Shown: piece after piece, positions 1 through 39,644 of the stretch
Position numbering within the stretch: position 1 is the first letter of the stretch
How the letters are laid out: the number at the start of each line of letters is the position of its first letter
Origin: Pseudomonadota bacterium
Lineage (GTDB): Bacteria > Desulfobacterota > Desulfobacteria > Desulfobacterales > JBDRRP01
NCBI GenBank assembly: GCA_043825735.1
Contig: JBDRRP010000064.1
Span: 62,001 to 101,644, forward strand
Direction of reading: 5' to 3'
Length of the DNA stretch: 39,644 nt
Program-made: the position numbers and the translations under genes
The notes under the pieces: generated by a model
Database searches by the model: none
Told to the model about the DNA's origin: nothing
What the model saw: the letters and a program-made list of their open reading frames with translations, nothing else

Positions 1-600
1 GGCGTCCAATCCGCCCATGCTGATCCGGTCTACCGATACTATCAGGAGCCCGATGCCAAACGGCGCCGGTTCTCACCGGTCCATGTCAAGCCTAGCACGG
101 CCCAGGCCGCCATGATCGGCAACCCGGTCTCCATGCCCCGGGTCATCCATCTGGCTCAAGAATACGAACGGTTGGCCGGCGGGCGCCGCATGTTTGTCGT
201 TCAGGTGCGCGAGCAGGACATCATGGACTGGCAACTTCGGGCCAACCGCAACGGGCATGTGGCCTGCACCCACGGTGGGGAATGCCTTGCCGGTCTGATC
301 AAAGCCCGGGAAGCCGGGATGATCGATCCGGGCGAATCCGCGATCCTCGATGCCACGGCCCATGCCATCAAGTTTTCAGGCTTTCAAGACATGTATTTCA
401 ACGATGCGATGCCCGACGCTTACGAGGTGGTGCCAAACCCGGCGCTCGTCAACAAACCTGAGCTGGTGCGCCCCACCGACGGGTCACCGATCCCCACGCC
501 CGAAACCCCGCTCGCCGATGCGGCGCTGGAGCACTACGTGACCCAGATTTCCGGTATCATCGCTCAGCGGCTGGCTCTGAGTAAACAGCCGCCGGGGTAG
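1..600 (+). CDS. thrC: Threonine synthase, C-terminal part (5' end outside window)
   Basis: Frame is open from base 1 (GVQSAHADPVYRYY...AQAAMIGNPVSMPRV...ACTHGGECLAGL...DATAHAIKF), matching the PLP-dependent threonine synthase C-terminal half; TAG at 598-600. Confidence 0.85.
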   Translation, partial: GVQSAHADPVYRYYQEPDAKRRRFSPVHVKPSTAQAAMIGNPVSMPRVIHLAQEYERLAGGRRMFVVQVREQDIMDWQLRANRNGHVACTHGGECLAGLIKAREAGMIDPGESAILDATAHAIKFSGFQDMYFNDAMPDAYEVVPNPALVNKPELVRPTDGSPIPTPETPLADAALEHYVTQISGIIAQRLALSKQPPG

Positions 601-704
601 TATTGCGGCCATCGGCAGCGCCCAGAGGCGCTTTGCCAACTTCAGGACCATTCGCTTTTCGATCCCAAGCGAGGGTTCTCAGCAAAAATAAAAGGCCATA
701 TTGG

Positions 705-2609
705 ATGCCTCTTTTGAGTAGACGAAAATGCACAATGGCCGCAGCAGTTGTCGTACTATCGGCTTGCCTGCTGTGGCCGCCGACCGCCCGCACCGCCCTT
801 GTGTATAAAAACTACATCGTCCAGCAGGACAGCGGGATGGACATCCTTTGCGCCCCCTATACGGTGCAGCCGGGCGACTGGGTCATCAAAGTCCTCAAAC
901 TGAGAGGCGAAATCGCGTCCCAGGATTTCCCCTACTTCCTTCAGATCTTCGCCCGCATCAACCCGCACGTCAAAGACGTGAACCGGATTCGCCCGGGCCA
1001 GCAAATCTTTATCCCCTTGCGGGAGATGCCCACGGGCACATACCCGGCTCAGCAAAGCGGTCTGGTGACGATCCCCTTTGTGGATTTATCATCCAAGGCC
1101 ACTGTTTCTCTGGAAGCCGCAGCAGCCTACCGTGTCCGCCCCCGGGACAGCATATCCAAACTGGTGGCGAGCCGGTATGGACGCTATGGCAGCGCCGACT
1201 ATCAAGAAGGCATCAGACAGCTCCAAGCCCTCAATCCCCAAATCAAGGACCTGGATCTCATTTTCGTAGATCAAGTGATTTTTTTACCGACACAGCGGTC
1301 TCGGTCCGCACCCGTCGAAGTGCTGGCCAGCGCACCCGTCACCACCCGCGCCATTCCCAGAACGCCGGCCCCGTTGAAAAAGGATTTTGGTGACGGCCCG
1401 GGAGGCGGATCATCTGACGAAAGATCAGCGCCGTCGGATGTATCGCCCTTGTCTGAGGCCGCCGCCATGATGGAGGCCAGCCTTTTGGACAAGGGCACCT
1501 ATATCTTCCCCGGTGACAACAACCGCGCTGTGCGCATCGATTTATCGAAGACCCCGGTGATTGACCTGCCAGAAGGTCAAAAGATTTTGCTTTCAGGTGA
1601 AAAACCAATTGAAGACGCGGATCTCGCCGCGATCAAAACACAGTGGAAGCACTTTCGCCAGCTTAAGCTGCCGGCCAACGCATCCTTGGAACAGGTCCTC
1701 GACGCCGTGCTGGATACCCCCGAGAAGGGCGCTCCGCGTCAGAAAACCGTCCAGCTGAGCACCGGCGGAGCGACATTCAGTATTCGCCCCAAATGGCTGC
1801 TGAACGGCCCGGATACGGAAATGAACCCCATCCGGCACATCTGCATCACCCCCATTGATACCGGCGACCAACGGACCCCGTCGGGGGTGGTGCGATTTTT
1901 AGCCGGTCATGGCATCCGCATTCGAGAGGTCATCCGTGGCGGGACCAGCACCGCCGGCCGGACACCGGCTCAGCCACAACACTCCCGGCAGTCGACAACC
2001 CTTCAGATTACGGCCAGCGGGCACCGCCAATTGGTGGCCGACCTGCTCGAGGCCCTGGGCTATACCTTCACCCGCAATGTGGCCATTTCCTTTCCCTATG
2101 CCGGGATCGAAGTCAAGGCCATGTCCAATCTGGTGACGACCCGCAGCGGCAATCCCCTGTTTATCGATTTCGGCGACCTCTTTGGCGATGCCTTCAGCGC
2201 CATCACCAACACCGGGTTCAATATCATTCAGGTAACAGCTCAGGACGATCTTCTAACGGTCATCGACACGTTGATGACCGCTCTTGACGAACCGGTATCC
2301 GCGCAGCCGACGTTTCTCGCCGCCAACCGGCCCGAGCAATACAATACCCGCATCGGCATCCCGGGAAAACTGATGGGCGGCGATACCGGTGAGCGCACAC
2401 TGATCACGACAACGCCTATTGCCCTCCCCGTCAGCCAACTACTCAATGATCAGCAAGTGCGCATCATCATCGTCCAGACCCCCGACCGGCAAACACCGGC
2501 GGCAACGCAGCAGGATCTGTCGACACGTCCTGACGCCACGGCCATTGTCGGTGCGGCGGGACCGCCCCCCGACGACATCGTGCTTCACAAGGAGGTTAGC
2601 CAACCATGA
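705..2609 (+). CDS. Exported LysM peptidoglycan-binding domain protein (two LysM-like repeats)
   Basis: Hydrophobic N-terminal segment (AAAVVVLSACLLW); LysM-like motifs YTVQPGDW...INPHVKDVNRIRPGQQIFIP and YRVRPRDS...LNPQIKDLDLIFVDQVIFLP. Start uncertain (TTG603, ATG705 or ATG735). Stop overlaps the next ATG (ATGA). Confidence 0.8.
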   Translation: MPLLSRRKCTMAAAVVVLSACLLWPPTARTALVYKNYIVQQDSGMDILCAPYTVQPGDWVIKVLKLRGEIASQDFPYFLQIFARINPHVKDVNRIRPGQQIFIPLREMPTGTYPAQQSGLVTIPFVDLSSKATVSLEAAAAYRVRPRDSISKLVASRYGRYGSADYQEGIRQLQALNPQIKDLDLIFVDQVIFLPTQRSRSAPVEVLASAPVTTRAIPRTPAPLKKDFGDGPGGGSSDERSAPSDVSPLSEAAAMMEASLLDKGTYIFPGDNNRAVRIDLSKTPVIDLPEGQKILLSGEKPIEDADLAAIKTQWKHFRQLKLPANASLEQVLDAVLDTPEKGAPRQKTVQLSTGGATFSIRPKWLLNGPDTEMNPIRHICITPIDTGDQRTPSGVVRFLAGHGIRIREVIRGGTSTAGRTPAQPQHSRQSTTLQITASGHRQLVADLLEALGYTFTRNVAISFPYAGIEVKAMSNLVTTRSGNPLFIDFGDLFGDAFSAITNTGFNIIQVTAQDDLLTVIDTLMTALDEPVSAQPTFLAANRPEQYNTRIGIPGKLMGGDTGERTLITTTPIALPVSQLLNDQQVRIIIVQTPDRQTPAATQQDLSTRPDATAIVGAAGPPPDDIVLHKEVSQP

Positions 2610-3382
2610 AGCGTATCGTGTTCGCCCTGCTCTGCTGCGGCATCCTGACAGTGGCAACCGCCTGTAAAAGCACCACAGAAAACCAGATCAAACAGGCGGA
2701 AGCGCATCGAAAACTGGGAGAAGCGCATTTAATCGATGACAACTACATCGCCGCTTTGCGTGAATTCACGGCTTCCCAAAAGTTGCTTCCAACCGACCCG
2801 ATCGTCCACAACGACATCGGTCTGGTCTATCTGAGACGCGCCATGCTGCCCGATGCCCTGGCCGCCTTCCAAAAGGCGCTCTCCCTGAAGCCGGACTACG
2901 GCGACGCCCTTCTCAACTTGTCGGTAACCTATATGAGAATGGAACAGTGGGATAAAGCCATCAAACACCTGAAGACGCTCGAAGCCGACCTGCTTTACTC
3001 GGATTATCAAAATACGCAACTCAATCTGGGATATGCGTACTATATGAAAGGGGACTATGCCAACGCATCGATACACTACGCCAAGACCATCCAATATTAC
3101 GAGGACGGTTTTCGCAAAGATGTTACCTATGTCATGGCGTTGCTTGGGCAGGCGCGGGTTGCACTGAAAACCGGCAAAGCCGGAGCGGCCCTGTCCCTTA
3201 TTGACACCGCACTGGCTGAAGCGCCGCAGGCGGCGGAATTATATTTCTACAAGGGGGCCGCGCTCGAGATTCTTGGAAACAGCACGGCCGCACGAAACGC
3301 CTATATCAAAGTTATCGAACTCGCGCCCCAGGGAGACCTTTCACAAAAAGCCATCGATGCCTTAAGGGGACTGGCCAATTAG
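2606..3382 (+). CDS. TPR lipoprotein, PilF/PilW/Tgl pilotin-like
   Basis: SD AAGGAGG at 2589-2595; signal peptide with lipobox-like ATAC (Cys20); tandem TPR repeats; adjacent to pilQ. Confidence 0.75.
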   Translation: MKRIVFALLCCGILTVATACKSTTENQIKQAEAHRKLGEAHLIDDNYIAALREFTASQKLLPTDPIVHNDIGLVYLRRAMLPDALAAFQKALSLKPDYGDALLNLSVTYMRMEQWDKAIKHLKTLEADLLYSDYQNTQLNLGYAYYMKGDYANASIHYAKTIQYYEDGFRKDVTYVMALLGQARVALKTGKAGAALSLIDTALAEAPQAAELYFYKGAALEILGNSTAARNAYIKVIELAPQGDLSQKAIDALRGLAN

Positions 3383-3534
3383 GGTGGTCATAACCATGCA
3401 AAACCATCCTATTGGCAGAACGGTATTGCTCCTAATGGATTGACCCGTCTTTTCCAGGCGCACCGGCCGTCCCTTAGAGCACTTGTCAGAATAATGTTCC
3501 GTTTCATCGCCAAGATCCTACACAGATAAAGCAT

Positions 3535-3565
3535 AAAAAACGGCGTCTCCCCGAGGGAGACGCCG
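3535..3565 (-). terminator. Rho-independent terminator of the pilMNOPQ operon
   Basis: 11-bp stem CGGCGTCTCCC/GGGAGACGCCG (3541-3565) followed on the minus strand by T6 (A-run 3535-3540), ~45 nt after the pilQ stop. Confidence 0.85.
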
Positions 3566-3608
3566 CTGGTTTTCCAGTGAAAACATCCTTTATCACAGAA
3601 GTGATTCT

Positions 3609-6380
3609 TTATTTGGGAAGCTTGACAATCTGTGGATTAAGGAAGATGAGAAGCTCGTTTTTATCATTCGTCGTTGATTCCGTCTTGAATAGCCACCCCA
3701 GCAGCGGAATGTCCTTCAACCCCGGGACCCCGGTTTCCCCTTTTTTATCTTGTGTCACGGTGATACCGGCAATGACGATGGTGTCTCCGTCGTTCACGAT
3801 CAGCTCCGTGTTGGCCTCGTTGATGGTAAACTTGAAATTCGATCCGACCTGGTCCCCAAGGTCATTTTTGGTCACGCTGATCTTCATTGAAATCCGACCG
3901 TCCTTGGTCACATGAGGCGTCACCGTCAGTTCCAAAACGATGTCTTTGAACTCAGTGGTGGAGTTGCCGTCGGCGTCCAGTTTATTGATGGGATAACTGG
4001 TACCCTGCTTGATGGTGGCGGGCTTATTGTCCAGTGTCAGAATCTTCGGCGCCGAAATGGTCTTTGTCTCACCCTGCGACTCATAGAGATTCAGCTTGGC
4101 GGCAATGGTCAGCGGCGTGCCGGCCACCTTAATGTAGTCCAGTGCAAATGTCGCAGCCTTACTGCCGCCCTGCAAACCAGAGGTGGCAAAGTTCATGCCG
4201 ACGTCCCCGGACATCTTGCCCGGCAGCGACAGGCCACCGGTCGATGGTGTGGTTCCAGCGAACTCGGTGCCGAACTCTCGCGCAAAGTTGGTGGTGGCCT
4301 GTACCACCCGCGCTTCGATAAGCACCTGGTCGGTAACCCGGTCGAGTTCCTTAATCATTTCACCGACGGCGTTTTGGACCTCTCGGGTGTCCACAACGAT
4401 GAGCTGGTTGGTGGGCGTATAGACACTGACCTTACCACGGTCAGGTGTGATAATTGTTTGCACATGGGGCAGAATATCTCGCGAAGCATCCGCGTAGTTG
4501 ATCGGATAATACCCCGTTTCTAACGGCGCCAGTGCCCGTTCATTCGCCTTGGCGTCGATGGCCTGTTTCAATGCCTCGCTTCGGAGCTGCTCCTCCTGCT
4601 TGATGGTGGCCAGAGTAGCGACACGGACGATGTCCCCCTCGTAGACCATTCCCAATTGGTTCATCCGCAGTACGAGATCAAGGACCTGATCCCAGGGTAC
4701 CGGCTTGTCTAGAGATAGAGTAACCTTGCCGGCGACGTCTTTGTCAATGGCGTAGTTCTTCCCGCTGATTTCCCGAAGGATTCGAAATACGTTCTTGACA
4801 TCGGTTTCGTAGAAATCGAGGGCTATTTTCTCCCCGGTATACTTTCTGTCGGTAGTACGGTAATAGGTGCGCTTTTCATCATACGCGCCGGTATCTTCCG
4901 GAACCGTCACGTTTGCTAATGCGGGATCGGGTGAAGAACCCTTGGTTGCCATTTCGGGCGCAGCAGCTGCTGCCGGCACGGATGCTGCCATGGCCGCCTG
5001 ATCGATGGCCTTCTGCCAGTCGGGCAATCCGGCCTGTTCCAGCGGCCTTGGGGGCACGCTGGATGGATCGAAGTGAATCATGATCAAATCGTCGAGCTGT
5101 TCAATAGTATACGGTACCGCCTCGCGCAGTTCGATGGTGATCAACGACTTATCTTTCATTGTCGCGGTCTGGATCGGAGAAATCCTGTCGATGGCACTCT
5201 CGAAACGGGTTGTAATGAGCGGCCGCTGACGATACCCGGGAAGATTTGTGTCAAAAAGGGTCAGCAGCAGTTTCTGGTCGCCATCGGTATTCATGACATA
5301 CTTCACCGATTGCGTGGTTCCAACGATGATGGTCGATTTCCCATCTTTTTCGCTGCTAAAATCGATACGGTTCACCCAGGCCGGCTCACCACTACGCTTT
5401 GGTGCCGGTGCAGCGGCAGCGGCCGAAACCTGTTCCACTGGCGGGACAGTAACCGTTACCTGCGCTACCGGGGCCATGCGTTCACTTTTCGCACCGACAG
5501 TAACCACCAATCCGTCTTCAACAGTGTTGGCCTGAAACTGATCCAAAAAGGCATCTTCGGTGTCAATCACAACGCGGACCTTGTCAGGATATTTGAAGTG
5601 CCGGATCTTCTTCACCGCCTCGGTATTGACTGGAACGATCTGCTCACCTTTATAGGGGCTGTCAATGCCATATATGTCAAAAACGATTCTTGCAGGATTC
5701 TTGATGGTAAACGCATCGTATTCACGGATGGCGCCGTTGGCGGAAAATTTAATTGAAACCTCATCATCATGGGCAATGGCGCTGGCCCCGGCAAAAGCGG
5801 TGGCTGGCATCAACACCGCACCGGCCGGTGCGAGCACCTCGGATTGCACAGGCGCCAAGGCCTCTTGTGCGCTCTGCGCTTCGATGGCCGTGTCTTGCGA
5901 CGCCTCGGGGGCGATCAACGCCGGTTTATCGAATACGATTTTCAGTTCATTTCCCTGCCGGCTCACCGCGTATTCAGTATCGACCTTGAGTTTGATTTCG
6001 ATCCGAGATGTCGTTGAGGAACCAACGATTTCAGAAGCCTTGATCGATTCAATTAGGGTACTGTCCACTGGCATGCTGGCGCTGATGTTCTGCAATCGGG
6101 TGGACGGGAGATAAAGTACCACTGCCGGTGGATAAGGCTGTTTTACCGACGTATAGGTAAGGGCCTGGTCCCCGGAAATCAGAACGCTGACAAACGTATC
6201 ATCTTCCGTCGTCACGATATCGGACACCACACGCAATTGTGACTGCGATGCGAGGGCCACCGCCGCTGTCGGCTTGGCAGCCTGTTGCGGCGTCGCACAG
6301 CCGGTCAACAAAAAAACGAGCACAAGCGCCAGAGAGATGACGACGTGCCGCCCACCATACTTAACCATTATTGGCCGCAT
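3609..6380 (-). CDS. pilQ: Type IV pilus secretin PilQ with N-terminal AMIN domains
   Basis: YTGEKIALDFYETDVKNVFRIL, VPWDQVLDLVL and C-terminal secretin motif GVPGLKDIPLLGWLFK; AMIN-like repeats (e.g. NPARIVFDI); last gene of pilMNOPQ. ATG6380 preferred over TTG6395. Confidence 0.95.
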   Translation of the reverse strand: MRPIMVKYGGRHVVISLALVLVFLLTGCATPQQAAKPTAAVALASQSQLRVVSDIVTTEDDTFVSVLISGDQALTYTSVKQPYPPAVVLYLPSTRLQNISASMPVDSTLIESIKASEIVGSSTTSRIEIKLKVDTEYAVSRQGNELKIVFDKPALIAPEASQDTAIEAQSAQEALAPVQSEVLAPAGAVLMPATAFAGASAIAHDDEVSIKFSANGAIREYDAFTIKNPARIVFDIYGIDSPYKGEQIVPVNTEAVKKIRHFKYPDKVRVVIDTEDAFLDQFQANTVEDGLVVTVGAKSERMAPVAQVTVTVPPVEQVSAAAAAPAPKRSGEPAWVNRIDFSSEKDGKSTIIVGTTQSVKYVMNTDGDQKLLLTLFDTNLPGYRQRPLITTRFESAIDRISPIQTATMKDKSLITIELREAVPYTIEQLDDLIMIHFDPSSVPPRPLEQAGLPDWQKAIDQAAMAASVPAAAAAPEMATKGSSPDPALANVTVPEDTGAYDEKRTYYRTTDRKYTGEKIALDFYETDVKNVFRILREISGKNYAIDKDVAGKVTLSLDKPVPWDQVLDLVLRMNQLGMVYEGDIVRVATLATIKQEEQLRSEALKQAIDAKANERALAPLETGYYPINYADASRDILPHVQTIITPDRGKVSVYTPTNQLIVVDTREVQNAVGEMIKELDRVTDQVLIEARVVQATTNFAREFGTEFAGTTPSTGGLSLPGKMSGDVGMNFATSGLQGGSKAATFALDYIKVAGTPLTIAAKLNLYESQGETKTISAPKILTLDNKPATIKQGTSYPINKLDADGNSTTEFKDIVLELTVTPHVTKDGRISMKISVTKNDLGDQVGSNFKFTINEANTELIVNDGDTIVIAGITVTQDKKGETGVPGLKDIPLLGWLFKTESTTNDKNELLIFLNPQIVKLPK

Positions 6381-6381
6381 C

Positions 6382-7227
6382 TTACTCTTCTCCAAGTGGT
6401 TTTTGAAGTTTCAGTTCTTGCTTTCGGGTGATGACGTCCCCCAGGACGTTTTCTACTTCTTCTTCGATAACGACCCTGTTTTCTTCGATGTCGATCACGC
6501 GTCCGGCATTGGGCCCGATGTATGTCCCGTTTTTAACGACATACCCCTTGCCGGAGGCTTCCTGAACAATCGCACGGTTTCCGCTCTGCATGCGGATGAT
6601 GCCCACCAAGGTCAATTGGCCGAGACTGAGGCGCTCAAGGGGTGTCTGAGGAACACGCTTCTCCCTTTTCACCTTTGTCGTGGCGGTTGCGATCGTTTCT
6701 TGTGACGATTGCTTGAAAATCGGAGCAAAGGGATCGATTTTCCCCTCCGGGTTGTAAAATCGGGAACGGTAAAGTGAGTTCCCCTCGGTAGCCACTTTTT
6801 CCGTAAGATCCGCCATTGTGCCTTTAACGTCAATTTTTACTTGCTGAGTGACATCGTCCGCAGAATACCCAATCCCTGCGGGCAACGAAGGCACGGTTTT
6901 ACCCGTTGTTGGTGGTGCGGGCGTATCCGTCGCAACAGGAGCCGCCGGTGCTTCAACAGCTGGGGGCGCAACAGGTGAAGCCTTCGAGGGTTCCACCGGT
7001 GTTTGTGTCGATACCGCCTGTTCCGCTGTGGTCGACTGTTGTGGCGTCTTTTCTTGCGCAGCGGGAGCAGCAGCTGTTGGTGCTTCTGAAATGGTAATTT
7101 TTTGAGGCACCACTTTCGGCGCAGGCGGTGGCGCGTCAGCCCGCTCCCCACAGCCCCATGCACCGAAAAACAGCAAGCAGCTACAAAGGAAAACTATTCG
7201 GTGATAATTATGAGGTCGCATATTCAT
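6382..7227 (-). CDS. pilP: Type IV pilus assembly lipoprotein PilP with long Pro/Ala/Thr-rich linker
   Basis: Lipobox-like AWGC; YNPEGKIDPFAP and PLERLSLGQLTLVGII...GKGYVVKNGTYIGPNAGRV PilP motifs; between pilO and pilQ. Confidence 0.9.
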   Translation of the reverse strand: MNMRPHNYHRIVFLCSCLLFFGAWGCGERADAPPPAPKVVPQKITISEAPTAAAPAAQEKTPQQSTTAEQAVSTQTPVEPSKASPVAPPAVEAPAAPVATDTPAPPTTGKTVPSLPAGIGYSADDVTQQVKIDVKGTMADLTEKVATEGNSLYRSRFYNPEGKIDPFAPIFKQSSQETIATATTKVKREKRVPQTPLERLSLGQLTLVGIIRMQSGNRAIVQEASGKGYVVKNGTYIGPNAGRVIDIEENRVVIEEEVENVLGDVITRKQELKLQKPLGEE

Positions 7228-7246
7228 CCGGTTTCGTATAAGTTTA

Positions 7247-7879
7247 TTATTTCTGCCGCTTCTTTTTGTTTTTATCCTCTGACTGCGTTTTCTCGACGAA
7301 TTTATAAGTGACCGCAGTACAGGATGTATTCAGCTCCATTTTTCCTTCCGCAACCGGCTTCATATTAATATTTTTGATATTGACAATCCGATTCAGACTG
7401 GCAACACGATCGAAGAACTCGGCGACTTGATGAAAACCGCCCACAATGTTAATGGCAACCGAAATCTCCGCATAGAAGTCCTTTGAGACTTCCCCCGCCG
7501 GTTGAAAAAGCAAAAACTGAAGCCCCGCCTCTTTGCCGGACTGGGATACGCTTGTGAGCAGCGAAGGGATCTCCTGTTTTTCGGGAAGTGCCTTCATTAC
7601 AAGTTTATACCGATCTTCAGCCTCTTGCATCTTTTCACGCAATTTTGGCAATTGCGCGGCGTTTCGCTTGGCAACCACCAGCTTGCCTTCCAGATCACCA
7701 AGTTCAGTATTCAACTCTTCGATTCGCTGATATTTCGGCATCAGACCGAACCAGACAACCAGGCCGACAACTGTAAGGAAAGTGAGCGCATAAATCAGGA
7801 CCCGCTGCACCGTAGAAAGTTTTTCGATCCGCGCGATCACCGGTTCAAGTTTCTCAAGAGACAGCTTTATCTTTTTCAT
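7247..7879 (-). CDS. pilO: Type IV pilus assembly protein PilO
   Basis: One TM helix, coiled coil, LPEKQEIPSLL, FYAEI and GGFHQVAEFFDRVASLNRIVNI motifs; synteny. Confidence 0.93.
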   Translation of the reverse strand: MKKIKLSLEKLEPVIARIEKLSTVQRVLIYALTFLTVVGLVVWFGLMPKYQRIEELNTELGDLEGKLVVAKRNAAQLPKLREKMQEAEDRYKLVMKALPEKQEIPSLLTSVSQSGKEAGLQFLLFQPAGEVSKDFYAEISVAINIVGGFHQVAEFFDRVASLNRIVNIKNINMKPVAEGKMELNTSCTAVTYKFVEKTQSEDKNKKKRQK

Positions 7880-7890
7880 ACCGGCGCCTT

Positions 7891-8466
7891 CTAACTTTTA
7901 GTGACAACCATCGTTGGTGTAATGGGCGACTTTTGAAACATGATACTGAATGTTTTTAAAAAAATACTCGATTGAAATTGTATCTGCCTGGAAGATTGCA
8001 ATGTCACGTCTTTGAACCGGTCGACCGCCTCCAGGCGCAGCATGAACTCGGCGATAGTGCGGTTATCGATGGCCGTCCCGGAAAGCGAGACCTGCGTATC
8101 GGTGGCGCTGAAACTCGTGAGCCACATGCGCTCCGGCACGACGACCTGAGTCATCGTATCCATCAATCGGACGGCTTCCTCTCTGTTTGCGGCAAGCGAC
8201 TCGATCACCTCGGTCTTCTTCACAAGAATATCGAGCTGCTTTTTCAATACGGCGACTTCTCTGTTTTTCTTCTCATAAGTTTGAAGCTCTTCTTGCGTCG
8301 ACGACACCGCCGCCATTAACGTTGTCACCTGACCACCCAGGTAGGAATTATAATAAAACAATGCCAATCCTACCATAAGGACGGTCAGCAGAAACATCGA
8401 TATCTGGCGCCTAACATTCTCTTTTTTCCGTGCCGCACGAAACGGCAGCAGGTTGATTCTGATCAT
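7891..8466 (-). CDS. pilN: Type IV pilus assembly protein PilN
   Basis: N-terminal MIRINLLP signature, TM helix, coiled coil; ATGA overlap with pilM. Confidence 0.95.
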   Translation of the reverse strand: MIRINLLPFRAARKKENVRRQISMFLLTVLMVGLALFYYNSYLGGQVTTLMAAVSSTQEELQTYEKKNREVAVLKKQLDILVKKTEVIESLAANREEAVRLMDTMTQVVVPERMWLTSFSATDTQVSLSGTAIDNRTIAEFMLRLEAVDRFKDVTLQSSRQIQFQSSIFLKTFSIMFQKSPITPTMVVTKS

Positions 8467-9521
8467 TTGTCGTCCACTTTTCTCAGTGCAAGGCCCATGC
8501 AGATCGCAGCCTGCGGGGCGATATGTTGAATATAGGAAGCTTCAAAATCCCCTTCGTTGATATCAAAAGCGGAAAACGGGTCAATCATTTGGACTTCCGA
8601 TGACGTTTCGGCGGCGAGTAGCTCTCTGAATTCAGTAATATTGGCGCCGCCGCCACTTAGAACGATCTGCTTGATCTGGTCATCTGGATCGGTCGAGTAG
8701 AAAAAATCCAACGCGCGCCTTATCTCTGAGCACCAGTCTGAAACGACGGATGATATGATTTCTCTTAGGTCTTCCGCTGAGACACTGTCTGAATGATCGC
8801 TCAGTTTGATTTCTTCAGCTTCTTCAATTGAACAATCGATAAGTGAAGCAATCTTTGCGTTGATCTGGTTGCATCCGAGAGAGACATCACGCATAAATAC
8901 CGAATTGCGCCCCTTCAAAATGTTTAATGATGTCTTTGCAGCGCCGATGTCAATCAGCGCAACCGTGTCCTCTCCCTCCTCATGGTTGAATTCATGAATA
9001 TTTTGAAGTGCAAAGGCATCGACGTCGATGACACACGGGTTAAGCCCCGCCAACTGGCTCAGGCTCACATAATCATCAATCATTTCTTTTTTGGCCGCTA
9101 CCAGCAGCACGTTCATCTGATTCGGGTTCGCCTCGTTTTCACCCAAAATCTGAAAGTCGAGATTCACATCATTGATGTCGAACGGGATATATTGTTCTGC
9201 CTCGAAATGGATAGTCTCTTGAAGCTCCTCTTCAGTCATCGTCTGAACATTGATTTTCTTTACGATGACAGAATACCCCCCGATCGACATCGCCACATTC
9301 TGGTCTTTAATATTGCTGGATTTGAACAGCTCTTTTATCGCTGCAGCCACTTTCTCAGGATCTTTGATGACGCCTTCCTCAATAGCGCCATGCGGGATTT
9401 CAATGAGTCCAAAACGCTTGAGACTCATCCCGTTTTTTGATTCCTGGAGCTCCGCGGCCTTTATCGACTTGCTGCCGATATCCAGCCCCACTAAATGTGT
9501 ACTTTTTTTGGTGAGAAACAT
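8463..9521 (-). CDS. pilM: Type IV pilus assembly actin-like protein PilM
   Basis: VGLDIGSKSIK, EAEQYIPF, IDIGA and LSGGGA motifs of FtsA/PilM. Confidence 0.95.
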   Translation of the reverse strand: MFLTKKSTHLVGLDIGSKSIKAAELQESKNGMSLKRFGLIEIPHGAIEEGVIKDPEKVAAAIKELFKSSNIKDQNVAMSIGGYSVIVKKINVQTMTEEELQETIHFEAEQYIPFDINDVNLDFQILGENEANPNQMNVLLVAAKKEMIDDYVSLSQLAGLNPCVIDVDAFALQNIHEFNHEEGEDTVALIDIGAAKTSLNILKGRNSVFMRDVSLGCNQINAKIASLIDCSIEEAEEIKLSDHSDSVSAEDLREIISSVVSDWCSEIRRALDFFYSTDPDDQIKQIVLSGGGANITEFRELLAAETSSEVQMIDPFSAFDINEGDFEASYIQHIAPQAAICMGLALRKVDDK

Positions 9522-9533
9522 GGTTTACTCTTA

Positions 9534-9734
9534 TTAATGGTTTCCAAAAATCTTGTCTTTCTCCGTCAACTTCAGGCCAAGGGCGAGCAGGATCTTCCGC
9601 TTTGTCTCCATCCGGCACGGTAGTCCGCTTTCAACTCGGGTAATCGTTATCGGAGACACCTTCGCCCGCCTGGCCAGTTCCGCCTTGCTGACCAGCATTG
9701 ATTCTCTCACTTTTTTCAAGGAATTTTTGTTCAT
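9534..9734 (-). CDS. Small XRE/Cro-type helix-turn-helix protein
   Basis: 66 aa, LKKVRESMLVSKAELARRAKVSPITITRVESG is an HTH_3-like pattern; 12 bp upstream of pilM. Confidence 0.85.
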   Translation of the reverse strand: MNKNSLKKVRESMLVSKAELARRAKVSPITITRVESGLPCRMETKRKILLALGLKLTEKDKIFGNH

Positions 9735-9819
9735 GTAACTAATTCTCTTGCCCGAAAAATTTATTAGAAAATGCGGCTGGTACGTTTTCTATCTGCCCGA
9801 TGCAATAGAATCTGGTGCC

Positions 9820-9849
9820 AGTAAAGTTCAAGGCGATTCAATATGTCAA
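9820..9849 (-). promoter_or_regulatory. Putative sigma70 promoter for HTH-pilMNOPQ
   Basis: Minus strand TTGACA (9849-9844), 18-nt spacer, TTTACT; very AT-rich upstream tract. Confidence 0.45.
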
Positions 9850-10041
9850 GTGAATTATATATAATTATATCTATTTTATGCCCACTTACAGCATTTAGTA
9901 TGTTTGTTCTCATCATATTAATAGATATTGTATGCTCGGCGCTTACCTCAAATTTAACGTTTACGGCGAATACGCGACTTTCGCCTATGGAACCACTGCC
10001 TTCAAATTCCAGTGGTTCACCGGTTCTGCCGTCCTCGATAC

Positions 10042-10070
10042 TTGACTTTAGAAGACCCTTTCAATATACG
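10042..10070 (+). promoter_or_regulatory. Putative sigma70 promoter for the kinase/regulator operon
   Basis: TTGACT-N17-TATACG about 60 nt upstream of ATG10133. Confidence 0.5.
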
Positions 10071-10132
10071 GCATAAGAAAGATTGCGGAAATATTGCCGC
10101 CAACGATTGACCTACGATTCAGCGTGATCCTG

Positions 10133-11566
10133 ATGACAGCCAAGCCCTCGGATCCAGTCGCCGAGGAAAAAACAAAATCCTTCCGGTTGGTCAAGTACTT
10201 TTCATTTTCCAGCCTGATCGTCATTTTCATTGGTACGCTTGTCCTTTCGATGCTCAACACCCACTGGGCGCGGCGAACGCAACTCAAGCAAAGTGAAGAA
10301 TTTGCCAGGCTGCTCATCGAAAATCTCAATCATCAGGTTTTTCTTCAATTTATCCTTCCAGTAGTCCTTAAATATGGGAAGGTTCAACTCAGAGATCCGG
10401 AACAGTATGACCGGATGGATACCGTGGTGCGGGCAACGCTGTACAGTTTCAATGTCGAGCAGGTCAGCATCTACGATCAAAATCATACCATCGCCTATAG
10501 CTTTGACAAATCGCTCCTCGGCACGCGGCGGCTCGCCGCGAAAAGCTACCTCGAAGCCCTGCGAGGGGTTCAGAGTTCAAGGGTCATCCAGATTGGCTCC
10601 AGCTGGGAGATATTCTTTGGCATCCCCAAAAAAAGCCGTATGGTCAGCATCGCCCCGCTAAGGGCCGAGGAGAAGCTGGCCCGACCCTCTGGACCCATTC
10701 TCGGCATCGTTGAAATTACCCAGGACCTGACCCCTCAATATCGTGAAATTTTTCAGTTTCAGATTCTTATCATCCTCAATGTCGCTATTGTCATGATGGG
10801 ATTGTTCGTCGTATTGCTGCTGGTCGTCAAACGCGGTGAATCGATCATCGAAAAGCGCGCTCTTGAACGCATGCGGCTCAAAGAGCGCCTTGCAAAGGCC
10901 GAGCACTTATCTTCCTTGGGAGAAATGGTGGCTGGTGTATCGCATGAAATCAGAAACCCATTGGGAATTATTCTGAGCTCAGCCAATCTTTTGCGCAAAC
11001 AGATGCCCCCGGCAGACCGCCTGAGCCATATCTCGAATATCATTTTGGAAGAGGCGGGCCGCCTCAATGGCATCATCACGGACTTTCTCAATTTCGCCCG
11101 CCCTCAGCAACCCGACCTTCAGAGTTGCAGCGTCGAATCCGTTCTGGAAAAAAATATCAATTTCCTGAAGACTCAGATCGAAGGGAAAGGTTATGACATC
11201 CACTATCTCGCCAAGGCACACCTGCCGGATATCATCGCCGATGCAAATATGCTCTACCAAGCATTTCTCAACATCATGCTTAATGCCATTCAGGCGATGC
11301 CCGGCGGCGGTCCAATCCACATTGATCTGTTTGAGAAAGATGATCACGTCCACGTGACATTTACAGACAGTGGCCCCGGCATTCCCGAAACACTCATCGA
11401 AAAAGTCTGGGATCCGTTTTTTACAACCAAGGACGGCGGCACCGGACTGGGGTTGGGGATTGTAAGAAAAATAATACTAGCCCACAGCGGACAGATTGAT
11501 ATTTCAAACGCCCCCGGTGGCGGCACTCATATCGCCATCCGCCTTCCAATCCGACCCGGAGATTAA
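10133..11566 (+). CDS. Membrane sensor histidine kinase (NtrB/PilS-like)
   Basis: Two TM segments around a periplasmic domain; H-box SHEIRNPL, N-box NIMLNAIQAM, DSGPGI, PFFTTK and GTGLGL. Start ATG10133 or TTG10094. Confidence 0.92.
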   Translation: MTAKPSDPVAEEKTKSFRLVKYFSFSSLIVIFIGTLVLSMLNTHWARRTQLKQSEEFARLLIENLNHQVFLQFILPVVLKYGKVQLRDPEQYDRMDTVVRATLYSFNVEQVSIYDQNHTIAYSFDKSLLGTRRLAAKSYLEALRGVQSSRVIQIGSSWEIFFGIPKKSRMVSIAPLRAEEKLARPSGPILGIVEITQDLTPQYREIFQFQILIILNVAIVMMGLFVVLLLVVKRGESIIEKRALERMRLKERLAKAEHLSSLGEMVAGVSHEIRNPLGIILSSANLLRKQMPPADRLSHISNIILEEAGRLNGIITDFLNFARPQQPDLQSCSVESVLEKNINFLKTQIEGKGYDIHYLAKAHLPDIIADANMLYQAFLNIMLNAIQAMPGGGPIHIDLFEKDDHVHVTFTDSGPGIPETLIEKVWDPFFTTKDGGTGLGLGIVRKIILAHSGQIDISNAPGGGTHIAIRLPIRPGD

Positions 11567-11568
11567 CA

Positions 11569-12957
11569 ATGGACACGGTACTCATTGTTGACGACGAAAA
11601 AAACTACCCCCCTATTCTCAGCGCAGTCCTTGAAGAAGACGGCTTCGGCACGCTTTCCGCCTTCAGCGCACGGGAAGCGCTTGAACTCATAGAAAACTCC
11701 GATGTCGATCTCGTGCTTGCCGATATGAAGATGCCTGAAATGGACGGCATTGCTTTGCTGGAAAACATTAAACAAAGAAACCCGGATCTTCCGGTCATTA
11801 TGATGACGGCGCACGGAACCGTTGAAAAGGCAGTGGAGGCCATGCAGAAGGGGGCCCATAATTTTATTTTGAAGCCTTTCGACAATGACCAACTGGTCAT
11901 TTATGCCAAAAAAGCGATTTCGCTATACCGGGTCGTCAAGGACAACCAGCGGCTGCGAAGTGCTGTGGAGCACCAATACAATTTCGGCAACATCATCGGC
12001 AAGAGCATGGCCATGAAAGACGTCTTTGAGACGATTCGCAAAGTGGCACCGGCTCAGGCCACCGTACTGATCGAAGGCGACAGCGGCACGGGAAAGGAGC
12101 TGGTTGCCAAATCCATTCATTTTAACAGCCAGCGCCGGCATCGACCGTTTATTGCTGTTAACTGCTCGGCACTGGCCGAATCCCTGCTGGAAAGCGAACT
12201 CTTCGGACACGAAAAAGGGGCCTTCACTGGAGCCGCCGGTACAAAAAAGGGGCGTTTCGAAATCGCCGACGGTGGCACACTGTTCCTGGATGAAATAGGG
12301 GAGCTGAGTCAAAGCCTTCAGGTAAAACTACTTAGGGTATTGCAGGAAAAAACCTTTGAGCGAGTTGGGGGACTGAAACCGATATCGGTGGATATCCGCG
12401 TCATCGTCGCCACCAACAAACGATTGCGGGAGGAGGTCGCTGCCGGCCGGTTCAGGGAGGATTTGTTTTATCGCCTCAATGTCGTGCACATTACTTTGCC
12501 CCGCCTGCAGGAACGACCGGAGGATATCAGACTGCTGGTTGATCACTTCATCCCAAAATACCAATCGGAAAGACGGGGGCAGCCGCCTATCACGGGCCTT
12601 GATCCGGAAGTGGAACGCCTTTTTCTGGACTACAACTGGCCGGGAAATGTGAGGGAACTGGAAAACGTTATCGAACGGGCCCTAATTTTGTGCGAAGGCG
12701 GCGACATCCGGGCCTCCGATCTACCCAGAGATTTCCGAGACCATGTCTATAACATACTCCACCTGGATGGTATCCCTGCCGACGCCAAGCTCTACGACAC
12801 ACTGGAGATGGTGGAAAAAAAGATGATCGAAAGGGCCTTGAAACTGTCGGAAGGGATTCAGGTGCATGCTGCCGAAATGCTGGGAATCGGAAAGAGCGGA
12901 TTGAATCAGAAGCTCAAACGGCACCATATTTCATCGGACCAGAAATCAAAAATATAA
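11569..12957 (+). CDS. Sigma54-dependent response regulator (REC-AAA+-Fis HTH, NtrC family)
   Basis: Receiver (LIVDDE, LADMKMP, KPF), Walker A GDSGTGKE, intact [33 protein letters not shown]-terminal HTH; starts 2 bp after the kinase stop. Confidence 0.95.
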
Positions 12958-13009
12958 AATAATATCCATCATCTCAGATGGTTATAATTGATGTCTCTTT
13001 TCGTGAACA

Positions 13010-13109
13010 GGCGGTTCAAAATTATGAACATCCCCATAGGGAGGGGAAAAACCAGTTATATCAGGTATCTTATGCTGCCCGCCGAAAAGGGCGGTTTAAA
13101 ATTATGAAC
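13010..13109. promoter_or_regulatory. Paired upstream activator-like sites
   Basis: GGCGGTTCAAAATTATGAAC (13010-13029) and GGCGGTTTAAAATTATGAAC (13090-13109), 19/20 identical, 80 bp apart; palindromic core GTTCA-N6-TGAAC. Confidence 0.6.
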
Positions 13110-13250
13110 CCATGGCGCTATTTGTAGACACCGTCACCCGGCACCATCGACGTGCCATGGCGCACCGCCCCGCCTCCGACCAATTGTAACCCGTTGTAAT
13201 TAATCCAATAACAGCCATCGCCGCATCCAATCGAAACACCGCGAAGCGGT

Positions 13251-13266
13251 TGGCATGGAACCTGCT
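13251..13266 (+). promoter_or_regulatory. Sigma54 (-24/-12) promoter
   Basis: TGGCATGGAACCTGCT, with GG at 13252-53 and GC at 13264-65 in exact GG-N10-GC spacing; close to consensus TGGCACG-N4-TTGCW. Confidence 0.7.
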
Positions 13267-13276
13267 TAAAGAATAA

Positions 13277-13351
13277 GCAAGCCTAATGACTTCTTCATCT
13301 GTTTCCTCCTTAATGGCTGACCGGTAACCCGCCGGCCAGCCATTTCCTTTT
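13277..13351 (+). ncRNA. Candidate sigma54-dependent small RNA (~75 nt) with anti-Shine-Dalgarno seed
   Basis: Bounded by the -24/-12 promoter and a hairpin with U-rich tail; no credible plus-strand CDS; contains CUUCUUCAUCUGUUUCCUCCUU. Confidence 0.6.
13312..13351 (+). terminator. Intrinsic terminator-like hairpin
   Basis: AATGGCTG-a-CCGG [TAACCCG] CCGG-c-CAGCCATT followed by TCCTTTT on the plus strand. Confidence 0.6.
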
Positions 13352-13389
13352 GAAAAGGCCCCGAAACAAAACGGCATACCGTTGCCCTC

Positions 13390-14085
13390 TCATCCCGCCT
13401 TTGTTTTTGCTGTGATGAGCTCGACATACTGAGAATCGGGATACTTTTCCGACAAAGACCGAAAAGCGTCATCCCTGCGCGCGGTATTGCCGGTGGCATT
13501 AAAAACCAGTCCCATCTGGAAAAATGCGGCATCGGCCATTCCGGCACCCGTTCCGTCGGCAATCTGCTGGAGCGCCGTAACGGCTTGATCGTATTGCTTA
13601 AGGGCAATATGCGCCTGGGCCACGCTCTCGAGAATCCGGTAATGAAAAAATGAGGTGGCGCCAAAGTATCCTAGGGTTTCCCGGTACAATGAAATGGCCT
13701 CGGCGAAGTTGCCTGCGGCAAGCTTGGCATCCGCATAGAACAACCGCCCCAGATGCCCAGCCGATTGACTGCCGTATCGCCCCAGCAGATCCGCCATGGC
13801 TGTTTCAATGCCGGTTAAGGCCTGGACCGGCGACTGTCCATCGGCCAGGGCTTTCTCATACTGACTGACAACATCTTGAACCCCCAGAGAAGCGGCATCC
13901 TCCCAGCGCGTGTTCAGGTACCGGTAGGTCGCCAGTCCGACAATAACAGCGAAAAAGACACCCACCGTCACAGACAGAAGTTTTCGGTGCGTTCTGAAGA
14001 ATGAAATCGTCTTTCCCGAAAACGTAATGAACTCATCGGGCTCCTTGAGCAATTGCTTGCGTGTAATCTTGTATTTCCCCATCAT
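13390..14085 (-). CDS. Membrane-anchored TPR protein (YfgM-like)
   Basis: N-terminal RKQLLKEPDEF, single TM helix, TPR-like helices, C-terminal YPDS. Confidence 0.75.
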   Translation of the reverse strand: MMGKYKITRKQLLKEPDEFITFSGKTISFFRTHRKLLSVTVGVFFAVIVGLATYRYLNTRWEDAASLGVQDVVSQYEKALADGQSPVQALTGIETAMADLLGRYGSQSAGHLGRLFYADAKLAAGNFAEAISLYRETLGYFGATSFFHYRILESVAQAHIALKQYDQAVTALQQIADGTGAGMADAAFFQMGLVFNATGNTARRDDAFRSLSEKYPDSQYVELITAKTKAG

Positions 14086-14162
14086 CTCTCCTCAGAAATT
14101 ACTCGTTTGACATCTGCACCGAACACACCAGTGGCGGCCTGCAATTACGGACCAACCACCAC

Positions 14163-15170
14163 CTAAGGTTTCAAACGCTTACGAATTCGGTCCCAGCCCT
14201 CTTCGGGAATTGCCGCACCCACCACCTGGCAAACTTCATAACCGCACGACGATGCCAGCGCACCACTGCTGGCGATGTCCATACCACTGACCAGGCCGAA
14301 AAGAAAACCGGCGGCCCACAGATCGCCGGCACCGGTGGTATCCACGGCGGTGCCGTCGCCCATGGGCGCGACCCGGGTCGTCGTGCCGGCATGACGGATG
14401 TAGCTGCCCCTAGCGCCCACTTTCACAACAGCGATCTCGGCCTTTTGTGAAAGAATGTCAAGGGCTTCCAATTCATCGCCGGCTCCGGTATACGCCCTGG
14501 CCTCCTCTTCGTTTGCCATCACGATGTCCGCATAGCGATCCACGACGTGCTCGAGCAGTGCGCGTGCCGCCGCCACCACAGTGAAACTGGCCAGATCGAT
14601 GGAGACCAGTGCGCCGGCGGCCTTGGCGTACTTCAAGGCCGCCATAATCAGCGATTCGCTGTGCAGCAGATACCCCTCGAGATGAACGATGGCCGCACCA
14701 TCAAAATGAGCTGCCATCATTTCATCCGGCCGGGCTTCCGCCGCAGCGCCGAGATATGTCAGAAAGGAGCGCTGGGCATCGGGTGTAATGATTGAAAACA
14801 CCCGCCCGGTTGGAGACGTCGATCGTGCCAGCAGGGGCTCGACGTTGCTTTGCTTCAGCCCGTCCGACAATCGCCGCCCCATCGGGCCCTGGCCGCATTT
14901 ACCGATAAACCGTGCCTTGCCGCCGAGTTTGGCCACCCCCACCATGGTATTGCATGCTGAACCGCCAGGAACGATGACCGGCTCGGCCAAGGTCTTGGAC
15001 ATGGCGTTTTCGATATCGGCCATGTCCACAAGCTGCATACCACCCTTGATGGCACCGATGGCCTCCAGAAACTGGTCGTCCTCATGGGAAAGAATATCTA
15101 CCAGTGCAGAGCCAACGCCCACAATCCAGTTTCTCTCAGAAACAGTACCAATCTCAATCACCATAAACAC
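14163..15170 (-). CDS. PfkB-family carbohydrate/nucleoside (adenosine) kinase
   Basis: GSALVD, PGGSACNT, NEEEA and DTTGAGD PfkB signatures. Confidence 0.9.
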   Translation of the reverse strand: MFMVIEIGTVSERNWIVGVGSALVDILSHEDDQFLEAIGAIKGGMQLVDMADIENAMSKTLAEPVIVPGGSACNTMVGVAKLGGKARFIGKCGQGPMGRRLSDGLKQSNVEPLLARSTSPTGRVFSIITPDAQRSFLTYLGAAAEARPDEMMAAHFDGAAIVHLEGYLLHSESLIMAALKYAKAAGALVSIDLASFTVVAAARALLEHVVDRYADIVMANEEEARAYTGAGDELEALDILSQKAEIAVVKVGARGSYIRHAGTTTRVAPMGDGTAVDTTGAGDLWAAGFLFGLVSGMDIASSGALASSCGYEVCQVVGAAIPEEGWDRIRKRLKP

Positions 15171-15207
15171 CTACGCTTTCCTTTGTCGCTTTGATATGAG
15201 CGGGTGC

Positions 15208-15765
15208 TCACCACACCAACGAACGGTATATCCAGCCGCCGTCTCCGTCGGCATGTTCAATCCGTAGCCAATTGTGACGATGTTCAAGCACCTTGAAGGG
15301 AACGCCGTCGCCAACGGAAAACACCACGGGGAACTGGGTACCGGGCCCGGAGCGCACATTGCATTTGTCATCAGCGGTAATGACCGTTTCCATCGACCCG
15401 ACAAGAGAGTTGTGAATATATCCGGTGTCGCCCTGGTAGTCTCGAAACCGGATCCACGGCCCTGATCTTTCGATAACAATTAGGGGATGGTATTGTTCGA
15501 TCTGCCACAGGACATCATAGGCCGTTCCGGGACCGGATCTGATATTGGCTACCGGCGAAGCAACCGACAACCGCTCCGCGGCCCCGAGCGCCGGCCACAC
15601 CAAAACGGTGATCAGCGCTGCCAGCAGCATGCGTATCGGTTTTCCCGACCCAATTGCATAGCGCTTTTCACCATGCCGAGAAATCGCACGGTGGCGCGCT
15701 GGGCAGGCGCCACGATCTGCCGCGCGCCTGGAAAAGGGTTTCCCGATCGCAATCAAATAAGTCAT
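15208..15765 (-). CDS. Exported protein with two bacterial SH3 domains
   Basis: Two repeats ANIRSGPGTAY...W...GYIH and CNVRSGPGTQF...W...GWIY after a hydrophobic signal (MLLAALITVLVWPALG). Start either ATG15765 (overlaps feoB stop) or ATG15630. Confidence 0.8.
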   Translation of the reverse strand: MTYLIAIGKPFSRRAADRGACPARHRAISRHGEKRYAIGSGKPIRMLLAALITVLVWPALGAAERLSVASPVANIRSGPGTAYDVLWQIEQYHPLIVIERSGPWIRFRDYQGDTGYIHNSLVGSMETVITADDKCNVRSGPGTQFPVVFSVGDGVPFKVLEHRHNWLRIEHADGDGGWIYRSLVW

Positions 15766-17945
15766 CGGATCCCCAGCAAGATACCAATCTGATACGCACA
15801 AAAGGCGGTGGCCCATGCAATACCGGTGCTGTATACCACGCTGAACGCCGTCCAGCCAAGCGATCCGGTCTCCCGGCGGATCGCGGCCACCGTCGCCAGG
15901 CAAGGGACATATAGCAACACGAATATCATCATCGAAAATGCCGATAGCGGTGTCATCCCTGACTTTTGAAGCGCCTGGCGAAGGGCATCTGATCCGGCGT
16001 CGTGATCAATAGCATGGAGCACGCCGAGGGTGCTCACCACCACCTCCTTTGCCACGAACCCCGTAATGAGAGCCACCCCGCCGCGCCAGTCGATCCCCAG
16101 CGGAGCAAAAACCGGTGCCAGCCATTGCCCCAATCGGCCGAGAAAGGAGTGCTCGACACGCCGGGCGTCGTATATGCTCTGGAGTCCGGAAATCTGTCGG
16201 GTGGCGGCATCTTCAACCGCCTGGCGCTGATACGGTGCGCGGGTGATCTGTTGGGAAGCCTCGGTTCGGATCTCGGATACGGCCCGATCAAAACGGTCCA
16301 TCTCCCCGAGATCCCGAGGGAAAGTGCTCAGTGCCCAAATAACAATTGAACCGATCAGAATGATGCCGCCCATTTTTTTGAGAAACAGCTTGCTCCGATC
16401 CCACATGTGAATCAACAGGCTTTGTATCATGGGGATGCGGTATGGCGGCAACTCCATGACAAAGGGCGCTTCCACCCCTTTGAGCAGGGTCGCGCTGAAC
16501 AGCCGTCCCGACACCACTGCCAGAGAGATACCTACCAGATAGACGACAAATATGACCGATCCGCCCCGGGGGCCGAAAAACGCTCCGGCAAGAATAATGT
16601 AAACGGGCAATTTGGCAGAACACGACATGAATGGCGTGATAAGAATGGTCAGCACCCGATCCTTTTCACTTTCCAGCGTCCGTGCAGCCATGATTGCCGG
16701 CACATTGCACCCGAACCCCATCAGCATGGGGATAAAGGACTTGCCATGAAGACCGATGGCGTGCATGACTTTGTCCATGAGAAAGGCGGCGCGTGCCATG
16801 TAGCCGGTGTCCTCGAAAAGCGCGATGCAGAAAAACAAAATCAGAATGTTGGGCAGGAAGATGATGACGCTGCCGACACCGGCGATAATACCGTTGAGTA
16901 TCAGATCTTTGAAAAGACTGGCTGGCAGCAGGCTGCCCGCCATGGCGTTGACTCCGGCCACGAGCCCCTCCAGCCATCCCATGGGATAGTCTCCCAGGCG
17001 GAAGGTCAACTGAAACATTCCCCAGATAAAGAGAAAAAATATAGGATACCCCAGATAGCGGTGGGTCAGCACCATATCGACATTACGCGAAATATCGACC
17101 CGGTTGCCGGGAGAAATGGTGAGTACCTCACGGATGATGCCGGCGATAAAACCGTAGCGCTCATCGGTCATGATGATCTCAGGGTCATCGTCATAGCGGC
17201 TGTGCAGTCGCTCCCGGAGCCGCCGGACCGCATCGAGAATGCGTTCGCCACGGGTGTCGAACCGCTGGAGGATCCGCTCCTTGAGAATCTTGTCGTCTTC
17301 CAGCAATTTGATGGCGGTCCATCGCAGGTTGTAAGAAAGATCCCTCTCGGGGATTTGGGAAAGGATGATCCCCTGCAACTCCGAAATAGCGGTCTCGATA
17401 TCCGCCGAGTATTTCACGCGGCGCCGACAGGGCATGCTCGGAATATCGGTGGCCATGGCGACCACCTGAACCATCAAATCATCGAGTCCTTCCTTACGAT
17501 TGGCAACAGTGAGCACCACTGGTACATTGAGTAGATCCGACAGTTTTTCGGTATCGATACGCATCCCCCTGGAGCGCGCCACGTCAGCCATATTGAGCGC
17601 AAAAATGACGCGGCAGTCGATTTCACGCATCTGGGTAGCCAAATACAGGCTGCGCTCAAGATTCGACGCATCGATGATACTCACCACCACGTCTGGCCGC
17701 GCCTCAAGCAGAAAATCACGGGCGACGACCTCCTCTATAGAAAACGGCGTGAGGCTGTAAGTGCCCGGCAAATCGACAATATTAAGAGCAGTCCCGTTGC
17801 GGTGGATGAGCCCTTCCTTCTTTTCCACCGTAACCCCCGGCCAGTTGCCCACTTTCTGACGGGTGCCGGTCAACACATTGAAAATGGTCGTCTTGCCGGA
17901 GTTCGGGTTGCCCGCCAGGGCGATGGTGTATGTCTTGTCTGCCAT
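15762..17945 (-). CDS. feoB: Ferrous iron transport protein B
   Basis: GNPNSGKT, GNWPGVTVE, DLPGTYSL, NMAD; gate motifs GFGCNVPA, FMSCSAKLP, FVMELPPY, LLYVPCLA. Confidence 0.97.
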   Translation of the reverse strand: MADKTYTIALAGNPNSGKTTIFNVLTGTRQKVGNWPGVTVEKKEGLIHRNGTALNIVDLPGTYSLTPFSIEEVVARDFLLEARPDVVVSIIDASNLERSLYLATQMREIDCRVIFALNMADVARSRGMRIDTEKLSDLLNVPVVLTVANRKEGLDDLMVQVVAMATDIPSMPCRRRVKYSADIETAISELQGIILSQIPERDLSYNLRWTAIKLLEDDKILKERILQRFDTRGERILDAVRRLRERLHSRYDDDPEIIMTDERYGFIAGIIREVLTISPGNRVDISRNVDMVLTHRYLGYPIFFLFIWGMFQLTFRLGDYPMGWLEGLVAGVNAMAGSLLPASLFKDLILNGIIAGVGSVIIFLPNILILFFCIALFEDTGYMARAAFLMDKVMHAIGLHGKSFIPMLMGFGCNVPAIMAARTLESEKDRVLTILITPFMSCSAKLPVYIILAGAFFGPRGGSVIFVVYLVGISLAVVSGRLFSATLLKGVEAPFVMELPPYRIPMIQSLLIHMWDRSKLFLKKMGGIILIGSIVIWALSTFPRDLGEMDRFDRAVSEIRTEASQQITRAPYQRQAVEDAATRQISGLQSIYDARRVEHSFLGRLGQWLAPVFAPLGIDWRGGVALITGFVAKEVVVSTLGVLHAIDHDAGSDALRQALQKSGMTPLSAFSMMIFVLLYVPCLATVAAIRRETGSLGWTAFSVVYSTGIAWATAFCAYQIGILLGIR

Positions 17946-17952
17946 GGAAGGG

Positions 17953-18900
17953 TTACCGGATGTTTTCTACGGAAATGTTCTCGGCCTCATCGACCCGCAG
18001 CGAAATATGAGCGCCTTTAATAACCAGTTCCAGGGGGTCTCTGAGGGGGGCGTATTTTTCGACGACCACTTCCACCCCTTTCAGAAATCCCATTTCCAAA
18101 AGGCGCCGCCGAAGGGCGCTGTGCCCCCCGACCCGCGCGATGGTGGCGCGCTGGCCTTCTTCCAGGAGGCTCATGGGCACGCAGGGCAGCGTCTCGCAAA
18201 CCCGGCTCTCGTCGTGGCCGCCATCCACTTGAGGCGCCACAACGATCTTTCGGGAAAGCCCGCGCCCCAGGGCATAGCGCTTTCCGGCCACGGCCACAAC
18301 AACCTGCCCCTCGCCCATATTGGTGATGATATCGAGGACGTCACCCACCCGCAGGCCCATGGCCATCAACCGCATCCGTGTACCCGTCCCGCCGGTGATC
18401 TCCATTATCGTCACACGCTCTCCAGGCCGGGTGACGATAAGGGGCAAGCGCTGCACTTGCTCCTTTCGGCAGATATCGCAAATGCCGTAGAGCTCCATCC
18501 GGTGCTGTAGCAGATGAAAGCCGTAGGCCGCTGCAATGTTTTCCTGCAGCGACTCCAGATCGTCTTCTGTAAACTCGACGATCCGGCCGCACTTGGTGCA
18601 GATCATGTGATCGTGGTGCTGCCCCAGGTGGCGGTGCTCGTAGCGGGCGTCCCCGTTTCCGAATCGATTTTCGTAGGCGAACCCGTATCGGCACATCAGC
18701 TGCATCGTATCACTGACAAACACCTCCGGAAAATTGCGGCCGGCCGTTTCAAGGGCAGCCATCACATCGGAGATGGTCACATGACCTTCTATCTGGAGAA
18801 ATACATCTAGAATCGCGTAGCGATCTTCGAAGCGATCGATATTTTCCTGCAGAAACAGCTCTCGGAACTGCTGCTTTTCCTTGGAATGAATTTGTCGCAT
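17953..18900 (-). CDS. Fur-family metalloregulator fused to two FeoA domains
   Basis: Fur motifs HHDHMICTKCG and HRMELYGICDIC, then RLMAMGLRVGD and RRRLLEMGFLKG...APLRDPLE...ISLRVDEA (two FeoA domains); 7 bp upstream of feoB. Confidence 0.88.
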   Translation of the reverse strand: MRQIHSKEKQQFRELFLQENIDRFEDRYAILDVFLQIEGHVTISDVMAALETAGRNFPEVFVSDTMQLMCRYGFAYENRFGNGDARYEHRHLGQHHDHMICTKCGRIVEFTEDDLESLQENIAAAYGFHLLQHRMELYGICDICRKEQVQRLPLIVTRPGERVTIMEITGGTGTRMRLMAMGLRVGDVLDIITNMGEGQVVVAVAGKRYALGRGLSRKIVVAPQVDGGHDESRVCETLPCVPMSLLEEGQRATIARVGGHSALRRRLLEMGFLKGVEVVVEKYAPLRDPLELVIKGAHISLRVDEAENISVENIR

Positions 18901-19028
18901 CTCACCTGTCTCTGTGAAACCGGGACGCCGGTTGATTCCCTTGCGGCGCCCCAGAAAGATAACCCACCAAAACTATTAATAATATTGAATTTAGTAGCCC
19001 ACCAAATTAATGCGGCGCCGCCGAAAAG

Positions 19029-20747
19029 TCAACCTTCCGGCGTTTGGGCACTTTGCAGCATCTCCTGGGCGTGTCTTCGGGTCGTCGCGGTAATGGTGGC
19101 CCCCCCCAGCATCCGGGCGATTTCCTCCACCCGCTGGGCATCGTCCAGCATCTGGATCCGGGTGGCTGTCCGGCCACCGGCGGTGTGCTTGGCAATGCGA
19201 AAATGGTGGTGACCAAAAATGGCTATCTGGGGCAGGTGGGTAATGCAGATAATTTGATGACAATCGGCCAACTGCAGGAGCTTTCTGCCGACACGGGCAG
19301 CAACCCGACCGCCGATGCCGGCGTCCACCTCGTCGAACACAATGGTTTCAACCGCATCGGTCCGGGCCAAAATGGCTTTGATGCCCAGCACCACCCGGGA
19401 CAGCTCACCGCCCGATGCGACGCTGGACAGCGGCTTCATCGCCTCACCGGGGTTGGCAGATATATAAAAGGTAGCCTGGTCACTGCCGGTATCGGACAGC
19501 GCACGCACGCCATCGATAAGAAATGGGGACACCCGGGCGCCAGCAGAGACATCCTCGACAACCAGTTCAACCTCAACACCCGGCATTTCCAGGCCGACGA
19601 GTTCATCGGCGACCTTGCGCGCCAGTACCGGTGCACGTTCACGGCGCCCCGCGGAAAGGCGGGCGGCCGTTTCGCAAGCACTCCGGTGCAGGGTGTCCAG
19701 GGCCGCCGCCGCCTCGGCAATGGCCTCGGAAATGTTGCGGACGGCGTCCAGTTCCGCATCGATCCGGTCGTAGTAGTGGCTCACCGCCTCGAGGCTGCCG
19801 CCGTACTTCTTTTTCAACCGGTTGAGCGTGTCGAGACGGTCCTCGACGTGCTCCAACGCACTGTCGTCCATATCCAGGCCACCGAGATACGATCTCAATT
19901 GCACCGCCGTATCCTCAAGTGACAACACCGCGCCGGTCAGGGCGTCAACGGCGGGAGCAAGAGCGCCATCGATATCTGCGGCGCGCTGCAGGGAGGCAAC
20001 CACCCCGTGGATGCGCTCAACCACTGCCCCGTCGGCACTGTAGAGCTGCTCCACGCCGTCATATACCGCCTGGTATAAGAACACGGCATGCTTCAATCGG
20101 CGCCGACGCTCTTCGAGAAAATCGTCCTCACGGATGTCCGATAAGGCAGCGGCGGAAATCTCCTTCTTCTGGTACTCCAGCAGGGCCATCTGTTCCTGCT
20201 GCCGTTTTTGCTGTTCCTGCAAAGCGCCCAGCCGGTCAACGGCACTGCGGATAGCGACCACCTGCTCGGCCATGACCTGCCGCAGCCCCGTGAGCCCCCC
20301 GAACTGATCCAGAATCAGCAGGTGAGTGTCTTCCTTGAGGAGCACCTGGTGGGCATGCTGCCCTGAAATGCTGGCCAGACCAGTAGTCAAGTCGGTGAGC
20401 AGCTGAATGGTGGCCGATTGTTCGTTGATGATGATCTTGTGGCGGTCACGAATGGAAATAATCCGGCGAATACGCAGCGTACCGTCGGATGGGAGGCCAT
20501 TTTTGCGAATCAGCTCATCGACGGGGCTGCCGGCCGGCACGGCAAACACGGCTTCAAGCTCCGCACTGTCGGCGCCGCTGCGAACCATCTTGGCCGTTGC
20601 CCGACTGCCGAGCAGCAGGTTGACGGCATTGACAATGATCGATTTTCCCGCCCCGGTCTCGCCGCTGAGAATGGTCAGTCCGCGGTCAAAACCGATCTGA
20701 AGATCGTCGATGATGGCAAAGTTTTTAATGGCAAGGGATGTGAGCAT
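19029..20747 (-). CDS. recN: DNA repair protein RecN
   Basis: MLTSLAIKNFAII, GETGAGKS, SGGELSR, FDEVDAGIGG, ITHLPQIA; start ATG20747. Confidence 0.97.
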   Translation of the reverse strand: MLTSLAIKNFAIIDDLQIGFDRGLTILSGETGAGKSIIVNAVNLLLGSRATAKMVRSGADSAELEAVFAVPAGSPVDELIRKNGLPSDGTLRIRRIISIRDRHKIIINEQSATIQLLTDLTTGLASISGQHAHQVLLKEDTHLLILDQFGGLTGLRQVMAEQVVAIRSAVDRLGALQEQQKRQQEQMALLEYQKKEISAAALSDIREDDFLEERRRRLKHAVFLYQAVYDGVEQLYSADGAVVERIHGVVASLQRAADIDGALAPAVDALTGAVLSLEDTAVQLRSYLGGLDMDDSALEHVEDRLDTLNRLKKKYGGSLEAVSHYYDRIDAELDAVRNISEAIAEAAAALDTLHRSACETAARLSAGRRERAPVLARKVADELVGLEMPGVEVELVVEDVSAGARVSPFLIDGVRALSDTGSDQATFYISANPGEAMKPLSSVASGGELSRVVLGIKAILARTDAVETIVFDEVDAGIGGRVAARVGRKLLQLADCHQIICITHLPQIAIFGHHHFRIAKHTAGGRTATRIQMLDDAQRVEEIARMLGGATITATTRRHAQEMLQSAQTPEG

Positions 20748-20799
20748 GGTTGATGGTGTCGCCGTGCGATCACTGAAATGTTTTTTGAGATGGGTTCTG

Positions 20800-21810
20800 C
20801 TAAAAAACCGCAGTGGCACGCGCGATGTCTTCCATATCCCCCATCACAATCAGGGTCATCCCGCTTCTGAGGGGCGTCATCGGATCCGGGTTGAACTCGA
20901 TATCCCGTTCTTCTTCCTGGGCGCCGAGAACGAGGAGCCTGTACTGGCTTTTTAGCCCGGAGTCCTTCATTGCGACCCCCACCATGGGAGAGTTGCTGCC
21001 GACCACTATCTGGTGAATGCGCAGGTTGCCGCGTTTGCTCCGGAGCATGCTGTCGAGAAAATTGACCACCGTGGGTCGTATCATCTCCGATGCGATGCGC
21101 AGCGCCCCGATCGAATTGGGAGACACCACACTGTCAGCCCCGGCTTTTTTAAGCTTCGCCTTCAGCTTCACGTTCACCATCCGGGAGATGATCCGGAGTT
21201 TACGGTTCAGCATCCGGGCCGTCATGGTAACATAAAGGTTGTCCTTGTCGCTGGGCAGGCAGATGGCCACCCCTTTGGCTCTGGCGATGCCGGCAGAAAT
21301 GAGGTGTTCGTCTTCGGTGGCATCCCCCAGGACATAGAGCAGGTCCTCGATGACTTTGCAGCAGCGATCGATATTTTCCTGGTTGCTCTCTACCAGAACC
21401 ACGTGTTCTTTGTTTTTCACCAACTCCTCGATCACCGGCAGACCGGTCTCTCCGCCGCCGCAGACAATGTAATGATTTTCGAGTTTGTCGATGGCCTTCT
21501 TCATTTGCTTCATCCTCAATATGCCCGACAGTTCGCCTTCGATGAGCACCGCCGTCAGGGTGCCGATACCATAGGTGATGATGCCGATGCCGACGACAAT
21601 GAGCACCATGGTGAACAGCTCGGCGGCAGGGTTTCCGGTCACCAGCAGAATTTCGCCGTAGCCCACACTGGTGATGGAGATCACCGTCATGTACAGGCAG
21701 TCCAGAATGCTGTAGGCGCCATGAAACAGAAAATAGTACCCGAAGGTGCCGAACAGCACCACCAGGACAATGGCCAGCACCACCAACAGGAGCCTTTTCT
21801 TGATCACCAT
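20800..21810 (-). CDS. 2-TM potassium channel with RCK (TrkA-N/TrkA-C) domains
   Basis: Pore sequence ITSVGYGE between two TM helices; HYIVCGGGETG, GDATE and GADSVVSP RCK motifs. Confidence 0.9.
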   Translation of the reverse strand: MVIKKRLLLVVLAIVLVVLFGTFGYYFLFHGAYSILDCLYMTVISITSVGYGEILLVTGNPAAELFTMVLIVVGIGIITYGIGTLTAVLIEGELSGILRMKQMKKAIDKLENHYIVCGGGETGLPVIEELVKNKEHVVLVESNQENIDRCCKVIEDLLYVLGDATEDEHLISAGIARAKGVAICLPSDKDNLYVTMTARMLNRKLRIISRMVNVKLKAKLKKAGADSVVSPNSIGALRIASEMIRPTVVNFLDSMLRSKRGNLRIHQIVVGSNSPMVGVAMKDSGLKSQYRLLVLGAQEEERDIEFNPDPMTPLRSGMTLIVMGDMEDIARATAVF

Positions 21811-22097
21811 GATGAGCCGTGTGGGTTGCCGATAACGCCGAATGGTTCACCGCATCGCCGGTATGCATCCCTGCACAATCGGACAACGGGCGGCCGCGCC
21901 GATTATTGAGACAGGGGGCGGCTTATGCCATCGCCGCAACGACGATCGCCCCCCAATGAAAGGGCTCTTAAATTCTCATCCGCAACAGCCGCCTTGGTTT
22001 TCCGGCGGATGGTCCCCTCGACGGCATCGCGACATCCGTGATCAGTGTTTTTTTCTTTACCGTCGATAGGCTACCTCACCGATTGTCGGCTGGCATT

Positions 22098-22125
22098 AGT
22101 ATAACAGCCGGCAATGGCGTGTAAA
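22098..22125 (-). promoter_or_regulatory. Putative sigma70 promoter toward the K+ channel gene
   Basis: Minus strand TTTACA-N16-TATACT with extended -10 TG. Confidence 0.4.
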
Positions 22126-22268
22126 GGGTTTTTAAACCCCTTCCCGGCGCGGCCTCAGGCGAAATCGCTTTACAAATATCAGGGGATGCTTTAGGAAAAA
22201 AGCCCTACGCTGCAAGATTACCGTCCCAGTGTACGGCGCCAATCCCCCTAGCGAGGTCCAAGGACGAT

Positions 22269-22925
22269 ATGCCGAAACCGATACCGCTTGTTCTGGCCAC
22301 CCACAACAAGGGTAAGATCCGCGAGATCCACCGCCTGCTGAGCGGCTACCCGATAGACCTGAAAACGCTCGACGATTTCGGCCCGATCCCGCCGGTGGTT
22401 GAAGACGGCGACAGCTTTGAAGCCAACGCCTATAAAAAGGCCAGTCACGTCGCCCGCGTGATAGGCATGGCCGCGATGGCCGACGACTCAGGATTGATGG
22501 TGGCGGCACTGGACGGGGCGCCCGGTATCCATTCGGCCCGGTATGGGGGTGAGGGCGCCAGCGACGGCGACCGCTGCCAGAAACTGCTGGCGGAAATGAG
22601 CGACAAGGACAACCGGGCAGCAGCCTTCGTGTGTGCCATGTCCATCGCTGTCCCCACCGGCCCCGCATTGACGTATGAAGCCCGCTGCGAGGGGCAGCTC
22701 ACCCGGGAGCCGAGAGGCGAAAACGGGTTTGGCTACGATCCGATTTTCTTATTTCCTGAGCTGGGCCGGACATTCGCCCAGCTCAGCGCCGACGAAAAAG
22801 GCCGGGTGAGCCACCGCGGCAAGGCGCTGAAAGAAATCACCGAAGAAATCGACAAGATCATCACCTGGCTGCGGATTCACATGCCGACGCCCGATCGGTT
22901 CCCCTGCGCTGGAGGCACGCCATGA
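22269..22925 (+). CDS. rdgB: XTP/dITP diphosphatase (HAM1 family)
   Basis: ATHNKGK, ADDSGL, GAPGIHSARY, GFGYDPIF and SHRGKA motifs. Confidence 0.95.
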   Translation: MPKPIPLVLATHNKGKIREIHRLLSGYPIDLKTLDDFGPIPPVVEDGDSFEANAYKKASHVARVIGMAAMADDSGLMVAALDGAPGIHSARYGGEGASDGDRCQKLLAEMSDKDNRAAAFVCAMSIAVPTGPALTYEARCEGQLTREPRGENGFGYDPIFLFPELGRTFAQLSADEKGRVSHRGKALKEITEEIDKIITWLRIHMPTPDRFPCAGGTP

Positions 22926-23155
22926 TGCTGGCAGGGTGCATTTTCGGCGCCATCGACCAGAAACGCCTGCGAACGGCGATGGACATTCCGGCCCATTGCG
23001 AGATACTGCTGGTGCTGGCCATAGGCAAACCGGCTGAAACCATTGTCCTTGAAACGGTGGACGACAGTGGAGACATTCGGTATTACCGTGACGACAAAGA
23101 CATCCACCATGTGCCCAAGCGGGCCCTGGCGGACATTATTTTGAAAAGTTTATAA
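22922..23155 (+). pseudogene. Nitroreductase-family C-terminal fragment (77 aa)
   Basis: GCIFGAID...ILLVLAIGKP...YYRD...HHVPKRAL resembles the C-terminal part of nitroreductases; the N-terminal part is absent. SD GGAGG at 22911-15 and ATGA overlap are retained. Confidence 0.6.
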
Positions 23156-23214
23156 AGCGGGCAGCCGTCTGCAGGCAGCTTTCCGCGACATAACACGAGG
23201 GGGGGAGAAACAAC

Positions 23215-25188
23215 ATGCTGAAGAGAGGCGAAGGAGTTGACATCATCAAAACGCTGGGCGGCATTGAAACCATCGATGCGGCCCGGCAATCGCTTGCGGC
23301 GCTGATGGACAGCGCCAACACCGAAAAGCTGGCCGCCATCAGCCATACGGATGTTCTGCTTAAAATCGCCAATGCGGCGGCCCTGTGTCAACCCGACATG
23401 GTGTTTATCAATACCGGATCCCCGGAAGATCGCCGGTTCATCTGTGAACTGGCTCTCAAAAACGGGGAAGAATCCCCGCTTCCCATGGAGAACCATACCA
23501 TCCATTATGATTTGAAGGACGAACAGGGCCGCATCATTGATCGCACCTTCTACATTGCCAACCCTGGTGAAAATATCAGCTCGCTGGCCAACAAGATGCT
23601 CCGCGATGACGCCATTGAGGACATCCGCGAAAAGATGACCGGCATCATGAGAGGGATGGTCATGATGGTGGGGTTTTACATGAGAGGCCCCGTGGGCGCC
23701 CCCGTCGCCAATCCCGCCATCGAAATCACCAGCTCTGCCTATGTTTCCCACAGCGCCGAAATTCTTTACCGCAATGCCTATGAAAGCTTTGACCGTGAAG
23801 TGAGCCGCCTAGGCTATTTTTTCACCAATATCCACAGCCAGGGCTTGAATCGCCTGGAAGATCTCCCCAATGCCCGGGTCTACATGGATCGAAGCCATTG
23901 GACCACCTACAGCTTCAACTGCACCTATGCCGGCAACACATTGCTGCTCAAAAAAGGCAATCACCGGTTCGCCGTCGACAAGGCCGTCTACCTCGGCCGC
24001 GGCGCCGAGTTGGCCGAGCACATGTTCATCACCGGCATCGAAGGCCACGGTGGACGCATCACCTGGTTTACCGGTGCGGCCCCCAGCGGCTGCGGCAAAA
24101 CCACCACTGCCATGGCCGGCGATCATTTTGTCGGTGACGATCTGGCGCAAATGTGGCGCAGCGAAGACGGGAGCGTGCGTGCCATCAATCCGGAATGCGG
24201 CATTTTCGGCATCGTGGAAGACGTTAACCAGGAAGGTGACCCTAAACTGATGGAAATCCTCAGAAACCCGGTCACCGAAGTCATCTGGTCCAATGTGCTC
24301 ATCGACGACAGCGGCCGCCCTCAGTGGACCGGCAACGGAGAGCCCCAGCCGACCCGCGGGGTGAACTTTCAGGGCGAATGGCACCAGGGGCAGACCGACG
24401 CCAACGGCAAACCGGTGCCCATCTCGCACCCCAATGCCCGGTGCACGGTTTCTGCGGCGGCCCTGGACAACTACTCCACACGCTGCGAAGACCCGGCCGG
24501 TGTTGAGACCCGCGTGGTCACCTATAGCGGCAGGGACTCAGACACGATGCCGCCCGTCAGGGTCGCCATCAATGCCGACCACGGCGTGGTCATCGGCGCC
24601 TGCATCGTCTCGGCGGCCACCGCCACAGAGGTCGGCGCCACCGGCGTCAAACGGGCGCCGTGGGCCAACGCACCGTTTATCCCAGGGTCCCTGGGCGAAT
24701 ATATGGCGGCCCAGTTCGAATTCTTCAACCACCCCGCCATTGCCGATGACCAGCGGCCGATTCTGGCCGGGCTTAATTACTTTCTGACCGATGCGGCCAG
24801 AGGCGGCACCAGCAAAACGCTGCTTGGCGAAAAACGAGACGTCAAGGTCTGGATGTCATGGCTCGAGCGGTGCGCGCACGGTGAGGTCGAAGCCATCACG
24901 ACCCCCATCGGACTGCTGCCCCGATACGCCGATCTGAAGACCCTGTTTAAAGAACTCATCGACAAACCTTACTCTGAAGCACTTTACGAAAAACAGTTTT
25001 CACTTTACGTCGACAACATCCTCCGACTGATCGATCTCCAGGCGGCCGCCTACAAAAAGGAACCCGGCATCCCCGACCGATTGTTTGCGATACTGACGGA
25101 GCAACGAGACGGCCTGCTCGCCCTCAAGGCCGCCTACGGGGCGGTGGTAACGCCGGATCAGCTTCAGGCGTCTCAGCAAAAAGGATAA
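23215..25188 (+). CDS. pckG: Phosphoenolpyruvate carboxykinase (GTP)
   Basis: YAGNTLLLKK, LAEHMFI, GAAPSGCGKT, VGDDLA, INPECGIFG and HPNARC motifs. Confidence 0.92.
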   Translation: MLKRGEGVDIIKTLGGIETIDAARQSLAALMDSANTEKLAAISHTDVLLKIANAAALCQPDMVFINTGSPEDRRFICELALKNGEESPLPMENHTIHYDLKDEQGRIIDRTFYIANPGENISSLANKMLRDDAIEDIREKMTGIMRGMVMMVGFYMRGPVGAPVANPAIEITSSAYVSHSAEILYRNAYESFDREVSRLGYFFTNIHSQGLNRLEDLPNARVYMDRSHWTTYSFNCTYAGNTLLLKKGNHRFAVDKAVYLGRGAELAEHMFITGIEGHGGRITWFTGAAPSGCGKTTTAMAGDHFVGDDLAQMWRSEDGSVRAINPECGIFGIVEDVNQEGDPKLMEILRNPVTEVIWSNVLIDDSGRPQWTGNGEPQPTRGVNFQGEWHQGQTDANGKPVPISHPNARCTVSAAALDNYSTRCEDPAGVETRVVTYSGRDSDTMPPVRVAINADHGVVIGACIVSAATATEVGATGVKRAPWANAPFIPGSLGEYMAAQFEFFNHPAIADDQRPILAGLNYFLTDAARGGTSKTLLGEKRDVKVWMSWLERCAHGEVEAITTPIGLLPRYADLKTLFKELIDKPYSEALYEKQFSLYVDNILRLIDLQAAAYKKEPGIPDRLFAILTEQRDGLLALKAAYGAVVTPDQLQASQQKG

Positions 25189-25279
25189 CCGCGAGCGCCT
25201 TTCGAATCGACCAACAACCAGCTATCGCGCCATGGGCATCGGAATCCGTTTCCGAATGCCCATTGGCGTCTGAGGGCAC

Positions 25280-26536
25280 ATGCACGAAAAGCGTGCCATC
25301 ATCAGGTCCATATTCACCGGCCGCATGGTCGTGGCGCTCATCATGGGCTTTGCCTCGGGGCTGCCGCTGCTGCTCACCATGGGCGTGCTCCAGGCCTGGA
25401 TGCGGGAAGAAGGTCTGGATCTGGGGGCCATCGGCCTGATCAATCTGGTCCAGATTCCCTATACCTGGAAATTTCTGTGGGCCCCGATCATGGACCGTTT
25501 CACGCCGGCCATTCTCGGCCGGCGGCGGGGCTGGCTCATCATCAGTCAGATCGCCCTCACGCTGTCCATCGCCGCCATGGCCTTCGGGGACCCCGGCCGG
25601 CATCTGCCGCTGACGGTAATCTCGGCCCTGCTGGTGGCCTTTTTCAGCGCCAGCCAGGACATCGTGGTAGACGCCTACCGGCGCGAGACCCTGTCCGATG
25701 ACGAACTCGGTCTGGGATCGTCCCTGTACATCTACGGTTACCGGCTCGGCATGCTCCTGGCCTCCGGCGGCGGCCTCATCATGGCCGACCACATGGCCTG
25801 GTCGAGCGTTTATCTGGTGATGGCCGCCTGCATGCTGCCGGTCATGGCGGTCACCCTGCTGGCCCCGGAACCGGAGGCCGCACCAGGGCAGCCGGTATCG
25901 CTTCGGGATGCGGTCATCGCCCCCCTGGCCGACTATTTTACCCGGCCGTCGGCGCTGGCCATCCTCGCCTTCATCTTGCTCTATAAACTGGGCGACAGCA
26001 TGGCCAGCGCCATGACCATGCCCTTTTATCTGGATATCGGTTTTACCAAAACCCAGGTCGGCACCGTTGTGAAAATCTTCGGCACGGGAGCCGTCATCGG
26101 CGGCGCCATTCTGGGGGGCATCATCATGCTGCGCCTCGGCATCAACCGCAGCCTGTGGATTTTCGGAGTGTTTCAGGCCGTCAGCACCGCCGGTTTTGCC
26201 CTTCTGGCCCGCATGGGTGACAGCGTGAGTGCACTGTCGGCGGTCATCGCCTTTGAAAACATCAGCAGCGGCATGGGCACGGCCGCTTTCGTGGCATTCA
26301 TGGCGAGCATCACCGACAAACGCTTTACCGCCACCCAGTACGCACTGCTGAGCAGTCTCATGGGAATCCCGCGCGTACTGGCCTCGGCGCCAACAGGATA
26401 TCTGGCCGAAGCCATGGGATGGGAGGCCTTCTTCATCTTCTGTGCGCTCATCGCCCTGCCGGGGATGATGCTTCTCATGCGATTTGCCCCATGGGGCGGG
26501 GCCCCCGCCCCGCTCGCAACAGGAGAACGGTCATGA
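25280..26536 (+). CDS. ampG: AmpG-family muropeptide MFS permease
   Basis: GFASGLP, KFLWAP, GRRRGW, SASQDIVVDAYR and FTATQYALLSS motifs. Confidence 0.93.
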   Translation: MHEKRAIIRSIFTGRMVVALIMGFASGLPLLLTMGVLQAWMREEGLDLGAIGLINLVQIPYTWKFLWAPIMDRFTPAILGRRRGWLIISQIALTLSIAAMAFGDPGRHLPLTVISALLVAFFSASQDIVVDAYRRETLSDDELGLGSSLYIYGYRLGMLLASGGGLIMADHMAWSSVYLVMAACMLPVMAVTLLAPEPEAAPGQPVSLRDAVIAPLADYFTRPSALAILAFILLYKLGDSMASAMTMPFYLDIGFTKTQVGTVVKIFGTGAVIGGAILGGIIMLRLGINRSLWIFGVFQAVSTAGFALLARMGDSVSALSAVIAFENISSGMGTAAFVAFMASITDKRFTATQYALLSSLMGIPRVLASAPTGYLAEAMGWEAFFIFCALIALPGMMLLMRFAPWGGAPAPLATGERS

Positions 26537-28278
26537 ACGAGCTTACGCCGGAAAACGGCACACGTCAGATCATTGGGAATCTCCACCGTCAGCGCGATGA
26601 ACTGATGCGCCTGCCGCCCGAAAAAGCCCTTGAGCGGATTATGGATGCTGAGCATCCCGCGGCCTTGGTGCATGCCCTGGCTGACCAGGATTTCCACGTC
26701 CTGGTCAACGAAATCGGCCCGGAGGACGCGCTGCCGGTGCTGGCGCTGGCCTCCGAACGTCAGTGGGAGCATCTGTTGGACGTGGAGGGATGGGCCGCAG
26801 ACCGGCTGGCCCTTGCCGACACCGACCGGCGCCTCGATCTGCTCTACCGCGCCGATCCCAACCGTCTGGTGCGCTGGCTGGCCTCCGATCACACCGAGTT
26901 TCTGGAGCTCTACTTCTATCGTACCATCGAGGTTTATATCAGAGAGCACGACCAGGATCCGTCGACGCTACCGCCGGACTGCGTCACGCTGGACGATGTG
27001 TTTTACTACCGCATCATGGAACGCTCCGATCCGGACGATCCGTCCCCTCGGGACCCTGAGCTGTATCAGCGACTGGCCACAAACATCATCGAACGCTTGG
27101 CCGACCATGACCACATTTTCTACCAGAACGTCCTTCTTGAAACCGTCAGCATCATCCCGGCCGAAGTGGAAGAAGAAAGCTACCGCCTGCGCAATGTGCG
27201 GATGGCGGAAAAAGGGTTTCTCCCCTTTGACGAAGCCGTGGGCATCTATCAGGCGCCGCCCGCCGCCGGCACCGACGGAGCCGGCAACAGCACGCCGCGG
27301 CCTCAGTCCGAAGCGCAGCACCGTGGCCCCGCACCGGTACTGCCCGCGGCATTGACGGCCCCGGGCAACATTTTTTCAAAGGCACTGGCACACACAGGCT
27401 CCGATGAGCGCCGGGGCGCGCTGCAGGTTGCCTTTGCCGGACTTTGCAACCGCATCGGTGTGGCCGATCAGGCGGTGGTCAAAAGCCGCCGGGATCTGGA
27501 GGCAATCGTCTCTAAAACCACGGGCTACCTGGGCATCGCTCTCGAACTGCTCGCCGGCGAGGACCGCAGCCTCACTCCGGAAACGGCTGCAGCCATCATG
27601 GCCAGCCGCCCTCTGGTGGACCTTTTCAAGGTGGGATACGGTGCGGCGGCGGCCCTCAAGCACCAGGCGGACCGGTGGCGGGGCGCCTCCTGGTTTCAGC
27701 GCCAGCGTCTGCCCCTGAGTTTCTGGGGAACGCAGTGGATGGGCGTGCTGGGGGGGCTCTTGATCAAACGGCCGCTCTATTTCGACAACTACCGCTCCGG
27801 CGTCATCTACCGGGAATTCGCCACACTGGCGGAGGTCTCCGAGACCCGGAACGCGCTAACCGCGGCCATGGCCATGGACGCGCTCCTGGACGCCATTGCC
27901 CTGCGCCCGCCCCCCACAAAACCCCCGCTGCTGATCTATAAAAATCTACTGCTCACTGCATGGGCACGGGATCGCCACCAGCTCGACGGCCCCCTGTCGC
28001 CGGTCGGCGCAGACACCATGCGCCGGTTCTTCACCTGGCTCTGGAATGCCGAGAATCCCCCGTTCACCATCGACGACACCCGCCGGTCGGCGTTTGTGGA
28101 CTGGCTGGCGGCCCGCTCCGGGATGCCGGCGGATGAGATGGGAAACCGTTACGGGCAGGTTCTGGATGCCCTTTTCAATGAAATCGAGGAAGAACTGGGC
28201 AGCGTGGCCATCAGGGATCTGGAGCCCCGCTATGTGAGCCAACTGCTTCTTGTGGCGCCGTCATCCAGTCAGAAGTAG
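26533..28278 (+). CDS. Conserved hypothetical protein (DUF6178-like)
   Basis: Long ORF with SD AGGAGA and ATGA overlap with ampG; EEESYRLRNVRMAEKGFLPFDEA recalls a deltaproteobacterial conserved family (family name from memory). Confidence 0.7.
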   Translation: MNELTPENGTRQIIGNLHRQRDELMRLPPEKALERIMDAEHPAALVHALADQDFHVLVNEIGPEDALPVLALASERQWEHLLDVEGWAADRLALADTDRRLDLLYRADPNRLVRWLASDHTEFLELYFYRTIEVYIREHDQDPSTLPPDCVTLDDVFYYRIMERSDPDDPSPRDPELYQRLATNIIERLADHDHIFYQNVLLETVSIIPAEVEEESYRLRNVRMAEKGFLPFDEAVGIYQAPPAAGTDGAGNSTPRPQSEAQHRGPAPVLPAALTAPGNIFSKALAHTGSDERRGALQVAFAGLCNRIGVADQAVVKSRRDLEAIVSKTTGYLGIALELLAGEDRSLTPETAAAIMASRPLVDLFKVGYGAAAALKHQADRWRGASWFQRQRLPLSFWGTQWMGVLGGLLIKRPLYFDNYRSGVIYREFATLAEVSETRNALTAAMAMDALLDAIALRPPPTKPPLLIYKNLLLTAWARDRHQLDGPLSPVGADTMRRFFTWLWNAENPPFTIDDTRRSAFVDWLAARSGMPADEMGNRYGQVLDALFNEIEEELGSVAIRDLEPRYVSQLLLVAPSSSQK

Positions 28279-28557
28279 CGCCCATTTGCGGGTCGATAGC
28301 GGCAATTCTTCTTGTGTCAGGCGAGGTCCTGAAGCGACTTACTGTAACATGGCACCATTGAGGGGGATCCGATAAACAGGACCTGTTCAGTTGACGATTA
28401 TTTGCCTGGACAATCAAACACAGCTTCATCTTTGCTTGTTACCGGGCGCCCTATTGTTACAGTGTAACAACCCACACCGGTGTTCCAAACCGTCAATTGT
28501 TTTTTTGCGTGAGCCGGTCCTTCTGTGAAATTGATCTATCTATACTGATCTCCCGGC

Positions 28558-30120
28558 TCACGGCATCACAGCCCCGGGATGGCGGACCGACGGAAACCGC
28601 CCGGTATCCGTGTGCGGGATGAACTTGGCCGCGGAGAACCGGTTCATGAAATCCTGGTTGACGTTGAGTTCCAGATAGGTGATCCGGCTGCGGATGGTGT
28701 CCAATGCATCGGCGCTGTCACGGGACAGCAGTGCCATGACAGCGCCCTCCAGCGAGCTGTTTCCGATGCTGTGGTATTTGGACAGCGGCAGATCCGGAAG
28801 CATGCCGATGGTGATGGCCGAAACCGGGTCGATAAACGCCCCGAATGTGCCGGCAACCAAAAACGCATCCAGTTCGGCCATGTCCATGCCCACGCTTTGG
28901 TGAATGGTTTCCAGGATGGTGTACATGGCCGCTTTCGAGCGGATCAGGCTGTCCAGATCGGCCTGGCTGATGGTGAGATCGCCCGCGGTGGCCGATTCAC
29001 CGGCAGGAACCACCACCAGGTGCCCCAAACCGTCTGTGTCCAAAAAGCGATCGCCGCAGCGCGCAGGCACCAGCTTTCCCCGGATGTCGAGCATGCCGGC
29101 GCCGAACAGCTGCGCGGCCAGATCGATGAGTCCCGAGCCGCAGATGCCGCGCGGCGGCATCCCGCCGATGGTGCTGAAGTGAAACGCGCCGGTTTTTGGA
29201 TCGATGCGCACGCGATCGATGACCCCTTCGCCGGCCATCATCCCCATGCGGGCCGCGCCCCCTTCCAATGCGGGACCCGCGGCACCGGCGCAGGCAATCA
29301 GCCAGTGGCGGCTGCCCAGGACCACTTCGGCATTGGTGCCCACATCCACGAGGACGGCGGTCTCCTCCCGCCGGTACAGACCGCTGTAGAGAATCCCAGC
29401 CACCACGTCTCCGCCGAAATAACTGCCGATGTTGGGAAACACCAGGACCCGGGCCCCGGGTGAAAAGGGCAGCCCCAGGTCCGCGGCCGCCACCACGCCG
29501 GGACGGTTGACCACGGGGATATAGGGCTCCCGGATCATCCAATGGGGGTCCAGTCTCAAGAAAAGATGACTCATGGCGGTATTGCCGGCCACTGCCACCA
29601 GTTGGATTTCAGTGCTCCGGCGGCCCGCGCCGTCGCACAGCGCACCGGCCGCCCGGCCGATGGCCTCGATGATGATTCGGTGAAGTTCCTCGAGGCCGCC
29701 GGGGGTGTCGGTATAATGGATACGGGTGAGGATGTCCGGACCGATACGGATCTGGGGATTGTCGAACGTTATCTCGCCCAGGGCCTTGCCGGACACCAGA
29801 TCCACCAGCCGCATCACCACCCGCGTGGTCCCCAGATCGATGGCCAGGCCGATCGGGGCCGGGCCACTGTCTGCCGTGGCCGCATCCACCACCACCCATC
29901 GGCCCGGCTCCTTGAAAAAAACGCACCGTAGCGGCCGCCCCCCCGAGCGCAGCAACTGGGGAAGGCGGCGCTGCACGGCCAGGTCCACTACCACCGGGGC
30001 GTCGCCGGCAATCGGCTTCAGAGCGCGCACCAGCCGTTCGGTGTCAGCGGTGTTGTCCTTCAGACTGGGCGCCGGCACGGAGACGACGGCGGCCCAGCCC
30101 CTTATGGCATCAGACTCCAT
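28558..30120 (-). CDS. ASKHA ATPase of the RACo/DUF4445 type (reductive activator of corrinoid proteins), no N-terminal ferredoxin domain
   Basis: AIDLGTT, NPQIRIGPDILTRI, VAGNTAM, DVGTNAEV, AAGPALEG, GICGSG, AGTFG and GNSSLEGA motifs; start ATG30120. Confidence 0.85.
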   Translation of the reverse strand: MESDAIRGWAAVVSVPAPSLKDNTADTERLVRALKPIAGDAPVVVDLAVQRRLPQLLRSGGRPLRCVFFKEPGRWVVVDAATADSGPAPIGLAIDLGTTRVVMRLVDLVSGKALGEITFDNPQIRIGPDILTRIHYTDTPGGLEELHRIIIEAIGRAAGALCDGAGRRSTEIQLVAVAGNTAMSHLFLRLDPHWMIREPYIPVVNRPGVVAAADLGLPFSPGARVLVFPNIGSYFGGDVVAGILYSGLYRREETAVLVDVGTNAEVVLGSRHWLIACAGAAGPALEGGAARMGMMAGEGVIDRVRIDPKTGAFHFSTIGGMPPRGICGSGLIDLAAQLFGAGMLDIRGKLVPARCGDRFLDTDGLGHLVVVPAGESATAGDLTISQADLDSLIRSKAAMYTILETIHQSVGMDMAELDAFLVAGTFGAFIDPVSAITIGMLPDLPLSKYHSIGNSSLEGAVMALLSRDSADALDTIRSRITYLELNVNQDFMNRFSAAKFIPHTDTGRFPSVRHPGAVMP

Positions 30121-30200
30121 GACAGGGCGTCCTGTTTTGTCGGGAAAAAAGTTCGGTATCCTCACCAGGAAGGTGTGCTTACCTCATAATCTCAGGGTTT

Positions 30201-30228
30201 TCTTCGTGCACTTCGTGTCCTTCGTGGT
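30201..30228. repeat. 3 x 9-bp CTTCGTG-NN tandem repeat
   Basis: cttcgtgca cttcgtgtc cttcgtggt; inverted partner at 31084-31111. Confidence 0.85.
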
Positions 30229-30295
30229 TCTCATTTCACGTTGCAGGAATAATCAATTTTAGTATTGTGCATAAGCAGATAACGGAATTGGCCGA

Positions 30296-31042
30296 TCAGG
30301 TCACGGCCGAAACGGCCTGTGCGAGGCGCGCCATAACCGCACCGCCCGTTCCGGGAATCAGGAAATCGCTGACCGAGCGGGTCAGCGGCGTGGACTCGGG
30401 ATTGATCTCGATGACGACGGCGCCGTTGTCCCGGGCGATGACCGGCATCAGCGCCGCCGGCTGCACCACCGCCGAGGTACCCACCACCAGCATCACTTCG
30501 CAGGCGGCGGCGACCGCCTGCGAACGCGCGAGGGTCTCCGGGGGAATCATTTCGCCAAAGAAGATGCAGTCGGGGCGCAAAACCCCACCGCACCCGCACC
30601 GCGGTGGCATCGCTTCGAACCGGATGTCGCGCATCGATGTTTGCGTGCTGCAATCCAGGCAGCGCAGAACGGCAAATGTACCGTGAAATTCGATGACGTC
30701 GGTGCTGCCCGCGACCTGGTGGAGTCCGTCGACATTCTGGGTGATAACGGTTTTCAAATGACCCAGGGTTTCCAGGGCGGCCAGACCCGTGTGCCCCGCG
30801 TTGGGCCGGGCCTCGTCCAGACAGGCCTTCATCGCCATGATGAGCACGCGCCAGACCTTTGCCGGATCCCGCATGAAGGCATCGATATGGGCAAATTCCA
30901 TGGGGTCTATGGACTCCCACACCCCCCCCTTCCCGCGAAACGGGGGAATGCCGCTTTCCACGCTGATGCCGGCACCGGTCAACGCCACCACGCGCTTGGA
31001 CCGGGCGATGTGAGCGGCGGCCCTGGCGATCAGATCATCCAC
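30296..31042 (-). CDS. cobB: NAD-dependent protein deacylase (sirtuin)
   Basis: GAGISVESGIPPFRG, TQNVDGLH, HG, CLDC...CGC Zn ligands, RPDCIFFGE, VGTS and EINP motifs; SD GAGGAG, GTG start. Confidence 0.93.
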   Translation of the reverse strand: MDDLIARAAAHIARSKRVVALTGAGISVESGIPPFRGKGGVWESIDPMEFAHIDAFMRDPAKVWRVLIMAMKACLDEARPNAGHTGLAALETLGHLKTVITQNVDGLHQVAGSTDVIEFHGTFAVLRCLDCSTQTSMRDIRFEAMPPRCGCGGVLRPDCIFFGEMIPPETLARSQAVAAACEVMLVVGTSAVVQPAALMPVIARDNGAVVIEINPESTPLTRSVSDFLIPGTGGAVMARLAQAVSAVT

Positions 31043-31083
31043 ATCGTCTCCTCATCGATGCCCCGCCCCGGTTGATGCTGATC

Positions 31084-31111
31084 ACCACGAAGTTCACGAA
31101 GGCCACGAAGA
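31084..31111. repeat. 3 x 9-bp NN-CACGAAG tandem repeat
   Basis: accacgaag ttcacgaag gccacgaag; reverse complement of the 30201-30228 array. Confidence 0.85.
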
Positions 31112-31153
31112 TTTTTAAATCCATTTTTTGAGATAGGTTCTAATAAAATGAAT

Positions 31154-31278
31154 CCGTAAAAAAGCAATTTTCTCGCAAAGACGCCAAGTACGCCAAGAAA
31201 AACATTTTTAATATCAATCCGTTAGCTTTGCGATCTTTGCGATCTTTGCGGCTTTGCGAGAGATTCGGACTTTTTACG
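31154..31278. repeat. Palindromic REP/MITE-like element with central IHF site
   Basis: Terminal IR CCGTAAAAA/TTTTTACGG; inner arms of 9-bp-period CGC(A/C)AAG x3 and CTTTGCG x4; TATCAATCCGTTA at 31212-31224. Confidence 0.75.
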
Positions 31279-31323
31279 GGACCATCTAATAAGCAGGTTC
31301 GACTTTTTAAAAATACCTGCCGA

Positions 31324-32163
31324 TCACAGCTCAACTGTGGTCCCTGTGCCTACGGCAAAACAGGTCATATCGACGCCGGCACTGGCGATGATCCGGCGAC
31401 AGTCGTCCACCATGGCGTCCACCTGGTCGTCGGTGCGTTCCTGGTTGAGGTGAAACAGGCCGAACTGCCGCACCCCGGCATCCATGGCCAGAGCCAAGGC
31501 TTCGGTGTACACCGTGTGGCCCCACTCGATAGTGTTTTTGTATTCTTCTGCCGTGTACTCGGCGTCGTGAATGAGAAAGTCGGCGCCCTGGCAAAACGCC
31601 AGGTAATCTTCACGCGTCCTGCCATTGGGATGGGCAAACCCCAGTTCGTTGTCCGTCAAAAAAACAAAGGATTTCCCATCCTCGGTAAACTTGTAACCGC
31701 TGCCGCCATTGGGGTGGCTCAACGGGATCGGTGTTATGGAAACCGAGCCGATCTCAAAATCCAATGGGCAGGCGTCCTCGTGAACGAGTTCGGCCTTGAT
31801 CTCTGAATATTTGACCGGAAAGTTGGGCGGGGACATGACTTTTTTCAGGACCGTATCCACGAACTTACTGGCAAAAGGACAGCGGTGCATCACAAATCGC
31901 GATTCAGGATAAAAGATGGGTTTGAAAAATGGAAACCCCATCACGTGGTCCCAGTGGGCATGGGTAAAGATAAAATGGTAAGAAAACCGCTCTTCGGCCA
32001 ACAGGTGGTTGCCCAGCGACCGGATGCCGGTGCCGGCATCGACGATGATAATGTCGTTGCTGCGGGTCCGAATCTCCAGACAGGTCGTATCGCCGCCATA
32101 ACGAATATACTGTTCCCCGGAAACCGGTATGGAGCCCCTGGACCCCCAGCATGTGATGCGCAT
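31324..32163 (-). CDS. MBL-fold metallo-hydrolase (RNase Z/phosphodiesterase-like)
   Basis: WGSRGSIP, YGGDTTC, DAGTG, THAHWDH, TDNE, LIHDAEY, WGH and LFH motifs; SD AAGGAG before ATG32163. Confidence 0.88.
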   Translation of the reverse strand: MRITCWGSRGSIPVSGEQYIRYGGDTTCLEIRTRSNDIIIVDAGTGIRSLGNHLLAEERFSYHFIFTHAHWDHVMGFPFFKPIFYPESRFVMHRCPFASKFVDTVLKKVMSPPNFPVKYSEIKAELVHEDACPLDFEIGSVSITPIPLSHPNGGSGYKFTEDGKSFVFLTDNELGFAHPNGRTREDYLAFCQGADFLIHDAEYTAEEYKNTIEWGHTVYTEALALAMDAGVRQFGLFHLNQERTDDQVDAMVDDCRRIIASAGVDMTCFAVGTGTTVEL

Positions 32164-32276
32164 GACCGACATCTCCTTGAAGACTCCCCTGCCGTCCGCC
32201 GCCTGCGGACGGGGGCCTCCCCGTAAGGCATACTGCCCAATTCGTTTCACTCGCTATGCAAATTCAAAAAGAGTTT

Positions 32277-33137
32277 TCAACATGACCGATTCTCAGCATA
32301 AAACGTAAACCAGACATCGTCCCGATGCCATTCCTCTATGATTTTCACGCCCATGGTGCTCAATACGAACCGGATATCCTTGGCTTCGCTCCGAAGCAGT
32401 CCGGACAGAATAAACGCGCGTTTGCCGGCCATAAACTGACGGTCGCCCACCAGCTGACGCATCACCGCATAGTGGATATTGGCCACTATGAGCTCGGCCG
32501 GTCCGGGGGCGACGGTGAGCGCATCGGCCACGGCCACGATCACCCGGCCCGCCATATTGTTCAACTGTACGTTGCGGTGCGCCGTCACGGCCGCCAGTCG
32601 GTTCAAATCGACAGCGAGGACCCGATGGCAGCCCAGGCGCGCACCGGCGATGGCCAGAATGCCGGTTCCCGTCCCCAAATCGATCATCCGTCCGACAGGT
32701 CCCCGGGAAAAGGCCAGCTCCAGCGCCGCAAGGCAGTCATACGTCGTGGGATGCTGACCGGTTCCGAACACCACACCGGGATCGATTGTCAGCGCCAGCG
32801 CGCCGTCACGGGGTGCCGCCTCCCAGGGCGGCACGATGCTGAACCCACCGATGTCTTGCACCGGCGGCACGCAACCCTGCCACTCGGCGTAGGTCATTTC
32901 GTAGGTATCTTGCAGCACCACGCCCGCCGGTGCTGCGGCCATCAACCGCCGGACATCGTCCCCCGCCGGACGGGAGAAAAAGAGAAAAGAAGTGTCCCCT
33001 TCCTCCCAATTGCCAAGAAACCCTGTTTCAGGCATCCGCGTGGCCGCCGGCAGCCGCCCCTGGATATAGTATATATACAGGTCGCCGGGCACCTTGGGCC
33101 CGGCGCTGGCGCGGCGGCGCGTGCCGGATTCAGTCAT
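32277..33137 (-). CDS. prmA: PrmA-like SAM-dependent (lysine) methyltransferase
   Basis: IDPGVVFGTGQHPTT, DLGTGTGILAI, IVANI and ILSG motifs; N-terminal domain divergent. Confidence 0.75.
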   Translation of the reverse strand: MTESGTRRRASAGPKVPGDLYIYYIQGRLPAATRMPETGFLGNWEEGDTSFLFFSRPAGDDVRRLMAAAPAGVVLQDTYEMTYAEWQGCVPPVQDIGGFSIVPPWEAAPRDGALALTIDPGVVFGTGQHPTTYDCLAALELAFSRGPVGRMIDLGTGTGILAIAGARLGCHRVLAVDLNRLAAVTAHRNVQLNNMAGRVIVAVADALTVAPGPAELIVANIHYAVMRQLVGDRQFMAGKRAFILSGLLRSEAKDIRFVLSTMGVKIIEEWHRDDVWFTFYAENRSC

Positions 33138-33807
33138 GCTTCGGCAGCTGATCCATGTACCACTTCATGGGATCCAGTATCTTGAACCCGATGGATTCGA
33201 GCTTCTGTTTCACCTTGCGCGTGTTCAGGGTCAGCACGTAGGGGAACACCGCGCGCATGTTATCGTCCCAGTAGCGGGCCACCAGAATGCTGCCGATGGA
33301 AACATTTTCACCGGTAATGGCATCCACGATCCTTTTCATCTGCCCGACCTTCTCCTCCACCAGCACGCACAGCAGCGTTCCGGGCTCTCCGATATTGAGG
33401 ACGTTCACAAAGGCCCTGAGCAGATCGCGCACCGAAAGAATCCCCTTAAGCACATTGTGCTCGTCCACCACCGGAAACGCACCGACGCGCTCCTTTTGAA
33501 TCCGCAGCAACGCATCCTGGATGGTATCCATCGGGGAAATGGTCAACGGATTGGCCGTCATGATGTCTGCCACCGTAAGTCGCGACACCTGCTGCTTGGC
33601 CGCCGCGTTGTCTTTCTCGCGAAAGAGCTCATACGGCAGTGCGCTGCGGATATCCCGGTCCGTCACGATTCCCAAAAGATGCCCCTGGGGGTCCACAATG
33701 GGCAAGTGGCGGATCCGGTGATCTGCCATCAGCTTCTGAGCTTCGAATATGCTGGCCGATTTGTCGATGGTGACGACTTTTTGGGTCATGGAATTGGTTA
33801 CAAACAT
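33130..33807 (-). CDS. acuB: CBS-pair plus ACT domain protein (AcuB-like)
   Basis: Two CBS motifs (HRIRHLPIVD...GIVTDRDIR; VGAFPVVD...GILSVRDLL) followed by an ACT-like C-terminus. Confidence 0.8.
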   Translation of the reverse strand: MFVTNSMTQKVVTIDKSASIFEAQKLMADHRIRHLPIVDPQGHLLGIVTDRDIRSALPYELFREKDNAAAKQQVSRLTVADIMTANPLTISPMDTIQDALLRIQKERVGAFPVVDEHNVLKGILSVRDLLRAFVNVLNIGEPGTLLCVLVEEKVGQMKRIVDAITGENVSIGSILVARYWDDNMRAVFPYVLTLNTRKVKQKLESIGFKILDPMKWYMDQLPKHD

Positions 33808-33847
33808 GTTGATTTCTCCATGGATGTTGGCCCGGCCGGCATGGCCA

Positions 33848-34798
33848 TTACCGGGCCAGTAAGATGCTCACATGGTTTCCGGCCAGTTCTCCGAGCCGGT
33901 CCAGGTTGTAGCCCCCTTCGAGGATCGATATCAGCCGCCCGTTGCAGTGTTTCTTTGCCAAATCGACGATCTGCTCCATTACCCAGCTGTAACCGTCGGT
34001 GCTCAGATTGACCCCGGACATGTCGTCTTCCGCGTGGGCGTCGAATCCGGTCGACACCAGAATCACCTCCGGTTTGAATCCATCGATGGCTGGAATCATG
34101 TCGGTTTCCACCAATTCATGATACTCGGCATCCCCCTGCCCCGGCAGCACGGGGTAGTTTCTGGTAAATCCGAGGCCTTCGCCTTCGCCTTTTTCAAACA
34201 CACGGCCGGTCCCGGGGAAGGCAAAAGACGGATGTTCATGGGAAGAGTAGTAAAAAACCGTCGGATCCCTCTCGAAGATGTGCTGGGTGCCGTTTCCGTG
34301 GTGAACGTCAAAATCGATTATCCCCACCCGGGTGACACTGCAAGCCTGCTGCAGGTAGCGGGCGCAGATGGCGATATTGTTGAAGTAGCAAAATCCCATG
34401 GCCGTATCGACCTCAGCGTGATGCCCCGGCGGGCGGACCGAACAAAAAGCATTGTCGATTTCGCCGGCCATCATCCGCCTGGCCGCTTCCAGCACTCCGC
34501 CCACGGCGAGCAGGGCGGTTTCATAGGTGTCTGTGCACATCTGGTTGTCAGGGTAGTCGAGCATTTTTTGCCCAGACAGGCAGGCCTCTTCGAACCGCCG
34601 GATGTAGTCAACGGCATGGACGGTCTCGATCCATCGCATCTCAGCGTATCTTGGTGGGATCCGGACCAGGTGCTCCAGAAGGCCGGCATCTTCCAGGCCT
34701 TTGTGAATAACGTTCAGGCGCTCGGGCATCTCAGGGTGATAAGGTCCGGTATCGTGGAGCAGATACCGGGTGTCATGCACATAACCCGTTCGATTCAT
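33848..34798 (-). CDS. Zn-dependent histone deacetylase-family protein (AcuC/HdaH-like)
   Basis: HPEMPERL, RPPGHHA, GFCYFNN, DFDVHHGNGTQ, GFDAH and LEGGY motifs; ATG34798 (GTG34801 alternative). Confidence 0.93.
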   Translation of the reverse strand: MNRTGYVHDTRYLLHDTGPYHPEMPERLNVIHKGLEDAGLLEHLVRIPPRYAEMRWIETVHAVDYIRRFEEACLSGQKMLDYPDNQMCTDTYETALLAVGGVLEAARRMMAGEIDNAFCSVRPPGHHAEVDTAMGFCYFNNIAICARYLQQACSVTRVGIIDFDVHHGNGTQHIFERDPTVFYYSSHEHPSFAFPGTGRVFEKGEGEGLGFTRNYPVLPGQGDAEYHELVETDMIPAIDGFKPEVILVSTGFDAHAEDDMSGVNLSTDGYSWVMEQIVDLAKKHCNGRLISILEGGYNLDRLGELAGNHVSILLAR

Positions 34799-34971
34799 CA
34801 CCTCTCCCTACGGTGTGGAGTTTGGGGCGGTTGCAGTCTTGTTCACGAAGTCATGGCCGCCGAGCGCCTGCTGAAACAACCGGTCGCAATTTTCGATGCG
34901 CCGCGCGCCGGTAACGAACCTGTAAACCGCGGCATTCCGCGCCCGGGCGACACGGTCGAAAAAAACGCCGG

Positions 34972-35721
34972 TCAGGCCAGCAGCCTCTCAAAAATTTTGC
35001 CGGCGGCCTGGATGGCCGGGTTCTCACTGGGGATCCGCACGGTCGGCGTGCCCTTCAGATCATATTCATACACATCGGCGTCATCGGGAATAGTCCCCAG
35101 CAGTTCGAGTCCGCACTGCGCGATGATTTCCATGACGTCGGGCCCCGGCGCCGCCTTGCTCCGATTGATGATCAACCCGCTGCGCTTGACGCCGATACGC
35201 AGCTCCTGGGCCAACTGATGAATCCGGCCGGCCGCCTGGATGCCCCGCCGGGAAGTGTCGGAGACCAGCAGCAGCACATCCACGTCCTTGGTCGTCAGAC
35301 GGCTGATGTGTTCCATGCCGGCCTCGTTGTCCATCACCACAAACGGGTAATTGCCGGTCATTCTCTCCAGAAAACCCGTCAGCAGGGTATTGGCGGCGCA
35401 GTAACATCCCGCGCCCTCGGGCTGTCCCATGACCAGAAGATCGTAGCCATCGGCTTCAGCGACCGCCTGTTCTAACTTCATTTCCATAAAAACGTCCTTG
35501 GTCATCCCGCCGGGCACCACCCCCCGCTTCATTTCCTCCCTGGCATTGCCAAGGGTGTCCGTCACGCTCAAGCCGAGGACTTCGTTGAGGTTTGCGTTAG
35601 CGTCGGCATCGACAGCCAGAACCGGGCCCTTTCCGTGACGGACCAGATATTGAATCAGCATGCCGGCGACGGTGGTCTTGCCGGTGCCACCTTTGCCAGC
35701 CAGTGCAACAGTAAACGCCAT
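34972..35721 (-). CDS. cooC: CooC/AcsF-type nickel-insertion ATPase (CODH/ACS maturation)
   Basis: Deviant Walker A GKGGTGKT, DADAN, GCYC metal motif, DNEAGMEHISR. Confidence 0.88.
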   Translation of the reverse strand: MAFTVALAGKGGTGKTTVAGMLIQYLVRHGKGPVLAVDADANANLNEVLGLSVTDTLGNAREEMKRGVVPGGMTKDVFMEMKLEQAVAEADGYDLLVMGQPEGAGCYCAANTLLTGFLERMTGNYPFVVMDNEAGMEHISRLTTKDVDVLLLVSDTSRRGIQAAGRIHQLAQELRIGVKRSGLIINRSKAAPGPDVMEIIAQCGLELLGTIPDDADVYEYDLKGTPTVRIPSENPAIQAAGKIFERLLA

Positions 35722-35779
35722 GAAAAATAATCCTTTGTTGTCGGGTTATAGGTCTTTTGAAAACAAAGCGCATCGGCGC

Positions 35780-35809
35780 ATCATAATGCCAGGCAGCGTG
35801 AGGCGTCAA
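35780..35809 (-). promoter_or_regulatory. Putative sigma70 promoter for cooC and downstream cluster
   Basis: Minus strand TTGACG-N18-TATGAT about 60 nt before the cooC ATG. Confidence 0.45.
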
Positions 35810-36016
35810 GCAACTTTTCCTGCATCATATCGGGCAGTTTCATAAAAGACGCCACACGCCGGTCATCGGGAAACGCCTTGCAATGGCCCAATGCATGTGA
35901 TAACGGCTCATGTGCTGTTATATCGGCATCGTGCGATAGTCGCACCGCCCTCCTACCCCTTCCTCAGATCACTGGCAAGTCCGTAACAGGTCAACCGAAA
36001 AAAAAAGGGATGGCGC

Positions 36017-37174
36017 ATGGATTTTGAACTGAACAAAGAACAAAAAGAGATTCAAAAAGCAGTCCGCGATTTCGTCAAAGGCGAATTCAAGAAAGAGCTC
36101 ATCGCAGAGCTTCTGGAAACGCACGCCTACCCGGTGAAAATCTGGAAAAAGGCAGCCGATCTTGGCTTCATCGGTATCCATTTCCCGGAGAAATACTCGG
36201 GCCAGGGGCTGGGCGTCATGGAAAACATCCTCGTGGCAGAGGAATTGTGCCGGGGGGATTCATCGGTGGGTGCCTGCCTGATCCTGGCCGACTTTGCATC
36301 GGAGATCGTTCTGCATTTCGGCTCTGACGATCAGAAGGCCACCTGGCTGCCCAGGGTTGCCGAAGGCGAGGTGCTGAGTTGCGGCGCTTTTACCGAACCC
36401 GACCACGGCTCCGACATTACCCGCATGGACACGCTGGCGGTCACCGACGGCGACGACTTCATCATCAATGGCACCAAGATATTCATCACCAACGGCGGTC
36501 CCCTTGCCGGGTTTTACAGCGTGCTGTGCCAGACCGATACAGAGGCCACCCCCAGCCATCGCGGCATGAGCCTCATTCTGGTGGAAGCCGATCGCGCCGG
36601 CGTCACGGCCACCAGTGTCGGGGAAAAAATGGGTATCCGCCTCATGGACACGGCGGAAGTCAGTTTCAAGGACGTTCGGGTACCCCAGAAGAACCTCATC
36701 GGCAAAGAAGGCCGGGGCTTTTACCAGGTATTGGAATTTTTCGACGAAAGCCGCATTCTTATCGCGGCCCAGGCGCTGGGAACTGCCCAGGGGGCTTTTG
36801 ACCGGGCGCTGGCCTACGTCAAGCAGCGCGAGCAGTTCGGCCGGAAGATCGCCACCTTCCAGATCACACAGCACAAGTTGGCAGATATGGCCACCAAGAT
36901 CGAAATGGCCCGGCTGCTCACCTACAAGGCGGCGTGGAATTTCGACCAGGGACGTATCGATCCAAAGCTAACGTCCATGGCCAAAATGGTGGCTGCTCGC
37001 ACGGCCGTCGAGGTTGCCGACGAGGCCATTCAGCTATTGGGCGGCTACGGCTATATGACCGAGTACGAAGTGGAGCGGTTCTACCGGGATGCCAAGATCT
37101 GCGAGCTCTACGAAGGCACCAAGGAAATACAGAAAAACACCATTGCCAGCAGCTTGCTGGGCAAATTGAAATAG
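36017..37174 (+). CDS. Acyl-CoA dehydrogenase
   Basis: FTEPDHGSD, NGTKIFITNG, KMG, REQFGRKI, GGYGY and YRDAKICELYEGTKEIQ motifs. Confidence 0.95.
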   Translation: MDFELNKEQKEIQKAVRDFVKGEFKKELIAELLETHAYPVKIWKKAADLGFIGIHFPEKYSGQGLGVMENILVAEELCRGDSSVGACLILADFASEIVLHFGSDDQKATWLPRVAEGEVLSCGAFTEPDHGSDITRMDTLAVTDGDDFIINGTKIFITNGGPLAGFYSVLCQTDTEATPSHRGMSLILVEADRAGVTATSVGEKMGIRLMDTAEVSFKDVRVPQKNLIGKEGRGFYQVLEFFDESRILIAAQALGTAQGAFDRALAYVKQREQFGRKIATFQITQHKLADMATKIEMARLLTYKAAWNFDQGRIDPKLTSMAKMVAARTAVEVADEAIQLLGGYGYMTEYEVERFYRDAKICELYEGTKEIQKNTIASSLLGKLK

Positions 37175-37242
37175 GGGCCTGCCCTTACGCAGCACGCGTC
37201 AACGCCCAGACCCGGCCCCAGTGCCTGCGCTGCAATGACTGA

Positions 37243-37281
37243 CTGCCGGCTGGCCGCTCCTTTCGGAACGGCTGCCGGCAG
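37243..37281. other. GC-rich intergenic hairpin without U-tract
   Basis: CTGCCGGC...GCCGGCAG outer stem with further inner pairing, between the acyl-CoA dehydrogenase and phasin-like genes. Confidence 0.5.
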
Positions 37282-37314
37282 ATAGATCAACCGACACAAT
37301 TAAGGAGTGCAACC

Positions 37315-37641
37315 ATGCCGACGGAATTTGGGGATCTCATAAAAAAAGCCATGCTGACCGGTATCGGACTGGCGCTGAAAGGCAAAGACGAAGTCGAAGC
37401 GTATTTCAATGATGTTGAAAAGCAGCTCAATCTTGGCGAAAAAGACGGGCGCCAGTTCTTTGAGGATTTCCGGAAGCATTGGGACGAAATGCAAGAAAAG
37501 CTGGAAGATCGCATCGAAAAGTCCGTGCGCAGCATCATGAAAAAAGCCGACGTGGTCACCATGGACGAGCTCAAGGCATTGAAAAAAGAAATTCGCGAGC
37601 TCAAGAAAGCCATCGGAAAAGACAGCGAACCGACTGCGTAG
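37315..37641 (+). CDS. Phasin-like coiled-coil protein
   Basis: SD TAAGGAG; LIKKAMLTGIGL...VTMDELKALKKEIRELK pattern; directly upstream of a UbiB kinase. Confidence 0.7.
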   Translation: MPTEFGDLIKKAMLTGIGLALKGKDEVEAYFNDVEKQLNLGEKDGRQFFEDFRKHWDEMQEKLEDRIEKSVRSIMKKADVVTMDELKALKKEIRELKKAIGKDSEPTA

Positions 37642-37729
37642 TTCCCCGCCTGAAGGGGGGCGCCGTCGCCGATGTACTGCCGCCCGGATCGCCCCCCCTG
37701 AAGCCAAACCCATAGCCGGCCGAGCCCCC

Positions 37730-39427
37730 ATGCTGAGCATTCGAAAAATCGGTGTTATCAGCAGAACCTACCGCAACTTAAACCGCTATCGACGGATCCT
37801 GACGGTCTTGTTTAAATACGGGTTCGGCGATCTCGTTGATCTGCTCAGACTCGATCAGTACCTGGAAGTCGGGATGAATCTCATCTCCCGCAACGGTCCT
37901 GAAACCTTTCACCGGCAGACCCGGGCCGCGCGCACCCGTATGGCGCTCGAAGAGCTGGGCCCCACCTTTATCAAACTGGGGCAGCTCTTGAGCACACGGC
38001 CCGATCTTGTCTCGGTGGACTTTGTCTACGAACTGGCCAAACTCCAGGATAATGTTCCCCCCTCAGCGCCGACCCATATCCGCGAGCAGGTGCTCCACGA
38101 ACTGGGCGGTCTGCCGGAAGAAATCTTCAGCGACTTCGAAGAAGCCCCCGTCGCATCGGCCTCCATCGGGCAGGTGCACCGGGCCACCACCCATGACGGC
38201 GCATCGGTAGCCGTTAAAATCCAGCGCCCCGGGGTCAAGCGCATCATCGAAGTGGATCTGGAAATCATGCTTCATCTGGCCACCCTGGCCGAGCGTCACA
38301 TCGAGGAGATGGCCTTCCACCGCCCTGTCAAGATTGTCGAGGAGTTCGCCCGCAGCCTGGAACGGGAAATCGACTATTCGGTGGAAGCCGGCAGCATGGA
38401 GCGCATGGCGCTCAACTACGAGGGCGACCAGTCCGTCTACATCCCTAAAGTGTACCGAGAACTATCCACATCGCGCATCCTGACCATGGAATACATCCCC
38501 GGCATCAAGATATCGGACAGAGAAACTCTGACCGAGGCCGGTCTCGATCTAAAAACCATCACTTCCCGGGGGGCCTGGTTTTATCTCAGCCAGGTTTTTG
38601 AAAAAGGGTTTTTCCACGCCGATCCGCATCCGGGGAACATTTTCGTTTTGCCCGACAATGTCATCTGCCTGCTCGACTTCGGGATGATGGGCAAACTCGA
38701 CAGCCGCACGCGGGAAGACTTTGTCGACCTGGTGGATGCCGTGGTCAACCGCCGGGCGGAGCGCACCACGCGGGTGCTCCTGAAGCTGACCGAATGGGAG
38801 CGGGAGCCGGACATGCGGGCCATGGCCCATGATGCCTCCGATTTCATGGATCGGCACCTGTTCAAGCCGCTCAAAGACATCGCAATGGGGAAAGTCCTCA
38901 ACGAGCTCATGGACCTGGCCGCCCGTCACAGCCTGCGCATCCCCCCGGATCTGTTTTTGATGATGAAGGCCATGGTTACCATCGAAGGCGTGGCCACCAT
39001 GCTCGACCCGTCGTTCAACATGGTGGCCGCCACCGCACCGTTCATCGAGAAGGTCAAGCTGGAGCGCTTCAAGCCGAAACGCATCGCCAGCGACATCTTC
39101 ACCTTCGGCTCCGACATTGTCCGGTTCATGGACCGGTTTCCCAAGGACCTGATGGAGATCAGTCTGCTTCTCAAAAAGCACCAACTCTCCATCCGCCTGG
39201 AGCACCAGGGGCTTCAGAGCCTTTTGGATGCGCACAATCAGATCAGCAACCGCATTTCCTTTTCCATCATCATCGCGGCACTGCTCATCGGCTCGGCGCT
39301 CATCGTCATCTCCAAGACCCCACCGCTTTTCTACGGCATCTCGATCATCGGCATCATCGGCTTTCTCTTCGCTGCGGTGCTCGGCATCTGGCTGCTCATC
39401 GCCATTTTGCGCAAGGGAAGTCTCTAA
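37730..39427 (+). CDS. ubiB: AarF/ABC1/UbiB-family atypical kinase with C-terminal TM helices
   Basis: LGPTFIKLGQ (KxGQ), ASASIGQVH, VKIQRP, HADPHPGN and LDFGM motifs. Confidence 0.9.
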   Translation: MLSIRKIGVISRTYRNLNRYRRILTVLFKYGFGDLVDLLRLDQYLEVGMNLISRNGPETFHRQTRAARTRMALEELGPTFIKLGQLLSTRPDLVSVDFVYELAKLQDNVPPSAPTHIREQVLHELGGLPEEIFSDFEEAPVASASIGQVHRATTHDGASVAVKIQRPGVKRIIEVDLEIMLHLATLAERHIEEMAFHRPVKIVEEFARSLEREIDYSVEAGSMERMALNYEGDQSVYIPKVYRELSTSRILTMEYIPGIKISDRETLTEAGLDLKTITSRGAWFYLSQVFEKGFFHADPHPGNIFVLPDNVICLLDFGMMGKLDSRTREDFVDLVDAVVNRRAERTTRVLLKLTEWEREPDMRAMAHDASDFMDRHLFKPLKDIAMGKVLNELMDLAARHSLRIPPDLFLMMKAMVTIEGVATMLDPSFNMVAATAPFIEKVKLERFKPKRIASDIFTFGSDIVRFMDRFPKDLMEISLLLKKHQLSIRLEHQGLQSLLDAHNQISNRISFSIIIAALLIGSALIVISKTPPLFYGISIIGIIGFLFAAVLGIWLLIAILRKGSL

Positions 39428-39428
39428 A

Positions 39429-39644
39429 TAGTGTCCATCCAGAAATGGTAGATTTTGGTTCAGAGCAAGGCTTGAGCATTTTCGAAACCGGAGGAATAGC
39501 GGAGCTATTTGTCTTGGAAACCCGGTGCTTCGCACCGTGTTCCAGACGAACAGCCCGAGGACTTGTCCGCCTTCGGCGGATTTCGAAAAGCGCGGGCCAG
39601 CCCAGCGAGCGACTGCGAGCGAATCGGAAATGCCCTAAGTCCTT
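39429..39644. repeat. Nested palindromic REP/MITE-like element, probably running off the window end
   Basis: TTTTCGAAA/TTTCGAAAA arms (39479-87, 39581-89) enclosing three short hairpins with 3-nt loops; begins immediately after the ubiB stop. Confidence 0.55.

Follow-up and report, generated by a model that had tools for sequence, protein, structure and literature searches.

A small RNA (sRNA) gene predicted at 13277..13351 on the plus strand of the window, the whole stretch of 39,644 nt that was analysed, has a pairing region that is a mirror image of the ribosome-loading site of the chief porin genes and evolves in step with it. The best reading, in which we have good confidence, is that of a MicF-like, Hfq-independent porin-repressor RNA under two-component/sigma54 control. 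As judged by comparative sequence analysis it is a real, uncatalogued gene of sulfate-reducing bacteria, presumably transcribed, and it most likely shuts down porin production, which would involve pairing in vivo and repression of the mRNA rather than its stabilisation. The preliminary description of this locus had read it as an unannotated sigma54-driven sRNA forming the output of the adjacent regulator, and this was borne out by a conserved promoter and seed, a covarying terminator and the lack of a matching Rfam family.

The gene lies in a 432-bp gap, and the elements that had been described there were all located. Upstream are a sensor histidine kinase gene (10133..11566, plus strand; Pfam HisKA and HATPase_c) and the gene of an NtrC-type sigma54 response regulator, or enhancer-binding protein (11569..12957, plus strand; Pfam receiver, Sigma54_activat and HTH_8), with orthologues in 35 of 40 relatives at 58-88% identity. 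The kinase has two membrane helices flanking a periplasmic Cache/PAS-like domain (AlphaFold model of residues 1-262, pLDDT 82), for which the nearest folds are the WalK extracellular domain and the sensor domains of DctB and CitA; an ESM Atlas lead was sCache_3_2, on 20% of one cluster. The signal sensed is presumably envelope-related. The next gene is convergent, as had been claimed, and is a TPR_21 (YfgM-like) gene (13390..14085) 3′ of the gap. Also the claim that the gap holds no credible coding sequence stood, the sole ORF of at least 90 aa wholly within it (91 aa, 13102-13377, minus strand) being without a Pfam match. A 132-aa minus-strand ORF (13266-13664) extends from the TPR gene into the gap.

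The two upstream activator sites have 16-bp palindrome cores at 13014..13029 (consensus GTTCA-N6-TGAAC) and 13094..13109; the cores are 80 bp apart, and the 20-mers containing them (13010-29 and 13090-109) are one base apart in sequence. A two-site spacing of 75-80 bp was found in 41 of 47 cases. The genome of the window (G000) encodes rpoN, and this is its only sigma54-type promoter with two such palindromes upstream; a scan for a wider regulon in the rest of the genome gave one further promoter, preceded by just one weak site, and two palindromes standing by themselves. The sigma54 -24/-12 promoter is placed at 13251..13266 on the plus strand (GG 13252-53, GC 13264-65). Taken alone the site is within chance (1 found versus 0.88 expected in the window; 63/100 shuffles), and its reality is judged from its conservation in homologues, where GG and TGC are invariant (alignment A1). 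An IHF-like site (13187..13199, minus strand) has two mismatches to the IHF consensus. In homologues it recurs in the same place and strand, with 25 matches in 79 loci, and IHF-like matches overall numbered 118 versus 62.6 in shuffled sequence.

Model R1 matches the predicted ~75-nt RNA, both ends of which are putative, the +1 at ~13277 being placed from promoter spacing; the median length over 64 homologues is 74 nt. Matches to R1 were found in 49 of the 61 genomes of the order Desulfobacterales (28/40 outside the training set), and the sRNA model also matches in other Desulfobacterota. The candidate circuit is present in cultured strains such as Desulfosarcina alkanivorans PL12 and Desulfatitalea alkaliphila. 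Besides being mobile, the sRNA gene has duplicate copies in some genomes, and in many cases porin genes lie 3-75 kb from it on the same contig; no second copy was found in G000. The intrinsic terminator (13312..13351, plus strand) has a 13-bp stem (13312-24/13332-44) followed by a U tail. Of the hairpin with U-rich tail described earlier, the hairpin was upheld (13312-13344; z -4.1, 0/200 shuffles as good), while the tail is interrupted and was missed by a simple terminator scan. Across homologues the stem is 94.8% paired and 12 of its 13 pairs are double-changed (0/500 shuffles). The earlier caveat that the hairpin may act on the minus-strand mRNA of the convergent gene runs against the homologues, in which plus-strand cells are G-U 67 times and A-C 4 times (91 distinct sequences). 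The homologue alignment which the preliminary description had proposed gave an invariant promoter GG/TGC, a conserved CCUCC seed and a covarying terminator stem; since the seed columns of alignment A2 are biased by the search pattern, seed conservation was judged from model matches. The proposed comparison with Rfam returned no family, with 0 matches at gathering, a best E of 4.3 in the gap and a best E of 0.1 over a homologue, far below gathering. In four RNA runs no contig fell on the sRNA, where depth was only ~3, and no more than two near-identical contigs fell on the whole stretch; these two, from a sediment metatranscriptome with 7% of words shared, fall in the TPR gene.

The enhancer sequence changes together with the recognition helix of the regulator. 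Where the genes are adjacent, the type B palindrome (GTTTCC-N4-GGAAAC) pairs with an xxKK recognition helix in 4/4 cases and the type A palindrome with non-KK helices in 14/14; four more adjacent type B loci agree, one of them being the same record as G025. The type B lineages are scattered on the tree and two have a type A sister (support 90-92). The sRNA is thus probably switched on by the neighbouring two-component/sigma54 system, with the regulator as its likely activator. Adjacency of the sRNA and the regulator is not the rule: of 33 family-spread relatives, 18 have the sRNA immediately after the regulator gene, and among 73 species-level loci only 8 do, though the enhancer moves with the sRNA. 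Among distant regulator loci 13/20 were without the module within 600 nt, and some of these genomes carry it elsewhere (G091). A promoter-like match in L041, situated within the TPR gene, was left out of account. Three well-assembled genomes (G004, G021 and G026) have the regulator and no RNA match.

In mRNAs of outer-membrane beta-barrel proteins (porins), the Shine-Dalgarno sequence (SD), the spacer, the AUG and the codons that come first are complementary to the 5′ ~35 nt of the sRNA, which are antisense to them. In the window the pairing region (13281..13316, plus strand) comprises anti-codons 2-5, an anti-AUG (13296-98), an anti-spacer, an anti-SD (13305-09) and the first terminator-arm bases, and the stretch aligned with the porin leader is ~29 nt, including SD, AUG and codons. 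The predicted targets in G000 lie outside the window, at C27:8127+ (516-aa porin) and C27:3822- (361-aa barrel); the target fold is an 18-strand barrel with AlgE and Campylobacter MOMP as top matches. A porin target was absent from the earlier reading and is an addition of the present analysis.

Over 48 genomes, own-genome sRNA/porin pairs surpassed the expected energy by 8.4 kcal/mol (0/10,000 permutations). The own-genome residual was -8.76 kcal/mol for the first porin family (n=39, 0/10,000 permutations), and -8.23 without the five porins retrieved by an sRNA-derived pattern. As a control, other genes of the same genomes gave -0.5 (range -1.7 to +0.5, n=23), the porins there giving -9.17. 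For the second barrel family the residual was -4.84, with 16/17 negative, and with both families together 45 of 48 residuals were negative. The base adjoining the stem was concordant with the target in 13/13 cases (8 C/G, 5 U/A). Oddities were also matched between sRNA and porin, namely a doubled AUG (G036), an ATG-ATA start (G059), the spacers GGACAC (G009) and GAGAGTA (G197), and MRK versus MKK (G201, G169). Of the 1,447 strong-SD genes in G000, 9 have ACAG before the AUG, yet porins account for 11 of the 20 non-self matches that the anti-seed pattern gave across 61 genomes. Between near relatives the cognate was favoured in only 12/16 disjoint pairs (p 0.08), several of which come from unresolved forks, and G020, G033 and G056 showed no cognate preference. 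The A3 porin was not found in four genomes of family f91, in G099 and in G068, all sRNA carriers. Hfq (PF17209) was detected in 0/61 genomes, in which the controls were detected, and ProQ in 0/1.

Within G000 the porins rank 1-15 as targets, not uniquely first, among 5,267 gene starts from an in-house gene caller, some of them misplaced. Rank 1 was reached only with a wide window taking in stem bases. With the free seed the porin ranked 13, barrel 2 ranked 7 and Pal 2; with the stem base the porin and barrel 2 ranked 2 and 4; and with folding costs included the porin ranked 15 and barrel 2 fell outside the top 25. A broad anti-RBS RNA, damping many exported, strongly translated proteins with a Met-Lys-Lys start (binding proteins, Pal, OmpA-like lipoproteins) in the manner of GcvB or RybB, with porins merely the most constrained, would account for the 19 signal-peptide genes, called by a crude rule, in the top 50 (at most 14 in 36 shuffles; background 14.6%), and for the other exported or membrane proteins that make up 8/20 non-self pattern matches. 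The high rank of Pal and its small cognate effect (-1.7, 33/10,000) point the same way, an effect too weak for Pal to be kept as a co-evolving target. We nevertheless hold this account to be unlikely, given that MKK-type non-porin starts had no cognate effect (-0.32, n=7; same-genome porins -10.6) and that the mean cognate energy was -19.7 for Pal versus -33.1 for the barrels. A broad regulon is compatible with the porin reading, as a secondary regulon.

For the favoured porin-repressor RNA the following mechanism is proposed. The periplasmic Cache-type kinase and the NtrC-type regulator would act through the two upstream palindromes on the sigma54 promoter, with DNA looping assisted by IHF, and so direct synthesis of a ~75-nt antisense RNA that acts in trans. 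The 5′ ~35 nt of this RNA, which have little structure, would pair along ~29 nt with the translation-initiation region of two major outer-membrane beta-barrel porin families, spanning SD, spacer, AUG and codons 2-5 and often extending into the base of the sRNA's own terminator stem. sRNA pairing over the Shine-Dalgarno sequence and AUG blocks initiation, and here 30S loading would be blocked and less porin synthesised, without Hfq. A stronger version, to which we give slightly better than even chances, is an ancient, dedicated Desulfobacterota circuit, in which one two-component system has as its single output a chaperone-free RNA mirroring the porin ribosome-loading site. The RNA would then be a base-for-base mirror tracking every site change (doubled AUG, second codon) across families, completing its pairing once its own terminator stem had opened at the base.

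That the RNA protects or activates porin mRNA, shielding it or storing it for later translation, or that recurrent copying of porin-gene DNA, and not RNA pairing, maintains the match, appears quite improbable. The wobble test was mixed, without a clear excess of U-G (41/680) over C-A (32/357) and with G-U at 16/64 versus A-C at 9/276, and would agree with such an origin, as would the mobility, occasional duplication and frequent porin linkage of the RNA gene. Against it, the pairing covers SD and AUG, where pairing is known to block initiation, the matches contain bulged and looped-out bases as well as G-U pairs (G028, G053, G201), and sequence identity ends where the pairing region ends. Still harder to credit, and already largely refuted, is a reading of the conserved sequence as a micro-ORF on the minus strand (SD and Met-Lys-Lys) or as a mere terminator of the convergent TPR gene. 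The minus strand at the locus does read SD, ATG and 10 codons, and in G000 the hairpin folds better on that strand, but the minus-strand ORF lengths vary from 6 to 71 codons, the anti-AUG triplet is missing in 15 of 64 homologues, and a convergent TPR gene is next in only 5/76 loci; the G-U bias and the orientation of promoter and enhancer likewise favour the plus strand.

PilSR-type control of type IV pili via the RNA is very improbable. It would fit the position of pilM, divergently upstream in 17/35 loci, and a second pilRS pair is described inside the Myxococcus pil cluster (PMC6060248). There is no enhancer before pilM, however, and pilMNOPQ and pilin-like starts rank only 307-5211 of 5,267 as targets. 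The analogy with a pilSR-pilA locus drawn in the preliminary description had to be abandoned, as a pilin-like gene (C62:63060) directly follows a separate sigma54 regulator (C62:64787) and the kinase here, with its two helices and periplasmic Cache/PAS-like domain, is not of the PilS type.

Vibrio LuxO-Qrr is a sigma54/EBP-driven sRNA system acting at ribosome-binding sites; the RNA here differs in having no Rfam match, no Hfq, predicted porin rather than LuxR/HapR targets, and a cognate membrane kinase in operon with the regulator. MicF, MicC, MicA and OmrAB are short trans-encoded RNAs with an intrinsic terminator which pair over the porin mRNA initiation region. The present RNA shares with them an independent short gene with intrinsic terminator, here by computation, and predicted complementarity in trans to that region. 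Burkholderia NcS25 is also described as a porin-repressing sRNA (PMC10117139). Unlike these, the RNA here is without Rfam match and without Hfq in 61 genomes; its alignment of ~29 nt takes in SD, AUG and codons, its sigma54 promoter is served by an enhancer-binding protein of its own, and its predicted targets are 18-strand AlgE/MOMP-like barrels. A protein sponge of the CsrB/RsmZ type, with its repeated GGA motifs in loops, was rejected, the 5′ regions of the 64 homologues having only 3 GGA in all.

In Myxococcus PxrK-PxrR-Pxr (Rfam RF01812) the sRNA lies ~260-320 bp behind a kinase and NtrC-type regulator and has a sigma54 promoter and an enhancer, the host being a deltaproteobacterium that lacks Hfq, and its targets are stated as unknown in the sections considered (PMC5684412). 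The arrangement behind a kinase-NtrC pair, the sigma54 promoter and the enhancer are common to both, whereas Pxr, as described in those sections, has three stem-loops and 108 nt; model R1 gave no match at a Pxr locus, and the PxrK frame in L351, read by eye, has no membrane-flanked sensor like the kinase here. Orthology of PxrR was rejected, since its 39.6% identity is a level that paralogues also reach and since, in a quick tree with the G163 row left out, it branches apart from the orthologue clade (support 97). In Desulfovibrio vulgaris, the sigma54 regulators DVU0679 (with Dv_sRNA2) and DVU0653 have an ncRNA target just downstream; in the portions considered, the function of these RNAs is given as unknown and no orthologue of DVU0679 is reported from Desulfobacterales (PMC3333781, PMC4641369). 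Judged by those portions, orthology was rejected as binding motifs and DNA-binding domains/helix differ. The DVU3305 recognition helix (SKSLLQYK) closely resembles that of distant orthologues of the regulator here (TKSLLQYK), and its paired GTT...AAC palindromes are mostly 76-81 bp apart, which supports the palindromes here as regulator sites. Compared by helix and sites, DVU3305 differs in its GAFSGA motif, GTTGC-type sites and lon/usp stress operon, with no RNA reported.

A literature search found no sRNA with a named target for Desulfobacterales. The locus gives a complete candidate circuit of kinase, activator, enhancer, promoter, RNA and target, in cultured strains too, and an unusually clean natural data set for sRNA-target compensatory evolution. 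With repression as predicted, porin control by antisense RNA would have arisen again in an Hfq-less lineage, which bears on the limiting of outer-membrane uptake in sediment sulfate reducers, hydrocarbon degraders and symbionts. If the dedicated circuit is true, it would be the master switch that sets how permeable the outer membrane is in the dominant marine sulfate reducers, and nature would have recorded in it co-evolution on three layers, of helix with enhancer, within the stem, and of sRNA with target.

In the window (G000:C64:62001-101644) the kinase gene (10133-11566) and the gene for the sigma54 regulator (11569-12957) run rightwards, pilMNOPQ runs leftwards from 9521, and a TPR_21 gene starting at 14085 is convergent. 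Within the 432-bp gap behind the regulator lie a pair of near-identical palindromes separated by 80 bp, an IHF-like site and a sigma54-type -24/-12 promoter (13251-66). The gap also contains a tract rich in pyrimidines and a hairpin with a 13-bp stem and a U tail; the predicted sRNA spans 13277..13351. The promoter match on sequence alone is at chance level and the terminator was not called by the terminator scan tool, so the case for the sRNA rests on comparison. Elsewhere in the window, a 66-aa XRE-type HTH gene (9534-9734, minus strand; HTH_3 above cut-off) that escaped the 90-aa ORF threshold immediately precedes pilM and is transcribed divergently from the kinase gene. At 17953-18900 (minus strand), immediately upstream of feoB, a Fur domain is fused to two FeoA domains, linking a metal regulator to a transport accessory protein.

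Of 40 relatives, nearly all representing different families of the order, 35 have a regulator orthologue (58-88% identity), and promoter, tract and hairpin lie directly behind the gene in 18 of the 33 having sequence downstream of it. The conservation behind orthologous regulators anticipated in the preliminary description held in part; in other relatives the RNA gene sits away from the regulator, accompanied by its promoter and enhancer. In G010 (C1, L030) decayed enhancer palindromes persist behind the regulator and the RNA gene is now about 270 kb away. A covariance model built from 21 sequences matched, at E 0.01 or better, 49 of 61 genomes, mostly with one copy each (a single match in G000, the genome of the window), and 28 of 40 genomes outside training. 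In the phylum sample outside the order it matched 8 of 146 genomes, and a diverged module was present right behind the regulator gene in 7 of 20 distant regulator loci taken by hand from 31 matches. At least 120 loci matched a strict sequence pattern, 118 of them with Desulfobacterales or deltaproteobacterial record titles and two in bins labelled Cyanobacteriota and Pseudomonadota (L151, L230), which are probably misbinned Desulfobacterales contigs. No Rfam family matched the RNA, in keeping with its earlier description as unrecognised, and no account of it was found in the openly accessible papers that were searched. The sRNA family is almost certainly real and uncatalogued.

The terminator stem is 94.8% paired with double-sided changes in 12 of 13 pairs, a covariation reached by 0 of 500 shuffles, and slid controls drop to 17-48%. 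It had been cautioned that the hairpin might act instead on the mRNA of the convergent gene. Among 91 distinct sequences the plus strand shows 67 G-U versus 4 A-C cells, which identifies a plus-strand RNA hairpin, and the convergent TPR gene stands behind the RNA in just 5 of 76 loci; both argue against that alternative. A minus-strand micro-ORF was rejected as the conserved element since the ORF lacks conservation.

The module had also been likened to a pilSR-pilA locus with the RNA in the place of pilA. pilM is a conserved divergent neighbour of the regulator locus in 17 of 35 loci; the pilus reading was abandoned because a pilin-like gene sits behind another regulator on contig C62 and the starts of the pil genes score poorly as targets. 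That sigma54 regulator and the 128-aa pilin-like gene (G000:C62:64787 and C62:63060, minus strand) are the probable true pilR-pilA unit of G000.

Among 80 species-level loci of the RNA surveyed for enhancers, the type A palindrome GTTCA-N6-TGAAC was kept in 71 and the type B variant GTTTCC-N4-GGAAAC in 5. The two sites stand 75-80 bp apart in 41 of the 47 cases, and about 65 bp before the promoter an IHF-like site recurs. The regulator adjoins the RNA in only 8 of 73 species-level loci. The recognition helix of adjacent regulators ends in xxKK at all 4 type B loci of the first set and at 4 more from the species-level set (one being the same record as one in the first set), but at none of the first set's 14 adjacent type A loci; type B lineages were not a single clade in a quick tree. 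In G000, where rpoN is present, the promoter of the RNA is the sole promoter with two palindrome sites, and the RNA therefore looks like the regulator's sole output. The helix-enhancer correspondence supports the earlier claim that the RNA is the output of the adjoining regulator, and activation by this regulator is very probable. D. vulgaris DVU3305 has a very similar recognition helix and paired GTT...AAC sites, most pairs being separated by 76-81 bp (PMC4641369). In the kinase, two helices flank a periplasmic Cache/PAS-like domain that is closest to WalK, DctB and CitA sensors.

When reverse-complemented, a tract of the RNA reads as Shine-Dalgarno, spacer, AUG and Lys-Lys codons. In a duplex scan over 22,096 candidate starts in G000, a 516-aa protein (C27:8127, plus strand) ranked first; it matched Porin_4 above cut-off and was modelled as an 18-strand barrel resembling AlgE and MOMP. 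Against 5,267 called gene starts the free seed ranked this porin 13, a divergent 361-aa barrel (C27:3822, minus strand) 7 and Pal 2, and 0 of 36 shuffles keeping the anti-SD equalled either barrel's result. The two barrels ranked 2 and 4 with the stem base included; with folding costs included the porin ranked 15 and the second barrel fell outside the top 25. Since ranks vary with pairing window and folding costs, a single genome is not decisive, and porin targeting is suggestive from G000 alone. The barrels are divergent neighbours with an FG-GAP repeat protein before each (L056, C27:295-9677), one having a weak CsgG-like N-terminal match, and the divergent pair recurs in G013, G020 and G003. 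In G003 less than 10 kb (C1:618983-628587; L024, L062, L452) takes in the regulator, the sRNA and the two porin genes, the larger porin gene having one in-frame TGA. A family of exported SH3/AMIN proteins, with starts that fit the seed pattern in three genomes (L271, L275, L284), are possible secondary targets. Duplicated sRNA genes occur at L094 (G051), L334-L336 (G046), L103/L333 (G048), L026/L332 (G023) and L167/L168, and the second copies in G023 and G048 have an altered seed with a better fit to the porin than the first.

Co-evolution was assessed in the 39 genomes that have the RNA as well as the porin by comparing own-genome duplex energy with the expectation from row and column means. 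Own-genome pairs were 8.76 kcal/mol better than predicted (36 of 39 negative; 0 of 10,000 permutations, a significance overstated because kin genomes are not fully independent), and 8.23 kcal/mol better without five porins found via an sRNA-derived pattern. Control gene starts from the same genomes gave -0.5, MKK-type starts -0.3 and Pal -1.7, the second barrel family -4.84 (16 of 17 negative), and both barrel families combined -8.39 (45 of 48 negative). Porin peculiarities are mirrored in the RNA: a doubled AUG by a doubled CAU (G036), an ATG-ATA start (G059), odd spacers (G009, G197, G050, G023), an absent -1 G (G054) and MRK versus MKK starts (G201, G169). In all 13 cases the base at the terminator foot agrees with the porin leader (8 C/G, 5 U/A), and pairing opens the stem base in the co-fold, which together suggest that pairing with the porin leader opens the base of the terminator stem. 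In G028 (L052/L374) a shortened RNA without the anti-AUG pairs with the porin SD and codons 4-6, the start codon being looped out. Against porin targeting, near-relative pairs preferred the cognate in only 12 of 16 (p 0.08), the wobble test was mixed, three genomes did not conform to cognate preference, and the porin family was not found in six distant RNA-bearing genomes. Own-genome co-evolution is the strong evidence for porin targeting, and it is highly likely that the sRNA pairs with porin leaders. None of the 61 genomes searched yielded Hfq, and G000 yielded no ProQ; the sRNA/porin alignments, of median 29 nt, would fit chaperone-free pairing. The RNA sequencing runs consulted are shallow sets of contigs, none of them covering the predicted sRNA.

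The RNA would resemble MicF in way of working. NcS25 (PMC10117139) is likewise similar in its mode of action, and Pxr (PMC5684412) and the Desulfovibrio EBP-ncRNA units (PMC3333781, PMC4641369) are similar to the unit in build. None of the tests run placed the RNA in any of these groups. Stem-loop 1 of Pxr (L351:4005-4060) has a C-rich, anti-Shine-Dalgarno-like loop tract, and the own-genome covariation test may offer a route to finding Pxr's targets. Taken as a whole, it is likely that the sRNA is activated by the regulator, pairs with porin leaders and represses porins.

What the first reader, a model, noticed from the sequence alone, without database searches (positions are those of the whole stretch)
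13266..13312. The sRNA seed is the exact complement of a translation start for an 'MKK...' protein
Seen: the minus strand reads TAAGGAGG-AAACAG-ATG AAG AAG TCA TTA GGC TTG CTT ATT CTT TAA, a perfect SD, 6-nt spacer and a 10-codon ORF MKKSLGLLIL that looks like the start of a signal peptide. The plus-strand RNA therefore carries anti-SD, anti-AUG and anti-Lys-Lys sequence just 5' of its terminator. Established: anti-SD seeds let sRNAs such as alphaproteobacterial AbcR repress many exported-protein mRNAs. Inference: it could broadly silence envelope-protein mRNAs, and may have arisen by antisense capture of a gene start. In-window candidates: the pilotin-like gene (AAGGAGG-N10-ATGAAG, 2589-2611) and the phasin-like gene (ATTAAGGAG, 37299-37307).
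Basis: partly seen in the sequence, partly recalled or inferred. Interest (0 to 1): 0.7.

Follow-up and report, generated by a model that had tools for sequence, protein, structure and literature searches.

The report
Small RNA likely silencing porin genes
A short, apparently undescribed non-coding RNA gene of sulfate-reducing bacteria mirrors the translation start of their outer-membrane pore genes and probably switches those pores off on a signal, although neither its expression nor its effect has been shown.

Summary
In detail: the minus strand reads SD, 6 nt, ATG and a 10-codon MKK frame (13298-13266). That frame is not a gene: in 98 related copies it runs 3-43 codons or lacks ATG. The real element is a plus-strand RNA gene of about 75 nt: two enhancer palindromes, a sigma-54 promoter, a 36-nt leader and a covarying terminator, directly behind a two-component pair. 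A model of it matches 51 of 61 genomes of the order (Desulfobacterales by named relatives); Rfam has no match and none of the 61 showed Hfq. Two porin genes rank 4 and 7. Porin starts keep the seed-matching pattern in relatives (28 of 45; Pal 1 of 28, HU 0 of 28), and in several lineages seed and porin start share private changes over 24-32 nt (read by eye, no formal test). Best reading: a sigma-54-driven, probably chaperone-free MicF/VrrA-like porin repressor. Expression, repression, signal and origin are unshown.

The parts
10094..11566 (+). Membrane sensor histidine kinase (start may be 10133), Cache-like outer domain between two hydrophobic segments; presumed upstream sensor, signal unknown
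   Evidence: HisKA + HATPase_c; translation; atlas look-alikes unnamed or Cache-type
11569..12957 (+). NtrC-type response regulator (sigma-54 enhancer-binding protein); presumed activator of the RNA
   Evidence: Receiver + sigma-54 activator + HTH_8; below every NCBIfam cut-off shown; orthologues across the order
13014..13029 (.). Enhancer palindrome 1 (GTTCA-N6-TGAAC), 237 bp before the promoter motif
   Evidence: Motif upstream of 79 of 94 copies with enough flank; top site in the genome
13094..13109 (.). Enhancer palindrome 2, 80 bp after the first
   Evidence: the only paired site among 20 above the score bar in this genome
13187..13199 (-). IHF-like site between enhancers and promoter
   Evidence: Read by eye against a recalled consensus; conservation not tested
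13250..13265 (+). Sigma-54 promoter (GG 13252-53, GC 13264-65); start of transcription inferred near 13277
   Evidence: same motif at the same place in regulator-anchored relatives; rpoN present; consensus recalled
13277..13351 (+). Predicted small RNA, about 75 nt
   Evidence: transcription not observed
13281..13312 (+). Seed: anti-codons 2-6, anti-AUG (13296-13298), anti-spacer, anti-SD (13305-13312)
   Evidence: Alignment A1; target scans
13312..13351 (+). Intrinsic terminator hairpin with U-rich tail
   Evidence: 13 of 13 pairs with changes on both sides, 90.5% of cells paired, 0 of 500 shuffles, slid controls 19-51%
13266..13298 (-).
   Evidence: 3-43 codons or no ATG in 98 copies; the 132-aa frame ending at the same stop has no Pfam match
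13390..14082 (-). Convergent TPR_21 (YfgM-like, label recalled) gene; conserved neighbour of the regulator, not required by the RNA
   Evidence: synteny; many copies lie in other contexts

Best explanation
A trans-acting small RNA that is the main output of the adjacent two-component system. The kinase senses an outside signal; the phosphorylated regulator binds the two palindromes and fires the sigma-54 promoter (inferred from anatomy and conservation). The roughly 75-nt RNA exposes a 36-nt leader that pairs over 17-32 bases across SD, spacer, AUG and the first Lys-Lys-(Leu/Ile) codons of the major porin mRNAs and blocks ribosome loading (pairing computed; repression inferred). Long pairing would let it work without Hfq (inferred). 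A smaller set of other exported-protein mRNAs with porin-like starts (other barrels, solute-binding proteins, Pal) may be secondary targets.
For: Gene anatomy conserved and kept when the unit moves away from the regulator: enhancer motif at 79 of 94 copies, 10 relocated copies with it. Terminator covariation, with G-U pairs favouring the plus strand 46 to 14 (my tally). Model matches 51 of 61 genomes of the order. Two porins rank 4 and 7 of 5228 and fall to 166-851 and 17-503 when the 5' part of the seed is shuffled. Porin identity: Porin_4; general-porin fold, Foldseek E 5e-13. Seed-matching start pattern in 28 of 45 porin genes (my tally) against 1 of 28 Pal and 0 of 28 HU. Shared private changes in G025, G048, G047, G017, G013 and two Desulfatitalea genomes (by eye). 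Hfq in 0 of 61 genomes; ProQ not found in this genome.
Against: No transcript seen: four RNA runs gave no cover of 12961-13383 and barely hold this organism. HU ranks first and 14 of the top 25 predictions lack a signal peptide. Gene calls, signal-peptide labels and the pairing program are home-made. The porin A profile hit only 5 of 20 and 7 of 25 RNA-bearing genomes, porin B 9 of 30. Poor seed-porin fits exist (G018, G077, G007, one porin each in G044 and G073). 17 of 45 porin starts miss the pattern. The covariation cases were picked by eye; no permutation test backs them, and shared base composition or ancestry could produce part of them. Highly expressed porins may keep such starts for translation efficiency alone.
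Confidence: 0.62

Rival explanations
1. Broad class regulator: the RNA mimics the generic start of signal-peptide genes and damps many exported-protein mRNAs, porins being only the best-fitting members.
For: Signal-peptide genes 11 of top 25 and 17 of top 50 against 10.3% (p 1.5e-5, 5e-6); the excess needs the anti-AUG/anti-Lys part. In five other genomes a seed-derived pattern hit 21 distinct non-RNA places, 15 of them exported proteins, 9 barrel-like.
Against: Only 9.3% of signal-peptide genes score below -10 kcal/mol, and only 6.5% start MKK. Pal starts do not keep the pattern (1 of 28). The two in-window candidates fail. MKK starts are common in exported proteins, so the pattern result is partly built in.
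Confidence: 0.18
2. It is a sigma-54 small RNA, but its true targets are others (HU, enzymes, an unknown conserved gene) and the porin fit comes from purine-rich starts of abundant genes.
For: HU ranks 1; rubrerythrin and a chaperone-like gene are in the top 15. Most Pal and HU leaders are purine-rich too (0.85, 0.81). Many RNA-bearing genomes showed neither porin query.
Against: HU never has purine-only codons 2-3 (0 of 28) and has AG before the start in 7 of 28, so it cannot explain the conserved anti-Lys part. Lineage-specific matches of 24-32 nt to porins.
Confidence: 0.12
3. The minus-strand frame is a translated peptide (leader peptide, type I toxin, or decayed 5' end of a gene) and the plus strand is its antisense or nothing.
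For: Perfect SD with a 6-nt spacer; the commonest readings share the first five or six residues.
Against: Lengths 3-43 codons, 13 of 98 only 4 codons (mostly by a one-base slip in the A-run), 3 with no ATG. No minus-strand promoter in front of it; the hairpin sits right before the SD and its U-tail and G-U pairs face plus. No longer gene with this start was seen at any of the 98 loci.
Confidence: 0.03
4. Cis-acting or protein-binding RNA: antisense to read-through from the convergent TPR gene, or a decoy for a pyrimidine-binding protein.
For: Tail-to-tail with the TPR gene, 40 bp apart; no Hfq or ProQ found.
Against: Many copies lie beside unrelated genes, in either orientation, or in tandem and keep the same seed.
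Confidence: 0.05

Closest known systems
Porin-repressing sRNAs: MicF, MicC, MicA, RybB (recalled) and Vibrio VrrA (PMC2628432, start of abstract)
   Same: Short RNA with its own promoter and terminator whose leader pairs with the 5' region of outer-membrane protein mRNAs; VrrA does not strictly need Hfq.
   Different: Here sigma-54 with an enhancer-binding two-component regulator instead of sigma-E or OmpR; no Rfam match; no Hfq found in the lineage; the seed spans the whole initiation region.
AbcR1/AbcR2 and NfeR1 of alphaproteobacteria (PMC8844928, passages)
   Same: Single-stranded anti-SD motif; solute-binding protein mRNAs among predicted hits (ranks 3, 13, 33; families); tandem sibling copies in some genomes.
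   Different: AbcR: 114-121 nt, two 8-nt anti-SD motifs, Hfq-bound, controlled by LsrB and RpoH1. This RNA: about 75 nt, one long seed reaching into the coding region, sigma-54.
Desulfovibrio vulgaris sigma-54 ncRNAs downstream of DVU0653 and DVU0679, and those under DVU1419 and DVU2359 (PMC4641369, passages and supplements; PMC3333781, passages)
   Same: Same layout in a related sulfate reducer: response regulator, enhancer sites, sigma-54 promoter, ncRNA directly downstream; function unknown there.
   Different: Their listed enhancer sites differ from the palindrome found here and their DNA-binding domains do not resemble this regulator's (by eye).
DVU3304/DVU3305 general-stress two-component system of D. 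vulgaris
   Same: Its DNA-binding domain is, by eye, the closest of the 36 listed; its sites are palindromes in pairs 76-81 bp apart near -225 and -145 in D. vulgaris and several relatives, the geometry seen here.
   Different: Different palindrome (GTTGC-N5-GCAAC) and protein-coding targets (Lon-domain regulator, membrane proteins). Orthology not tested.
Qrr1, GlmY and Pxr: sigma-54 sRNAs next to their activator genes (recalled; Qrr1 in listing PMC10162802, GlmY in listing PMC4152352)
   Same: Activator gene plus sigma-54 sRNA as one module; multiple copies as with Qrr.
   Different: No Rfam match; different targets and lineages.

Membership tests
Porin-repressing trans sRNAs (MicF/MicA/RybB/VrrA type) | Stand-alone non-coding gene with promoter and intrinsic terminator | tested here: met
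   (sequence level only)
Porin-repressing trans sRNAs (MicF/MicA/RybB/VrrA type) | Conserved seed complementary to the 5' region of porin mRNAs | tested here: met
   Ranks 4 and 7 of 5228, lost on shuffling, start pattern kept in 28 of 45 porin genes; prediction only
Porin-repressing trans sRNAs (MicF/MicA/RybB/VrrA type) | RNA is expressed and lowers porin synthesis | not testable with these tools
   Four RNA runs gave no cover of the region and hardly hold this organism
Porin-repressing trans sRNAs (MicF/MicA/RybB/VrrA type) | Hfq as matchmaker; sigma-E or OmpR control (recalled) | tested here: not met
   Hfq in 0 of 61 genomes, control genomes positive in 5 of 14; promoter is sigma-54 type
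Any Rfam 15 family | Covariance-model score at the gathering threshold | tested here: not met
   0 matches in the window; three chance matches, E 3-5, in 12950-13400
AbcR (alpha-r15) | Two 8-nt anti-SD motifs in a 114-121 nt Hfq-binding RNA | tested here: not met
   One anti-SD, about 75 nt, no Hfq
AbcR (alpha-r15) | Represses many ABC solute-binding protein mRNAs | tested here: inconclusive
   Several such genes rank high, but most exported-protein genes do not
D. vulgaris regulator-linked sigma-54 ncRNAs | ncRNA promoter directly downstream of an enhancer-binding regulator | tested here: met
D. vulgaris regulator-linked sigma-54 ncRNAs | Same enhancer motif and orthologous regulator | tested here: not met
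   Motifs and DNA-binding domains differ by eye
D. vulgaris regulator-linked sigma-54 ncRNAs | RNA sequence homology | not tested
   The D. vulgaris RNA sequences were not in the parts read
Type I toxin-antitoxin or leader-peptide ORF | Conserved reading frame and length of the small ORF | tested here: not met
   3-43 codons, frame slips, lost starts in 98 copies

The most novel reading that the evidence does not exclude
A phylum-old, chaperone-free sRNA whose seed is a full antisense copy of a porin translation start, possibly born by inversion of such a start, that keeps co-evolving base for base with each lineage's porin leader and, by reading the Lys-Lys-Leu codons of signal peptides, throttles a selected class of outer-membrane barrel mRNAs as the envelope-control arm of sulfate reducers.
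Probability: 0.25. Interest if true: 0.8.

Novelty: new variant of a known kind. Interest (0 to 1): 0.62.

Why it matters
Desulfobacterales are major sulfate reducers of sediments, and RNA regulation in sulfate reducers is barely described: the 2019 DseA preprint calls itself the first to suggest a definite role for an sRNA in Desulfovibrio (10.1101/803072, passages). This gives an order-wide RNA family with its activator, enhancer motif and named targets, so a whole circuit can be tested at once. It would show porin control by sRNA arising independently under sigma-54 in a lineage where Hfq was not found, and it offers natural compensatory pairs for studying how long seeds replace a chaperone and how sRNAs originate. 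Porin levels set uptake of substrates, biocides and metals in organisms that matter for corrosion, souring and hydrocarbon degradation (general knowledge).

Tried and rejected
RNA evidence: one run held 6% of the words and three none; contigs covered regulator fragments from other organisms and two pieces of the TPR gene, nothing at 12961-13383; uninformative. Sigma-70 and terminator scan missed both real signals. Paralogues in this genome: none by BLAST, regex or model. Other members of the regulon: no second paired enhancer among 20 sites. The 4-pair 'hairpin' in model R1 is the near-palindromic promoter, not RNA structure. The pattern demands the anti-AUG, so its hits were not used to argue seed conservation; many of its 120 loci were chance matches without a terminator in unrelated phyla, and one chance hit (L075) stayed among the 98 copies. 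HU and Pal as the targets shaping the seed rejected. Identity with the D. vulgaris ncRNA systems rejected on motifs. Sensor domain gave no nameable signal. Literature searches listed no paper on this RNA; the library lacks most subscription papers, and supplements of PMC3333781 (target maps, tiling data) and of the DseA preprint were not read. Earlier-findings look-ups were empty. A formal cognate versus non-cognate energy test of seed against porin starts was not carried out, so covariation remains anecdotal.

Full report
Observation. The region lies between a histidine kinase plus NtrC-type regulator pair (10094-12957, +) and a convergent TPR gene (13390-14082, -). Named relatives place the genome in Desulfobacterales (record titles; the window's own source is not named).

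Anatomy on the plus strand. A sigma-54 promoter motif (GG at 13252-53, GC at 13264-65; consensus recalled) predicts a start near 13277; rpoN is in the genome. Two palindromes of the form GTTCA-N6-TGAAC lie at 13014-13029 and 13094-13109. A hairpin at 13312-13344 with a U-rich tail folds at z = -4.1, 0 of 200 shuffles. The predicted RNA is about 75 nt, with a 36-nt pyrimidine-rich leader that is only weakly folded. Rfam has nothing at gathering score in the window and three chance matches at E 3-5 in the region.

Conservation. I fetched orthologues of the regulator from 61 genomes and read the DNA behind 50 of them, without using the seed to choose. 16 of 30 (own locus included) and 9 of 20 show promoter, seed and terminator in the same order; 21 of these 25 keep the anti-AUG triplet (counted by eye; three loci ended within about 400 bp of the regulator). 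The palindrome occurs upstream of 79 of the 94 copies with enough flank, mostly as a pair near -225 and -145, also where the RNA lies far from the regulator. In this genome it is the only paired site among 20 above the bar, so the RNA looks like the main output of the regulator. All 13 terminator pairs show changes on both sides (90.5% of cells paired; 0 of 500 shuffles; slid controls 19-51%), and G-U pairs outnumber A-C/C-A pairs 46 to 14 on the plus strand (my tally). A covariance model matches 51 of 61 genomes of the order at E <= 0.01, 48 at E <= 1e-4; part of these were in the training set and the E-values are rough. In an even sample of the phylum it matches 23 of 141, 19 of them outside the order; of 16 such loci read, 7 sit directly behind a 53-58% identical regulator, and they keep the anti-SD with more varied flanks. 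Tandem or multiple copies occur (L095 Desulfonema magnum, L130, L144, G051, G046).

The minus-strand frame is not a gene. Across the 98 copies it is 3-43 codons long, 13 have four codons, mostly through a one-base slip in the A-run, and three lack the ATG.

Targets in this genome. With a home-made gene set (5228 starts) and an IntaRNA-like scan with accessibility, genes with a heuristic signal peptide (540, 10.3%) make up 11 of the top 25, 17 of the top 50 and 25 of the top 100. With the 5' 25 bases shuffled (9 times) the top-50 share is 8-22%, with the anti-SD part alone 20%, against 34%. So the anti-AUG/anti-Lys part does bias towards exported proteins. It is not broad: 50 of 540 signal-peptide genes score below -10 kcal/mol, 180 of 230 genes below that bar have none, and only 6.5% of signal-peptide genes start MKK. 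Ranks 4 and 7 are two divergent genes on contig C27: a 361-aa protein with no Pfam match whose model (pLDDT 78) matches DcaP, OmpT and other general porins (E 5e-13), and a 516-aa Porin_4 protein. Their ranks fall to 166-851 and 17-503 in the shuffles. HU is rank 1, an unknown exported protein rank 2, a TctC binding protein rank 3, Pal rank 19.

Targets in relatives. Porin homologues have starts that resemble the reverse complement of the seed. Using the criterion (AG before the start, purine-only codons 2 and 3), 18 of 33 porin A and 10 of 12 porin B genes fit (my tally; duplicates and partial genes left out), against 1 of 28 Pal and 0 of 28 HU orthologues. By eye, several lineages share private changes. 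G025: 27 bases of perfect complement including an altered SD (L018, L258). G048: 24 continuous pairs, both lacking the spacer C (L034, L256). G047: 27 continuous pairs, both with Arg for the second Lys (L043, L213). G017: both lack the G before AUG, about 26 pairs (L035, L212). G013: 19 perfect pairs to porin B and 15 across the start of porin A (L005, L259, L196). Desulfatitalea alkaliphila: 32 positions with one mismatch and one G-U, and the RNA lies 300 bp downstream of that porin gene (L099); a second Desulfatitalea genome has the same variant in both (L054, L217). In this genus the seed opposes AAG AAG and porin A starts AAG AAG (L002, L003, L184, L185; also L195 in the same family). Poor fits exist (G018, G077, G007, second porins of G044 and G073). 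These cases were picked by eye and no permutation test was carried out. The porin queries missed most RNA-bearing genomes (5 of 20, 7 of 25, 9 of 30), but a seed-derived pattern in five genomes gave 27 matches against 1 in the reversed control: 5 rows were the RNA itself, 1 a duplicate, and of 21 remaining places 15 encode exported proteins and 9 look like outer-membrane barrels, at least one in each genome (three of the nine judged only by signal peptide and terminal Phe). That result is partly built into the pattern.

Mechanism. Shown at sequence level: a conserved non-coding gene with enhancer, sigma-54 promoter, seed and terminator; long complementarity to porin initiation regions. Inferred: activation by the adjacent regulator, pairing in the cell, block of ribosome loading. 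Hfq was found in 0 of 61 genomes and ProQ not in this one, which fits a long seed acting unaided, though another chaperone is possible. The signal is unknown; the sensor has a Cache-like outer domain, and the closest listed D. vulgaris DNA-binding domain, by eye, is that of the general-stress regulator DVU3305, whose sites have the same paired spacing but a different palindrome. No expression data bear on the region.

Origin. Near-perfect complementarity to porin starts and occasional linkage (adjacent in L099; 3 and 7 kb apart in G003) are compatible with capture of an inverted start, but continued selection for pairing gives the same picture, G-U positions are used freely, and homologues in other classes keep mainly the anti-SD. 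Undecided.

Comparison with what is known. It works like the porin-repressing sRNAs MicF, MicA, RybB (recalled) and VrrA (PMC2628432, start of abstract), and shares the anti-SD strategy of AbcR1/2 (PMC8844928, passages), but belongs to none: no Rfam match, different control, no Hfq found. D. vulgaris has sigma-54 ncRNAs of unknown function behind regulators DVU0653 and DVU0679 (PMC4641369, passages, supplement 2 whole, supplements 3 and 5 by search; PMC3333781, passages); the layout is the same, the enhancer motifs are not. Nine literature searches listed no paper on this RNA; the library is limited to open papers.

Verdict. Real and conserved; a new variant of a known kind. Interest 0.62.

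Noticed in passing
window 3609-9521 (-): pilMNOPQ type IV pilus operon transcribed divergently from the kinase/regulator pair; whether this linkage is conserved was not checked.
   Followed up: no
G000:C27:2737-9677: The two predicted porin targets face away from each other about 4 kb apart; the same divergent pair recurs in G003, G013, G020 and probably G069, and in G003 it lies 3-7 kb from the RNA locus.
   Followed up: partly
L254 (G003:C1:623317-624858): The porin B homologue has an in-frame TGA after 101 codons although its start pairs well with the seed; broken gene or sequence error.
   Followed up: no
L107, L121, L154, L158, L008, L146: Some copies carry a short internal duplication of the 5' part of the seed, lengthening the RNA by about 12 nt.
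   Followed up: no
L095:2500-2902, L130, L144, G051:C1:4038526-4039135: Tandem copies 290-500 bp apart; in D. magnum the two differ in the anti-SD and only the first has the enhancer pair.
   Followed up: partly
L011, L014, L018, L019, L053, L080, L085, L125, L169: Several regulator-adjacent copies show no match to the enhancer pattern within 290 bp although promoter and seed are intact; the motif may have diverged with the regulator.
   Followed up: no
L049 (G028:C31): Behind a 61% identical regulator sits a sigma-54 promoter with a much shorter leader and a terminator, missed by the model; possibly a reduced form of the RNA.
   Followed up: no
window 17953-18900 (-) and 15762-17945 (-): A Fur domain fused to two FeoA domains directly upstream of feoB.
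   Followed up: no
window 13051-13092: A GC-rich inverted repeat lies between the two enhancer palindromes.
   Followed up: no
61 genomes: No Hfq match in any sampled genome of the order.
   Followed up: partly
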